A DNA stretch of 64,000 nt from an uncultured delta proteobacterium (lineage in GTDB: Bacteria > Myxococcota > Myxococcia > Myxococcales > Anaeromyxobacteraceae). Location of the stretch: assembly GCA_963814585.1 (NCBI GenBank), contig CAWFDF010000016.1, forward strand, positions 32,001-96,000, in the 5' to 3' direction. The position numbers and the translations under genes were made by a program. Shown here piece by piece: positions 1 through 64,000 of the stretch. How positions within the stretch are numbered: position 1 is the stretch's first letter; the number at the start of each line of letters is the position of its first letter. The notes beneath the pieces are model-generated. The model did no database searches. It worked only from the letters and a program-made list of their open reading frames with translations, and was not told where the DNA came from.

Positions 1-1499
1 GTGGCCGCGACGGTGGTCCACTTCGTGGCGCCGGTCACGCCCTGGGTGGCCCTGGCCATCTGGCTGGCGGGCCTGGCGCTGGCCGTCGCCCACCGGCGCT
101 GGCTGCTCGAGGCGGCCGACCGGCGCCACCTGCTCCCGCTCGCCGCCCTGCTCGGCGCGGCGGCCTTCCTGGCCCGCTCCCCGGACTTCCAGTACGACAC
201 CGGCTACTACCACCTGCAGCAGGTCGCCTGGCTCCAGCGCGCCTCGACCTACCTGGGCACCGCCAACGTCCACTACCGGCTCGGCTTCAACACCCTCTGG
301 TCGCCCGTGGCGGCGGCGGTCGAGCTCCCCTGGCTCGAGGGCGAAGAGCGCCTTCTTCCTCAACCTGCTGCCCATCCTCTTCGCCGGGCAGGCGGTCCTG
401 GTCGGGATCGCCGGCCTGCTCCGGGGCCGCTGGTCCTTCGCCGCCTGGCTCCTGGCCGGCGGCGCGCTCCCGCTGGCCAGCGCCACCTTCGGCGTGGGCG
501 GGCTCTTCGTGGACTACTCGCTGGCGCTGGTGAGCTTCCTCGCCTGGGCGCTCTGGGCCGCGGCCCTGGAGCGTGGCGAGGGCGGGCTCGGCCCCGAGGC
601 GCTCCCGGCGGCGCTGCTCTCGATCCTGGCGCTCCTGCTCAAGGCCTCGGCCGCCCCGCTCCTGGGCTTCGGCGTGGTCCTGCTCCTGGTGCGCCGCAGC
701 TCGGTCGAGCGATCGACCTGGAGGGCGCTGGCCATCGCCGCCCCGGCGGCGGTCCTGCCCTGGCTGGCGCGCGGGGTGGCGCAGTCGGGCTGCCTGGTCT
801 TCCCGGCGGCGCCCACCTGCCTGTCGTTCCTCCCCTGGGCGGTTCCACGTGACCGCGTGGCCGAGATCGCCCGGGTGATCGGCGACTGGGCCCGGGCGCC
901 CGGGCTCAATGCTCCGCCCCTCTCCACCTGGGTGCCGCTCTGGCTGCCGGGCGTCCTGGCCGACTACCCGGAGGCGAAGCTGCTGCCGGCCATCTTCCTG
1001 CTCGGCCTCGCGCTCCTGGCGGTGGTCCGGCCGCGCCTCACCGCGGCCTTCGCCTGGGTGACCGGCGGCGCGGCGCTCTCCAGCGCCTTCTGGTTCCTCA
1101 CGGCCCCCGACATGCGGTTCGGCCTCGGCGCCCTCCACGCGCTGGCCCTGGCCCCGGCGGCGCTGGCGCTCGGCGGGCTCGCGCTGGGCGAAGGTCCCGC
1201 CCCTGGCTCGGGTCGCGGCGGCCCTGGCTCCGGCGGTGCTGGCGGCGGGCCTGGTGCTGGCCCTCGACGGCCAGGAGCGGAGCGGCACCACCTTCAACCT
1301 GCCGCCGTGGCGCCCACCGGTGCTGGAGTGGCCGGTCATGCCGGAGGAGCGGATGGTCCGGGTGAGGACCAGGGCGGGGGTGGTGCTCTTCGCGCCCGAT
1401 TGAGGCGAGCGCTGCTGGGCCGCCCCGCTGCCCTGCACGCCGGAGCCGGACGACGCGCTGCGCTTCGACGGCTACTACCACGTGGGGCAGCGTCCCTGA
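1..1499 (+). CDS. Polytopic membrane protein, LIC_10190-like (5' end truncated by the window; two +1 frameshifts near 340 and 1185; in-frame TGA at 1401)
   Basis: Motif DTGYYHLQQVAW..GTANVHYRLGFN, many TM segments spread over three frames, C-terminal CWAAPLPCTP, final stop at 1497-1499. Confidence 0.6.
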
Positions 1500-1675
1500 T
1501 GCCCTGACCCAGGCAAGATGCCTGCTGCGAGAGTCGATCCTCTCGCTGCGGCAGGCGGCCTCGTCGGTCCGCTGCTCAGGGTAGCGCTGCTGCGCTTCCG
1601 CTGCTCCCTCCGCGGGCGCCTGCCTCGCTTCGGTCTCGGCGCTCTCGTCACGTCATCTTGCCTGGATCGGGGCAC
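1499..1675 (+). repeat. Dispersed ~177-bp repeat with terminal inverted repeats, copy 1 (MITE/REP-like)
   Basis: ATGCCCTGACCCAGGCAAGATG...CATCTTGCCTGGATCGGGGCAC; near-identical copies at 21757 and 61701. Confidence 0.9.
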
Positions 1676-1756
1676 TTGGCGCCCTGACTTCGGACCCGGG
1701 GCCTCGGCCGCCGGGCGAGGCGACGATCGAGCCCGGCGGCGTGCTAGACGTGGGGC

Positions 1757-3570
1757 ATGGTGCGCGCCTCCGGACCCTCGAACAAGGTGGACGAGCGCCT
1801 CGGGCTGGAGTGGCAGGGCGGTGGCCGGTCCGCGGTCGGGGCCCTGCCCGGCGCGGCGCTCCTGGCCGTCGTCGCGCTGGCCGCCTTCTGGCCCGCGCTC
1901 AGCGGCGGCTACGTGTTCGACGATCACGACCTGCTCGAGTCCGGCACCGTCGTCACCGGGTCGCTGGCGAGCCTCTGGCGCGGCTCCGGCGCCGACTACT
2001 GGCCGCTCACCTCGACGACCTTCTGGCTCGAGCACCGGCTGTTCGGGGGCTCACACCTCCTCGGCCACCTCGTCAACCTGGCGCTCCACGTCGTCACCGC
2101 GTTCCTGCTGTGGCGCGTGCTCCTCCGGCTCGCCGCTGCCGGGGGCCTACGCCGCGGCGCTGCTGTTCCTGGTCCACCCGGTCACGGTCGAGTCGGTGGC
2201 GTGGATCTCCGAGCGCAAGAACGTCCTCTCCGGGGCGCTGTTCATGGGGAGTGGTCTGGCCTGGCTGGCCTACCGATCCGCGGGCGGCTGGCACCGGCAG
2301 GTCTCGGCGCTGCTGCTCTTCCTGCTGGCCCTGCTCGCCAAGACCTCCACCGTCATGCTGCCGGTGGTGCTGGTCGGGCTGGAGCTGGCTTCGCCCACAG
2401 TCTGGCCGCCGCCGCCGCCTCCTGGCGCTCCTGCCTTTCTTCGCGCTGTCCCTGCTCCTCGGCTCGGTCACCCTGTGGTTCCAGTGGACCCGCGCGCTCG
2501 CCAGCACCGGAGACGCCCGCTCCGTGGCGGAGCGGCTGCTCTGGCCGGGGTGGACGGTGGCGACCTACCTGCGTCACGCCGTGCTGCCGATTGACCTGGC
2601 GCTGCTCTACCCGCCCTGGCCGGTCTCGCCCCGGACCTGGTGGTTCGCGGTGCCCACCTTCCTGGTGGCGGCGCTGCTCGCGGCGGCCTGGCGCTGGCGG
2701 TCCGGCCCGGGTCGTGGGCTCTTCGAGGCGCTCGCCTACCACGCCACCATGGTGCTGCCGGTGTCCGGGGTGGTCCACATCGCCTTCTTCCTGTGGAGCC
2801 CGGTCGCCAACCACCTGCAGTACCTGGCCCTGCCCGGACCGCTGGCGTGGGTGGCGTCGCTCCTGGCGGGGCTCCGGCCCGGGCGGTGGCGCCGCGCCGG
2901 GGCGGTCGTCGTGGCCGGCGTCGCCGTGGCCATGGCGACGTCGACGCACCTGCGAGCCCGCGCCTTCGAGGACGACTCCACGCTCTGGGCGGCGGCGGCC
3001 AGCCAGGCTCCGGACAGCCTCCACGCCAGCTGGATGCACGCCGTGGCGCTCCGCAAGTCCGGCCAGCCGGCCCGCGCCCTCGGCGTGCTGGCGGCGCTGG
3101 CCGAGGGGGCGAGCGACGAGGGGACCCGGCACGCCGGCCGCTGCCTCTGGTTCCTCGAGCTGCGCCGGAACGGCGAGGCGCTCGAGCAGGCCCTGGCCTT
3201 CGATCGGATCCGCCACGACCACATCTTCCAGCTCGACGTCTCGATCAAGCTCCTGACCCAGGGAGGGGCGGTCGAGGCCCTGGCGCTGCTGGTGCCGCTG
3301 GCGAGGCGGAACCCGGGCAGCTGGGAGGTCCGTCACTGGCAGCGCCGGGCCCTGGACGAGCTCAGGCTCGCCGGAGGGGCCAGGGAGGCGCTGCGCGCGG
3401 CCTGTGGCGGCTCGCCGCTGGACGGCTGGAGCTGCAGGACGCTCGCCGCGCTCGCCGCGGACGCGGGCGATCGCCAGGAGGCCCGCCGGAGCCTGGCCGC
3501 GGCGCTGGAGCGATCGCCGGCGGACCCCGAGGTGGAGCGGGAGCTGGCGGCGCTGGAGGGCAGCCTGTAG
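1757..3570 (+). CDS. TMTC-like GT-C glycosyltransferase/membrane protein with C-terminal TPR-like helices (two +1 frameshifts near 2130 and 2395)
   Basis: GYVFDD, YWPLT, HLVNLALH, HPVTVESVAWISERK and LLAK motifs pieced together from ORFs 1757, 1518 and 1741. Confidence 0.75.
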
Positions 3571-3672
3571 CGAGCCGGACCGCGTCGGGCGGGCCTGCCA
3601 TTGCCCAGCAAGGCCGGGCGCCGAGGCGCGAGGATCGGCTCTCTCCGGAGGCATCTCGTCCGGAGCGAGGCC

Positions 3673-4830
3673 CTAGCGCCTTCCGTTCCGCTGCGAGAGC
3701 TCGGCCATGAGCGGCGCGCCGCCCACCGGCACCCAGCCGCCGCCCTCGGCGCGGAGCACGGCGTGCACCCGGAGCGGCTGGTGGCTGGTGCGCGGGTCGA
3801 GCTCCTGGTGGAGCGGCAGGTTGAAGTAGTAGAGGCGCGTGCCGGTCCCGAAGCGGAGCCGGCAGGCCGGCGTGCCATGGAAGTCGTCGGTGGAGAACTC
3901 CGGCGTGGCCACCCGGGCCAGCCGGTGCCGGGGCCCGAGGAACACCGAGGAGACGCCGAAGCCGCCCGGGACGGGGTCGCCGAGCTCGCTCCCCTCGGAG
4001 CTGTTGCCGAAGACGGTGATGGTCTCCCTCACGCCGGGCGTGTCCTCCAGGTACTCGCCGTAGAACCCGGCCAGCACGTCCCGGTAGGCGCGGTGCTCGG
4101 GCTTGGGGTTGCACTGGATCACGAAGAGCGCGTCCAGGGTCCGGCGCGCCGCGAAGTACTGCTGGTTGGCGTGGTCGACGATGAGCCGGATGTTGGAGCC
4201 GTAGAGGTCCCGGTACAGGTAGTCGAGGCAGATCAGCACCATGAAGTGGAAGAAGGCCGGCTGGGCGCGGAACCACCAGAAGTGCCGGCCCCGGTACAGG
4301 TCGCCGGACTTGTCGAGGAACTCCTCGGCGCGGAACGGGTGGCTCTTGGCCTCGAAGAACACCCGCAGCCGCCCGCTCGCCTCCTTCACCGCCACGCAGC
4401 ACCAGTTCACCGGGATGTCGGGGAGCGCCCCGGCCGCCAGGTCGCGCTCGACCGCCGGGATGGCCAGCCGGTTGTCGTCGCCGAAGCGCACCAGGGTGTC
4501 GAGGTAGGCGCGCAGCGGGACGTGCTCCAGGCCGAACATGGTCACGGTGCTGGGCCGGAAGCGTTCGCGCACGATGGCGAGGGCGTCGTCGAGCCGCGAG
4601 GCGGGCAAGGCCGCCTCCGGGAAGGTGAGGAAGTGGAGCTTCTGGAAGCGATCGTCCCGCGCCACCAGCTCGAGCACCGAGGCCACGGTGCTCCACTGCG
4701 CCTCGCGGTCCCGCAGGGCGAACCCCTGCGCGGTGGCGATGACCCGCACCGGGACCTGGGCCACCAGGCAGTGGAGGTGGTTGCCCCGCGGGTAGTCGAG
4801 GTTGACCTCGGCCTCGAGGATCTGGATCAC
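3673..4830 (-). CDS. Uncharacterised protein with carbon-nitrogen hydrolase (nitrilase-fold)-like motifs
   Basis: TFPEA, FEAKSHP and LICLD resemble the E-K-C triad; probable GTG start at 4830. Confidence 0.55.
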   Translation of the reverse strand: MIQILEAEVNLDYPRGNHLHCLVAQVPVRVIATAQGFALRDREAQWSTVASVLELVARDDRFQKLHFLTFPEAALPASRLDDALAIVRERFRPSTVTMFGLEHVPLRAYLDTLVRFGDDNRLAIPAVERDLAAGALPDIPVNWCCVAVKEASGRLRVFFEAKSHPFRAEEFLDKSGDLYRGRHFWWFRAQPAFFHFMVLICLDYLYRDLYGSNIRLIVDHANQQYFAARRTLDALFVIQCNPKPEHRAYRDVLAGFYGEYLEDTPGVRETITVFGNSSEGSELGDPVPGGFGVSSVFLGPRHRLARVATPEFSTDDFHGTPACRLRFGTGTRLYYFNLPLHQELDPRTSHQPLRVHAVLRAEGGGWVPVGGAPLMAELSQRNGRR

Positions 4831-5066
4831 GATGCCCGCCCCCTCGGTCCGCTCCGGCCCCAGCCGCCCGGCGGCGCCCGGCCCGATCGAGGGCGCCCTG
4901 CCGGCCGACCCCTCCACCTTGCGGCGGCGACGCCGGCGGGGCAACCGGCCTCACGGGGCGCCTGGCGAGCCGACGCCGGCCAAGCCCGGGCGGGTTCTCC
5001 CGAGGCGACCCACCGCGGCGACCGGACCAGGTTCGCTCCCCGGTCGGGGGGCCCCGGACAGGCAGC

Positions 5067-5115
5067 TTGACGGATGGCACCGCGCCCAGCACATTCAACC
5101 ATTCAATTGACAATG
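5067..5115 (+). promoter_or_regulatory. Sigma70-like promoter with overlapping candidate ArsR-family operator
   Basis: TTGACG (5067-5072), 17 bp, CACATT (5090-5095); AT-rich ATTCAACCATTCAATTGACAAT just before the ArsR start. Confidence 0.55.
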
Positions 5116-5805
5116 ATCAATATCGAGACCCGTCGTCGATCGGCGCTCGCCCACTACGGCGAGATCGCCCGCCTGGGCAAGGCGATGGCCAGCCCGGTCC
5201 GGCTGCAGCTCCTCGACCTCCTCCGGCAAGGGCCGCGAACCGTCGAGGAGCTGGCCGGCACCGCCGGCGTCACCGTCGCCAACTCGTCTCGCCACCTCCA
5301 GCAGATGCGCTCCGCCCGGCTGGTGACCGCGGCGCGGGAGGGGCGCCACGTCCGCTACCGGCTGGCGGACGGCGGCGTCTCGGAGGCCTTCGGGATGCTC
5401 CGGGGCCTCGCCGAGACCCTGCTCCCCGAGATGGACCGGCTGCGGCGCGAGCTGGGCGCGCTCGAGGCCTCCGAGCGCCAGGCGCTGCTGTCCGACCTCC
5501 GCGGCGGACGGAGCACGCTCCTCGACGTCCGCCCCGCCGAGGAGTTCGAGGCGGGGCACCTGCCCGGGGCCCGATCGATCCCCCTCGACGAGCTGCCCTC
5601 GCGCCTCGACGAGCTCCCTCGCGACCGGCCGGTTGTCGCGTATTGCCGCGGCCCCTACTGCCCGCTTGCCGCGGACGCCGCGGAGATCTTGAGTCGGGCC
5701 GGCTACCGCGCCCGGCACCTCGACCTCGGCGTCCCGGACCTGACCCCGGCACGGCCGCACCGCAGCAGCAGCGCACTCCACCTTCGCACGAGGAAGTCCC
5801 GATGA
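5113..5805 (+). CDS. ArsR/SmtB-family transcriptional regulator fused to a rhodanese domain
   Basis: HTH region SPVRLQLLDLL..TVEELA..ANSSRHLQ; rhodanese LDVRPAEEFEAGHLPGA and YCRGPYC. Confidence 0.9.
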   Translation: MINIETRRRSALAHYGEIARLGKAMASPVRLQLLDLLRQGPRTVEELAGTAGVTVANSSRHLQQMRSARLVTAAREGRHVRYRLADGGVSEAFGMLRGLAETLLPEMDRLRRELGALEASERQALLSDLRGGRSTLLDVRPAEEFEAGHLPGARSIPLDELPSRLDELPRDRPVVAYCRGPYCPLAADAAEILSRAGYRARHLDLGVPDLTPARPHRSSSALHLRTRKSR

Positions 5806-6749
5806 GAGCCATCCACGCCGCCGTCGCGCTGTCCCTCCTCTCCCTGGCCACCCCGGCCCTGGCCGCCGACGAGTTCATCGGCCACGAGGAGGCCAAGGGG
5901 CTGGTCGGAAAGCCCAACGTCCGCTTCGTCTGGGCCGACGCCGAGAAGGAGCTCGTCAAGGGGCACATCCCCGGCTCGGTGGAGGCCTACGCCCACGACC
6001 TGCACCTCCTCGACGACGTCAAGGCGTGCAAGGGCCTGCCCATGTGCGAGCCGCGCGCCGGCAAGTTCATCGGCGAGAAGCTGGGCATCGACGCCGGCAC
6101 CGAGGTGGTGGTCTACGACGGCGGCCCCGGCGTCAACGCCAGCGGCGCCTGGTTCTTCCTCAAGCTCTACGGCGTGAAGAAGGTCCGCATCCTCGAGGGT
6201 GGGCTGGCCACCTGGAAGGCCCACGGCGGGCCGGTGGAGGCGGGCCCGCCGGCCAAGGTGGCGGCCAGGCCGTTCACGCCCGCCGTCGACTGGAGCATGA
6301 TCGCCGCGGTCGACGAGGTGAAGAAGGCCAGCGGCGACGCCGCGCACTACCTGCTGCTGGACTCCCGCCACAACCTCGACGAGTTCACCGGCAAGACGCT
6401 GCAGGGCGCCCTGGCCTCCCCGGACAAGGAGGAGACGGTGAAGCGCGGCGGCGCCATCCCCGGCGCGGTCTTCTCCCCGTGGAGCAAGTACGCCGGCAAC
6501 AAGGACGGCCAGGCCGACAAGCCGACGCTGAAGACCCAGGCCGACCTGGTGAAGCAGCTCGAGAAGCTGAAGAAGAACGGCTACGACCCCGCCAAGACGG
6601 TCATCAGCTACTGCCACGTCGGCCTCGGCCGCGGCTCCTTCCAGTACCTGGCCCTCCAGAAGGCCGGCCACAAGAACGTCAAGGTCTACGTCGGCTCCTG
6701 GGACGAGTGGGGCAACGACCCCTCGCTCCCGCTGGCCGCGCAGCCCTAG
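5802..6749 (+). CDS. Secreted tandem-domain sulfurtransferase (rhodanese)
   Basis: Sec signal ending ALA; GHIPGS, ILEGG, GGAIPGA, active-site YCHVGLGR, VYVGSWDEW. Confidence 0.88.
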   Translation: MRAIHAAVALSLLSLATPALAADEFIGHEEAKGLVGKPNVRFVWADAEKELVKGHIPGSVEAYAHDLHLLDDVKACKGLPMCEPRAGKFIGEKLGIDAGTEVVVYDGGPGVNASGAWFFLKLYGVKKVRILEGGLATWKAHGGPVEAGPPAKVAARPFTPAVDWSMIAAVDEVKKASGDAAHYLLLDSRHNLDEFTGKTLQGALASPDKEETVKRGGAIPGAVFSPWSKYAGNKDGQADKPTLKTQADLVKQLEKLKKNGYDPAKTVISYCHVGLGRGSFQYLALQKAGHKNVKVYVGSWDEWGNDPSLPLAAQP

Positions 6750-6764
6750 CGCCCGGGAGCGTCC

Positions 6765-7892
6765 ATGCTCGGTCCCTTCCTCACGGGCGCCCTCACCGGC
6801 GCGGGCTTCGGGGTGGTGCTGTACAAGGTCGGCGCCACCCGCTACTCGCGCGTCATGGGGATGCTCACCCTGCGCGACACCAAGGTGATGAAGTTCGCCT
6901 TCACCGCCATCGGGGTGGCCTCCATCCTCTACGGCCTGGCCGCGGCGCTCGGCCTGGCCGAGGGGTGGGGGCTGGCGCCGCGGGTGATGCCCTGGCTGGG
7001 CGGCGCCCACCTGCTCGGCGGCGCGCTCTTCGGCGCCGGCCTGGGCATCTCCGGGCTCTGCCCCGGCACCTGCGTGGCCAAGTCGGGCGGGCGGGGCGGC
7101 GACAAGAAGTTCGCCACCCTGGGCGCGATGGTGGGGCTGGTCGCCGGCGTGCTCGTCTACGCCGCCATCAAGGACTGGCTGCTGGCCTCCGGCGTCATCG
7201 CCGCCAACCAGAAGCCGCTCACCGTCTACGGCGAGCTGGGGCTGCCCTACGCGGCGGCGGCGCTGGCCTGGGGGGCGCTCTTCGTGCTGATCGCCCTCTT
7301 CGCCGACCGGTTCACGCCGGAGAAGACCTACCAGCCGGCGCAGCCTCGCCAGGGGCTCCTCGACGTCGTGCGCGGCGAGTGGAGCTGGGTCGCCTCCGGC
7401 ACCGTGGGCGGCGTGCTGGTGGTGCTGGCCACCGCCCAGGGCGGCTACCTGGGCTTCTCGGGCGCGCTGCTGGCGGCCACCGGCTGGGCGGCCCAGGCGG
7501 TGGGCCACCCGCTCGAGCTGGTCCCTCGCATCAACGCCGACATCGTCTGGCGCGCCGCGCTGATCGTCGGCGTCTGGCCGGGCGCCTGGCTGGCGCACCG
7601 GGTCTCCCTCCCGTCGAGGGCGGCGGTGGAGGCCCCGGTGGCCAAGGTGCTCGACCCGGCCGCCATCGGCCGCAGCTTCGGCGCCGCCACCATGATGGCC
7701 GCCGGCGCGCTCATCGGCGGCGGCTGCACCACCGGCGCCTTCATCGCCGCCTGGCCGACCATGTCGCTGGGGAGCCTGGCCATGGCCGTGACCTTCTTCC
7801 TGGTCTCCATGGCGGTGGCCGGCGGCCGCAGCCTGGCCCACACCCTCGACGTCGGCGCCGCCCAGGCGGCGGGCGACCGCGTCTATGACTGA
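6765..7892 (+). CDS. YeeE/YedE-family sulfur-compound (thiosulfate-type) transporter, two fused halves
   Basis: Multi-TM; GGALFGAGLGISGLCPGT and GALIGGGCTTG motifs. Confidence 0.88.
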   Translation: MLGPFLTGALTGAGFGVVLYKVGATRYSRVMGMLTLRDTKVMKFAFTAIGVASILYGLAAALGLAEGWGLAPRVMPWLGGAHLLGGALFGAGLGISGLCPGTCVAKSGGRGGDKKFATLGAMVGLVAGVLVYAAIKDWLLASGVIAANQKPLTVYGELGLPYAAAALAWGALFVLIALFADRFTPEKTYQPAQPRQGLLDVVRGEWSWVASGTVGGVLVVLATAQGGYLGFSGALLAATGWAAQAVGHPLELVPRINADIVWRAALIVGVWPGAWLAHRVSLPSRAAVEAPVAKVLDPAAIGRSFGAATMMAAGALIGGGCTTGAFIAAWPTMSLGSLAMAVTFFLVSMAVAGGRSLAHTLDVGAAQAAGDRVYD

Positions 7893-7902
7893 GAGGCGAG
7901 CC

Positions 7903-8040
7903 ATGACCACCCAGGTCAGAGTCCTCCTCGTCGCCGCCATCCTGGCCCTGGCCCTCGGCTGGGCCGGCCTGCGACGCGGCAACCAGGCGCTCGAGCTGCG
8001 CCTGGCCAGCCAGCCCGCGGCCGGGGAGCGGTCGCCATGA
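7903..8040 (+). CDS. Small (45 aa) single-TM protein, absent from the ORF track
   Basis: RBS GAGAGG; MTTQVRVLLVAAILALALGWAGL...; stop overlaps the next ATG (ATGA). Confidence 0.6.
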   Translation: MTTQVRVLLVAAILALALGWAGLRRGNQALELRLASQPAAGERSP

Positions 8041-8507
8041 GGCGCGCCCGCCTCGAGCCGCTGGCCTACGCCGCGGCGCTGCTGGTGCTGGCCGGGCTCC
8101 TCGGCTTCGAGGGGCGCCGGCGCGTCGAGCTGGAGCGCCAGCTGCCGGTGGAGCCGAAGGAGCTGTACCGGCTGCTGGCCAGGACGCAGGCCACCTGGCA
8201 GCTCCTCGACATCCGGCCCGACCTGTCCGAGGGCTACGACGACGCCCACGTCCCGGGCGCCCTGCCGCTGCCCGGTTGCGACCCGGCGGCCGCGCCCGAG
8301 GCGGCCCGGGCCCGCATCCTCACCACCGTCCCCACCGTGGTGATCTCGGCCGAGGGCGGCGAGCCCGGCCTGCAGGAGTGCCTGGCCCGCTTCGCCTCGG
8401 CGCGCAGCCTGGCCGGCGGCATGGAGGCCTGGAGCGCGGCGAGCCTGCCGGAGGACTCCGGCGAGTACACCCCGCCGTCGGCCAAGGCCGGCGGCGGCTG
8501 CCTCTGA
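8037..8507 (+). CDS. Membrane-anchored rhodanese-like domain protein ending GGGCL
   Basis: N-terminal TM; LLDIR, AHVPGA, LAGGMEAW motifs. Confidence 0.8.
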   Translation: MRRARLEPLAYAAALLVLAGLLGFEGRRRVELERQLPVEPKELYRLLARTQATWQLLDIRPDLSEGYDDAHVPGALPLPGCDPAAAPEAARARILTTVPTVVISAEGGEPGLQECLARFASARSLAGGMEAWSAASLPEDSGEYTPPSAKAGGGCL

Positions 8508-8571
8508 CGAGGACGGCCGGGAAGAGGGCACGCGAGAGCGCGGAACGGAGCGGGAACGGAGGGAGACCGAC

Positions 8572-11438
8572 ATGACCGTCAGCCGCAGGAGCCTGCTGAA
8601 GAGCCTCGTCGCCCTGGGCGCCAGCGGGGCCGTCACCCGGGTGCTGGCCAAGGACGGGACACCGGCGGCCGCTCCCGCCGCCCCGGCGCCGGTCGGCACC
8701 GCCGCCACCGAGGCGGCCTGGCGCGCCGAGTTCGCCGCCACCTACGGCGACGGCGAGCAGCACGGCTTCGCCTACCACTGCGTCAACTGCCAGGGGAACT
8801 GCGCCTGGGAGGTGTGGACCGACCGGGACGGGAAGGTCACCCGCGAGAACCAGTCGGCCAGCTACCCGGCCGTGGCCGCCGACATCCCCGACGCCAACCC
8901 GCGCGGCTGCAACAAGGGCGTGCAGCAGTCGCAGCTGCTGTACCAGGCCGACCGGCTCCTCCACCCCATGCGCCGGGCCGGCGCCCGCGGCGAGGGGAAG
9001 TGGAAGCGCATCGGCTGGGACGAGGCCATCACCGAGGTGGCCACCCGGCTCTACGAGACCATGCTGGAGAAGGGGCCGGCCGGGAACTACGTGCACATGG
9101 GCTCGGGCATGCTCTCCGAGGCCCGGGCGGCCTCGGTGAAGCGGCTGGGCACCCTGCTCGGCGCGGTCCGCCCCTACATCGCCAGCTACGTCGGCGACAT
9201 GTTCCCCGGCGTCTCGGCGGTCTACGGCGAGGGGAACCTCGGCTGCACCTACGACTTCATCTACGGCAGCGACGTGGCGCTCTTCTGGGGCTGCAACCCC
9301 AACACCTCGCGCATCCCCGACGCCCACTACCTGTGGGAGGCGAAGTACCGCGGCGCCAGGGTCATCGTCATCACCCCGGAGTTCAACGCCACGGCGGTGC
9401 ACGCCGACCTGTGGGTGCCGGTGAAGGCCGGCGACGACGGCCACCTGGCGCTGGCCATCATCCACCGCCTGCTCACGCAGAAGCGCTACCCCGAGGCCTT
9501 CCTCAAGAAGTTCACCGACCTGCCGCTGCTGGTCCGCACCGACACCCGCGAGCTGGTGCGGCTGGCCGAGGTCGACCTCTCCGACCCGCGCTTCGACCGG
9601 TCCTCGGCGGCGCTCTTCGCCGCCGACGAGGAGAAGTGGCACGAGGTCTTCCTGGCCTGGGACGCGAGGCGCAGGCAAGGCCATCGCGCTGCCGGGCTGC
9701 GAGGGCTCCAGCATCGACACCCTGCGGCTGGAGGACATCGACTGGAAGCTCGACCCGGCCCTGACCGGGCGCCACCGGCTCAAGCTCAAGGGGCACGGCG
9801 AGGTGGAGGTGGTCCCCGCCTTCGCGCTCTTCGCCGAGGAGCTGGCCGCCTGGTCGGCGGAGAAGGTGCAGCCGGTCACCGGCGTCCACCCGTCGGTGGT
9901 GGACGCCCTGGCGCGGGAGCTGGCCGGATCGCGGACCGCGGTCATCACCCTCGGCTTCGCGGTGGGCAAGCACTTCAACGGCATGCTCTCGCAGCGGGCC
10001 ATCGCCTCGCTGGCCGCCTTCCTCGGCCGGCTCGGCCCCAGCGGCGGCCTCAACACCGAGAACGAGTGGAGCATCACCGGCCTGGAGGCGCTCTCCGGGT
10101 TCGCCGGCCGCTACACCCACCGCTTCGCCTCCGGCTTCGTCTCCGAGTTCATGATGGGCGACGGCCTCGACGACCCGTCCTTACGACGACGCCGACGTGA
10201 AGCGCGCCACCGGCCTGGAACGGGCCGCCTGGCGCGACCAGGTCACCCGCCTGGTGGCCGCCTCGGAGGGCGACGCCGGCGCCGGCAAGGGGAAGCCCTG
10301 GTGGAAGGGGAGCGAGACCTTCCTGCTCTTCGCCGACGCCCGCTTCCGGCGCAACAAGGGGGCCTACCGCGACGCCTTCCTGGAGAAGGCGAAGTTCATC
10401 GCCTACGGCGACTTCCGCATGAGCGAGTTCGCCACCTGGGCGGACGTCCTGCTCCCCTGCACCACCTCCTACGAGGCCTGGGACCTGCGCACCAACCCCG
10501 GCTACCACCGCTTCGCCAACCTCTGCGCGCCCCCGGCCAACCTGAAGAGGGTCGGCGAGGTGAAGTCGGAGTGGGAGATCTCCACCCTCATCGCCGAGAA
10601 GCTGCAGGCGCTGGCGCTGGCCCGCTTCAAGGCCACCGGCGACGAGCGGGCCATCAAGATCCCCGACCCCACCCACACCCAGGCCGGCTTCCACGCCCTG
10701 GACCGGCTGGTCGAGGAGTTCACGCTGGGCGGCAAGCTGCGCACCGACCGCGACGCGGTGGAGTTCGCGCTCGACCACGTGGACCAGTTCAAGCCCTCCA
10801 CCTCCAGGGCCATGGTGGAGCGGGGCGGCTTCCTGGTCCTCAACGACAAGGCCGGCAAGACCTCGCCGCTCTACCCGGACCGGCCCTACAGCTCCTTCGA
10901 GAACAACCTCCACCTGAGCCAGCGCTTCGAGACCCTCTCCGGGCGCCTCACCTTCTACGTGGACCACCCGGCCTGGATCGCGGCGCGCGCCGCGCTGCCC
11001 ACCGCCACCCTGCCCATCCACCCGAGGCGCTTCCCGCTGCTGCTGATGACGCCCCACTCCCGCTGGTCGATCCACTCGACCTACAAGGTCTCGCCCACCC
11101 TGCTCCGGCTGCAGCGCGGCGAGCCCTGCCTGACGCTCAACCCGGCCACGGCCCGCCAGAAGGGCATCGCCGACGGCGACCGGGTGCGGATGTGGAACGC
11201 GCTGGGCGAGGTGGTGCTGCAGGCCAAGCTGGCCGCCGGCGTCCCGCCCGGCGCCGTGGTGCTGGAGCACGGCTGGGAGCCGTTCATGTACCGCGGCAAG
11301 CAGGGGCACAACGCCATCGTGGGCGACGCCCTCAACCTGCTGGAGCTGAGCGACGGCTGGGGCCACCTGAAGTTCGGCACCAACTGGGACGGCAACCAGC
11401 ACGCCTACGACGCCACCGTCGACGTGGCGCGGGTCTGA
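8572..11438 (+). CDS. Type II DMSO-reductase-family molybdopterin oxidoreductase alpha subunit, Tat-exported (two +1 frameshifts near 9670 and 10181; ~950 aa when corrected)
   Basis: Tat motif SRRSLLK; FS0 motif HCVNCQGNC...NPRGCNKG; candidate Mo-ligand Asp in SYVGD; WGCNP; TPHSRWSIHS. Confidence 0.88.
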
Positions 11439-11451
11439 GGGGGAGGCGACC

Positions 11452-12498
11452 ATGTCCGCGAGACAGCTGGCGATGGTGATGGACCTCAACAAGTGCATCG
11501 GCTGCCAGACCTGCACGGTCTCCTGCAAGACGCAGTGGACCAACCGGAGCGGCCGCGAGTACATGTACTGGAACAACGTCGAGACCCGCCCCGGCGCCGG
11601 CTACCCGGCCGGCTGGGAGCAGCAGGGGGGCGGGTTCGACGCCGCCGGGGCGCTGCGCGAGGGGACCGTGCCGTCGCGCAGCGGCGCCTACGGCACGCCC
11701 TGGGACTTCAACCTCGACGAGGCGGCGCTGGGCAAGGAGATCCGCCCGGACTCCGAGCCGCGCCAGGGGCCGAACTGGGACGAGGACGTGGGCGCCGGGG
11801 AGTTCCCCAACGCCTGGCACTTCTACCTGCCGCGCATCTGCAACCACTGCTCCAGCCCGGGCTGCCTGGCGGCCTGCCCGCGCGGCGCCATCTTCAAGCG
11901 CGACCAGGACGGCGTGGTGCTGGTGGACCAGGAGCGCTGCGAGGGGCTGCGCTACTGCGTCGCCGGCTGCCCCTACAAGAAGATCTACTTCAACCCCAAG
12001 GTCTCCAGGTCGGAGAAGTGCATCCTCTGCTTCCCGCGCGTGGAGAAGGGGCTGGCGCCGGCCTGCGCCCAGCAGTGCGTGGGGCGTCTGCGCTTCGTCG
12101 GCTACCTCGACGACCAGGCCGGCCAGGTCCACCAGCTGGTGCACCGCTGGCAGGTGGCCCTGCCACTTCACGCGGAGTACGGCACGCAGCCCAACGTCTA
12201 CTACGTGCCGCCGCTGCCGGGACCGCCCCGCTACGACGCCCAGGGGAAGGCCATCGCCGGGAGCGAGCGCATCCCGGCCGCCTACCTGGAGGGGCTCTTC
12301 GGCCCCGGGGTGAAGAAGGCCCTGGCCACGCTGGAGGCCGAGAGGAAGAAGAAGAAGGCCGGCCAGCCGTCGGAGCTGATGGACCTGCTCATCGCCTTCA
12401 AGCAGGAGGGGATGTTCCGGCTGGGCACGGCGACCGACCCGGGGCTGGTGAAGCTGGGGCGGCGCGGCATCCGCTCGGTCGAAGGCGGGGGGCACTGA
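11452..12498 (+). CDS. Type II DMSO-reductase-family iron-sulfur beta subunit (NarH/PcrB/SerB/EbdB-like)
   Basis: DLNKCIGCQTC..CK..W, WNNVET, NWDED, PRICNHC..P.C...C, CPYKK, CILCFPR, FGT/YGTQPNVYYVPP. Confidence 0.92.
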   Translation: MSARQLAMVMDLNKCIGCQTCTVSCKTQWTNRSGREYMYWNNVETRPGAGYPAGWEQQGGGFDAAGALREGTVPSRSGAYGTPWDFNLDEAALGKEIRPDSEPRQGPNWDEDVGAGEFPNAWHFYLPRICNHCSSPGCLAACPRGAIFKRDQDGVVLVDQERCEGLRYCVAGCPYKKIYFNPKVSRSEKCILCFPRVEKGLAPACAQQCVGRLRFVGYLDDQAGQVHQLVHRWQVALPLHAEYGTQPNVYYVPPLPGPPRYDAQGKAIAGSERIPAAYLEGLFGPGVKKALATLEAERKKKKAGQPSELMDLLIAFKQEGMFRLGTATDPGLVKLGRRGIRSVEGGGH

Positions 12499-12500
12499 CC

Positions 12501-13677
12501 ATGCGCGCCCTGCTCGCCGCCGCCCTGGCCTCGCTGGCCGTCCCCCTGGCACCGGCCGCCGCGCCGCCGCCGGCCGGGGAGATCATCGAGGTGAAGGACC
12601 TCCCCGGCCCGCTCCCCGTCGACCCGGCCTCCCCGGCCTGGGATGCGCTTCCCGCCACCCGCCTCCTGGCCGCGCCGCAGCGGACCATCCGGCTCCACGA
12701 CCAGAAGGCCAACGCCGCCCTGGCCACGGCCCGGCTCCGCGAGCTCACGGTGCGCGCCGCCACCGACGGCCAGGGACCTGGCGGTGGTCGTCGACTGGAA
12801 CGACGGCACCGAGGACCGCGGCGCGGCGGACGCCACCGATCGCTACGGCGACGGCGTGGCGCTGCAGTGGCCGCTCCACTTCGGGGCCGGGGTGCGCCTC
12901 CCCTACGTGGGCATGGGGGACGATCGGCAGCCGGTGGGCGTGGTGCTGCAGCGCGCGGCCGCCCAGGGCTCGGTGGTCCGCCAGGCCCGGGGCACCGGGT
13001 TCGGCGCGCTGGCCCGCGCCGACCTGGGCCCGGTCCAGGCGGCCATGCGCCACGACGGGCAGCGGCTCGGCTGGCGCGCCGTCTTCGTCCGGCCGCTGGC
13101 GGCCGGCGGCCTGGACCTGCGGCGCGGCCTGGTCCCGCTGGCCCTGGCCGTCTGGGACGGCGGGCGCGACGAGCGCGGCGGCAACAAGGCGCTGACGGGC
13201 TGGAAGTTCCTGCGCCTGGCCCGCTACCCGCTCGACGAGGCCTACGCCGCCGAGCAGGCCTGGGGGCGCGAGGCCGGCCCGCGCGACCTGAAGCGCGGGC
13301 AGGCCCTCTTCGAGGAGACCTGCACCGCCTGCCACCAGGCCGGCTCGCAGCGCGCCGCCGCCGCCGGGCTGGCCCCCGACCTCTCGGAGCTCGGCGTCAT
13401 CTCCACCCCCGGCTACCTGCGCGACTCGCTGCGGGCGCCCAGCGAGGTGATCGTGCCGAACCCCAACCCGCGCCAGCACCAGGACCGGACCGCCAGGCTC
13501 CCCCCCGGCGCCCCGTGGCCGGCCGACGACGCCTACGTCTGGTACGTGCTCGAGGCGGACGGCCGCAGGACCTCGTCGATGCCCGACTCCGCGGCGTTGC
13601 CGCCCCAGGATCTCGCCGACCTGGTCGCCTACCTCATGACCCTGGGGGCGGAGCCGCCCGCCGGGAGGACCCCATGA
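12501..13677 (+). CDS. Gamma subunit: EbdC-like DOMON heme b domain fused to a c-type cytochrome (+1 frameshift near 12772)
   Basis: Signal peptide; DGVALQWP, YVGMGD (Met), AVWDG..ERGGNK (Lys); CTACH and distal SMP. Confidence 0.82.
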
Positions 13678-14081
13678 AGCCGATCCTCGCTGCCGCGCTG
13701 CTCTCGCTGATCACGCCGTCCGGCCCGGCCCGCGCCGAAGGTCCCGGCGAGGAGGTGGAGGTCACCGCCGGCGTGGTGACCGGCCTGGACTGCGCCCTGC
13801 AGGCCCGCGCCAAGGGCGAGCTCAAGCTGCTCACCTCCTGCCCGCCCGCCCAGGCCGCCAAGGGGCTGGTGGTCTTCGACGTGGCCGAGAAGCGCATCTA
13901 CCGGATCGCCGACAAGACGGTCCGGCGCTACCAGCTGGAGAGCGCCTTCGGCGGCGGCAGCATCGACTTCACCGGCAAGGCGGTGAAGCTGGACACGGCG
14001 AAGGACATCACCACCGTCGAGGTGGCGGAGTTCTCGATCGCCAGGCGGCCCAAGCCCGGCGCCTTCAAGGGGTGCCTGTGA
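13674..14081 (+). CDS. Small secreted hypothetical protein (135 aa) ending FKGCL
   Basis: RBS GGAGG, ATGA overlap, signal peptide ending ARA, three Cys. Confidence 0.75.
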   Translation: MKPILAAALLSLITPSGPARAEGPGEEVEVTAGVVTGLDCALQARAKGELKLLTSCPPAQAAKGLVVFDVAEKRIYRIADKTVRRYQLESAFGGGSIDFTGKAVKLDTAKDITTVEVAEFSIARRPKPGAFKGCL

Positions 14082-14100
14082 CGGCGCCGCGAGGGGCGCC

Positions 14101-14973
14101 GTGAGCGAGGGGGCCGCCCTGGTCCAGCTGGGCGGGCGCCAGGAGGTCCCCTTCGGCCACACCGCGGCGCCGCACGACCGCGCCCCCTGGGCCCGCCACG
14201 TGGTCCTCTTCACCAGCGGCAAGGGCGGCGTGGGCAAGTCGACGGTGGCGGTCAACGTGGCCAACGCCCTGGCGCAGCGTGGCCTGCGGGTCGGGCTCCT
14301 CGACGCCGACGTCCACGGCCCCAGCGTGCCGCGCATGCTGCAGCTCGAGGGCGAGCGGGTGCGGTGGAACGACGCCGGCCGGATGGTCCCCGCCGAGAAC
14401 TTCGGCCTCCGCGTCATGAGCGTGGGGCTGACCACGCCGGACGCCGACACGCCGCTGGCCTGGCGCTCCGCGGTGGCCATCACGGCGCTGCTCCAGCTGC
14501 TCGACGACGTGGCCTGGGGCGAGCTGGACGTGCTGGCCATCGACCTGCCGCCCGGCACCGGCGACGTGCCGCTCACCCTGGCGCAGGAGCTCCGCGTGGG
14601 CGCCGCCGTGGTGGTGACCACGCCGCAGCTGGTGGCCACCGACGACGTGCGGCGCGCCCTGCGGCTCCTGCTCGAGGTGGGCGTGCCGGTGGCCGGCGTG
14701 GTGGAGAACATGAGCGGCTTCGTCGCTCCCGACACCGGCGTCCGCCACCACCCGTTCGGCGAGGGCGGTGGCCGGGCGCTGGCCGGCGACTTCGAGGTCC
14801 CCTTCCTCGGCGAGATCCCGCTCGACCCGGCCATCTGCGCCGCGGCCGACGCCGGGACGCCCATCGCCGCGGTGGGCGGAGAGGCGCACCGGGCCCTCTT
14901 CGCCGGCCTGGCCGAGCGGCTCTGGACGTGGCTGGAGTCGCGGGCGGCTGGCGAGGCGAGCACGGGCCGATAG
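14101..14973 (+). CDS. Mrp/ApbC/NBP35-family P-loop ATPase lacking the CPxC motif
   Basis: SGKGGVGKST, DADVHGPS, DLPPGTGD, VVENMS followed by GFVAPDTG. Confidence 0.88.
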   Translation: MSEGAALVQLGGRQEVPFGHTAAPHDRAPWARHVVLFTSGKGGVGKSTVAVNVANALAQRGLRVGLLDADVHGPSVPRMLQLEGERVRWNDAGRMVPAENFGLRVMSVGLTTPDADTPLAWRSAVAITALLQLLDDVAWGELDVLAIDLPPGTGDVPLTLAQELRVGAAVVVTTPQLVATDDVRRALRLLLEVGVPVAGVVENMSGFVAPDTGVRHHPFGEGGGRALAGDFEVPFLGEIPLDPAICAAADAGTPIAAVGGEAHRALFAGLAERLWTWLESRAAGEASTGR

Positions 14974-15065
14974 GCCGCCAGCACGGAACGAAGATTCATC
15001 CTTCAGCGGGACCCCTGCCAGGTCGCTTGACCTGAAACCAAAACTTATTCTATGAAGTCCGACTC

Positions 15066-15079
15066 TTGACCGCGATCAA
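15066..15079 (+). promoter_or_regulatory. FNR/CRP-type binding site upstream of the oxidase operon
   Basis: TTGAC-CGCG-ATCAA versus consensus TTGAT-N4-ATCAA, within an AT-rich intergenic segment. Confidence 0.6.
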
Positions 15080-15127
15080 TCAAGCTCCTGGAACTACCCG
15101 TTTTCGCGATCCTTCGTCCAGGCCGGG

Positions 15128-15959
15128 ATGGCGCTCCCTGGTCACGATCGGGTCGCTGGCCGCCGCAGCGCTGGCGGCCCCTCCTGCCCTGGCCCAGACC
15201 ACCGACCAGCTCAAGCGAGAGGTGGCCAGCATCGGCGTCGAGGAGCGGCTCGGCGCCGCCGTGCCCCGCGCGGCCACCTTCACCGACTCGGAGGGGCGCC
15301 CGGTCACGCTGGCGGAGCTCGGCGGCCGGCCGCTCCTCCTCTCCTTCAACTACACCAGCTGCCCGCGGCTCTGCGGCCTGCAGCTCTCCGGCCTGTCGCG
15401 GGCGCTGCGCGATCTCGGCTGGAGCGGCGACCGCTTCGGCGTGCTGACGGTGAGCATCGACCCCGACGAGCAGCGTCCCCAGCTGGCCCGCTACAAGCAG
15501 GCGCACGTGCGCGAGGCCGGCGGCAGCGACGGCGCCGACCGGGCCTGGCGCTTCGTCACCGGGCCGAAGGCCGACGTGGACGCGCTGGCCGAGGCGGTGG
15601 GCTTCAAGTACCGCTACGACCCGAGGACCAAGGAGTACGCCCACCAGGCCACCCTGGTGGTCCTCACCGGCGACGGGCGGGTCAGCGGCTACCTGCACGG
15701 CATCAGCTACCCGGCCCCGGCGCTCACCGCGGCCCTGGCGCGGGCCTCGTCGAACAGCGTCGCCACCACCGAGGAGCAGCGCAGCGTCGGCGGCTTCCTC
15801 CTCACCTGCATGGGCTTCGACCCGGCCGACCCGGCCCCGCTGGCGCTCAAGGCCATGCGCACCGGCGGCACCGCCGCCCTGGTCTTCCTCGTCTCCTTCC
15901 TCGGCTACCACGCGCTCCGCGGCGCCAGGCGCCGCCGCCTCCAGGAAAAGGCACCATGA
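15128..15959 (+). CDS. SCO-family copper chaperone (start uncertain; ATG 15128 needs a +1 correction)
   Basis: YTSCPRLC CxxxC, WRFVTG, YAH, C-terminal TM. Confidence 0.85.
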
Positions 15960-16929
15960 CCCTCGCCCCCGGGCTGCTCCAGGCCCTCCTCCTCGCCGGC
16001 CCCGGCTACCTGCCGGAGCGCGCCTCCAGCGTGGCCGAGGGGGTGGACCACGTCTTCGGCTTCATCTTCTGGGTGAGCGCCGTCTCGCTGGTGCTCATCG
16101 TGGCGGTCACGGTGGTCTTCGTGCTGCGCTACCGGGCCAGCGCCTCGCGCCAGGCGCCGGAGGCCTCGCCCGACCACTCCACCCGCCTGGAGCTGACCTG
16201 GTCCGGCATCCCGCTGGTCCTGGTGCTGGTGATGTTCGGCCTCTCCACCAAGGTCTACCTGGAGATGACCTCCAACCCGCCCGGCCAGGCGCCGGCCCAG
16301 GTCAAGGTGACGGCCAAGAAGTGGTCGTGGTGGTTCGACCACCCGGACGGCATGGGGGCCAAGGACCTGCACCTGGTGGTGGATCGCCCGGTCGAGCTGG
16401 TGCTGGCCTCGATCGACGTCGTCCATTCCCTGTACGTGCCGCAGTTCCGCCTCAAGCAGGACGCGGTCCCGGGCCGCTACACCCGGATGAACTTCACCCC
16501 CACCAAGGCCGGCACCTTCCCCATCCTCTGCACCGAGTACTGCGGGACCAACCACTCGCAGATGCTGGCCGAGGTGGTGGTCCACGAGGACCAGGCCTCC
16601 TACGACGCCTGGGCCGCCGAGGGGCGCTCCCCCACCCTCTCGCTGGTCGACCAGGGGCACAAGGTCTTCGACGAGCGGGGCTGCACCGCCTGCCACAGCG
16701 AGGACGGCTCGGAGGGGCTCGGGCCGACCGTCAAGGGGCTGTGGGGCAAGACCGAGAAGCTGGTGGGCGGCGGCACCGCCGTCGTCGACGAGAACTACGT
16801 GCGCGAGTCGATCGTGGCGCCCGGCAAGAAGATCGTGGCCGGCTACGACGACCTGATGCCGCCCACCCCGCTCGAGGAGCGGGACCTGCTGGCGCTCATC
16901 GCCTACCTGCAGAGCCTGAAGGAGAAGCC

Positions 16930-16933
<4 letters not shown>
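15956..16933 (+). CDS. coxB: Cytochrome c oxidase subunit II with fused cytochrome c (caa3-type)
   Basis: [17 protein letters not shown]uA site, C-terminal CTACH. Confidence 0.95.
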
Positions 16934-18596
<1,663 letters not shown>

Positions 18597-18600
<4 letters not shown>

Positions 18601-19301
18601 GCGGCCCGGCGTCACCTCGGCCGGTGGCGGGCACCGCCTCGCCCTTCCTCGCCAGCCACTTCCGGAGCATGGGGGAGCAGCTCGACGCCAGCAAGCTGGG
18701 GCTGTGGCTCTTCCTGGCCAGCGAGCTGCTCTTCTTCGGCGGGCTCTTCGTGGCCTACGCCGTCTACCGGGCCAACCACCCCGAGCTGTTCCACTACGCC
18801 CACCACTTCCTCGACTGGCGCCTGGGCGGCCTCAACACGCTGGTGCTGATCGGCAGCAGCCTGACCGCCGCCTGGGCGGTGCGCAGCGCGCAGCTGGGCC
18901 GGCAGCGCGAGCTGCGGCTCCTGCTGGTCGCCACCCTGCTGCTGGCCAGCGTCTTCCTGGTGGTGAAGTACTTCGAGTACACCCACAAGCTGCACCACGG
19001 CGTCTTCTGGGGCGCCGCCTACCACCCCAGCGAGGAGATCCTGGCCTCGCTGCCGGCGGCGCTGCGGGCGGCGCCGGTCCCGGCGCACCTCGGCACCTTC
19101 TTCAGCATCTACTTCCTCATGACCGGCCTGCACGGCATCCACGTGCTGGTCGGCATGGGGCTGTACCTGTGGCTGATCCGGCGGGCCGGGCGCGGCGACT
19201 TCTCGCCCGGCTACTACGTCCCGGTCGACGCGGTGGCCCTCTACTGGCACCTGGTCGACATGATCTGGATCTTCCTCTTCCCGCTCTTCTACCTGATCTG
19301 A
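18597..19301 (+). CDS. coxC: Cytochrome c oxidase subunit III
   Basis: [33 protein letters not shown]. Confidence 0.95.
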
Positions 19302-19312
19302 CGAGGCCGGCC

Positions 19313-19691
19313 ATGAACGACCACGCCGCTCCCCACGCCGCGCCGGCCGCCGAGGCCGCCCCGCACGCGCTCCCCGCCTCGGTGCTGCTCGGCACCGCCG
19401 GGGCCCTGCTGGCGCTCACGGCGCTCACGGTGGCCTCCTCGCGCCTCGACCTGGGCCCCTTCAACATCGTCCTGGCGCTGGCCATCGCCGGCCTGAAGGC
19501 CTCGCTGGTGGCCATGTTCTTCATGCACCTCAGGTACGAGCACCGCTTCCAGGCGGTGATCTTCGTCTCGGCGCTCTTCTTCGTGGCCCTCTTCGTCGGC
19601 TTCGTGGTGTTCGACACCATGCAGTACCAGCCGGACCTGAGGGCCGCGGTGGAGGCGGCGGCGGCCGCTCCCAGCCCGTCATCCCAGGTAG
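19313..19691 (+). CDS. coxD: Cytochrome c oxidase subunit IV (true stop uncertain; TAG at 19689 or 19770 after a +1 correction)
   Basis: LLALTALTV, KASLVAMFFMHLRY motif; three TM helices. Confidence 0.8.
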
Positions 19692-19768
19692 CCCGTCCCT
19701 CCCAGGTTGCCCGTCCCGGCGCCACCACCTCATCGGGCGCGGGGGGGGGGTCCTGCTTCCTCGCGGAA

Positions 19769-20353
19769 CTAGAGCGAGAACTTCACGCCGACGTTCCAGT
19801 AGAACGAGCGGGTGGCCCCGACGTCGACGGTGCTGACCTTGCTCAGGTCGGTGAGCGACCACTCGTACTTCAGGTCGGTGAAGAGGAAGAGGAAGTCGAG
19901 GCCGGCGCCCACGAAGGCGCCGTAGGTCGGGCTCTCGAAGTCCGACTTGGTGAGGCCGGTGACGTTGACCGCCGTCACCACGAAGGCCGAGGCGCCGCCG
20001 AAGGCTCGCAGGGCGAAGTCCGCCTTCGGATCGCCGATGAGGTGGAACCCGACCATGGCGGGGATCTGCAGGCCGGTGATGCTGGTGAAGTCGATGCTGC
20101 CGCTCGGGGTGGTGGAGGTGATGTCCGCGCTCTTCTGGGAGTAGAAGACCCCGCCCTCGAAGTAGAGCGACTCGCCGAGCAGCACCGTGCCGCCCAACTG
20201 CCAGCCCGCCTTGCCGCTGGCGGTCCCGCCCTGCGGATCGGAGGCCACGTCGGTGAAGGTGAGGCCCAGCGCGGGCTTGAGCTCGAGCGCGCCGGCCAGG
20301 CCGGGAAGGAGGAGGGCGGCGAGGAGGAGGGCGGTGGGCGCGAGACGGTTCAT
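19769..20353 (-). CDS. Outer-membrane beta-barrel protein
   Basis: Signal peptide, alternating beta-strand pattern, C-terminal YWNVGVKFSL. Confidence 0.75.
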   Translation of the reverse strand: MNRLAPTALLLAALLLPGLAGALELKPALGLTFTDVASDPQGGTASGKAGWQLGGTVLLGESLYFEGGVFYSQKSADITSTTPSGSIDFTSITGLQIPAMVGFHLIGDPKADFALRAFGGASAFVVTAVNVTGLTKSDFESPTYGAFVGAGLDFLFLFTDLKYEWSLTDLSKVSTVDVGATRSFYWNVGVKFSL

Positions 20354-20579
20354 GGCGGGGCCTTTCCGGGGGAGGGCGCAACGTTCGGGCCGCGGTGGCG
20401 CTGCGGCGGGGCGTCGAGGGCTCCCCTCACGGTAACGACGGCGGCGTGGCCGCGCAAGTTCGCGTCCGGACGGGCGCCGGGCGTCGGAGCGGTACCTGGC
20501 CGCGAATCCGCCTCGACTTCGTTGACCAGCCGCGGCGGTCCTCCCTAGGATGCCGCTCAGTCCAATCGCGCTGGAGGGG

Positions 20580-21695
20580 ATGATGCTCAGGACGCTGGTG
20601 GTCATGGTGCTGCTGGTGGCTACGACGGCCCGCGCCCAGGAGGGTGCGGCGAGCCCGCCGAAGCCGGAGGCGCCCAGGAAGACGCGGATCGCGGTGCTGG
20701 ACGTGCAGTACGCCGGCGCCGGCGACCGCAAGACGGTGGAGGGGCTCTCGGCGCTGCTGGCCTCCGAGGTGGCCCGCCGGCCCAACCTGGCGGTGCTGGC
20801 CGGCGCGGACCTGCGGGCGCTGGTTGGCTTCGAGCGGCAGAAGCAGCTGCTGGGGTGCACCGAGAGCGCCTGCATCGCCGAGCTGGCGGGGGCGCTCGGC
20901 GTGGCCTACCTGGTCTCCAGCGAGGTCTCCAAGGTGGGGACCACCTGGCTGCTGAGCCTGACGCTGCTCGACGCCGGCAAGGCCCAGGCGCTGAACCGGC
21001 TGACCCGCAAGGCCTACTCCGACGACCAGCTCGTCGAGGAGACCTCCACCGCCGTGGACGAGCTGCTGAAGGCGCTGCCCGCGGCCGGCGCGCCGCTCCC
21101 GCCCTCCGCCCAGGCGCCCCGCGCCGAGCCGGCCCCGGCGACCCAGGCGCCCGGACAGGTCCCGCCCGGCTTCCACCGGCACGACGGCTTCTTCCTGCGC
21201 CTCCACCTCGGCGTCGGCGGGCTCAAGAGCAGCAGCGACACGCTGGACTTCTCGGGAACCTCGGGGAGCTTCGCGGTCGCGGCCGGCCTCTCCATCATCG
21301 ACAACCTGGTGCTCTACGGCGAGATCTTCGACGACGTGGCCACCAGCCCCGAGGTGAAGTTCAACGGGCAGCCGGTCACGGCCAGCGGCTCGGTCACGCA
21401 CGCCCTCATCGGCTACGGGGTCGGCCTGGCCTACTACTTCGTGCCCTTCAACGGGTACATCGGCCTCACCGCCGGCGTCGGCGGCCTCAGCCTCGAGGCG
21501 GACGGCCAGACCTACAGCACCGAGAACGGCCCGGTGATCCGCCTCAGCGTGGGCAAGGAGTGGTGGGTCTCGACCGACTGGGGCATCGGCGTGGCCCTCA
21601 ACCTGGTGAAGGGCAGCGCCAAGGACTCGCCGCCCGGCACCGAGACCTTCAGCAGCACCTCCTGGAGCGTCGCCTTCTCGGCGACCTACAACTGA
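20580..21695 (+). CDS. Secreted protein: CsgG/TolB-N-like domain, Pro-rich linker and C-terminal beta-barrel
   Basis: RIAVLD..., GCTESACIAELAGALG, HRHDGFFLRL, terminal FSATYN. Confidence 0.6.
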   Translation: MMLRTLVVMVLLVATTARAQEGAASPPKPEAPRKTRIAVLDVQYAGAGDRKTVEGLSALLASEVARRPNLAVLAGADLRALVGFERQKQLLGCTESACIAELAGALGVAYLVSSEVSKVGTTWLLSLTLLDAGKAQALNRLTRKAYSDDQLVEETSTAVDELLKALPAAGAPLPPSAQAPRAEPAPATQAPGQVPPGFHRHDGFFLRLHLGVGGLKSSSDTLDFSGTSGSFAVAAGLSIIDNLVLYGEIFDDVATSPEVKFNGQPVTASGSVTHALIGYGVGLAYYFVPFNGYIGLTAGVGGLSLEADGQTYSTENGPVIRLSVGKEWWVSTDWGIGVALNLVKGSAKDSPPGTETFSSTSWSVAFSATYN

Positions 21696-21756
21696 CGGTG
21701 CCGCCCGGGCCGGGGCACGGGCCCGGGCGGTGAGCCGGCGCGCCGGCTGGAGCCTA

Positions 21757-21929
21757 GTGCGTGCCGGCAAGATGCCTACTGCGAGAGCCAATCCTCTCGC
21801 TGCGGCAGGCGGCCTCGTCGGTCCGCTGCTCAGTGTAGCGCTGCTACGCTTCCGCTGCTCCCTCCTCGGGCGCCAGCCTCGCTTCGGTCTCGGCTCTCTC
21901 GTCACGTCATCTTGCCTGGGGCGCGGCAC
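21757..21929 (+). repeat. Dispersed TIR repeat, copy 2 (left end degenerate)
   Basis: GGCAAGATGCCTACTGCGAGAG...CATCTTGCCTGGGGCGCGGCAC, collinear with copy 1; sits between convergent genes. Confidence 0.9.
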
Positions 21930-21946
21930 TCGCGGCCCGGGGGCTC

Positions 21947-22504
21947 TCAGGGCCCGGCGCAGCCGAAGGCCCGGTTGGAGCGCCGCGCCGCCGCCAGCTT
22001 CGCCTCGCTGGCCACGTCCTCGCGCGCGGCGGCCAGCGCCCGCGGCCAGTCGATCACCTCGCCGCCGTGGTCGCGGACGAAGGCGGCGGCCGCCTCCGGC
22101 GTGGCGAAGGCCCACTTCGGCCGCGCTGCCATGACGGCGCGCTTGCGCCCGCCCATGACCCAGGTGGCGGTGGTGCTCTCGAGGAGCTGGTGGGTGTCGC
22201 GGTCGGCCACCAGCAGCTCCTTCACCGCCTTGCCAGGGTGGGCGTCGAGCTCGGTGACGGCGCAGTGCAGGCTGCAGGTGCCCACCTCGCTGCCGTCCTG
22301 GTAGCGGACCAGGGCCCGGCTGAACCCGTAGGCCTTCCGGTCCATGCCGCAGTAGCTGCACTCACGGTGAAGAGGGACGTCCTCCTGGCCGGCGGCCAGC
22401 GCCCCGGCGGCGGCCAGCGCCCCGGCCAGCACCAGCCAGGCGCGGGGCCGCCGGATCGGCGCCCGCCCGGCGGCCTGCGGGCCACGGCGCGGCGGGGCGC
22501 TCAC
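21947..22504 (-). CDS. NosL-family copper chaperone-like protein
   Basis: CSYCGM, CSLHC, VMAARPKWAF..AAAFVRDHGG. Confidence 0.8.
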   Translation of the reverse strand: MSAPPRRGPQAAGRAPIRRPRAWLVLAGALAAAGALAAGQEDVPLHRECSYCGMDRKAYGFSRALVRYQDGSEVGTCSLHCAVTELDAHPGKAVKELLVADRDTHQLLESTTATWVMGGRKRAVMAARPKWAFATPEAAAAFVRDHGGEVIDWPRALAAAREDVASEAKLAAARRSNRAFGCAGP

Positions 22505-23055
22505 GGCAGGGCCTCCAGGACGGACTGGAGCTTGCTCCGCGTGTACTCGCCGTTCATGCGGACCACGTGGTCCCGGTCCACCACCACCACCGCCATGCCC
22601 GCCTGGTAGAAGCGCTCGACGGGGGCGCCCACGTCGGCCAGCACGGTGAAGCGGGTGGTGCCCCAGCCCGAGGCGGCCTGCGCCGAGCCGGCCGCGTCGA
22701 CGCTGCCGGAGACGTAGTCGAGCGCGAGGAAGGGGACGTCGGGGAAGGCGGGCATGACGTAGCCCTGCATGTCGCTCATGTGGCTGTCGCAGATGGGACA
22801 CCACATGGTGAAGTAGAGGACCGCGCCGCGCGCCGAGCCGAGCGTGGCGTACAGCGAGACCGTGCCCCCGGAGACGTTCGCCAGCGTGAAGTCGGGCGCG
22901 AGCTGGCCGACGGCGGGGCCGACCGTCCCCGGCACCACGGCGGGCCGCTCGTCGGCGCCAGAGGGAAAGAGATCGTCGCCCACGCCGCCGCAGCCGGCCA
23001 GGAAGAGCAGGAGGCCGAGCAGCGGCGCCCCGATGCGGCGCTCAGCGCAGCACAT
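22501..23055 (-). CDS. Redoxin/TlpA-like thioredoxin-fold lipoprotein
   Basis: Lipobox LAGC, APDFTL, WCPIC. Confidence 0.8.
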   Translation of the reverse strand: MCCAERRIGAPLLGLLLFLAGCGGVGDDLFPSGADERPAVVPGTVGPAVGQLAPDFTLANVSGGTVSLYATLGSARGAVLYFTMWCPICDSHMSDMQGYVMPAFPDVPFLALDYVSGSVDAAGSAQAASGWGTTRFTVLADVGAPVERFYQAGMAVVVVDRDHVVRMNGEYTRSKLQSVLEALP

Positions 23056-24010
23056 ATCGAGCCCCCAGCGTGACGATGTCGGTGGTCGGGAAGTTCCGCC
23101 CCCAGCCGTTCGCCTGGATGGCGTGGGACCAGGCCAGGCGCGCCGACCAGTCCTCGTCGGTGCCGGCCCAGGTGAGCGTGCCGGTGACGGCCGACTTCTC
23201 CATGCCGCTCGACGGATCCGGCGCGCCGGCGATGGTGCCCGGGTCCTCCCTGAGCCAGGAGATGGCGCCGCTCAGCGCCAGCGAGGTGCCGCCGGTCCCC
23301 AGGAAGGTCCGGTAGCCGAGCGAGCCGCTGGCCAGGGCGCGGTTCCCCAGCCGCTTGCGGTAGGGTTCGACCCAGTTCCCGTAGAAGCGGTTGACGGGCC
23401 GCTCCAGGTAGAGGCCGTAGGCCAGCGAGGCCGAGCCGCTCCAGGCGCGGTAGCTCTTGTCGAGCATGACCGTGGCGTCGAGCCGGTAGAAGCCGCGGCC
23501 GGTCACGTCGAAGCTGCTGGCCACGTCGTCGTAGGGCGAGAGGCCGGTGGGGACGGTGAGGGTGGGGCCGATGGTGACCGACGGGATCAGGTCGCCGGCC
23601 GTGGCGGCCCGCCAGGCCGATCGCTCGGTCCAGGCCTCCCACCAGAGGCTCAGCGACGAGTCGCCGAGCCCACGCGTCTTCGAGGCCTGCCCCGAGTAGA
23701 CGTTGCTGTTCCAGACATACGGGACGGTGACCGCGGCCTGCCAGGGGCCCGAGAGCCGCCAGGCGCCGGTGAGGTTGAGCCGGCCCTGGAAGAGGCGCGA
23801 GCCGGGCGGATCCGGCCGGTGGACGCGGCCGGTGTCCCAGTAGCCGTCGTACTTCTCCAGGTCGAGCGACAGGTCGAGCAGGGCCCGCTCCCCCCGCGGC
23901 AGGACGCTGGCGCCGCCGCCGCCGCCACCGCAGCAGGACGCGGCCCGGGCCTGGCCGGGGACCGCCAGCGCCAGGAAGAACCCAAGGACCGCTCCCCACC
24001 TCGTGACCAC
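23042..24010 (-). CDS. Outer-membrane transporter-like beta-barrel with N-terminal Cys-Cys motif
   Basis: Signal peptide, mature N-terminus ASCCGGGG, GLGDSSL, PTG, terminal GARYVLR; start approximate. Confidence 0.6.
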   Translation of the reverse strand: MVTRWGAVLGFFLALAVPGQARAASCCGGGGGGASVLPRGERALLDLSLDLEKYDGYWDTGRVHRPDPPGSRLFQGRLNLTGAWRLSGPWQAAVTVPYVWNSNVYSGQASKTRGLGDSSLSLWWEAWTERSAWRAATAGDLIPSVTIGPTLTVPTGLSPYDDVASSFDVTGRGFYRLDATVMLDKSYRAWSGSASLAYGLYLERPVNRFYGNWVEPYRKRLGNRALASGSLGYRTFLGTGGTSLALSGAISWLREDPGTIAGAPDPSSGMEKSAVTGTLTWAGTDEDWSARLAWSHAIQANGWGRNFPTTDIVTLGARYVLR

Positions 24011-24212
24011 GCAGCTCCCTCTCGCAGCGGCCGATGCGGCCACGTGTCGCACCACGCGCCGCCTCCCGCGACCGGCCGGACTCGCCCACCGGTGAGCCTA
24101 GGCCTCCCTGGGCCCGGGGCGCTGCGTCCAGTTGTCACAAACATCGGTAAGAGAAGGCTTTCGGGTGCCCGACCTTGATAAGGCCAGGGCTTCTCCTGGG
24201 AGGGACCCGACC

Positions 24213-25091
24213 ATGAAGACCACCACCCGCGCCGCGCTCGGCGCCGCCTCGGCGCTGCTGCTCTCGCTGGCCGCCTGCGAATCCACCACCACGGAGTACG
24301 TGACGGTCACGGCCCCGGCCAGCACCTACCTGGTCGAGTACATCCCGGGGATGATGGACTCGGTGGTGGGCAAGTCCACCTTCAAGCTCCGCGTCCGCAC
24401 CCGGGCCGACTCGCTGCCGGCCACCGGCCTGGCCATCTCGCTGAAGCCGGTGATGTACATGCCGACCATGACCCACGGCGCGCCGGCCGACGTGGTCACC
24501 GAGTCGGCCACGCCGGGCACCTACGACTGCGCCGTCTACTACCTGATGATGTCCGGGGGCGGCATGGGGTACTGGGAGGTCACCGCCACCATCGGAGCCG
24601 AGAAGGCGGTCTTCGACCCATCGGTGGGCATGGCCATGGGGCCGATGGGCGAGTCGGTCCGCGTCAACCTCTGGGGTCCGACCGACGTCGGCATGGGCGG
24701 GATGGGCACCAACAAGTACTTCCTCTTCCTCGACGGGCCGCTGACCGCCGCGGCTGGGTCGCTGAAGCTCCACGTCTCGCGCAGCGAGAACATGATGATG
24801 GACTTCAAGCCGGTCTACGTCGGCGCGACCCTGGCGGCGCCGACCGGCGCCGTGACCAGCGTCACGCTGGCCGCCTACGCCACCACCGACACCGCCTTCA
24901 CCACCCCGCTCCCCGCGGTGCACTCGGCCAACGGCCACTGGACCATCGACCTCTCGTCGCTCGGCCTGATGGCGGGGACCCAGGCCACCGTCAACCTGAA
25001 GCTCAAGGTCAACGGCGAGGACAAGACCACCGACGGGCTGGTAGTCTCCGCCACCAACGCGTCGATCCCCTTCAAGGCGACGCCCCAGTAG
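24213..25091 (+). CDS. Met-rich lipoprotein with YtkA/FixH-like domain (putative Cu-binding)
   Basis: Lipobox LAAC; PVMYMPTMTHG, YYLMMSG..W; 17 internal Met. Confidence 0.65.
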   Translation: MKTTTRAALGAASALLLSLAACESTTTEYVTVTAPASTYLVEYIPGMMDSVVGKSTFKLRVRTRADSLPATGLAISLKPVMYMPTMTHGAPADVVTESATPGTYDCAVYYLMMSGGGMGYWEVTATIGAEKAVFDPSVGMAMGPMGESVRVNLWGPTDVGMGGMGTNKYFLFLDGPLTAAAGSLKLHVSRSENMMMDFKPVYVGATLAAPTGAVTSVTLAAYATTDTAFTTPLPAVHSANGHWTIDLSSLGLMAGTQATVNLKLKVNGEDKTTDGLVVSATNASIPFKATPQ

Positions 25092-25122
25092 CTGGAGCCA
25101 GGCCGGGCACGAGGAGCGGGCG

Positions 25123-25587
25123 ATGTGGTTGGCGAGGTCTCTGCTGACGATCGCCCTGCTCCTCGCCGGCCCCGAGCAGGTCAAGCCGCTGCCCGGAGAG
25201 AAGTGCCCGGTCTGCGGAATGTTCGTCGCCCGCTACCCGGACTGGGTGGCCGGGGTGCGCTTCGCCGACGGGAGCCGGGTGCTCTTCGACGGCGCCAAGG
25301 ACCTCTTCAAGTTCCTGTTGCGCTACGAGGACTACGGCCCGGCGGCGCGGCGCACCGACGTCGCGGAGATCTTCGTCACCGACTACTACACGCTCAAGCC
25401 GGCGGAGGCCCGCGCCGCCTGGTACGTCACCGGGGCCGACGTGCTCGGCCCCATGGGCGACGAGCTGGTCCCCTTCGCCCGCCGCCAGGACGCCGAGGAG
25501 TTCCAGCGCGACCACCACGGCCGGCGGCTGCTGAGGTTCGACGAGATCACCCACGACCTGCTCAAGGCCCTGGACGGCGAGCGGTGA
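25123..25587 (+). CDS. NosL-family protein
   Basis: CPVCGM, FDGAKD, VTDYY, GPMG..LVPF. Confidence 0.88.
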   Translation: MWLARSLLTIALLLAGPEQVKPLPGEKCPVCGMFVARYPDWVAGVRFADGSRVLFDGAKDLFKFLLRYEDYGPAARRTDVAEIFVTDYYTLKPAEARAAWYVTGADVLGPMGDELVPFARRQDAEEFQRDHHGRRLLRFDEITHDLLKALDGER

Positions 25588-25657
25588 CGGCGCCCGCCAC
25601 ATGGCCAGGGGCCGGCGGAGTCCGCCGCCGCGGGGCACCGCCCACCCGGAGGGCGCC

Positions 25658-25939
25658 GTGAGGCCCTCCGACCGGCTGCTGGTCGCCGTGGTGCTGGCCG
25701 GCCTGGCGCTGCAGGCCTGCTGGCTCCACGCCCTGGGACGCCAGCGCGAGCGCGGCGGCCACGCCGCGGCGACGGCCATGGTCCGCCGGCTCGGGCTCAC
25801 CGATCTCGCCCTCTTCACCGAGGCTCGCTACACCCGCCACCCGACCCAGGCCGACCGCTTCGCGCCGTTCCAGGACCACCCCGGGGCGCTCGAGCACTTC
25901 CCCTCCGGCTCGGTGGTCGCGCCTCCGCCAGCGCCATGA
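25658..25939 (+). CDS. Small membrane-anchored hypothetical protein
   Basis: RBS GGAGG plus GTG; TM, LTDLALFTEARYTRHP; ATGA overlap with the permease. Confidence 0.6.
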   Translation: MRPSDRLLVAVVLAGLALQACWLHALGRQRERGGHAAATAMVRRLGLTDLALFTEARYTRHPTQADRFAPFQDHPGALEHFPSGSVVAPPPAP

Positions 25940-27075
25940 CCGCTCGCGCCTGGCTGGAGCGTCAGCGCTCGCTCATCGACTACACGCTGGCCTCGCTGGG
26001 CCGGCGGCGTGCCAAGAACCTCTCGCTGGTGCTGGTCTACGGCCTGACGGTCTTCGCCGTGGCCTCGACGCTCTTCCTCACCGAGGCCCTGCGCGCCGAG
26101 GCGGCCGCGGTGCTGAGCGGCGCGCCCGACGTGGTGGTGCAGCGGCTCGCCGCCGGGCGCCATGACCTCATCGCGGCGGCCGAGGTGGAGAAGCTGGCGG
26201 GCATCCGTGGCGTGGAGCGCGCGGTGGGCCGGAGGTGGGGCTACCTGCACCGCTCGGTGAGCCAGGCCAACCTCACGGTGATGGTGCCGGAGCGCTTCTG
26301 GGGAGCCGACGGTGAGGTGGTGGTCGGCGAGGGCGTGGCCCGGGTCGAGCAGCTGCGGCCAGGGGCCAGCATGCGGCTCACCGCCTCGAGCGGCGAGGGG
26401 CTCGACCTCACCGTCCGTGAGATCATCCCGGCGGAGACCGCGCTCGTCACCACCGACCTGGTGCTGGTCTCCGAGGCCACCTTCCTGAGGCTCTTCGAGG
26501 CCGATCCGGCCCGCTTCACCGACATCGCCCTCACCGTCCCCAACGCCAGGGAGATCCCCAAGGTGGCGGAGAAGGTGCTGCGCCTGGTGCCCGGCTCCCG
26601 GGCCATCACCCGCCCGGAGATGCTGCGGACCTACCAGTCGATCTTCGACTGGCGCAGCGGCCTGGTCACCGTGGTGCTCTCCACCGCCATCCTGGCCTTC
26701 GCGCTGGTGGCCTGGGACAAGGCGGCCGGCCTCTCGGCCGAGGAGCGGCGGGAGATCGGCATCCTCAAGGCCATCGGCTGGGACGTCTCGGACGTGCTGC
26801 TGGTGAAGGCCTGGGAGGGGGCGGTGGTGTCGGCGGCGGCCTTCACCGGGGGCGTGGTGGCCGCCTACCTCCACGTCTTCGTGGGCTCGGCGGCGCTGTT
26901 CGCGCCGGTCCTGGAGGGCTGGTCGGTGCTGACGCCGCGGCTCCACCTCACCCCGGCCCCGGGCGGCCTGCAGCTGGCGACGCTCTTCTTCCTCACCGTG
27001 GTGCCCTACACGGCCGCCACCGTGGTGCCGGCCTGGCGGTCGGCCACCACCGACCCCGACGCGGTGATGCGGTGA
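25936..27075 (+). CDS. ABC transporter permease, FtsX/LolE-like
   Basis: ERREIGILKAIGW motif; four TM with large periplasmic loop. Confidence 0.88.
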   Translation: MTARAWLERQRSLIDYTLASLGRRRAKNLSLVLVYGLTVFAVASTLFLTEALRAEAAAVLSGAPDVVVQRLAAGRHDLIAAAEVEKLAGIRGVERAVGRRWGYLHRSVSQANLTVMVPERFWGADGEVVVGEGVARVEQLRPGASMRLTASSGEGLDLTVREIIPAETALVTTDLVLVSEATFLRLFEADPARFTDIALTVPNAREIPKVAEKVLRLVPGSRAITRPEMLRTYQSIFDWRSGLVTVVLSTAILAFALVAWDKAAGLSAEERREIGILKAIGWDVSDVLLVKAWEGAVVSAAAFTGGVVAAYLHVFVGSAALFAPVLEGWSVLTPRLHLTPAPGGLQLATLFFLTVVPYTAATVVPAWRSATTDPDAVMR

Positions 27076-27761
27076 GGGCGCTCATCGAGGCGCGGGCGCT
27101 GCGCCGGGTCTTCCACCAGGGCCGCCCGGACGAGCTCGAGGCGGTCAAGGGCGTCGACCTCTCGGTCGAGGCGGGCCGGATCACCGTGCTGCGCGGGCCG
27201 AGCGGCTCGGGAAAGACCAGCCTGCTGGCCCTGCTCGGCGCCATGGCCCGGCCGACCTCTGGCCGCATCTTCCTGGAGGATCGCGAGCTGACCAGCCTGC
27301 CGGAGCGCTTCCTCACCGAGGTGCGCCGGCGCACCTTCGGGTTCGTCTTCCAGCAGCCCCACCTGGTGCGCGGGCTGTCGGCCCGGGACAACGTCATGCT
27401 CCCGGCCTTCCCGCTGGGAGGCCCGCGCCAGGCCCTGGAGCGGCGGGCCGCCGCGCTGCTCGAGCAGCTCGGCGTGGCGCACCGGGCCTCGGCGCGGGCC
27501 GACTGGCTCTCGGGCGGCGAGGCCCAGCGGGTGGCCATCGCCCGCGCCCTGGTCAACGACCCGCGGGTGATCATCGCCGACGAGCCCACCGCCAACCTGG
27601 ACAGCGCCCTCTCGGCCGGCTTCATGGAGATCGCGGCGTCGCTGCGCGCGGCCGGGAAGACCCTGCTCCTCGCCAGCCACGACCCGCTGGTCTTCGAGGC
27701 CGGCGTGGTCGATCGGGTGGTGACGATGCGCGACGGGCGGATCGAGGCCGGGGCGCCATGA
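27072..27761 (+). CDS. ABC transporter ATP-binding protein, LolD-like
   Basis: GPSGSGKT, LSGGEAQR, IIADEPT, SHD. Confidence 0.93.
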   Translation: MRALIEARALRRVFHQGRPDELEAVKGVDLSVEAGRITVLRGPSGSGKTSLLALLGAMARPTSGRIFLEDRELTSLPERFLTEVRRRTFGFVFQQPHLVRGLSARDNVMLPAFPLGGPRQALERRAAALLEQLGVAHRASARADWLSGGEAQRVAIARALVNDPRVIIADEPTANLDSALSAGFMEIAASLRAAGKTLLLASHDPLVFEAGVVDRVVTMRDGRIEAGAP

Positions 27762-28750
27762 TTCTCAACCCGGCGGTCATCGCCCTGGCCGGTGGCGCCG
27801 TGGTGGCGGCGGTGCTGGTGGGCGGCGCGGCCGCGCAGGGCGTCGGCATCCTCCAGTCCTGGGACCTGCGGAGCGGCTCGGAGCGCCAGCTCCTGCTGGA
27901 GCGGCGCACCGCCCTGATCTCGACGCTGGTCGGCCACGCCCTGGCCTTCCAGGTGCTGTCCCTGTTCCTGTTCGTCTTCACCGCCGACGCGCTGGCCCCG
28001 CAGTTCACCGGGGCCATGTGCGCGGCCGGGTCGCTGGCCGCCGATCCCCACGGCTACCCGGCGCTGCTGCTCATGCTGGCGGCGGCGGTGGCGGCCGGGC
28101 TCTGGCTGATCCTGGACCACGCCGACGGCCTGGGCCACGACTACCCGCTCCTCCGCGTGAAGTACGCGCTGCTGCTCCTGGTGGCGCCGCTCCTGGTGGC
28201 GGCCGCGGCCTGGGAGGTGGCCTGGTTCCGCGGCCTCCAGCCCGAGGTCATCACCTCCTGCTGCGGCAGCCTCTTCAGCCGGGCCGGCCGGGGCGCCGGC
28301 GCCGGGCTGGCGGCCCTGCCGCCCGGGCTGGCCGCCGGGCTGCTCGTCACGACGGTGGGCGGCGCGGTGGCGGCCGCGCTGCACTTCCTCCGGCGCGGCC
28401 GCGGCGCGGTAGCGCTGGCGGTGCTCTCCGCCGCGGCGCTTCCGGCGGCGCTGGCGGGCGTGATCGCCTTCGTCTCCCCGTACGTGTACGAGCTGCCCAC
28501 CCACCACTGCCCGTTCTGCCTGCTGCAGCGCGAGTACCACGGGATCGGCTACCCGCTCTACGCGTCGCTGCTGGGCGGCACCGTGGCGGGCATGGGCGCG
28601 GGGCTGCTGGCCCCGTTCCGCCGCATCGCCAGCCTGGCGGCGCCGCTGCCCACCCTGCAGCGCAGGCTGGCCGGCCTCTCGGCGGCGTTGCTCGGCCTCT
28701 TCGCGGCGCTGGTGCTGTGGGCGGTGCTCACCTCCAACCTGCGAGCCTGA
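27758..28750 (+). CDS. Polytopic membrane protein with Cys/His motifs
   Basis: About eight TM; GAMCAAG, ITSCCG, PTHHCPFC. Confidence 0.7.
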   Translation: MILNPAVIALAGGAVVAAVLVGGAAAQGVGILQSWDLRSGSERQLLLERRTALISTLVGHALAFQVLSLFLFVFTADALAPQFTGAMCAAGSLAADPHGYPALLLMLAAAVAAGLWLILDHADGLGHDYPLLRVKYALLLLVAPLLVAAAAWEVAWFRGLQPEVITSCCGSLFSRAGRGAGAGLAALPPGLAAGLLVTTVGGAVAAALHFLRRGRGAVALAVLSAAALPAALAGVIAFVSPYVYELPTHHCPFCLLQREYHGIGYPLYASLLGGTVAGMGAGLLAPFRRIASLAAPLPTLQRRLAGLSAALLGLFAALVLWAVLTSNLRA

Positions 28751-28952
28751 GCTGGCAGGGCCGGGCGGAAAGGCCGGGCCAGGCGCCTGCGCGGCCCCGA
28801 CCCGTCCGGGTCTGCCGGGTCCCCTGCCCACGGGGCGTGGCGACGGCTGGCCCGGCCGCCATGGAGTGGAGTAACATCGACGCGCCGTCGAAGTCCCCGC
28901 CGTCGAGGTCTTCGTCAACGTGTCGCAGGGCTGGAAGGGAACCGCTCCTCGG

Positions 28953-29435
28953 ATGCTTGGCCTGGCTCACGGGATCGCCAGTCGGCTCGCCGCCGCCGCG
29001 GTGGCGCTGGCCCTGTCCGGCGCGCCGCAGCTCATCGAGCCGCCGGAGCACGCCAGGGGCCATCGCTGCCAGTGCCCGGTGCGCAACGGCCACCACGACT
29101 GCGACTGCCCGCTCTGCCACGCCGAGGCGGCCCGGATCGGCAAGTCCTCGGAGATCGATCCCAACCTGCCCGCCTGCCACCGGGCGCTGGCGGCCAGGGC
29201 CCGCGCCGACGCCGACCAGTCGGCGAAGCGGAGGGCGGCCTCGGCGCCGTGCCTGACCTCCACCTGCGGCAGCTCGGACGAGCGGCTCCGCTCACCGTCG
29301 GCCGCCGACGGCTTCACCATCCCGCCGCCGTGGCAGCTCATCGTCCGGATGATCACCGCGGACGTGCCGGCGGCGCGCGATCTCGTGCTCTCCGCCCTCG
29401 GCGAGCCCGAGACCCCGCCCCCGAAGGGCGTCTAG
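28953..29435 (+). CDS. Secreted Cys/His-rich protein with C-terminal PETPPP (DUF2946/CutF-like features)
   Basis: Signal-like N-terminus; HRCQC..HHDCDCPLCH; ends GEPETPPPKGV. Confidence 0.55.
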   Translation: MLGLAHGIASRLAAAAVALALSGAPQLIEPPEHARGHRCQCPVRNGHHDCDCPLCHAEAARIGKSSEIDPNLPACHRALAARARADADQSAKRRAASAPCLTSTCGSSDERLRSPSAADGFTIPPPWQLIVRMITADVPAARDLVLSALGEPETPPPKGV

Positions 29436-29693
29436 CCCGCGATCGCGCCTCCTGAACGGCACCTGGGACGTCCGGCGACGGATGACCAGGCGTGGAGGCT
29501 TGCGAGCGCGGGCCCTGGACGATTCGGCCCCGGAACCCCGGGATCCGCCGCCTGCGGGCAGCGGGTTCACCGGCCGGTCCCGCCGGGATCCGTCCAGCGC
29601 CGAGGTCGCGCCCGTAGCGGTGTTCTCTCTCGAACTCGAGGGTGAGGCATGTCCACGAATTCCGATCGGCTCCTCCAGCGTGGAGGAGCCGCC

Positions 29694-30146
29694 ATGAAGC
29701 GACGACTTTTCAGTCCGGCCGAGATCGCGGAGGCGCTGCAGGCGATCGAGGCCGGGGTCCGGGTGCCGGAGGTCTGCCGGCGCCTGGGCGTCTCGGAGGC
29801 CACCCTGGACCGCTGGCGGAGGAAGGCCGGGCTGATGCAGAGGCCGGCGGAGCCGGTGGTGCAGGTGCCGCTCGACCTCGACCAGGCCGCCAACCGGATC
29901 GCTGGGCTGGAGCGGCGGCTCGAGGCCTTCCGCATGGTCCTGGTGACCCTGCTCGAGCCGCCCGCGATGGCGCAGGCCGCCCGGCTCCTCGAGACCAACC
30001 TCTCGGTGAGCGCGCGGCGGGCCAGGCGGCTGCTCGGCCTCCCGCCCGTCAACTCGCCCCAGCTGCCGCGCCTCGAGGTGGGTGAGGACGGCGCCGTGGG
30101 ACCGCCGGCCTCGCCGATCCTGCTCCGGAGCGGGAAGGAGGCCTGA
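29694..30146 (+). mobile_element. IS3-family OrfA-like HTH protein (transposase remnant, no integrase core)
   Basis: FSPAEI...EVCRRLGVSEATLDRWRRK; later VSARRARRLLG resembles the start of OrfB. Confidence 0.6.
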
Positions 30147-30271
30147 TGGACGACGCGCGCGCCCCCTTTGGGTGAACCAGGCCGACACCCCACGAACACG
30201 GGACGGGAACCTGCCGCCGATCTTGGCGGTTTCATTGCGATATCGATCCCGCGCAGGTACCGTGTCGCGCA

Positions 30272-31363
30272 GTGATACCGTTCCCGTGGCGCCACGAAGC
30301 CGACGCCGCCGCGCCCTTTGCGGCGTCAACCGATTATTCCTCCGACGCCGGCTGGCTCTTCCTGTGGTTCCCCACCGCGCCGCCGCTCCAGCGCGCCGCC
30401 GACCTGCTGCGCGACACCGCGCATGACACCACGCTGTCCCGCTCCTGCCTCCAGGTGCGCATCGCCCCGGACGGGCTCGAGACCTGTGTCCAGCTCCTCG
30501 GGTCCGGGCTCGGCGAGGCGGTGGCGCGCCGCGCCCGCGCGCTGGTGATCCCCGGCGGCGAGCGGCCCACGCTCGACGATTTCGGCCGCATCACTTCGCT
30601 GCACGAGCTCAACGTGGCGGCGCAGACCGGCTGGCTGCTCGGCCAGTTCGAGTCGGGCAGCATCACCAGCCACTTCCACCCCATCGTCCACGCCGGCGAC
30701 ACCACGCGGGTCTTCGCCCACGAGGCGCTGCTGCGCGGCCGCGGGCGCGACGGCAAGCCGCTGGAGCCGCTCACCGTCCTGCAGCGGGCGCGCGAGGCCG
30801 GGCTCTTCCAGGAGCTCGACCTGGCCGCTTGCTGCTGCGCCATCCGCGAGTCGGCCTACCTGGCCGACGACGTCACCGTCTTCATCAACTTCTCGCCGGC
30901 CATGATGGACGACGCCAAGAGCTGCCTCAGGGCCACGGTGGCGGCCATCGAGTCCGCCGGGATGGCGCCGCAGCGCTTCGTCTTCGAGGTCATCGAGGCC
31001 GACCGCATCGAGGACGCCGACCACCTCAACGACGTGCTCGACTGCTACCGGAGCGACGGCTTCCGGGTCGCCCTCGACGACCTGGGCGCCGGCTGGTCCA
31101 CCCTCAACCTGGTCCACCGGCTGCGCCCGGACTTCATCAAGCTCGATCGCGAGCTGATCAAGGACGTGCACGCCGACCGCGTCAAGGACCTGATCGCCAG
31201 CAAGCTGCTCGAGATCGGCCACGGCCTCGGCATCAAGACCATCGTCGAGGGCGTGGAGCAGGAGCAGGAGCTGGAGTGGGCGCGGCAGCGCGGCGCCGAC
31301 TTCGTGCAGGGGTTCCTCATCGCCAGGCCGGGTCCGAGCGCCCGGCCGGTGGCGCGGGGGTGA
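30272..31363 (+). CDS. EAL-domain c-di-GMP phosphodiesterase
   Basis: HEALLR, FINFS, FEVIE, DDLGAGWS, IKLDR, EGVE. Confidence 0.9.
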   Translation: MIPFPWRHEADAAAPFAASTDYSSDAGWLFLWFPTAPPLQRAADLLRDTAHDTTLSRSCLQVRIAPDGLETCVQLLGSGLGEAVARRARALVIPGGERPTLDDFGRITSLHELNVAAQTGWLLGQFESGSITSHFHPIVHAGDTTRVFAHEALLRGRGRDGKPLEPLTVLQRAREAGLFQELDLAACCCAIRESAYLADDVTVFINFSPAMMDDAKSCLRATVAAIESAGMAPQRFVFEVIEADRIEDADHLNDVLDCYRSDGFRVALDDLGAGWSTLNLVHRLRPDFIKLDRELIKDVHADRVKDLIASKLLEIGHGLGIKTIVEGVEQEQELEWARQRGADFVQGFLIARPGPSARPVARG

Positions 31364-31364
31364 C

Positions 31365-33609
31365 GTGCACCCGCGCCTGCGCCGCCAGCTCGCCGAGCTG
31401 CTCGATGCCGACGAGGCCACCCGGCCCTCGCTGAAGCGGCTGTGGCGGGAGATCGAGGCCGAGTACCGCCGGGCCGACCAGGACCACGCCGCGCTGGAGC
31501 ACGCCCTCGCCCTGGTGACCGGCCTGGTGCGCCCGCCCGCCGCGCCCGAGGCGTCTCCGTCGCCGCTCCAAGGCCACGCCGCTGTCCCGGCTGCGCCGCC
31601 AGCTCTTCGAGCGGGCCCCCTTCGCCGCCCTCCTCTGCGACCGGCACCTGCAGGTGCTGGCCTGGAACGGCGCCGCCGAGCGCCAGTTCGGCCACGCCGG
31701 GAAGGACGCGGTGGGGCGGAGGCTGGCCGACCTGCTCTTCTCCGAGAACGACCGGGCCGCGGTGCAGCGCGAGCTGCTGGGGCACCTCGAGCGCGGCGAG
31801 GTCGACCAGTCGCTTCGGGTCGCCTCGCGCCGCTCCGGAGAGGCCCGCCTCGACGAGTGGACGCTGGTGCCGCTGCCGGACCGGGACGGGCACCCCATGG
31901 GCGCCGCCATCCTGGTGCGGGAGCCCTTCGCCTCCGACGACCGCTACGCGGTGGCCTGGCAGGGGACCGGCGACGGCATCTTCGACTGGGACCTGCGCTC
32001 GGACCAGCTCTGGCTCTCCAGCACCTGGCTCGAGCTGGTGGGGCTGAAGCAGGGCAGCGGCGCCCCCGCGGACTGGATGGACCGCATCCACGCCTCCGAC
32101 CGCGAGGCGGTCCAGACGGCCATGCGCGCCCACCTGCAGGGCGGGTCGCCCCGCTTCGAGAGCGAGCACCGCCTCCACCACGCCGACGGCAGCTGGCGCT
32201 GGGTGCTGGCGCGGGCCGGCGCGGTGCGCGACGCCGGCGGCAAGGCCATCCGCCTGTGCGGGTCGATGATGGACGTGACCGAGCGCCGGGCCGCCGCCGA
32301 CCGGGTGGTGCACGACGCCCTGCACGACCCGCTCACCGGCCTGCCCAACCGGGCCATGTTCCTGGACCTGATCAAGCGCTCCTTCGCCCGCACCCGGCGG
32401 CGCGAGAGCTACGCCTTCGCGGTCCTCTTCCTCGACCTCGACCACTTCAAGTCGGTCAACGACGGCCTGGGCCACGCCGCCGGCGACGACCTGCTGATCC
32501 AGACCACGCGCCGGCTGCAGACCTGCCTGCGCGAGGGCGACACCCTGGCCCGCATGGGCGGCGACGAGTTCACCGTCCTGGTGGACGACGTCAAGGGCGT
32601 GGTGGACGCCGAGGCGGTGGCGGAGCGCATCCGCCAGGCCACCTCGCTGCCCTTCCACATCGGCACCCACGAGGTCTTCTCCACCGTCAGCATCGGCATC
32701 GCCATCTCGTCGCCGGCCTACGGCCGCCACGAGGACCTGCTGCTCGACGCCGACACCGCCATGTACCGGGCCAAGGCCCAGGGGCGGGCGCGCTGCGTGG
32801 TCTTCGACGGGAACGTGCGGGAGCGGGCGCCGCAGCTCCTCGACCTGGAGACCGACCTGCGCAACGCCCTGCAGCGGCAGGAGTTCCGCGTCCAGTACCT
32901 GCCGGTGGTGGACGTCGCCACCGGGCGCATCCAGGGGCTGGAGGCGCTGGTGCGCTGGGCCCACCCCAAGCGCGGCATGATGGCGCCGGACCAGTTCGTC
33001 CCCTTCGCCGAGGAGACCGGCCTGATCGTGCCCATCGGCCGCTGGCTCCTCCAGCAGGCCGGCAAGGACCTGCAGCGCTGCCGGAAGGCCCCCTCCGCCA
33101 AGCGCCTCATGCTCCACGTCAACCTCTCCTCCAAGCAGCTGCTGCAGGGGGACCTGCTCGAGAACATCGACGACGTGGTCCACGAGCACCACATGGAGCC
33201 GGCCGACCTCGCCCTGGAGCTCTCCGAGAGCGTCCTGCGCCAGTCGGAGGATTCGCCGCGCCGGCTGGCCCAGCTGCACAGCCACGGCGTCAAGCTGTTC
33301 ATGGACGACTTCGGATCCGGCTCCTCGTCGATCCGCTCGCTGCACCAGTTCGAGTGCGACTCGGTCAAGATCGACCGCTCCCTCTTCACCGGCGGGGCAC
33401 CGCGCGGCGAGGCGCCCGAGCTGGTGCGCACCATCATGGCCCTGGCCCGCGACATGGGGAAGCCGGTGGTCGCCGAGGGCGTCGAGACGGCGGAGCAGTT
33501 CCGCTTCCTGCGCGAGGTGGGCTGCAGCGCGGCCCAGGGCTACTTCTTCTCACCGCCCATCGACGGCGACGCCGCGGTCACGCTGCTGGAGAAGAACGCC
33601 CGCTGGTGA
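31365..33609 (+). CDS. PAS-PAS-GGDEF-EAL protein (+1 frameshift near 31550)
   Basis: PAS/PAC motifs, HDPLTGLPNR, GGDEF, EALVRW, DDFGSG. Confidence 0.9.
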
Positions 33610-33864
33610 GCTCCGGGCGGCCTGGGCCACCCCCGGCGTCAGGCCCAGCGGCGTCAGCGCGTCGCTCCCGGCCGCGATGCAGGCGGCGAACTGCCCGGGC
33701 GAGCGCAGCGGCGTGCCGTTGGAGGCGTCCTCGGCGGCGAACTCGATCACCACCGCCTCGATGCCGGAGAGCTGGCGCGACCGGCCCAGCAGGACGCCGC
33801 CGTGCTCCCGGTAGAAGTTGCCATAGGACTGGCAGTAGAGCTGGTAGAGCTGTGCGGTGTACAC
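33550..33864 (-). CDS. Small hypothetical protein (3' end uncertain)
   Basis: RBS GGAGG plus GTG at 33864; protein-like VYTAQLYQLYCQSYGNFYREHG. Confidence 0.35.
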   Translation of the reverse strand: MYTAQLYQLYCQSYGNFYREHGGVLLGRSRQLSGIEAVVIEFAAEDASNGTPLRSPGQFAACIAAGSDALTPLGLTPGVAQAARSSPAGVLLQQRDRGVAVDGR

Positions 33865-34094
33865 GGTCGCCTCCCGCCGGCGCCGCTCCCAGCCCGCCCT
33901 CCACGCCCTCCCGATGCGCCAGCCACCTCGAATATGATCTCCTCCCCCGATCGGCGCAAGCCCTGCCAGGCGACGGTACCGTGACAGATGGTGCGGATCG
34001 ATGTCGCACCCCGGCAGCGCGCGCCGCCTGGCTTGCGCTCGGCGCGGCCAGGCGGCGTGCGCCGAGGCCGTGACCGGCCCGGGCGCGTGGCGGC

Positions 34095-35159
<1,065 letters not shown>

Positions 35160-35319
35160 TCATGGCCCGGCGCGGGCCGGGGCACATCCCCAATCCCCGG
35201 GCGCTCTGGCCCTGGCGACGGGCAGCGTCCGCACGGGACGCGCGCCCCCGGAATGGAGGACGGGCGGCGGGGTCACCGCCGCCCGCCTGGGGGAGCGCCG
35301 CGCTGGAGCCGGGGCGAGG

Positions 35320-36546
35320 CTACTTGCCGCCGCCCGCCAGGTCGCGCCGGTAGGTGATGCCGGCCGAGAGGATCCAGGCGTTGGTCTGGTACGAGCCCGG
35401 GAAGGCCTCGCCGGTGGCGGTCACCTCGTCGAACAGGGCGTAGAAGAAGGCCGCGTTGGCGGTGAGGTTGGGGCTGAAGGCGTAGCCGGCGCCCACCGAG
35501 CCGGCCCAGGAGTCGCCGTCGGGCAGGCTCGGCGAGTAGGTGTCGGTCTTGAAGCCGGACAGGTCGCGCAGCAGGCCGGCCCGCAGGTTCAGCTTCTCGT
35601 TGGCGGCGTACTCGACGCCGAACCGGTAGGTCTGCCCGTTGCCGTAGTCGCGGGGGACCTCGATGACGACGCCCTTGTCGCCGACGAAGGTGTCGGCCTC
35701 GTACACCTCGTACCAGGTGTAGGTGAAGCCGGCGGTGACGAGGACCGGCTTGGCCACCTGCCAGGCCACGGCCGCGTTGAGCACGGCCGGGAAGGTCAGG
35801 TCGTGGGTGACGCCCTGGTCCTGCACCGAGGTCGCCAGCGCCGGAGGGACCTGGAAGTGGCCGTCGCCCTCGAGCGTCATGGCCCCCTGGTACTTGTAGT
35901 CCACCGCCAGGGTCAGCGGCTGGATGGGCTGGTACTCGGCCGAGACGTCGAAGGAGAAGGCGCCACCGGCCGTGGAGAGCTCGCCGTAGGCGTCGGGGAA
36001 GGGCTGGATGCCCTGCTTCAGGTACTCGGTGGTGTAGTAGTAGACGAGGCCGCCGCCGAGCCGCAGCTGCGGGATGAGCTCGTAGCCACCGGTCAGGTAG
36101 AGGCCGTAGACCTTGCGGTCGACCTCGATGATGGCGCCGCGGCCGGCCCACTGCGGGTCCCAGTTGACGTTGCCGCCGCCCGGGACGTTGAGGCCGAAGC
36201 CGACGCCGGCCCGCCGCCCGCCCAGGTCGAAGCCGTAGGAGGCGAAGAGCGCCACCGGCGGCACGGGGGCGAAGTCGGTGGTCTCCGGGGACGGCGCGAG
36301 GCCGCTGCCGGCCGGGGCGGTCCACTCGGTGGTCAGCACCAGCATGGAGGCGTTGAGGGACAGGTTGAGCCCGGGCAGGCGGGCCAGCCCGGCCGGCATG
36401 GCGTAGGCAGCGCCGGCGTCGTTCTGGGCGGCGTCGGCCGAGCCGGACAGCGACAGGTCGCGGGGGGCGACGTTGGGGACGTCGTAGCCGTTGGCCAGCG
36501 TGACGGCCGGGAGGACCAGCGCGGCGAGCAGGATGATCTTCTTCAT
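35320..36546 (-). CDS. FadL/OmpP1-family outer-membrane long-chain fatty-acid transporter
   Basis: Signal peptide, mature NGY start, YAMPAGL (NPA-like), PSLPD, beta-barrel pattern. Confidence 0.8.
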   Translation of the reverse strand: MKKIILLAALVLPAVTLANGYDVPNVAPRDLSLSGSADAAQNDAGAAYAMPAGLARLPGLNLSLNASMLVLTTEWTAPAGSGLAPSPETTDFAPVPPVALFASYGFDLGGRRAGVGFGLNVPGGGNVNWDPQWAGRGAIIEVDRKVYGLYLTGGYELIPQLRLGGGLVYYYTTEYLKQGIQPFPDAYGELSTAGGAFSFDVSAEYQPIQPLTLAVDYKYQGAMTLEGDGHFQVPPALATSVQDQGVTHDLTFPAVLNAAVAWQVAKPVLVTAGFTYTWYEVYEADTFVGDKGVVIEVPRDYGNGQTYRFGVEYAANEKLNLRAGLLRDLSGFKTDTYSPSLPDGDSWAGSVGAGYAFSPNLTANAAFFYALFDEVTATGEAFPGSYQTNAWILSAGITYRRDLAGGGK

Positions 36547-36559
36547 GTCGTAACCTCGC

Positions 36560-39500
36560 CTACGGCAGGGTCACGGTCGCCGCGGGCGCCGTGAGATCAA
36601 GGAGGAAGAGGGAGGCGTCGGCCTGGACCACCGGGCTGGTGGCCAGCATGGAGTGCGAAACCGGGGTGCCGCCGGCGCCCTGGTAGAGCGTGGTCAGGCC
36701 GAAGCTGAGCCCGTCCAGCAGGTAGTTCGCCGAGTTGGGGACCACGGTGTCGCCGAGGGCGACCTGCGAGAAGATCTCCTTGGCGGCCTGGGCCACCGAG
36801 CCGGCCGGGTCGGCCAGCAGGTCGGGCAGCGGCGCGGCGCGCAGGTGGAGCGCGTAGTTGATGGGATCGCCCGGGTCCATGACCCACTTGGCGATGTTGA
36901 TGATCTGCATGAAGGCCGCGGCGACGACGGGGTCGAACGTGGGGCTGGCCGGATCGATCATGCCGAAGGAGAAGGCGGTGCCGGGCGGCAGCGCCCCGGC
37001 GGCCTGGAGCAGCCCGGTGAAGAGCGGCGCCAGCGCCACCTGGAAGGTCGGCGAGGTGATGCCGATGTCCACGAAGGTGCCGCCGCCCACCGACATGGCG
37101 GCGCGGGAGTAGCGGGGATTGGTGGCCACCACGCTGGTGCCGCCGATGGAGCCCAGGCTGAGCCCCTCGTAGTAGGCCGTGGTCGGGTCGACCACGATCC
37201 CCGACGCCAGCAGCGCCGAGGCGAACGGGTTGGCGGCCGGCTGGATCGGGTAGCCCGGGGCCGGCGGGCGGGCCAGGGCCAGGACCAGCGCCGCCTGGTC
37301 GAGCAGGTTCTGCCGGAAGGCGTCCCGCATGCGGAAGAAGTTGGCCGAGAGGAAGTAGCGGGAGGCGACCAGGCCGGGCGTGGTGCCGGCGCCGCAGACG
37401 CCAGGCGGGACCGCGTCACCCTGGCCGGCGCTCCCGGCGAAGGCGCCGGACTTGTCGCAGGCGCCGGCCGGGGGGATGCCGCCGGTGGCGGCGTCGATGC
37501 AGTCGGTGTCGGCGGCGCACCAGTTGCGGCCGCCGTGGAGCGGGAAGTCGATGGCCGCCGCCACGAAGCCGCGCTGGGCCAGCGAGGAGGCGGTGGCGAA
37601 GAGGTGCTCCTTGGAGCCGTTGAGGCCGTGGCCGAAGACCACCAGCCGGGCGCAGCGGGCGCCGCTGCCGCCCGGGCAGAGGGGGACCACCGCCGGATCC
37701 GGGAAGGCCACCAGCGCGTGCAGCTCGGTGAGGAGCGTCGGGAGGACCGCCGGGTTGGCGAGGTCGCTGGCCAGCGTCGGGCGCAGGGCGCCGGTGCCCT
37801 TGTCGATGGCGTCGACGCTCTTGAACCGCACGTCGTAGAAGCCGGCCACGCCGGTGAGGGGCGTCCCCACCGGCGGCGTCACCGCGACCAGGGCGGCGTC
37901 CGGCGTGAAGATGGCGGTCGCGGCGCCGGCCTCGATGGAGTAGGGCGCCGCCGAGAGCGCCAGCGAGGTGCCGACGATGCTCTGGGTCTTGAAGGTGTAG
38001 GCGGTGGCCACGTCGTTCTTGGTGGTGCCGGCGGGCAGCAGGCCCGGGCCCCAGACCGGCTCGAGCGCGGCCTGCATGTCGGCCAGCGCCCTGGCGGTGG
38101 CGTCGCCGACGCCGGGGATGTCCGAGCTGCCATCGGCCTTCAGGATGTGGGTGAACTCGAGGATGATCTTGGCGACGGTGGGACGGACGAAGGGCCGGCC
38201 GAGGACGTCCTTGACGCGGCCGGTGATGACCACGCCGTAGAGGGTGTCCTGCTGGAGCGGCGGGAGCTCGAAGGTGCCGACGCCGGCCACCGGCGCGTGG
38301 GCGGCCGGCTGCAAGGCGACGACCGAGGTGCAGCCGCCGGCGATCGGGCAGCCGGCCTCGCCCTGCTTGGCGGAGAGGTTGGGGGGCCCGGCGATGTAGC
38401 CGGCGGTCGTGCCGTTCCCGCCGCCGCGGAGGTCCGACCCCAGCTCCTTGACCAGCGACGCCGAGTAGGTGGGCGGCGTGGTGGAGGCGTCCTTGGTGAT
38501 CCTGTAGAGGAAGACGTTCTCCCCGCGGACCGTGCTGGCGTCGACCGGGACCGAGGTCTGGGCCAGGATGGTGGCGGTGGTGGAGAAGCCGTCGAGCGTG
38601 GCGATGCCCCCGGCCAGCGGGCCGAAGGCCGGGTTCTGGGCGATGGTGCCGTTGGGGCCGGTGCGGAGCAGGTCGATGGGCAGCGGGGCCTGGCCCGAGC
38701 CGGCGTCGATGAGCACCACCGGGCCGGTCGAGGGGGCGGTGCCGAAGGTGGCGATGGTGGCGGTCTCGGCGTGGGGGAAGGCCGCGCCGATGGCCGTGAA
38801 GGCCGGGGTGACGCTGGCGCTGGGCGCCGGCCTCCAGGTGCCGCTGGCGTTGCTCCAGGTGAGCGGCTGCCAGGTGGCGGCGCGCAGCGTCTCCAGCGAG
38901 GAGATCTCGTCGTTGTTGGTGCCGTTCTGGTTGGAGTCGGGGATGGCGCCGAGCGGCTGGTTCTCGGTGAGGGTCAGGTCCTTGTTGGGGATGACCAGGG
39001 CCACCGCCGAGTCGGCGCTGAGGGCCAGTCCGCCGGTGGTCTTGACGCCGCTGGCGCCGCCGCGAACGGCGACGGCGTAGCGGGCGCCGGCCTCCCAGCG
39101 ACGGCCGTTGGCGTCGGCCCTCTTGCGGAGGGTGAGCAGGCCGGGAGCGACCACGGCGTCATAGGCCACGGCCACGGGCGGGGCCACGTCGACGCGCATG
39201 ATGGCGACCGTCGCGGCGGTGATGGTGGCGGGGTCGAGGCTGGGCGGCGCCGCCGGAGCGTAGTGGCCGTAGGGGTACGCCGCCGTCGGGATCGCGTCCC
39301 AGCGCACCGCGTTGACCGGGATCGAGATCGGCACCTCCTGGTCGCTGGGGAAGCCGCCGGCCTTCACGAAGGTGCAGAGCAGCTGCGCCTGGCCGTCGGG
39401 CAGCACCGAGCAGGGCACGCCCGGCACCTGGGCCAGCGCCAGGTCGTTCGGGGTCGGGATCACGGGCGACGAGAAGGTCGCGAAGACCAGGTCCGGCGCC

Positions 39501-39577
39501 TGCGGCTCCTGCGTGGCGCTCTTGCAGGCGGCGAGCGCGAGGACGAGGACCAGGCTTGCGGCGCGGCGAAGTGACAT
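36560..39577 (-). CDS. Large lipoprotein lipase, Pla-1/Cef/VolA-like alpha/beta hydrolase
   Basis: Lipobox LAAC; PTPNDL, LDGFST, GHGLNG, IDFPLHG, GLSLG nucleophile, DPINYA. Confidence 0.8.
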   Translation of the reverse strand: MSLRRAASLVLVLALAACKSATQEPQAPDLVFATFSSPVIPTPNDLALAQVPGVPCSVLPDGQAQLLCTFVKAGGFPSDQEVPISIPVNAVRWDAIPTAAYPYGHYAPAAPPSLDPATITAATVAIMRVDVAPPVAVAYDAVVAPGLLTLRKRADANGRRWEAGARYAVAVRGGASGVKTTGGLALSADSAVALVIPNKDLTLTENQPLGAIPDSNQNGTNNDEISSLETLRAATWQPLTWSNASGTWRPAPSASVTPAFTAIGAAFPHAETATIATFGTAPSTGPVVLIDAGSGQAPLPIDLLRTGPNGTIAQNPAFGPLAGGIATLDGFSTTATILAQTSVPVDASTVRGENVFLYRITKDASTTPPTYSASLVKELGSDLRGGGNGTTAGYIAGPPNLSAKQGEAGCPIAGGCTSVVALQPAAHAPVAGVGTFELPPLQQDTLYGVVITGRVKDVLGRPFVRPTVAKIILEFTHILKADGSSDIPGVGDATARALADMQAALEPVWGPGLLPAGTTKNDVATAYTFKTQSIVGTSLALSAAPYSIEAGAATAIFTPDAALVAVTPPVGTPLTGVAGFYDVRFKSVDAIDKGTGALRPTLASDLANPAVLPTLLTELHALVAFPDPAVVPLCPGGSGARCARLVVFGHGLNGSKEHLFATASSLAQRGFVAAAIDFPLHGGRNWCAADTDCIDAATGGIPPAGACDKSGAFAGSAGQGDAVPPGVCGAGTTPGLVASRYFLSANFFRMRDAFRQNLLDQAALVLALARPPAPGYPIQPAANPFASALLASGIVVDPTTAYYEGLSLGSIGGTSVVATNPRYSRAAMSVGGGTFVDIGITSPTFQVALAPLFTGLLQAAGALPPGTAFSFGMIDPASPTFDPVVAAAFMQIINIAKWVMDPGDPINYALHLRAAPLPDLLADPAGSVAQAAKEIFSQVALGDTVVPNSANYLLDGLSFGLTTLYQGAGGTPVSHSMLATSPVVQADASLFLLDLTAPAATVTLP

Positions 39578-39651
39578 CGGGATCTCCTCGTGACGGAGAG
39601 TCACGGCGGTGGACGGGCTGCGACCAGGTGATCCCCTGATCTGGGTCACAC

Positions 39652-39666
39652 TGACACCGAAGTCAA
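39652..39666 (-). promoter_or_regulatory. Candidate palindromic operator overlapping a -35-like hexamer upstream of lipase-fadL
   Basis: TGAC-ACCGAA-GTCA; TTGACT on the minus strand. Confidence 0.3.
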
Positions 39667-39723
39667 CGATTCATGGCTGACGCGTCGCGTCGGTCCGGAG
39701 TGAAGCGCCGGCTCGCGGCGCCC

Positions 39724-41049
39724 TCAGATGCGGCGCCGGTCGACCACCCTGCGGGCCTGCCCCTCGCTCCGCGCCAGCGTGCGCGGGGCCACCAGCGTCA
39801 CCTTCACGCGCAGGCCGATGGCCCCTTCGACGGCGTCGGCCAGCAGGGCCTGCTGGCGCGCCAGCTCGCCCAGCCGGTCGGAGAAGAAGGCGGCGGTCAC
39901 CTCGACCTGCACCTCCATCTCGTCGAGCGCCCTCTCGCGGGTGAGCACGATCTGGTAGTGCGGCAGCGTCCCCTCCACCGCCAGCAGCGCCGCCTCCACC
40001 TGCGAGGGGAAGACGTTGATGCCCCGGACGATGAACATGTCGTCGGAGCGGCGGCCGATACGCCGGATGCGCCGCAGGGTCCGGCCGCAGCGGCAGGCGC
40101 CGATGCTGATGGCGGTCAGGTCGCGGGTCCGGTAGCGGACCAGCGGCATGGCCTGCTTGGAGAGCGTGGTCAGCACCAGCTCCCCCTCGGCGCCGTCGGG
40201 GAGCACCGCCCCCGACTCGGGGTCGATGACCTCCGGGTAGAAGTGGTCCTCGAAGACGTGCAGGCCGTCGAGCTGGGCGCACTCGACGCCCACGCCGGGG
40301 CCGATGATCTCGGAGAGGCCGTAGAGGTCGTGGGCGCGGATGCCGCTCTCGGCCATGATGTGGCGGCGCATCTCCTCGCTCCACGGCTCGGCGCCGAGGA
40401 TCCCCACCCGGAGCCGGCCGAAGGAGACCTTCGCCTCGCGGGCCCGCTCGATGAGGTGGACCAGGTAGGAGGGCGTGCAGCAGATGGCGGTGACGCCGAA
40501 GTCCTGCAGCACCATGAGCTGCCGCTCGGTGTTGCCGCCGGAGATGGGGATGACCGTGGCGCCCAGCGCCTCGGCGCCGTAGTGGGCGCCCAGCCCGCCG
40601 GTGAAGAGGCCGTACCCGTAGGCGTTCTGCACCACGTCGCCGGCGTGCAGCCCGCAGGCGGCGAGGGCGCGCACCATCACGCTGGTCCAGACCGCCAGGT
40701 CGGCCTCGGTGTAGGCCACCACCACGGGCTTGCCGGTGGTGCCCGAGGAGGCGTGGAGCCGGACGATCTCCTCCATGGGGGAGGCGAAGAGGCCGAACGG
40801 GTAGGCCGCCCGCAGGTCGTCCTTCACCGTGAAGGGGAGGCGGCCGAGGTCGGCGAGGGACCGGAGGTGGCCGGGGGCGAGGCCGCGCTCCTCCAGCCGC
40901 CGGCGGAAGAGCGGCACCCGCTCCCAGCTGCGGCGGACCACCGCCTGGAGCCGGGCCAGCTGCAGCGCCTCGAGTTGCGGGCGCGGCAGGAAGTCGGGGG
41001 CGCTGGCGGGGTGGAAGGCCCCTGGGGCGTCGTCGAAGCGGGTGGTCAT
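39724..41049 (-). CDS. paaK: Phenylacetate-CoA ligase family protein
   Basis: HASSGTTGKP, YGLFTGGLG, GAEPWS, YGLSE, RYRTRD. Confidence 0.9.
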   Translation of the reverse strand: MTTRFDDAPGAFHPASAPDFLPRPQLEALQLARLQAVVRRSWERVPLFRRRLEERGLAPGHLRSLADLGRLPFTVKDDLRAAYPFGLFASPMEEIVRLHASSGTTGKPVVVAYTEADLAVWTSVMVRALAACGLHAGDVVQNAYGYGLFTGGLGAHYGAEALGATVIPISGGNTERQLMVLQDFGVTAICCTPSYLVHLIERAREAKVSFGRLRVGILGAEPWSEEMRRHIMAESGIRAHDLYGLSEIIGPGVGVECAQLDGLHVFEDHFYPEVIDPESGAVLPDGAEGELVLTTLSKQAMPLVRYRTRDLTAISIGACRCGRTLRRIRRIGRRSDDMFIVRGINVFPSQVEAALLAVEGTLPHYQIVLTRERALDEMEVQVEVTAAFFSDRLGELARQQALLADAVEGAIGLRVKVTLVAPRTLARSEGQARRVVDRRRI

Positions 41050-41080
41050 GAACGGGAAACCATCATAGACAGGGGCGACG

Positions 41081-42001
41081 ATGAAACCCATCACCACGCT
41101 CGATCGGCTGCTGGCGGAGGCCTGCGCCCGCGGGCCGCGCCGGCTGGTGGTGGCGGCGGCCGAGAGCGAGACGGCGCTGCAGGCGGTGGTGCTGGCCCGC
41201 CGCCAGCGGCTGGCGGAGGTGAGCCTGGTGGGCCACCGGGCCGCCCTCGGCGCCGCGCTCACGGCCATGGGCGAGGACCCGGCCCACTTCGACCTCCGCC
41301 CCGCCGCCGACGACCTCGACGCCGCCCGGCGGGCGGTGGCCATGGTGCGGGGCGGCGAGGCGGCCGTCCTCATGAAGGGGCGGCTCTCCACCGCCGACCT
41401 GCTGCGCGCCGTGCTGGACCGGGCCAGCGGCCTGCGCACCGGCCAGCTCCTCTCCGACGTGCTGGTGGCCGACCACCCGCTCTCGCGCGAGCGGCGCCTG
41501 CTGGGGGTGACCGACGGCGGCATCAACGTGGCGCCGACGCTGGACCAGAAGCGGGCCATCATCGAGAACGCCGCCGCGCTCTTCCGCCGGCTCGGCCACG
41601 CCCGGCCGCGCATCGCCTGCCTCTGCGCGGCCGAGGTGGTCACGCCCGCCATGCCCCACACCCAGGAGGCGGCGGCCCTGGCCGAGCTGAACGCCCGCGG
41701 CGAGCTGGCCGGCTGCGAGGTCTCCCCGCCGCTGGCGCTCGACAACGCGCTCTCGCCGGAGGCGGCCGAGCTGAAGGGGATCACCCATCCGGTGGCGGGG
41801 CGGGCCGACGTCCTGCTGGCCCCCACCATCGAGACCGGCAACGCCCTCGGCAAGGCCTTCACCTACCTGGCCCACGCCCACGTGGCCCACGTCATCGTCG
41901 GGGCCCGGGTGCCGGTGCTCATCCCCAGCCGCGCCGAGCGGGCCGAGGACAAGCTCCTCTCCATCGCCCTGGGCATGCTGGCGGCCGGAGCCGAGCCGTG
42001 A
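41081..42001 (+). CDS. ptb: Phosphate butyryl/acyltransferase
   Basis: LMKG, TDGGINVAP, ALDNA, GNALGK, SRA; adjacent to buk. Confidence 0.85.
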   Translation: MKPITTLDRLLAEACARGPRRLVVAAAESETALQAVVLARRQRLAEVSLVGHRAALGAALTAMGEDPAHFDLRPAADDLDAARRAVAMVRGGEAAVLMKGRLSTADLLRAVLDRASGLRTGQLLSDVLVADHPLSRERRLLGVTDGGINVAPTLDQKRAIIENAAALFRRLGHARPRIACLCAAEVVTPAMPHTQEAAALAELNARGELAGCEVSPPLALDNALSPEAAELKGITHPVAGRADVLLAPTIETGNALGKAFTYLAHAHVAHVIVGARVPVLIPSRAERAEDKLLSIALGMLAAGAEP

Positions 42002-43080
42002 CCACCCCGCTGGTCCTCGCCATCAACCCCGGCGCCGGCTCGACCAAGCTGGCGCTCTACCGGGGCGACGTGGCCGTGCGCGAGGCGCGGCTCGAGCACC
42101 CCGAGCTGAGGGCCCGGCCGGCGGCGCGCGTCTGGGACGAGCTCCCGACGCGGCTGGCGGCGGTGGAGGCCTTCCTGGCCGAGGCCGGGGTGGCGCGCGG
42201 CGCGCTCGCCGCCGTGGTCGGGCGCGGCGGCCTGCTGCCGCCGGTGCCGGCCGGCACCTTCGAGGTGGACGCCGACATGCTGGCCGACCTGGAGCGGGCC
42301 GAGCGGGGCGAGCACGCCTCCAACCTGGGCGCGCCGCTGGCCCGGGCCGTCGCCGACGCCCACGGCTGCCCGGCCTTCGTGGTCGACCCGGTGGCGGTGG
42401 ACGAGCTCGACCCGGTGGCCCGCGTCACCGGCCTGGCCGGCGTGGAGCGGCGCAGCTTCAGCCACGCCCTCAACATCCGGGCCGTGGCCCGGCGCCACGC
42501 CGCCGCGGTGGGGAGGCCGCTGGCGGCGCTGCGCCTGGTGGTGGCGCACCTGGGCACCGGCTGCTCGCTGGCGGCGCTCCGCGACGGCCGGATGGTGGAC
42601 GTCGTCAACCCGCAGGACGAGGGGCCGATGAGCGGCGACCGGGCCGGCGCGGTGCCCGCCACCGCGCTGCTCGAGCTCTGCTTCGCCCCCGGGGCCTCGA
42701 TGGCGACGCTGCGGCGGCGGCTCTTCGGCGACGGCGGGCTCTACGCCCACCTCGGCACCCGGGACGTGCGCGAGGCGCTCCTCGCCGCGGCCGGCGGCGA
42801 CGTCCGGGCGGCGCTGCTGGTGGAGGCCATGACCTACCAGGTGGGGAAGAGCGTCGGCGCGCTGGCGGCGGTGCTGGAGGGGCGGGTCGACGCCGTCCTG
42901 CTGACCGGCGGCCTCGCCCACCTGGCCGGGGTGGTCGAGCCGGTCCGCGCCCGGGTGGCCTTCGTGGCGCCGGTGGTGGTCTTCCCCGGCGAGGACGAGC
43001 TGAGGGCGCTGGCCGAGGGGGCGCTGCGGGTGCTCTCCGGGGAAGAGCCGGCCCGCCGCTACGGCGAGTCGAAGAGGTAG
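41998..43080 (+). CDS. buk: Butyrate kinase
   Basis: INPGAGSTK, GRGGLL, HASNLG, HALN, LTGGLA, PGEDE. Confidence 0.92.
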   Translation: MTTPLVLAINPGAGSTKLALYRGDVAVREARLEHPELRARPAARVWDELPTRLAAVEAFLAEAGVARGALAAVVGRGGLLPPVPAGTFEVDADMLADLERAERGEHASNLGAPLARAVADAHGCPAFVVDPVAVDELDPVARVTGLAGVERRSFSHALNIRAVARRHAAAVGRPLAALRLVVAHLGTGCSLAALRDGRMVDVVNPQDEGPMSGDRAGAVPATALLELCFAPGASMATLRRRLFGDGGLYAHLGTRDVREALLAAAGGDVRAALLVEAMTYQVGKSVGALAAVLEGRVDAVLLTGGLAHLAGVVEPVRARVAFVAPVVVFPGEDELRALAEGALRVLSGEEPARRYGESKR

Positions 43081-45011
43081 AGCACCAGGCCGAGCGACTG
43101 CTCGGCCGGCCGGCGCCGGTACTCGAGCGCCAGCGAGGCCTGGCGGCCGAGGTGGACGCGGCCGGCGCCGGAGATCGACCAGGTCTCGCCGGTCGGCGTG
43201 CCGGGGAGCCAGCGCCAGTCGCCGGAGGCCAGCAGCGCCGCCCGCGAGCCGGCGCGGAGCCGGACCAGCGCGGCGGGGCCGAGGCCGAGCCGCCAGCCGC
43301 TGCCACCGATCCCCTGCAGGCGGGGCGCCGCCTCCACCGAGCCGTCGGCGAAGAGCGCGGCGTGGAGCGCGCCGCCGAGGCCGGCCCCCGCCAGGCCGGC
43401 GCCGCCAGCGGCCACGAAGGCGACGCAGGAGGAGCAGCCGGCGTCGCGGACGGCCCGGGCCCCAAGCTCGACGTGCCAGGAGGTCCGCTGGTCGAAGCGG
43501 CCCAGCGGCGCCAGCGAGACGATGCGGACCAGGAGGCTCTCGTCGAGCGCCACCGCCGCACCCGCCCACTCGGAGCGGAGCCGGGTCGGCAGGAACTCGA
43601 TCTGCGCCTCGGGCGGGTAGCCGTCGGGGGGGTCGAGCAGGTCGTGGAGGCAGAGCCTGAGGTCGAGGCTGGCGAAGCCGCCCCTGGTGGCGCCGCTCGG
43701 CTCCAGCAGGCCGCCGCCCAGGCCGAGGCGGAGCGAGCCGTGACCGCGGTCGGGGCGGCGCTCCTCGGGCGGCGCGATCACCTGCTCGGCCGACTGGACC
43801 GGGATGGCGCTGCGCCGCGCCAGCAGCGCCTGCCGGTCGCGGGCCAGCGCCGGGTCGGTCGCGTAGATCAGCGCCTTGGCGTGGCGCACGTCCATGAGGT
43901 CGAGCGCGGCGTCGAGCACCGCCGCCGACGCGGCGGGGGCGCCCGGCGGGAGCGGCGCGGCCGGATCGATCGCCAGCGCCTCGACCGCCTTGGCCTGCGC
44001 GTCGTCGAGGCCCCGGGCCCGGGCCTCGAACTGGGTGCGGATGGCCGGCCGGTAGTGGACGGCGCGGACCAGCCCGGGGTTCTCGAAGAGCACCTTGACG
44101 GTGTCGGCCGGGACCACCAGGGGTCGCCACGCGAACGGCTCGACCAGCCGGAGCCGCGGCGCCGCCGCCTCCAGCGCGCCCAGCACGTGGTAGCTGCAGT
44201 TCTCGTCGAGGTACCAGTAGTCCATCCAGGTGCCGCCCAGCTCCCAGAGGTGGGCCACCAGCATGGCCACCTCGCGCGGCGTCAGCTCCAGGTCGTACTC
44301 CCAGAGGTCGCGCGACTCGCTGTCGGCGTACTCGCGCACCTTGTAGTAGTACGGGTAGTGGTTGTAGTTGCCGTGGAACAGGCCGAAGAGTCCCTGGAAG
44401 CCGTAGGCCAGGGCGTTGCTGGTGGTGACCGTCGCGGCGTAGTCGACGCCGTAGTCGAGCAGCTCGAAGGTCTTGCCGGGGAGCGGCACCTCGGTCTTGT
44501 TGAGCCGCAGGAAGGTGTGGCCGAAGGAGCTGGCCGGGTTGTTGAGGTAGTAGCTGGAGAAGACCACCGTGACGCTGCGGGCCTGGACCCGCTCGAAGAA
44601 GGCCGCCTGCCTGGGGCAGGCGCGTGGCGGCAGCCGGCCAGGGTCGAAGCCGAGCCGCGCCGCCAGGTGGTGGAGCCGGGCCGGGAAGCGGCAGGCGGGA
44701 TCGGAGAGCTCGTCCTCGCCGCCGGGTGGCGGGGCCAGCAGGCCGGCCAGGGTGGCGGCGAGCTCGGCGGACGGATCGGTCTTGCCGTCGGGGGCGAGGT
44801 AGAAGCCGGGGCCGTCGGGGTCCCCCTTCACGCCCGGGAGCCAGCGCGGCCGCCAGTGGCCGAGCCGCAGCCAGCCGGGCTCCTCGGCCAGCCCCAGCTC
44901 CGCGGCCCGGGCCAGCAGCGCGGCGAGCTCGAGCGGTGCCGGGGGCGGCGGCTCGGCGGCGGGCGCCGGGTCGGCCGCGAGGGCCAGCGCGAGCAGGAGC
45001 GGGGAGAGCAC
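43059..45011 (-). CDS. DUF4105 (Lnb-like) domain protein with C-terminal beta-barrel
   Basis: [35 protein letters not shown]. Confidence 0.8.
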
Positions 45012-45023
45012 GGTGACGAAGGG

Positions 45024-45060
45024 TAAACGAAAGGGGAGCCCTCGTGCGAGGACTCCCCTG
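45024..45060 (-). terminator. Intrinsic terminator after the DUF3015 gene
   Basis: Minus strand AGGGGAGTCCTCG-CA-CGAGGGCTCCCCT followed by TTCGTTT. Confidence 0.7.
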
Positions 45061-45095
45061 GAGCGGCAGCGCGAGTGGTGCGCGGAGGAAGCGGG

Positions 45096-45587
45096 CTAGA
45101 TCTGGCAGCCGAGCGACTTGTCGGCCTTCAACGTCTCGAGCAGCTTGTCGGCGATCTCCTGGGAGGAGGCCGTCTCGCTGGGGATGATGGTCGAGTAGCG
45201 CGACTGGAGCGCCGCGCCGACCGCCTGCGAGTTGCTGCAGCCGGCCATCCAGGTGAGGGCGCCGATGGTCTCGCCCTGGCCGCGGCTCATGTCCTTGGCC
45301 AGGACCTCGCGGTTGGCCTCGACGAAGTTCTTGGTCCCCTGGGCCATGGCGCCGGTTCCGCAGTTGGAGGTGCCGGTGGTGATCCCGAAGGTCTGGGTCC
45401 CGAAGAGGGAGTTGGTGGTGGCGGCGAGGATCTGGATGGCGCCGGGCTGGCTGCCGAAGGCCATCGAGCCGAGCCCGCAGCCGGCCGTGCCGTAAGCCCC
45501 CTTGCCCTTCAGGGCGGAGGTGGTCGAGTCCGCGGCGAAGGCGGAGGTGGTGACGAGGAGTCCGGCGATGAGGACGAGTTTGCGCAT
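45096..45587 (-). CDS. DUF3015-family secreted protein
   Basis: YGTAGCGLGS, TFGITTGTSNC, DMSRGQGE. Confidence 0.85.
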   Translation of the reverse strand: MRKLVLIAGLLVTTSAFAADSTTSALKGKGAYGTAGCGLGSMAFGSQPGAIQILAATTNSLFGTQTFGITTGTSNCGTGAMAQGTKNFVEANREVLAKDMSRGQGETIGALTWMAGCSNSQAVGAALQSRYSTIIPSETASSQEIADKLLETLKADKSLGCQI

Positions 45588-45794
45588 TCTGGTAGCTCCC
45601 GTGATGGTCGTGGAAACCCCCGAACAACCGAGGTGTCGGCCGGGCGGTGATCCGGTCATATCGCCGCAGGGTGAACGGGCGCCGGGAAATTTGGGGGCTG
45701 GCCGGTTTTCTGCCGGGGCCGATGGTCTACAGTTGCGGTCCACCTTTGGGATGGGCATACTTGCCGGCTGATTCTGAAATCAGGAGGCCGCACC

Positions 45795-46598
45795 ATGGCG
45801 TTGAAGATCCTGGTCACCGTGAAGCGCGTCGAGGACCCCGAGTCCAAAATCCGAGTCAAGCCGGACGGTTCCGGAATCGTCACCGACGGCGTCAACTACA
45901 AGATGAACCCGTTCGACGAGATCGCCGTCGAGGAGGGACTGCGGCTCAAGGAGGCCCACGGCGGCGAGGTGGTGGTGGTCTCGATCGGCGGCGAGAAGTC
46001 GGCCACCGAGATCCGCGCCGCCCTGGCCATGGGGGCCGACCGCGGCGTGCTGGTCCGCCACGACGGGCCGCTCGACCCGATGGTGGTCTCGGCCATCCTC
46101 GCCAAGGTGACCGAGCTGGAGAAGCCCGACCTGATCCTGCTCGGCAAGCAGTCGATCGACGACGACCAGAACCAGGCCGGCCAGTACCTGGCGGCGCGCC
46201 TCGGCCTGCCGCAGGGCACCTTCGCCTCCAAGACCGAGAGCCTGGAGTCGGAGGCCGAGCAGAAGAAGGTGCCCGGCCTCAAGCTGGCGGCCGACGGCAA
46301 GCGGCTCGAGGTGGTGCGCGAGATCGACGGCGGCGTCGAGACCCTCGACCTGTCGCTGCCCGCGGTGGTGACCTGCGACCTGCGGCTCAACAAGCCGCGC
46401 TTCGCCTCGCTGCCCGGGATCATGAAGGCCAAGAAGAAGGAGCTGAAGGAGCTCCAGGCCGCCACGCTGGGCGCCGACCTCGCGCCCAAGGTGGTGATCA
46501 AGAGGCTGGCCGAGCCGCCGGCCCGCAAGGGCGGCCTGAAGGTGGCCGACGTCGAGGAACTCTGGAAGAAGCTCCACGAGGAGGCGAAGGTCGTCTGA
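45795..46598 (+). CDS. etfB: Electron transfer flavoprotein beta subunit
   Basis: MNPFDEIAVEE, ALAMGAD, GKQSIDDD, PRFASLPGIMKAKKK. Confidence 0.96.
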   Translation: MALKILVTVKRVEDPESKIRVKPDGSGIVTDGVNYKMNPFDEIAVEEGLRLKEAHGGEVVVVSIGGEKSATEIRAALAMGADRGVLVRHDGPLDPMVVSAILAKVTELEKPDLILLGKQSIDDDQNQAGQYLAARLGLPQGTFASKTESLESEAEQKKVPGLKLAADGKRLEVVREIDGGVETLDLSLPAVVTCDLRLNKPRFASLPGIMKAKKKELKELQAATLGADLAPKVVIKRLAEPPARKGGLKVADVEELWKKLHEEAKVV

Positions 46599-46612
46599 CC
46601 TTCGAGGCCACC

Positions 46613-47569
46613 ATGTCCAACGTCCTGATCATCGCAGAGGCCTTCAAGGGGCAGGTCCGCCGGGCCTCCCTCCACGCCGTCGGCGCCGGCCAGCAGCTGG
46701 CCGGGCGGACCGGCGGCACGCTCCACGTGGTCCTGCTGGGGAAGGGGATCGGCGAGGCGGCCAGGTCGCTGGCCGCCTACGGCGCCACCGTCCACGCCGC
46801 CGATCACGACGCGCTGGCCGCGCCGCTCGCCGAGGCCCACGCCCCGGTGGTGGCCGCGCTGGCGAGGTCGCTGGGCGCCACCTGGCTGGGCGCCGCCGCC
46901 ACCGCCTACGGCAAGGATCTCACCCCCCGCGCCGCCGCGCTCCTCGACGCCGCCATGGCCACCGAGGTCACGGCCTTCGCCGGGGAGGGCGCCGCGGTCC
47001 TCTTCCGCCGTCCCATGTGGGCCGGCAACGTGCTGGCCGACGTCGAGCTCGCCACCGCCGTCAAGGCGTTCACCATCCGCCCCACCGAGTTCGCGCAGGC
47101 CACCGCCGGCGCGCCCGGTGAGGTCAAGGCGGCGGCCGTCGAGGTCCCGGCCCTGAAGACCCGCTTCGTCTCGTTCCAGGAGGTGAAGAGCGAGCGGCCC
47201 GAGCTGACCGAGGCCCGCGTGGTGGTGGCCGGTGGTCGCGGCACCAAGGGCGACTTCAAGCCGCTCGAGGCGCTGGCCGACGCCCTCGGGGGCGCGCTGG
47301 GCGCCAGCCGCGCCGCCGTGGACGCCGGCTGGGTGCCGAACGACTGGCAGGTCGGCCAGACCGGCAAGGTGGTCGCCCCCGACCTCTACGTGGCCGCCGG
47401 CATCTCCGGCGCCATCCAGCACGCCGCCGGGATGAAGGGCTCGAAGGTCATCGTCGCCATCAACAAGGACCCGGAGGCGCCCATCTTCCAGATCGCCGAC
47501 TACGGCCTGGTCGGCGACCTCTTCAAGGTGCTGCCCGAGCTGGTGGCCAAGGTGAAGGCCAGCCGTTGA
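46613..47569 (+). CDS. etfA: Electron transfer flavoprotein alpha subunit
   Basis: [30 protein letters not shown]. Confidence 0.96.
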
Positions 47570-47589
47570 CCGACGGTGAAGCACGGGCG

Positions 47590-48591
47590 ATGACCGAGGC
47601 GGAGCTGGCCGGGCTCGGCGTCCACCGGCTGCCGGTGCCCATCCCGTTCGTGGCGGCCGGGGGGCCGGTCAACCTCTACGTCATCGAGGCCGACGGCGGC
47701 GGCCTGGTCCTCTTCGACGCCGGCCTGGGCTCCGAGCCGGCCCAGGCCGCGCTGGCCGCCGGCTTCGACCGGCTCGGATTCCGCTTCGAGGAGGTGCGGC
47801 GCATCGTGGTGAGCCACGGCCACGTGGATCACTACGGCGCGGCCCGCTGGATCCAGGAGCGCCACGGCGGCGAGCTGCCGGTGTTCGCCCACCCGCGCGA
47901 CCTCCTGAAGATGGACGAGGCCGGCCCGCGGTTCCGCGACCAGCACCACCTCTACGGCGCGCACTTCTTCAAGCTGGGCGTCCCCATCGAGGTGATGGCG
48001 GCCATGGCGGCGTCGGGCGACGGCTCGAGCCGGCTGGCGCGGCGCATCCCCGGCGTCCGGCCCATCGAGGCCGGCGCCGTGGTCGAGGGGCGGGCGCTGC
48101 GCTTCGAGGTGATCGAGATGCCGGGCCACACCCCCGGCCTGATCTGCCTCTGGGCCCCGGACCGCGGGGTGCTGCTCCCCGCCGACCACCTGCTGGAGAA
48201 GGTCTCGCCCAACCCCATCGTCGAGCTCGACGCCGAGGGTCGGACGGTGCACCGGCCGCTGGCCGTCTACCTGGCCTCGCTGGAGCGGACCCGGGCCATG
48301 GAGATCTCGCTGATCATGCCGGGCCACGGCCCCGGCTTCAGCGGGCACCGGGCGCTCATCGACTCGCTGCTCGGCTTCTACCAGAAGCGCCAGGAGCGGC
48401 TGCTCGGGCTGCTGGCCGACCGCCCGCGCACCGGCTGGGAGCTCTGCCAGGCCATCTTCCCGCGGGCCGGCCCGCCCGAGGCCTTCCTGACCATGAGCGA
48501 GACGGTGGCCAACCTCGAGGTGCTGGAGGACCACGGCGCGGTGGTGCGCTTCGAGGAGGACGGCGCCTGGCGGTTCCAGCGGGCGGCCTGA
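47590..48591 (+). CDS. Metallo-beta-lactamase-fold hydrolase
   Basis: SHGHVDHYG, PGHTPG, PGHG. Confidence 0.88.
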   Translation: MTEAELAGLGVHRLPVPIPFVAAGGPVNLYVIEADGGGLVLFDAGLGSEPAQAALAAGFDRLGFRFEEVRRIVVSHGHVDHYGAARWIQERHGGELPVFAHPRDLLKMDEAGPRFRDQHHLYGAHFFKLGVPIEVMAAMAASGDGSSRLARRIPGVRPIEAGAVVEGRALRFEVIEMPGHTPGLICLWAPDRGVLLPADHLLEKVSPNPIVELDAEGRTVHRPLAVYLASLERTRAMEISLIMPGHGPGFSGHRALIDSLLGFYQKRQERLLGLLADRPRTGWELCQAIFPRAGPPEAFLTMSETVANLEVLEDHGAVVRFEEDGAWRFQRAA

Positions 48592-48690
48592 TCGCGCCCG
48601 GCGGGTGGCCTCCCGTCGCGCTGAGGACGCAACCACCCTGCTTCGGCGCCCCGGCTGGCCTCGCCGGGCCTCCTTCGGCTACAAGGCCCC

Positions 48691-49596
48691 GTGCCGGATC
48701 TCGCGCTCCTCCTCCTCACCCTGCTCTGGGGGTCCACCTTCACGATGGTGAAGGTGGCCATGGAGATCGTCTCGCCCGGCGTCTTCCTGGCGCTCCGCTT
48801 CGGCCTGGCCGCCGCGGTGCTGGGGCTGGTGGCGCTGTGGCGGCGCGACCGCATCGGCCCCGGCTTCTGGAGCCACGGCGTCCTCCTCGGCCTCCTCATG
48901 CTGGTCGGCTTCGCGCTCCAGACCATGGGGCTGCGCTTCACCACGCCGGCCCGCTCCGGCTTCTTCACCGGGCTGTCGGTGCTCTTCGTCCCCTTCATCA
49001 CCCACTTCACGCTGCGCCGGCCGGTGCGCTGGAGCGCCTGGGCCGGGGTGGGGCTGGCGGTGCTGGGCGCCGCGCTGCTGGCCCGCCCCTTCGGCCAGCC
49101 GGCCCACCCCGAGCAGCGGCTCGGGGACCTGCTCACCACCGGCTGCGCCGTGGCCTACGGCCTGCAGATCGCCTTCACCAGCGAGTGGTCGCACCGCCAC
49201 CCGCTGGTCCCCTTCACGCTGCTGCAGGTCGCGGTGGTGGCGGCGGGCGCGCTGCTCATGATCCCGCTGGAGGGGGGACGGCTCGACGACGCTCGCTGGC
49301 GCGAGCTCGTCGGCGTGGTGGCCTTCACCGGGCTGCTCATGACCGCCGCCGCCTTCTTCGTCATGAACTGGGCGCAGCGCCACACCAGCGCGGTGCGGGC
49401 CGCGCTCATCTACGCGCTGGAGCCGGTCTCCGCGGCCTTCTTCAGCTGGCTCTTGATCGGCGAGCTGCTGGGCCCGCTGGGCCTGGCCGGGGGCGCCCTC
49501 ATCGTGCTCGGCGTGGTGGCGGGCGAGGTGGGCGGGGCCTGGCAGGCGAGGCGGGCCGCCGCCGTCGAGGAGCCGCCCGGTCCCTACCCGTCCTGA
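48691..49596 (+). CDS. DMT/EamA-family transporter
   Basis: LWGSTF, ten TM, LEPV. Confidence 0.9.
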   Translation: MPDLALLLLTLLWGSTFTMVKVAMEIVSPGVFLALRFGLAAAVLGLVALWRRDRIGPGFWSHGVLLGLLMLVGFALQTMGLRFTTPARSGFFTGLSVLFVPFITHFTLRRPVRWSAWAGVGLAVLGAALLARPFGQPAHPEQRLGDLLTTGCAVAYGLQIAFTSEWSHRHPLVPFTLLQVAVVAAGALLMIPLEGGRLDDARWRELVGVVAFTGLLMTAAAFFVMNWAQRHTSAVRAALIYALEPVSAAFFSWLLIGELLGPLGLAGGALIVLGVVAGEVGGAWQARRAAAVEEPPGPYPS

Positions 49597-49653
49597 CGGG
49601 GCGGGCGGAGAAGTGCTCGCCGGCCTCGCCGCAGCGGGGTAGAACCGGCTCCC

Positions 49654-51149
49654 ATGCGCCAGCGACTCCGGCTCGCCGCCATCGCCGCCGCCGTCCTGCT
49701 CGGCGCGCTCGCGCTGCTGCAGGCCCGCCGCGGCGGGCCGCCGACGCCGCGGGGCGAGAGCCGGCTCGCCCTGGCCCCGTGCCAGCTGGCCCACCCGTTC
49801 CTCGCCAGCCGCATCCCGGCGAGGTGCGGCACGCTGGAGGTGCCCGAGGACCACGACCGGCCGGATGGGCGGAAGCTCGCGCTCCGCGTCGCGGTGATCG
49901 AGGCCGAGGCGGGCGGCCGCCAGCCCGACCCGGTCCTCTTCCTCGCCGGCGGCCCGGGGCAGGCGGCCACCGAGATCTACCCGGCCATCGCCGACGCCTT
50001 CACCCGGGTGGCCCGCAAGCGGGACATCGTGCTGGTGGACCAGCGCGGCACCGGCAGGTCGGCGCCGCTCGACTGCCGCGACCTCTCCGAGCCGGCCGCC
50101 GTGGACCGGACCGAGCAGGCCGAGCTGAAGCTGGTGGCGGCCTGCGGCGAGAAGCTGGCCGCCGTCGCCGACCTGCGCCGCTACGGCTCGGAGGACTTCG
50201 CCCGCGACCTCGACCAGGTGCGGGCGGCGCTCGGCGCCGAGCGGGTCAACCTGGTGGGCGGCTCCTACGGCACGCGGGCCGCGCTGGTCTACGCCCGCCG
50301 CTTCCCGGCCCGGGTGCGGACCATGGTGCTGGACGGCGTGGCGCCCCTGGAGATGCCCGTCGGGGGCTGGTTCGAGCGCGACGCGCAGCGGGCCCTCACG
50401 CTGGCGGTGGAGCGGTGCCGCGCCGAGGAGGCGTGCCGGAAGGCCTTCCCGGACCCGGCCGGCGACCTGGCGGCGCTGCTGGCCTCGCTGGAGCGGCAGC
50501 CGCGCACCCTCTCCCTGCGCGATCCGCTCAGCGGGGCGCCGCGGTCGGTGACGCTCGACGCCGGGACGGTGCGCCGGCTGGTCTTCCTGCTCTCCTACGC
50601 GCCGGAGACCGTCTCGCTCCTGCCGGCGCTGCTGTCCGAGGCCCGCCGCGGCGACCCCGGGCCGCTGGCGTCGCTCGGCCTCTCGGCCGGCCGGGACGTG
50701 GAGGCCACCATCTCCCGCCCGCTCCAGTTCGCCGTGCTCTGCGCCGAGGACGTCCCGCGCTTCCCGCCCGCCGACCCGGCGGCCGACCGGGGGCGCTACC
50801 TGGGCGCCTCGGTGAGCGCGGCCTTCCAGGCGGCCTGCCAGCGCTTCCCCCACGGCGAGAGCCCGCCATCCTTTGCCGAGCCGGTCCGGTCGGAGGCGCC
50901 CACGCTGCTCCTCTCCGGCGAGGCCGACCCGGTGACGCCGCCGGAGTGGGCCGCCATCGCCGCCAGGGGCCTCCCCAGGAGCCTGCAGCTCACGCTGGCC
51001 GGGCAGGCCCACGGCACGCTCTCCCGCGGCTGCATGCCGAAGGTGGTGGAGCGGTTCATCGAGGCGGGGACCGCCGACGGGCTCGACACCGCCTGCCTGG
51101 CGCTGGTGAGGCCGCAGCCCTTCTTCCTCGACCTGGCGGGGCCCATGCC

Positions 51150-51153
<4 letters not shown>
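49654..51153 (+). CDS. Alpha/beta hydrolase (TAP-like peptidase family)
   Basis: GGPG, DQRGTG, GGSYG, DPVTP, HG. Confidence 0.85.
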
Positions 51154-51877
<724 letters not shown>

Positions 51878-51881
<4 letters not shown>

Positions 51882-53059
51882 GGTGGGACCTGCTCGGCGT
51901 GGTCTTCAAGAAGGAGGTGCTCGACAGCCTGCGCGACCGGCGCACCCTGGCGATGGTCCTCTTCTTCCCGGTCTTCGGGCCCATGGTCCTGGCCGGGACG
52001 CTCTCGCTGATCTCCCGCGAGGCGCGCAGCGTGGACGAGAAGCCGGTGGCGCTGCCGGTGGTGGCGGCGGAGCGGGCCCCCAACCTGATGGCCTTCCTGG
52101 TGGAGCGCGGCGTCGAGGTGAAGCCGCCCCCGGCCGATCCGGCCGCCGCGGTCCGGCTGAGCGACGCCGACGTGGTGCTGGAGATCCCGGCCGACCACGC
52201 CGAGGCGCTGCGGGCGGGGCGTCCGGCGCCGGTGAAGCTCTACCTCGACGAGTCGCGCCGCTCGTCCCACTCGGCGGTGGCGCGGGTCAAGGCGCTGCTG
52301 GAGGGCTACTCGCGGCGGATCGGCGTGCAGCGGCTGGTGCTGCGCGGCGTCCACCCGGCGGCGGCCACGGCGCTGGCGGTGGAGGAGGTCGACCTGGCCA
52401 CGCCGCAGAGCCGCGCCGCCATGCTCCTCTCCATGCTCCCCTACTTCCTGGTCATGGCGCTCTTCATGGGCGGGATGTCGGTGGCCATCGACGCCACCGC
52501 CGGCGAGCGCGAGCGGCAGTCGCTGGAGGCGCTGCTGCTCCACCCGGTGCCGCGCTCGGCGGTGGTGCTGGGCAAGCTGCTGGCCGCGGCGGCCTTCGCC
52601 GGCGTGACGCTGGTGGAGACCACCGTCGGCTTCGGCTTCGTGCCGCTGCTGGTGCCGCTGGAGGCGCTCGGCTTCTCCATGCGGCTCGACCCGGCGGTGC
52701 TGGCGCGGATCCTGGTGCTGATGCTGCCGCTGCTCTTCCTGGTCGTGGCCTTCATCCTGCTGGTGGCGTCGCGGGCCCGCACCTTCCGCGCCGCCCAGTC
52801 GAGCGTCTCCTTCATGATGCTGGTGCCGGCCACGCCCGGCATCGTGCTGGGGCTGGTGCCGATCAAGCTCAAGCTCTGGATGCTGCTCATCCCGGCCTTC
52901 GGCGACCAGCTGCTGGTGAACCGGCTGCTGCGCGGCGAGCCGGTCGAGCCGGTCCACATGGCGCTCTGCATGGCCTCGACGCTGCTCTGGGCGGTGGCGG
53001 TGACGGCGCTCACGGTGCGCGCCTTCAAGGACGAGAAGTTCCTTTTCGGGAAGGCGTGA
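51878..53059 (+). CDS. ABC transporter permease, NatB-like
   Basis: KEVLDSLRDRRT, DATAGERERQSLE. Confidence 0.88.
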
Positions 53060-53222
53060 CGGCGGGCCGCCCGTGCACCGGGGGAGGTGGCCCGCGCCGG
53101 CGGGCGGGCCCCGGGAGGTTCCGTCGGTGCCGCGGAAGCCCCGGTGGCAGGACCCACGCTGACCGGTGCGGGGGAAGGGCGCGAGACCAGTCTGGAGGCT
53201 CACGGGAAAGGCGGGTGCCAGC

Positions 53223-53657
53223 GTGAACGAGGATCACTTCAGGAAGCTCGAGCACATGTACGCCGGGGCGAACATCAACGCGTTCTTCCGGCCGCGGCTC
53301 GCCATCGGCGAGGGCCGGGCCGAACTGCGCCTCACGGTGCGCCCGGACTTCTTCCACGCCGCCGGGGCCGTGCACGGCTCGGTCTACTTCAAGGCCATGG
53401 ACGACTCGGCCTTCTTCGCGGCGGCCTCGCTGGTCGAGGACGTCTTCGTGCTCACCGCCGGCTTCAGCCTCCACCTGCTCCGGCCCATCCGCGAGGGGGA
53501 GATGATCGCCACCGCCACCGTGGTGAGCCGCTCGCGCGCCCAGATCATCGCCGACACCGTGGTCCGCGACGGCGCCGGAGCCCAGCTGTCGCGGGGCACC
53601 GGGACCTTCATGCGCAGCGCCATCCCGCTCACCGGGGAGATCGGGTACCGGCTCTGA
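53223..53657 (+). CDS. PaaI-family thioesterase (hotdog fold)
   Basis: HAAGAVHGSVYFKAMDD. Confidence 0.85.
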   Translation: MNEDHFRKLEHMYAGANINAFFRPRLAIGEGRAELRLTVRPDFFHAAGAVHGSVYFKAMDDSAFFAAASLVEDVFVLTAGFSLHLLRPIREGEMIATATVVSRSRAQIIADTVVRDGAGAQLSRGTGTFMRSAIPLTGEIGYRL

Positions 53658-53836
53658 CTCGCCTCTCGCGATCTGCAACCGGCCGCGGGTCCTGAGGCCT
53701 CCGGAGAGCCAGCACTCCGGCCGCAAGGTCTCCCCGGGTCCTCACGTCCGAGGTCCACGCGCATGGCCGGTCCCCCTGGCCTGCGACGCACGGTACGAGA
53801 AGCCACCAGGGACACGGCGCGGTGGGGTGCAGGGTC

Positions 53837-54166
53837 TCACCGTGGCCGAGGGAAGGGCGAACAGGACCCCATGTCGCAGCTTCCCCCAGGGCACTGCGAA
53901 TCGAAGGAGCAGGCGCTGGTCTCCGGCGGGAACGGCGAGCAGCGGCCGAAGCGGCAGCTTCCACCCGGGCACTGGGAGTCGAAGGCGCAGGCGCTGGCAT
54001 CTGGCGGGAAGGGCGAACAGGTCCCGAAGCGGCAGCTCCCAGCGAGGCACTCGGAGTCGAAGCTGCACCTGGCCGGGCCGGCCGTGGCGGCCGTCGACGG
54101 GGCGTGCTGGCCGGAGGCGCAGCCGACGAGCAGCGCGATCACGGCACCGAACAGTGGCCGATTCAT
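53837..54166 (-). CDS. Small Cys-rich lipoprotein with three 26-aa tandem repeats
   Basis: Lipobox LVGC; CxFDSxCxxGSCxxGxCSPFP three times (78-bp DNA repeats). Confidence 0.7.
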   Translation of the reverse strand: MNRPLFGAVIALLVGCASGQHAPSTAATAGPARCSFDSECLAGSCRFGTCSPFPPDASACAFDSQCPGGSCRFGRCSPFPPETSACSFDSQCPGGSCDMGSCSPFPRPR

Positions 54167-54206
54167 CTCTGCTTCCCCCGTCTTCGATCCCGGTCGGATG
54201 CCGAGG

Positions 54207-55503
54207 TCATCTCATCTCAAGGCGCGGGCCAGGGTACCGCCCCACGCACCGCTCCCCGAAGAGCTGCCGCGCCGCCAGGGCGTTGTGATCGCGGCAGAGA
54301 AGGCGAAGGTTGTCCACCGTCGGCATGCCGTTCATGCCCCAAGGGACGACATGGTCGAGTTCCAGCCGGTGGGTCGAGCCGCAACGGCCGCCTCCGTCCA
54401 GGGGCCACGTGCAGCGGCCGCCATCACGCTCCCAGACGGCGCGGCGGACGGCGGCGGGGATCGCTTCGCGCGGGCCAGTGCGGCGGTGGAATGGTTCCGA
54501 GATGGCTGCTTCGAAGTCATGCGCGGGCAAGGCCGAGGTGGGCACCGAGACCGAGCCTGTGGCCGGAGTCGCGCCCGGCGCAGGAGCCGGTCTGGCCGCG
54601 GGAGTCGCGGGGGCCGTAGGGGCTGGCGCGACGCTGCGCGGTCGCTTCACCTGCCCCCGCGCCTTGGCCTGCTTCTCCAGCAACAGGTCGAGCGCCGCCT
54701 CGAGCACCTGCTCGGTGGTGGCGCCCGGGATGGCGTGAGAGAGGCCGACGCGTGCAGCCTCCACCTTCTTCAACAACCGCTGCGTCACGGTGACGTGGAG
54801 CCGGCGCAGGTCTGCGGAGAGAGGCTCGACCTCGTCACGCCGGGCGTCGCACCGAGCCTCTCCCCCAAATGCCACTTCGGACGTCCGAAGTTGCGTTAGA
54901 GGGACCACGTTCGGGTGCAGGGAGAGCGCCAACTCATCCCTGGGCGCCGACGCCAGGGTGAGCGGGGCGTGGGCCACGGCTGATGGCCAATCGACCACCG
55001 CTTGGGTGGCTCCGGTGACAATCGTCCGGGTCGCTGGCGCCTGGCGGGGCTGCAGCTCGGCGACCACCTCCTGCGCCTCCCGCGCCGAGAGGCCGAAGAA
55101 GCGCGGCAGCACCTCGGCGCGGTTCTCTTCGGTCAGCACCTTGGCCAGCTCGGCAGAGGCGGTGCAGCAGAGCCGGCCGTCGCGAAGCGGCTCGACGAGG
55201 TCGGGGAAGCGCTGGAGGAGCCGGGCGGCACTCATCCGCCAGTAGGCGCTCGGGTTGGGCAGCCTCAACTCGACATGCAGGAAGGCGAAGAGGCTGGCGT
55301 GGCCCAGTGCCTCCCAGCCGCGCCGGCGATCGAAGTCGGCCAGGGCGACGAGGAAGTCGGCCATGGCGGACTGCTCCTTCCGCAAGAGGGACCTGAGCGC
55401 ATCACGCTGCTGTCGTGCTTCCAGGAGTTCGAGGGCGAGGGCTGGCCGCTCCGTGCAATGAAGCCGCGGCCGAGGAAAGGGTCGGTTGCGCGTGGTCGAT
55501 CAT
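54207..55503 (-). CDS. HNH endonuclease with N-terminal helical (DUF222-like) region; probable +1 frameshift near the 5' end
   Basis: IPAAVRRAVWERDGGRC, LELDHVVP, NLRLLCRDHN. Confidence 0.8.
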
Positions 55504-55993
55504 TCACGCATCGTCTCATCCGGGTCTGACATTTCCGGAATGTCGAGAACGCAGGAAACCCAAGAGGGACGCCCATTATGCGGCCCCTGCCGCCTGCGAC
55601 CGCGCCAGCCATGGGGCACACCGACGCCGTACGCGAGCGCTCCCCGAGAGCCGAGCCCATCGGTGCGCCGCCCGTCCTGGCTCACCCGTCGCTTCGCCAT
55701 CCTCCTGTCCCTCGGTGCCGTCCGGCTCGCCTGCAGGCGTCCTGGCCCAGCACGCGCCATGCTCACCCCTCGCTGCACTTCTCGCTCGCCTGGCGGAGTC
55801 CCTTGACGTTCCACGCCGGGCCACCGACTGCCCATCCGCGCGGGCCGCCCACGCCCACCCTGCCTGCGCAGCTCGCTCGCCGGTCGCTGCCGCCCGCGGT
55901 GCCGAAAGCCGCTTCGATCCCGCTCACCCTTCGCCGCCCGGGCCGCACCGGCGGGACGCAGGCCGGCAGCTCCGCCCCCTCCCCCCTCTCACC

Positions 55994-57307
55994 TCACGGC
56001 GTCACCAGCCGCTTCGCGACCACGTCGTGTCCGAGCCAGCGGACCGGCGAGGCCGGCTCCCAGGCCTCGGCCAGCATGAGCCGGCCGACCGCGCCGAAGA
56101 CCAGGCGGGAGAGCTCACCGGCCACGGTGCTCTTCTGGTCGGCGCTGAAGGCCAGCACCTCGTCGGCGGCCGGCAGCATGAGCTCCATCTCCTCGCGCGT
56201 GGAGTGGTGCGGCCAGGCCTCGAGGTCGCGGAAGGGGCGCAGCACGGGGTCGGAGAGGAAGCGGTCGGCCCGCGCCAGCATCGCCTCGAGCGTGGTCCCC
56301 TCCTTGAGCAGGGCCGCGCAGCGCGCCCAGGCCTGTTCGGCCGCCTGCGCGGAGCCGCCCCCGGCGCGGCCGGCGTCGCGGATGGAGGTCAGCAGCGGGT
56401 AGAGCGACAGCTCCACGCCCGAGAAGAGGGCGCTCGAGTTGGTCCAGATCTCCGGCGAGTTGAAGACCGTGGCCCGCACCCCGTCGCGCCAGGCCTCCTC
56501 GGCGAGCTGCTCGAGCAGCCTCTTGGCCCAGCCCTGCAGGTAGGGCGTGTAGCTCTGCCAGGTGGGCCGGCCGCCCACCAGCACCTCGCAGCCGTGGTAG
56601 CCGTAGGCCACGTAGCGCACCCGCCGGCCCGGCGTGCGCAGCGGGGCGGTGGCGGCCACCAGCCGCTGGAAGGTCCGCGCCGTCACCTCCTCGAAGCTCA
56701 TGGCCCAGAGCCGGCCCAGCTCGGTCTCCCAGACCGGGCCCGACGCCAGGTGCTTCTCGCCGGTGCCGCGGAAGAGGCGCGTCATCAGCGGCAGCAGCGA
56801 GCGGGCCCGAGGGACGCCGCCGGCCATGGTGTGGACGATGAGCAGGTTGGCGCCCGCCGGGACCAGCCCGGCCAGCTCGGCCGCGAAGGCCGCCGCGTTC
56901 CGCTCGAAGCGCGCCGCGCCGGCGGCGCGGGAGGCCGCCAGGGCCGCCTGGTCGAAGGTCAGCTCGCGCCAGCCGTCGCCCTTGAGCCGCTTCAGCTGCT
57001 CGACGGGCGAGGGGCCGCCGTCCACCGCCTCGAGGTCGAAGCCGGCCTCCAGCGGCACGTTGACGATGCGGCCGCCCAGGTTGGCCTCGGCCGCCGCCAG
57101 TTCCTCGGGGTTGAGCGGGCGCAAGGGGCCGTCGCTCCCGTCGCGCCGGCCGACGGTGGCGCCGATCAGCGTCATCCCCGCCCGTCGCGCCTCGTCGACG
57201 ATGCCATTGGCGTAGCCGCGGCCGAAGAGCTCGCCGAAGACGACCAGCACGTCACCTGGCTGCCAGCCGGCGGGGGGGGGGAGGTCGCGGAGCGGGTGGT
57301 AGCGCAT
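55994..57307 (-). CDS. Enoyl-ACP reductase, FabMG-like family
   Basis: FGELFGRGYANG, PLEAGFD, HTMAGG, YGYHG, WQSYTPY. Confidence 0.7.
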   Translation of the reverse strand: MRYHPLRDLPPPAGWQPGDVLVVFGELFGRGYANGIVDEARRAGMTLIGATVGRRDGSDGPLRPLNPEELAAAEANLGGRIVNVPLEAGFDLEAVDGGPSPVEQLKRLKGDGWRELTFDQAALAASRAAGAARFERNAAAFAAELAGLVPAGANLLIVHTMAGGVPRARSLLPLMTRLFRGTGEKHLASGPVWETELGRLWAMSFEEVTARTFQRLVAATAPLRTPGRRVRYVAYGYHGCEVLVGGRPTWQSYTPYLQGWAKRLLEQLAEEAWRDGVRATVFNSPEIWTNSSALFSGVELSLYPLLTSIRDAGRAGGGSAQAAEQAWARCAALLKEGTTLEAMLARADRFLSDPVLRPFRDLEAWPHHSTREEMELMLPAADEVLAFSADQKSTVAGELSRLVFGAVGRLMLAEAWEPASPVRWLGHDVVAKRLVTP

Positions 57308-57385
57308 GGGTTCTCCTGGAGCGGGAGGCCCACACGATGCCCGCAGCCACCTCCTCCTGTCGAGCGGGGACCGGCCCCAGGCCGC

Positions 57386-59476
57386 TCAGGGAGGCGCCGG
57401 CAGTTCTCCGGTGAAGGGGATGGCCACCACGTAGGGCTTGTCGGCGGCAGTGCTCCCCACCGAGACCGTGCCGCCCCCGGCGCCGGCCGCCGGGCCGGTC
57501 ACATAGACGTCGAAGCCGGTGGCGCGGAGCTGCAGCGGCACCGCCGTGCCTGGGTCGAGCGGGGCGTACTGGAAGGGGATGAACTTCTGGTGCAGCGGCG
57601 TCCAGTCGGCGCCGGTGTAGTCGAGCAGCGAGCCGGGCGAGCTGGGCTCGTTGGAGAAGAGCAGGGACGACGTCCAGAGGGCGTACATGAGCGGGAAGGG
57701 GAGGCCGGAGGCCTTCTCCAGCAGCCCCAGCCCGGTCCCCTCGCCATGGAAGAGCGCCGGGATGAAGGGGTCGCCCAGCCGGTCGGCCAGGTAGCGGAAG
57801 AGCAGGCCAACGGCGGAGTAGTTGAGTTGCCAGTCCTGCCAGTGGAGGAGCGTCAGGTCGTCGTAGCCCTCCGAGCTGCCGCGGGTGAGGACGCCGGCTC
57901 GGAAGCGCCGATAGCTCGGGTCCTGCAAGCCCAGGCCGGCGAGATCCATCATCAGCTCAGCGCGGCCCTCCGCCATCCAGTCATCCCAGCCAGCGGATGG
58001 CGACCAGGCAACGCTACGGCCAAAGTCGACGACGTGCTGGAGCTCATGTGGAAGGACCCGGATCAGGTCGTGCGCCGCGATGTCCTTCGGGAGCGGCAGG
58101 CCGTCAGCGCCGAGGTGGCAGGAGAGGCTTCTCAAGTAGATCGTCTCGCCGCCGTTGGAGGTCGTGTCGTCGCAGGTGGAAGTGTCGAGCGGCGCGAAGT
58201 CCAGGTCACTCACGTAGCCGTCCCACCCCGAGCAGAATGCGTCGGTCACGACGATCGTGACCTTCCCGTTGCCATCGGTGTCGATGGGCGCGCCGGAGAT
58301 GGCGACCACCTTGGCCTGGCTCGACTCCCAGCCCGCGGTCACGGCATCCCAGTCGGCGGTGGTGAAGTCGCCCGAGGCCGCATCGTCCAAATAGAAGGTG
58401 GCGGTTGCCGACTCACGAGCCAGGCGGGTGGCCCGGCGCTCGAAGCCGACATGGGTGCCGGTCTTGTCCGTCCGCCGGACGCAGAAGGACCGGTTGGCCG
58501 CGGGGGCCATGGCAGCCAGCGAGGCCAGCCAAGTCTCCGGACGGACACGGGCGGTGGGCCCTGGCTGATGGGCCTGGCCGGCGCCACAGCGTGGGCCCCG
58601 CGGCACACCGTCCACGGCCGCCAGGCGCGGCGTCGCCGCCGGGTAGGGCTCGGTGCCGGTCGCCAGGATGGTGACGGGGATTCGCTCGGTCCAGGTGGTG
58701 TTGAGGAGGATGACCGCCAGCCGGTTCCCCTCGGCGACGTGAAGGTCGAGCGTGCCTCCAGCGAAATCGCTCGGCTGCCTGAGGGTGATCGGTCCGGTGG
58801 CCAGCGGGATGGCCCGCATCGACCGCCGTGCGGCCATCTGCGAGATGGCGCCGGCCGGCGGCGAGGCCGGGTCCATGGCCCAGGCCTCCAGCTCCACCAC
58901 CGCCAGCCCCGGGGCCGTTCCGGTGAAGGGAAGGACCACCTCGGTTCCGGTGGTGCTCGCCGTGGCCAGCTCCTTCGGAGCGGCGCCGGTGGCGAAGCCG
59001 AGCCCTCGCAGCGTGGCCCGGTAGAGCACGGCCCCGGCCACCGGCTGCAAGCTCACCCGCACCTGCCCGGGCTCGAACACCGCCGTGCCCGCAGCCTGGG
59101 AGAGCAGCGCGTTGGGGTCCACCTGGCAGCTCCAAGCCTGGGGCCCGTGGCCCACGTCCTTGGACACCGCGAAGACGCTGGAGGAGTCCTGGGAAAGCGC
59201 GGTCAGATCGGGCCAGGCCACCGCGCAGACTCGCTGGCCGGCCGGGCAGGTGACCGTCCGTTCCACGCCGTCGCCGCTCACCGGCAGCGCCACGGCGGCC
59301 ACCGGCACGGGGTCGAACGTGAAGGCCAGCACCGCGCCGACGCTCGAGCCGGCGTTGTAGGAGGCACAGGTCATGTTGACCTTGAGGGGAGGATTGGTCA
59401 GCGGTGGTGGCGAGGACGTGCCGCAGCCGGACAGCAGGGCGAGACCACAGGCGGACAGCAGCGAGAGAAGGCGCAT
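57386..59476 (-). CDS. Lipoprotein with C-terminal zinc metallopeptidase (M30-like) domain
   Basis: Lipobox LSGC; DTDGNGKV, HELQH, WMAEGRAE. Confidence 0.7.
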   Translation of the reverse strand: MRLLSLLSACGLALLSGCGTSSPPPLTNPPLKVNMTCASYNAGSSVGAVLAFTFDPVPVAAVALPVSGDGVERTVTCPAGQRVCAVAWPDLTALSQDSSSVFAVSKDVGHGPQAWSCQVDPNALLSQAAGTAVFEPGQVRVSLQPVAGAVLYRATLRGLGFATGAAPKELATASTTGTEVVLPFTGTAPGLAVVELEAWAMDPASPPAGAISQMAARRSMRAIPLATGPITLRQPSDFAGGTLDLHVAEGNRLAVILLNTTWTERIPVTILATGTEPYPAATPRLAAVDGVPRGPRCGAGQAHQPGPTARVRPETWLASLAAMAPAANRSFCVRRTDKTGTHVGFERRATRLARESATATFYLDDAASGDFTTADWDAVTAGWESSQAKVVAISGAPIDTDGNGKVTIVVTDAFCSGWDGYVSDLDFAPLDTSTCDDTTSNGGETIYLRSLSCHLGADGLPLPKDIAAHDLIRVLPHELQHVVDFGRSVAWSPSAGWDDWMAEGRAELMMDLAGLGLQDPSYRRFRAGVLTRGSSEGYDDLTLLHWQDWQLNYSAVGLLFRYLADRLGDPFIPALFHGEGTGLGLLEKASGLPFPLMYALWTSSLLFSNEPSSPGSLLDYTGADWTPLHQKFIPFQYAPLDPGTAVPLQLRATGFDVYVTGPAAGAGGGTVSVGSTAADKPYVVAIPFTGELPAPP

Positions 59477-59760
59477 GGCGACCTCCGGCACGGACCACGT
59501 GCACGCTCAGCGTGGGCTCGCCGTGGGCTCCTGTCCTGCGGCGTCTCGGGTCGCTGCGACGGCGTGCGACAGGTTGGCAGGCGTGGCTCGACGGCCATCC
59601 AGTCACCATCACGCACGGAGCTTCCGGATCCCAAGCGGGGCAGGTCGGGAGCGGTTCGCGCGCGCCAGGACCGCACCATCAGTACGTTTCCACCGCGCCG
59701 CAGGGGCCACCGTCGCGGCGGAGCGACGGGGAGGGAAGGCATCACCACCGGCCTCCCCGC

Positions 59761-60465
59761 TCAGCGCCGGGCGCCCTTCTGCTTCACGGGGCGGCGCGAC
59801 GCGGCCTTCCTCGCCGGCTTCCCGGCTCCGCGCTTCGCTGCGCCCCTCCGCTTCGCGCCCTTCGCCGCCTGCCGTCCGGCGGCCTTGCGGGCCGGCTTCC
59901 TCACCGGCTTCCGCACCGCTTTCCGGCTCGCCGCCTTCCTGACCGCGGGCCGGTCCCTCGCACCCGCCTTCGCCAGCGCGGCCTTCCCGCCCGCCCTCGC
60001 CGAGGGCTTGCCGGCCTTCTTCCCACCCTTCGCCCCGCGGCCAGCCCCCTTCGCGCCCTTCCGCCCGGCCCTCCGGAAGTACCGCTCCATCGGCGTCAGG
60101 TAGAACTCCTCCCACCCCTCCAGCACGGCCGGCCCCTGCCCCTCGGGCAGGTCGCCGTGGCGCAGCGTGACGCGGGTGCCGCCCGGCGCCGGCTCGAGGC
60201 TGACCTCGAGGAGCGAGTCGAGCGCGTCGGCGGGGAAGTCGTCGGAGCGCCACGACTGCACGATGCGGACGCCCGGATCGAGGGCCAGGTGGCTGCCGTC
60301 GATGTAGCCGTCCCAGGCGGTGAAGCGGCCGCCCACCTCGGCCGACTCGACGGTGGCGGGGCTGCCGGTCATGGCCGCGTGCTCGGCGGCGTCGAGCCAG
60401 GCGGTGAAGATCTGTGCCGGCGTGGCGGGGAGGATGCGGGAGACCACGATGGTGTCGACGGGCAT
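59761..60465 (-). CDS. SRPBCC/AHSA1-domain protein with Lys/Arg/Ala-rich C-terminal tail
   Basis: HAAMTG, FTAWDGYI, RIVQSWR, GWEEFY followed by a ~100-aa basic tail. Confidence 0.8.
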   Translation of the reverse strand: MPVDTIVVSRILPATPAQIFTAWLDAAEHAAMTGSPATVESAEVGGRFTAWDGYIDGSHLALDPGVRIVQSWRSDDFPADALDSLLEVSLEPAPGGTRVTLRHGDLPEGQGPAVLEGWEEFYLTPMERYFRRAGRKGAKGAGRGAKGGKKAGKPSARAGGKAALAKAGARDRPAVRKAASRKAVRKPVRKPARKAAGRQAAKGAKRRGAAKRGAGKPARKAASRRPVKQKGARR

Positions 60466-60587
60466 GGCGACCTCCTTCGGGGAGCGGGGCGATCGGTCCA
60501 CCGATACGCCCCTCCGGGCCCGGCCGGCAAGGGAGGGCCCACCCGCCAGGGTCGTGCCCGGTGCCTTGCTCGACGGGTCAGGCCACG

Positions 60588-61622
60588 TCAGAACACCACG
60601 TTCGGCCGGATGAGGAACTGCAGCCCCGCCCCGCTGGTCTGGGCCAGGGCGCCAGTGTAGGCCAGGCCGGACTCCCAGAGCAGGCCGACGCCGAAGACCA
60701 GCGTCACCTTCCCCTTGCCGAGCGGGAACTTCTTGTCGACGAGGAAGAGCTGGCGCACCGGCTTCCCGGAGAGCGAGAGGTCGAGGCGGTACTCGATCCC
60801 GGAGTTGGCCAGCAGCAGCGACTCGTCCAGGTAGTCGATCCGGCTGCGCCGCAGCGCCACGTAGGCGGTGTCGGTGATGTCGCCGTTGTCGTGGAGCTTG
60901 GCGCCGACCCGGAAGCTCCAGGAGAGCTTCATCTCCTCGCTGATCCGGTCGCCCTTGAGCTTGAGCTCGGCCTCCAGCCAGGCGTCGTCGACCAGCGCGT
61001 TCTGCTGGATGTGGCCGAGGCCACCGGAGGCCACCACGCCGAGGTACCCGAGCCCGTGCACGTCGTCCCGCCCGGACCGTCCGAAGTCGACGACGTTGCC
61101 CAGGAGGATGGAGACGGCGAACGGCTCGTCGAAGCCGGCGGTGAGGGCCTGGACCAGGTTGAGGCTGGACGTGACCTGCGCCTGCTCGTAGGCCCAGCTC
61201 CACTCGTGGATGGCCAGTCCCAGGCAAGGAACGGGGTTGATGCTCGCCTCCAGCACCAGGACGTGGCGAGCCAGCGCGCCGCCGAGGAGCGACAGGTAGA
61301 TCTCGGCCTCGCTCCGCTCTCCGGCGGGGGCGGCGGCGGAGCCGGCGAGCGGGATGTAGAGGCCGACGCTGGAGTAGTAGGCCCCGCGGGTGAATAGCAG
61401 CGTGATGGGCGGCGGTGGCGGCGGCTCCGGCTCCTGCGGCGTGGCCCAGCCCTCGTAGAGCGAGGGATCGTCGTCGTCCCCCTCCGGCGCCGGGAGGGGC
61501 TGCTCGGAGGGCGGGGCCGCTGGCGGCCCCGGGCTCCCGGGCTCCTCGCCACGCGCCACGCCGGCGGCCAGCGCGAGCGCGGTGAGGAGGAGGAGGGGAG
61601 GGGACCGGCCAGGCGGGGACAC
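60588..61622 (-). CDS. Secreted/outer-membrane hypothetical protein
   Basis: Signal peptide, Pro-rich linker, beta-rich body, terminal Phe (IRPNVVF). Confidence 0.6.
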   Translation of the reverse strand: MSPPGRSPPLLLLTALALAAGVARGEEPGSPGPPAAPPSEQPLPAPEGDDDDPSLYEGWATPQEPEPPPPPPITLLFTRGAYYSSVGLYIPLAGSAAAPAGERSEAEIYLSLLGGALARHVLVLEASINPVPCLGLAIHEWSWAYEQAQVTSSLNLVQALTAGFDEPFAVSILLGNVVDFGRSGRDDVHGLGYLGVVASGGLGHIQQNALVDDAWLEAELKLKGDRISEEMKLSWSFRVGAKLHDNGDITDTAYVALRRSRIDYLDESLLLANSGIEYRLDLSLSGKPVRQLFLVDKKFPLGKGKVTLVFGVGLLWESGLAYTGALAQTSGAGLQFLIRPNVVF

Positions 61623-61700
61623 CCCGCCGATGATGCCGGTGACCGCCCCGACGCTCAAGTTCCGGCGCGCGTCAGCCCCTCCCTGTAGATCCCAACCCAA

Positions 61701-61877
61701 GTGCCCCGACCCAGGCAGGATGACGTGACGAGAGCGTCGAGACCGAAGCGAGGCTGGCGCCCGAGGAGGGAGCAGCGGAAGCGTAGTGGATTTACGCTGA
61801 GCAGCGGACCGACGAGGCCGCCTGCCGCAGCGAGAGGATCGACGCTCGCAGTAGGCATCTTGCCTGGGTCGGGGCAC
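61701..61877 (-). repeat. Dispersed TIR repeat, copy 3 (inverted orientation)
   Basis: 22-bp TIRs with one mismatch: GTGCCCCGACCCAGGCAGGATG / CATCTTGCCTGGGTCGGGGCAC. Confidence 0.92.
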
Positions 61878-61880
61878 GAG

Positions 61881-62879
61881 ATGCGCCAGCCGCCCATCGA
61901 GCTGCACCGCGGCGAGCTGCGCGTCGCCGGCACCGGCCTGCACCTCGACGCCCAGCGCCGGGCCGCCTGCGCCTTCGTCTCCCACGCCCACGGCGACCAC
62001 ATCGGCCGCCACGACCGGACCATCGCCACCCCCGCCACCATGGCGCTCATGAACCACCGGCTGGGCGAGCCGAAGCGGGTCCGAAAGGCCGAGCAGCTGC
62101 CGGTGGGCTACCGGCAGCCCTTCGGGCTCGGCGCCCAGACCCTGGAGCTCTTCCCGGCCGGCCACGTGCTCGGCTCGGCGCAGCTGCGCGTCACGCTGGA
62201 GGACGGCCACGCGCTCGGCTACACCGGCGATCTCTGCACCGACACGCCCTGCGCGGCCGAGCCGGCCGAGGTGATGGGCTGCGACGTGCTGGTGCTGGAG
62301 TCCACCTTCGGCCTGCCGCGCTACGTCTTCCCGCCCAAGGAGGAGACGCTGGCCGCCGTCCGCCGCTTCTGCGACGACGCCCTCTCCGACGGGGTCACCC
62401 CGGTCCTCTACGGCTACGCGCTCGGCAAGGCGCAGGAGATCCTCGCCTTCCTCTCCGGCGCCGGATACGCCTGCCGCTGCCACCCGGTGGTCCACGCCAT
62501 CAACCGGATCTACGAGGCCCACGGCGTGGCGCTCCCCGGCGTCCGCCCGCTCGACGCCGACGGGGTGGCGGCCGGCGAGGTGGTGGTGGTGCCGCAGCAG
62601 CTCTGCTGGAGCCCGGCCATGCGGTCGGTGCGCCGGCGCCGGACCGCGGCGCTGACCGGCTGGGCCATCGACGGCGACCGCATGTTCCGGGGCGTGGACG
62701 CCGCCTTCCCGCTCTCCGACCACTGCGACTACCCGTCGCTGCTGGCCTACGCCCGCGCCACCGGCGCCGGCCGCGTCTTCACCGTCCACGGCCACGCCGA
62801 CCAGCTGGCGGCGGCCCTCTGCCGGGAGGGGATCCGGGCCCAGCCGCTGCGGGAGGGGAGCCAGCTCGAGCTTCTGTAG
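61881..62879 (+). CDS. MBL/beta-CASP-family nuclease
   Basis: SHAHGDH, AGHVLGSA, YTGD, ESTFG, LSDHCD, VHG. Confidence 0.85.
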   Translation: MRQPPIELHRGELRVAGTGLHLDAQRRAACAFVSHAHGDHIGRHDRTIATPATMALMNHRLGEPKRVRKAEQLPVGYRQPFGLGAQTLELFPAGHVLGSAQLRVTLEDGHALGYTGDLCTDTPCAAEPAEVMGCDVLVLESTFGLPRYVFPPKEETLAAVRRFCDDALSDGVTPVLYGYALGKAQEILAFLSGAGYACRCHPVVHAINRIYEAHGVALPGVRPLDADGVAAGEVVVVPQQLCWSPAMRSVRRRRTAALTGWAIDGDRMFRGVDAAFPLSDHCDYPSLLAYARATGAGRVFTVHGHADQLAAALCREGIRAQPLREGSQLELL

Positions 62880-62891
62880 TACAAGTGGCGC

Positions 62892-63900
62892 GTGATCGAG
62901 CTCATCGCCAGCGCCGACGCCGAGGGGCAGCGCCTCGACAAGTACGTCCGCAAGGCCCTGAAGGGCGTCCCGCTCAGCCACGTCTACAAGATGTTCCGCA
63001 CCCGCAAGGTGAAGGTGAACGGGGTGCGCGGCCGGCCCGAGCAGCTGCTGGCGGCGGCCGACCGGATCGAGATCTGGGGCGACGAGGAGAAGCTGCTGGC
63101 CGCGCCCGAGCCCGGGCGCCCCGCGCACCCGCGGGCGGGGCGGGCCCCGGCTGGAGGTCCTCCTCGAGGACGAGGAGCTGCTGGTGGTGAACAAGCCGGC
63201 CGGCCTGGCGGCCCACCCCGGCACCGGCATCAGCGGCGCCACGCTGGTGGAGCTGGTGCGCGACCACCTGAAGGTGCCGACCGGCCGGCCCAGCGGCGAG
63301 TTCAAGCCCTCGCCGGCCCACCGGCTCGACCGCGAGACCTCCGGGATCATCCTGGTGGCCAAGACCCGGCGGGCCATGGTGACGCTGGGCCAGCTCTTCG
63401 AGTCCAAGGAGGACCTGAAGAAGCAGTACCTGGCGCTGGCCAAGGGGAAGATGCCGCAGGCCAGCGGCCTCTTCGACCAGCCGCTCTCCGAGCACGAGCA
63501 GACGGGGAGGTCCAAGGAGCGGCGCGGCGTCAACATGCAGCCGGCGCTGACCCGCTGGAAGGTGCTGGGCGCCATGAAGGAGGCCACGCTGCTGCAGGTG
63601 CTCATCGAGACCGGCCGCACCCACCAGATCCGGCGCCACCTGCAGGCGGCCGGCCACCCGGTGGCCGGCGATCCGCGCTACGGCGACTTCAACTTCAACC
63701 GGACGGCGCGCACCCGCTGGGGCCTGCGCCGCATGTTCCTGCACGCCTGGAAGCTCACGCTGCCGCACCCGGTCACCGGCGTGCTGCTCCGGCTCGAGGC
63801 GCCGCTGCCCGCCGAGCTGCTCGAGGCGCTCAAGGCCCTCAACCTCCCGCCTCCGCCGGGGGCCACCCCGGCCGTTGAAAGCGCCCGGCGCGGCAAGTAA
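62892..63900 (+). CDS. RluA-family pseudouridine synthase (RluC/RluD-like, S4 domain; +1 frameshift near 63130)
   Basis: QRLDKY S4 domain, VNKPAGL, HRLDRETSG, TGRTHQIR, LHA. Confidence 0.9.
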
Positions 63901-64000
63901 GGTCGGTCCCCCCATGACGGAGCCGACCGTCCCGGGCGCCGCGCCGCCCCCCGACGAGCCCGCCGCCACGCCACGGCTGGTGCTGACCGGCCTGCCGCCG

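Follow-up and report, generated by a model that had tools for sequence, protein, structure and literature searches.

An operon with the layout of the module analysed here has been described in Thiovulum, where it was published as 'Nar', a membrane-bound nitrate reductase annotated without a test (Bizic et al., PMC9938260). A rhodanese gene, narG, narH, a cytochrome c gene and one gene without annotation make up this single expressed operon, which has no counterpart of the ArsR, YeeE, microprotein or anchored rhodanese-like genes of the present locus. In the supplement (PMC9938260), RNA values are 1907/1525 for the alpha subunit and 1737/1884 for the rhodanese, whereas Sqr IV stands at 1088/1227 and a napA-labelled ORF at 2.9/15.4; in that genome, genes of the sox, dsr and apr systems and for a sulfite dehydrogenase were not found by the authors. 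The 'NarG' of Thiovulum ES falls within the clade of our alpha subunit, and the Movile Thiovulum alpha was matched through its operon layout and this Thiovulum ES protein rather than through its own sequence. The DdhABC group of Rhodovulum sulfidophilum is the sister clade and has in common a Tat-exported, Asp-ligated alpha, an Fe-S beta, a haem b gamma and the extra Cys of HCxNC; however, alpha identity is 37.6%, haem c is here fused to gamma, no delta chaperone is present in the locus, and the constant rhodanese and Cys-tailed protein are features of the module. ClrABDC, SerABDC and PcrAB (4ydd) resemble it in fold and subunit plan, with gamma aligning to ClrC, although our alpha is 34% identical to ClrA in a separate clade and the chlorite dismutase that adjoins ClrA is missing. 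In Wolinella, the periplasmic rhodanese Sud supplies polysulfide sulfur to the molybdoenzyme Psr, which differs from the module enzyme in being quinone-linked, reductive and of another subfamily. This Sud/Psr system is mentioned in PMC7952632. Finally, SoxCD acts on a carrier Cys persulfide, as stated in PMC13500833, and the module may follow a similar logic to SoxYZ/SoxCD, pairing a periplasmic Mo enzyme and c-type haem with a Cys persulfide on a flexible C-terminus. No homology to SoxYZ/SoxCD was found: the candidate carrier is OB-like and lacks a SoxY Pfam match, and the enzyme belongs to the DMSO reductase rather than the sulfite oxidase family. A rhodanese would do the loading, and SoxAX and SoxB are absent from the cluster.

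In the window, the whole 64,000-nucleotide stretch analysed, ten genes lie at positions 5113–14973, all on the + strand and with ATGA overlaps at 5802, 8037 and 13674, in agreement with the preliminary description. Genes for a nitrate transporter, chlorite dismutase, NarI and a delta chaperone were absent from the cluster, as had been claimed for the first three. Relative to the intact locus L001 (92% identical), three +1 frameshifts occur, at 9673 and 10183 in alpha and at 12773 in gamma. The extra base at 10183 is absent from public contigs of runs X1, X4 and X5, that at 12773 from those of X1, X4 and part of X5, and that at 9673 from X1, while depth-5 coverage in X4 did not show the latter deletion; the three are probably assembly errors. 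Adjoining the module are genes for SCO/SenC and cytochrome c oxidase (coxII with cytochrome c, coxI and coxIII; 15066–19301, + strand), a possible electron sink. They are not core, COX1 lying near the module in 13/57 evaluable genome loci, all 13 from close kin of this genome.

The alpha subunit (8572–11438) is a Tat-exported Mo-bisPGD protein with the motifs SRRSLLK, HCVNCQGNC and SYVGD, and its pieces match TIGR03479; it is followed by an Fe-S beta subunit (11452–12498; TIGR03478, 516.7 bits against a cutoff of 480.7) and a secreted gamma (12501–13677) that joins an EbdC/ClrC-type haem b domain (EB_dh) to a class I cytochrome c (CTACH). Gamma retains the Met and Lys motifs of ClrC, and CxxCH occurs in most homologues; the frameshifted piece scores 78 bits against TIGR03477, below the cutoff of 170. 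No quinone-binding anchor is encoded. The Mo ligand Asp (D210 in the intact homologue P0001) aligns with the PcrA GD motif and is invariant (63/63), as are H70, C74, C78 and C114 of the FS0 motif H-x3-C-x3-C...C; the Asp ligand, FS0, Fe-S beta and haem b gamma together identify a type II DMSO reductase. Scores stay below the TIGR03479 cutoff of 984.75 bits (P0001, 714.4; P0121, 726.2), compared to 1346 for ClrA. In trees built from a reference set without SerA, PcrA, EbdA and NxrA sequences, alpha forms a separate, long-stemmed clade (stem about 0.5 from the Ddh side) next to the DMS-dehydrogenase group. It is sister, not internal, to a clade (SH-aLRT 97–98) containing P0630, a 910-aa Rhodovulum sulfidophilum protein that we take to be DdhA from its name and length. 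It is split from ClrA with full support, the Clr group being the next clade out, and lies outside the group holding E. coli and Haloferax NarG. The claim of an uncharacterised clade thus held among the references used. HMMER comparisons gave 352 bits for P0001 against PcrA (601–665 for other representatives), 268 against EbdA and 98 for alpha against NxrA; NF042978 was not matched at E 1e-90. PcrA (4ydd) is also the best PDB match (352 bits, TM 0.73). Around the active site the structure model has low confidence (pLDDT <50 at 202–225 and 497–501). The PcrA gate residues Phe164/Tyr165 are replaced by small residues in alpha, but the ClrA group has small residues there too, so they are no specific mark of a protein substrate. 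Unlike the clr, ser, ddh and ebd operons, this locus has no delta chaperone gene. TorD-like queries were unmatched in the genome, where the sole PF02613 match belongs to a nar locus on C8; a TorD-like gene is, however, present in loci of the Campylobacterota type.

Among the sulfur genes, the secreted tandem-domain rhodanese (5802–6749; PF00581 twice) is core. Its catalytic loop is YCHVGLGR (YCxVGxGR in 126/126), and its nearest PDB entries are thiosulfate sulfurtransferases with the catalytic Cys aligned. A Cys-active copy stands beside alpha in all 101 evaluable loci (67/67 genome loci and 34/34 Campylobacterota-type metagenome loci). The preliminary description had asked whether homologues keep the sulfur genes, which is true of this rhodanese but not of all the others: YeeE is found in 70/70 genome loci versus 0/40 Campylobacterota-type loci, the anchored rhodanese-like protein in 74/74 versus 0/47, and the ArsR fusion in 19/62 evaluable genome loci, and these three are therefore not core. 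YeeE and ArsR are lineage add-ons. The YeeE/YedE (Sulf_transp) membrane protein (6765–7892; PF04143, 84 bits, above cutoff) carries GxCPGT in 81/83 frames and GGCTTG in 83/83; in a weak alignment with S. thermophila YeeE (E 0.012), two Cys align and the N-terminal Cys does not. Downstream lies a single-TM microprotein of 45 aa without a Pfam match (7903–8040), and a similar hydrophobic ORF of 35–60 aa occurs between YeeE and the rhodanese-like gene in 68/70 loci. The N-terminally membrane-anchored single rhodanese-homology protein (8037–8507; PF00581) lacks the Cys of the rhodanese catalytic loop, a feature overlooked in the preliminary description, and ends in PPxAKAGGGCL, a second Cys arm; three Cys columns are present in 71/71 sequences, which were selected by their tail. 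The last gene encodes an Mrp/NBP35 ATPase (14101–14973; PF10609), a probable maturation factor. Mrp/ApbC Fe-S carriers have a cluster-binding CxxC after ENMS, which follows none of the 63 ENMS matches of module loci (about ten of these being chance matches outside Mrp), while the other Mrp of this genome, on C8, has CPHC; the missing motif, too, had escaped the preliminary description.

The secreted 135-aa protein ending in FKGCL (13674–14081), also core, matches no Pfam or NCBIfam model and no named family. Collected with a tail-free HMM, 119/120 copies have the FKGCL tail, despite a mean column identity of just 26%. The structure model (pLDDT 88) is an OB-like beta barrel with two invariant Cys, OB-fold matches reaching Z 6.8, and residues 103–114 form an unstructured, free C-terminal tail. 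It was found in 28/28 alpha-bearing Myxococcota genomes, with one partial match in the other 273. The gene is placed after gamma, often overlapping it, and is retained where YeeE was not found, which ties it to the enzyme rather than to import. We propose that it is a sulfur carrier. Like the 8037 protein, it ends in Cys on a Pro/Gly/Lys tail, a likeness the preliminary description had missed; this carrier-like protein, left uninterpreted there, is the most telling part of the locus.

Expression may be controlled by the ArsR/SmtB-rhodanese fusion (5113–5805; PF01022 and PF00581, NCBIfam), whose only cysteines, Cys178 and Cys183, both fall within the rhodanese loop YCRGPYC. Directly ahead of its ATG is a putative promoter and predicted ArsR operator (5067–5110, + strand). 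The candidate promoter TTGACG-17 nt-CACATT was read by eye, and a promoter scan made no call of it. The inverted repeat TTCAA-N8-TTGA at 5094–5110, not noticed at first reading, is the putative operator: TCAA-N8-TTGA precedes 21/23 homologous ArsR genes, compared to 0/115 tests with other spacers, and the pattern matches once in the window (mean by chance 0.00).

Relatives of alpha occur in Myxococcota, Bdellovibrionota, Aquificota and Campylobacterota, and the named carriers include many sulfur-oxidising genera. A neighbouring Psr/Phs-like quinone-type enzyme is linked to the module in Aquificota and some Myxococcota; full-length orthologues were found in 11/301 Myxococcota genomes, 11/11 of them module-bearing. 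Our literature searches brought up no biochemical or genetic result on the module.

Our preferred reading, at a probability of roughly 0.45, is that sulfane sulfur bound to a carrier is oxidised in the periplasm and that the electrons travel by way of haem b and haem c to an oxidase; a sulfur role of some kind is likely. The evidence comprises the Cys-active rhodanese beside alpha in every evaluable locus, the near-constant tail and unstructured arm of an otherwise variable FKGCL protein, its near-restriction, among Myxococcota, to alpha-bearing genomes, and the second, independent GGGCL arm in the same operon. Also consistent are the sister clade with the presumed DdhA, the gamma with haem b and haem c and no quinone-binding anchor, the many carriers from sulfur-oxidising genera, the confinement of Psr/Phs-like orthologues to module-bearing Myxococcota, and the high RNA of the Thiovulum operon, as given in the supplement, in a genome without sox, dsr, apr or sulfite dehydrogenase. 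Building on the gene set, conservation, clade and motifs seen directly, we propose the substrate, direction and binding as follows. The catalytic Cys of the secreted rhodanese would take sulfane sulfur from polysulfide, elemental sulfur or thiosulfate and hand it to the FKGCL protein at its C-terminal Cys. In this lineage the GGGCL arm of the anchored protein would receive sulfur as well, and that protein may connect the pool with YeeE. The arm would then offer its persulfide to the Asp-ligated Mo site for repeated oxygen-atom transfer, with release of sulfite or sulfate, much as the sister enzyme DdhA oxidises thioether sulfur. Electrons would flow from FS0 through the beta clusters, haem b and the fused haem c to cytochrome c oxidase, a path whose components are recognised by homology. 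The ArsR-rhodanese, judging by its motif, would repress through 5094–5110 until its rhodanese Cys is persulfidated. Counted against this reading are the lack of a SoxB-type hydrolase over cutoff to release sulfonate in this genome (92% complete), the lack of SoxY or FCSD matches there, and SoxY in 2/27 module-bearing Myxococcota. Also counted against it, the carriers Sulfurospirillum multivorans and S. arcachonense are reported without sox genes, and Sulfurimonas members carry the module in a genus that has SoxCD, so the module does not simply stand in for SoxCD.

A periplasmic sulfite dehydrogenase would have the same genes and the same oxidative wiring: rhodanese would split thiosulfate, the Mo enzyme would turn free sulfite to sulfate, and the Cys-armed proteins would do no more than store sulfane sulfur or pass it on, to YeeE in the loci that have it. 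This single two-electron step needs no SoxB, in agreement with its absence from the genome, and Thiovulum has no other such enzyme according to its authors (PMC9938260). We nevertheless consider it unlikely, given that the FKGCL gene is tied to the enzyme rather than to import and that a separate gene of the sulfite oxidase family, scoring below the SoxC cutoff, is present in some of the Aquificota carriers. Somewhat less probable is a high-potential reductase of nitrate, selenate or chlorate, as the narG annotation in Thiovulum implies, with the sulfur genes serving maturation or product handling, e.g. of selenite. The soluble alpha-beta-gamma plan is indeed shared with Clr and Ser, the Clr group branches next outside the Ddh side, and some Hydrogenothermaceae use nitrate, arsenate or selenate. 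However, alpha is 30% identical to haloarchaeal pNarG and 29% to E. coli NarG over a short stretch, TIGR01580 was not matched at E 1e-90, and the position aligned with the conserved His of NarG is His in 33/63 and Tyr in 30/63 sequences. Moreover, this genome has its own nar locus on C8, NapA occurs in 3/5 Aquificota carriers tested, no nitrate, chlorite or selenium genes were present in eight loci listed gene by gene, and the invariant rhodanese and Cys arm would be left unexplained.

We give still less credence to a reductive sulfur enzyme, acting on carrier-bound S-sulfonate, polysulfide or tetrathionate in the manner of Wolinella Sud/Psr, or disproportionating with the neighbouring Psr-like enzyme, even with that linkage and with sulfur-reducing Sulfurospirillum among the carriers. 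The Met/Lys haem b and class I haem c of Ebd, Ddh and Ser lie at about +230 to +320 mV, too positive for the reduction of polysulfide (–260 mV) or thiosulfate (about –400 mV), and close kin of this genome have an oxidase beside the module and a Psr-like enzyme in 0/10 of the family. Organosulfur chemistry, whether DdhA-like thioether or thiol oxidation or metal-mediated transfer of a persulfide sulfur atom onto an organic molecule, of the kind carried out by metallopterin-dependent ergothioneine synthase, appears the least probable. It draws on the sister position to the Ddh group, the common HCxNC Cys and the precedent for sulfur transfer by a metallopterin enzyme (PMC9516567), but the long stem and the residues around the Mo ligand (YIASYVGD versus DIFTDVGD on the Ddh side) set alpha apart, and complete respiratory wiring for electrons, together with the very strong in situ expression in Thiovulum, ill suits a biosynthetic transferase.

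Overall, the original proposal of a sulfur-chemistry module is partly supported and withstood both checks made against it, the position of alpha and the retention of sulfur genes, although the substrate is still one that we infer and a relative stands in print as Nar (PMC9938260). If carrier-bound sulfane sulfur is indeed oxidised, the module may, we tentatively suggest, represent a self-contained periplasmic route besides SoxCD, rDsr and sHdr, built from a DMSO-reductase-family enzyme and a convergent swinging-arm persulfide carrier. Such a route would be common to vent and cave chemolithotrophs and to wetland and sediment myxobacteria, and genome surveys would have counted it, wrongly, as nitrate reductase.

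The preliminary description had claimed a ten-gene cluster at 5113–14973, and all ten genes are present where it placed them, on the + strand. Pfam and NCBIfam matches support the ArsR plus rhodanese, tandem rhodanese, Sulf_transp, single rhodanese, three type II subunit and Mrp assignments, with no match in either collection for the 45-residue microprotein or for the secreted 135-residue product of 13674–14081, hereafter the tail protein. In the window, the alpha gene is split over three frames and the gamma gene over two, with one extra base each at 9673, 10183 and 12773 relative to L001, an intact locus of 92% DNA identity. The base at 10183 is absent from public contigs of three sequencing runs, and that at 12773 from those of two runs and, in part, of a third; the base at 9673 is absent in one run, and the deletion was not visible in the thin coverage of another. 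The three extra bases are probably assembly errors, and all protein analyses were based on the intact homologue P0001. An RNA run (X19) was rejected as expression evidence for the window's organism, as it held only scattered short pieces of ~90–95% identity. A delta chaperone for alpha was not found at the window's locus. Elsewhere in the window, a ~130-base stretch occurs twice in opposite orientation (about 1640–1780 and about 21760–21900, by similar ORF translations) and is possibly a repeated non-coding element. In a separate locus, a formate dehydrogenase alpha gene (L154:3572–8158) is interrupted by one in-frame TGA, which probably encodes selenocysteine.

The relationships of the alpha subunit were evaluated in three trees: FastTree with 68 rows, IQ-TREE LG+G4 with 36 rows, and an IQ-TREE C20 mixture with 26 rows (the LG+G4 rows minus 10 of 36), with supports given as SH-aLRT rather than bootstrap values. 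All three agree on a single clade of module alphas (support 100) on a stem of ~0.5, joined outward by the unplaced representative P0124 (99), the clade of P0630 (97–98) and the ClrA group (100), with the E. coli and Haloferax NarG sequences outside this grouping. P0630, a 910-residue Rhodovulum sulfidophilum protein, is presumably DdhA, judging by source name and length. P0001 shares 37.6% identity with P0630, 34% with ClrA and 30% with Haloferax NarG, and its score against TIGR03479 is 714 (cutoff 985). SerA, PcrA, EbdA and NxrA have no tree rows and were compared via PDB and HMM scores only; within that scope, the own clade anticipated by the preliminary description was recovered, outside ClrA, P0630 and NarG. 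Ligands and subunit plan place the predicted enzyme in the type II family, and it falls outside every characterised subgroup testable here. All 63 alphas compared (63/63) share the FS0 ligands and Asp210. Phe164 and Tyr165 of PcrA align with Ile/Pro and Ala/Ser in the module alphas, and PcrA Trp461 aligns with Trp500 (43/63). A wider active-site pocket was considered and dropped; the gate residues carry no conclusion, because ClrA is also small at these positions and the alpha model is unreliable in those loops. In two long-branch clade members, P0125 and P0127, FS0 cysteines or motifs for pterin binding have been lost, and these proteins may be derivatives without activity.

When species-level genomes were scanned by pattern, 527 stretches proved to encode an alpha relative, and the best 80 of 527, used as genome loci, derive from Myxococcota, Bdellovibrionota and Aquificota (Hydrogenothermaceae), plus a few Pseudomonadota-titled records. 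Whole-genome searches located alpha in 28/301 Myxococcota and 40/151 Aquificota genomes. A ~50%-identical branch occurs in Sulfurovaceae, Sulfuricurvum, Sulfurimonas, Nitrosophilus, Hydrogenimonas, Nitratiruptor, Sulfurospirillum and Thiovulum, and 69 metagenome loci were fetched with this Campylobacterota-type branch. Cultured carriers of the module include Sulfurihydrogenibium yellowstonense, Hydrogenimonas, Nitrosophilus and Sulfurospirillum multivorans. Neighbourhoods were counted per gene using only loci long enough to contain it; the loci were chosen by alpha similarity, and related loci are not independent. The expectation that sulfur genes accompany alpha held for the tandem rhodanese, present in 67/67 genome loci (best 80 of 527) and 34/34 Campylobacterota-type loci (64 in the set), and failed for YeeE, found by window queries in 0/40 Campylobacterota-type loci, and for ArsR, found in 19/62 genome loci. 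Among the same best 80 of 527, beta (70/71), gamma (66/67), YeeE (70/70) and the gene for the anchored rhodanese-like protein (8037–8507; 74/74) are near-constant, and Mrp (28/65) and coxI (13/57) are not. Campylobacterota-type loci retain beta (46/46) and gamma (45/45), the anchored protein was found in 0/47 of them by window queries, and the gene lists of five leave no space for it or for YeeE. Because these two genes were not found in Campylobacterota-type loci, the module core consists of rhodanese, alpha, beta, gamma and tail protein. Gene order is identical across three distant phyla. In many Campylobacterota-type loci, genes for 123- and 202-residue proteins (no NCBIfam match) and Mrp lie divergent from the module (e.g. 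L110:7559–8535, − strand).

The tail protein is poorly conserved overall (26% mean column identity, 93 sequences), and two internal cysteines and the terminal FKGCL are invariant nonetheless. Because this sequence set had been selected by the tail, the profile was rebuilt without it; FKGCL is still the ending of 119 of 120 closed copies, and the remaining copy has FKECL. Selenocysteine occurs in the tail of 0/120 closed copies, drawn from the best 80 of 527 genome matches and the 69 metagenome loci. The protein is modelled (pLDDT 88) as a beta barrel in which residues 103–114 remain free. Its fold matches are generic OB folds (best Z 6.8), with no Foldseek match at E 0.001 and only unnamed Atlas clusters. 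The family is present in 28/28 alpha-bearing Myxococcota genomes, with one partial match among the other 273. SoxY carries its sulfur on a GGCGG arm motif; the tail protein resembles SoxY in placing a terminal cysteine on a flexible arm, and no homology between them was found. The anchored rhodanese-like protein has a catalytic loop without cysteine and a GGGCL C-terminus, and the tandem rhodanese keeps YCxVGxGR in 126/126 sequences. A second YeeE set in the window's genome (L153:2238–8034; contig C3, about 92–98 kb) includes a fusion of YeeE and rhodanese whose KGGCG ending resembles the SoxY tail; beside it are two multihaem cytochromes, of which one has a cytochrome b domain. In the module Mrp (14101–14973), APDT replaces the usual CxxC, as in Campylobacterota-type loci; the genome's other Mrp (contig C8) retains CPHC.

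Upstream of the ArsR-rhodanese gene, whose product has cysteines only in the rhodanese loop, lies a putative operator, TCAA-N8-TTGA (5094–5110). The motif precedes 21 of 23 homologous ArsR genes, with 0/115 tests positive for other spacers, and its position in the window suggests autorepression by ArsR. A wider regulon was rejected, as six other such sites in the genome adjoin unrelated genes. Divergent from the ArsR gene, a 423-residue protein (3673–4944, − strand) has no Pfam match and is present in L001 too. Directly 3′ of the module, SCO/SenC and a coxII(c)-coxI-coxIII oxidase operon (15066–19543) are kept in 13 close-relative loci. A second Mo enzyme, uncharacterised and of quinone type, is encoded 3′ of the module in many Aquificota loci and in nine others (L062:15749–22299, L046:16542–22365; also L032, L033, L037, L039, L048, L050, L052 and L056). 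It is Tat-exported, ~1070 residues long, and has Fe-S and membrane-located partner subunits; a TorD-like chaperone and a polyferredoxin are encoded with it. Tetrathionate reductase was rejected as its identity (TtrA model 57 bits versus a cutoff of 1750); the best match is PhsA (141 versus 694), making it Psr/Phs-like, under every cutoff. Full-length orthologues occur in 11/301 Myxococcota genomes, 11/11 of them module-bearing, with only partial 45–48% matches in nine others. The enzyme was not found in the window's genome or its family, where the oxidase operon stands instead.

Published expression data bear on the module through Thiovulum. In Bizic et al. (PMC9938260), a six-gene operon that combines rhodanese genes with narG and narH, one gene for a cytochrome c and one without annotation is termed membrane-bound Nar, and sox, dsr, apr and sulfite dehydrogenase are reported absent. 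The 'NarG' of Thiovulum ES (EJF07820) falls inside the module alpha clade. The RNA table of the same source lists alpha at 1907/1525, rhodanese at 1737/1884, gamma at 1435/1836 and the small gene at 567/432, alongside Sqr IV at 1088/1227 and a napA-labelled ORF (1.1-kb piece) at 2.9/15.4. A general role as stand-in for missing SoxCD is unsupported. PMC13500833 describes oxidation of the SoxYZ persulfide by SoxCD and its absence in Aquificota, where we found SoxCD over cutoff in 1/151 genomes and SoxB in 94/151; 68 of 98 SoxB-matching Aquificota genomes have no module match, Sulfurimonas has both (soxCD in every genome examined, per PMC7952632), and the window's genome (92% complete) has no SoxY, SoxB or FCSD over cutoff. 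Sox occurs in just one of the Sulfurospirillum compared in PMC4794192. In the literature searched, with most subscription papers outside the search, we found no functional study of the module and no description of the carrier and gene set; term look-ups in PMC11772811, PMC3665934, PMC11696919, PMC13609358, PMC10045233, PMC12998232, PMC7331816 and PMC5401914 gave no passage on the module clade.

Taken together, the results point to oxidative sulfur chemistry, because an intact periplasmic sulfurtransferase and an invariant cysteine arm accompany the enzyme, because it is sister to a sulfur-oxidising dehydrogenase and wired to cytochrome c, and because its expression reaches Sqr level in a sulfur bacterium lacking known enzymes for the downstream steps. 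The leading reading is that the module oxidises carrier-bound sulfane sulfur, to which we tentatively assign a probability of about 0.45. In gamma, the ClrC motifs with Met and Lys are conserved, and a cytochrome c of class I is fused on; haems of this kind have high potentials in Ebd, Ddh and Ser, which would permit sulfur oxidation as well as nitrate, selenate or chlorate reduction, but not polysulfide or thiosulfate reduction. Oxidation of free sulfite is unlikely. Oxyanion reduction would also suit the haems, and use of nitrate, arsenate or selenate is described for some Hydrogenothermaceae (bioRxiv 10.64898/2026.06.14.732183); with a separate nar locus in the window's genome and the sulfurtransferase beside the enzyme, we consider it more doubtful still. 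Given the haem potentials, sulfur reduction is rather improbable. Organosulfur chemistry or sulfur transfer, the latter with a metallopterin-enzyme precedent in ergothioneine synthase (PMC9516567), has a small chance, as do all remaining explanations together.

Oxidation of carrier-bound sulfane sulfur by the module would offer a concrete, testable candidate for the onward oxidation of stored sulfur without SoxCD, Dsr or Apr, and Thiovulum is an explicit case of a sulfur oxidiser without a known downstream route (PMC9938260). If correct, the DMSO reductase family would gain a protein-bound substrate, the tail protein would be a swinging-arm sulfur carrier that evolved independently, the second of its kind, and some Campylobacterota narG calls would be wrong. 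Some Anaeromyxobacteraceae and other myxobacteria may then oxidise inorganic sulfur.
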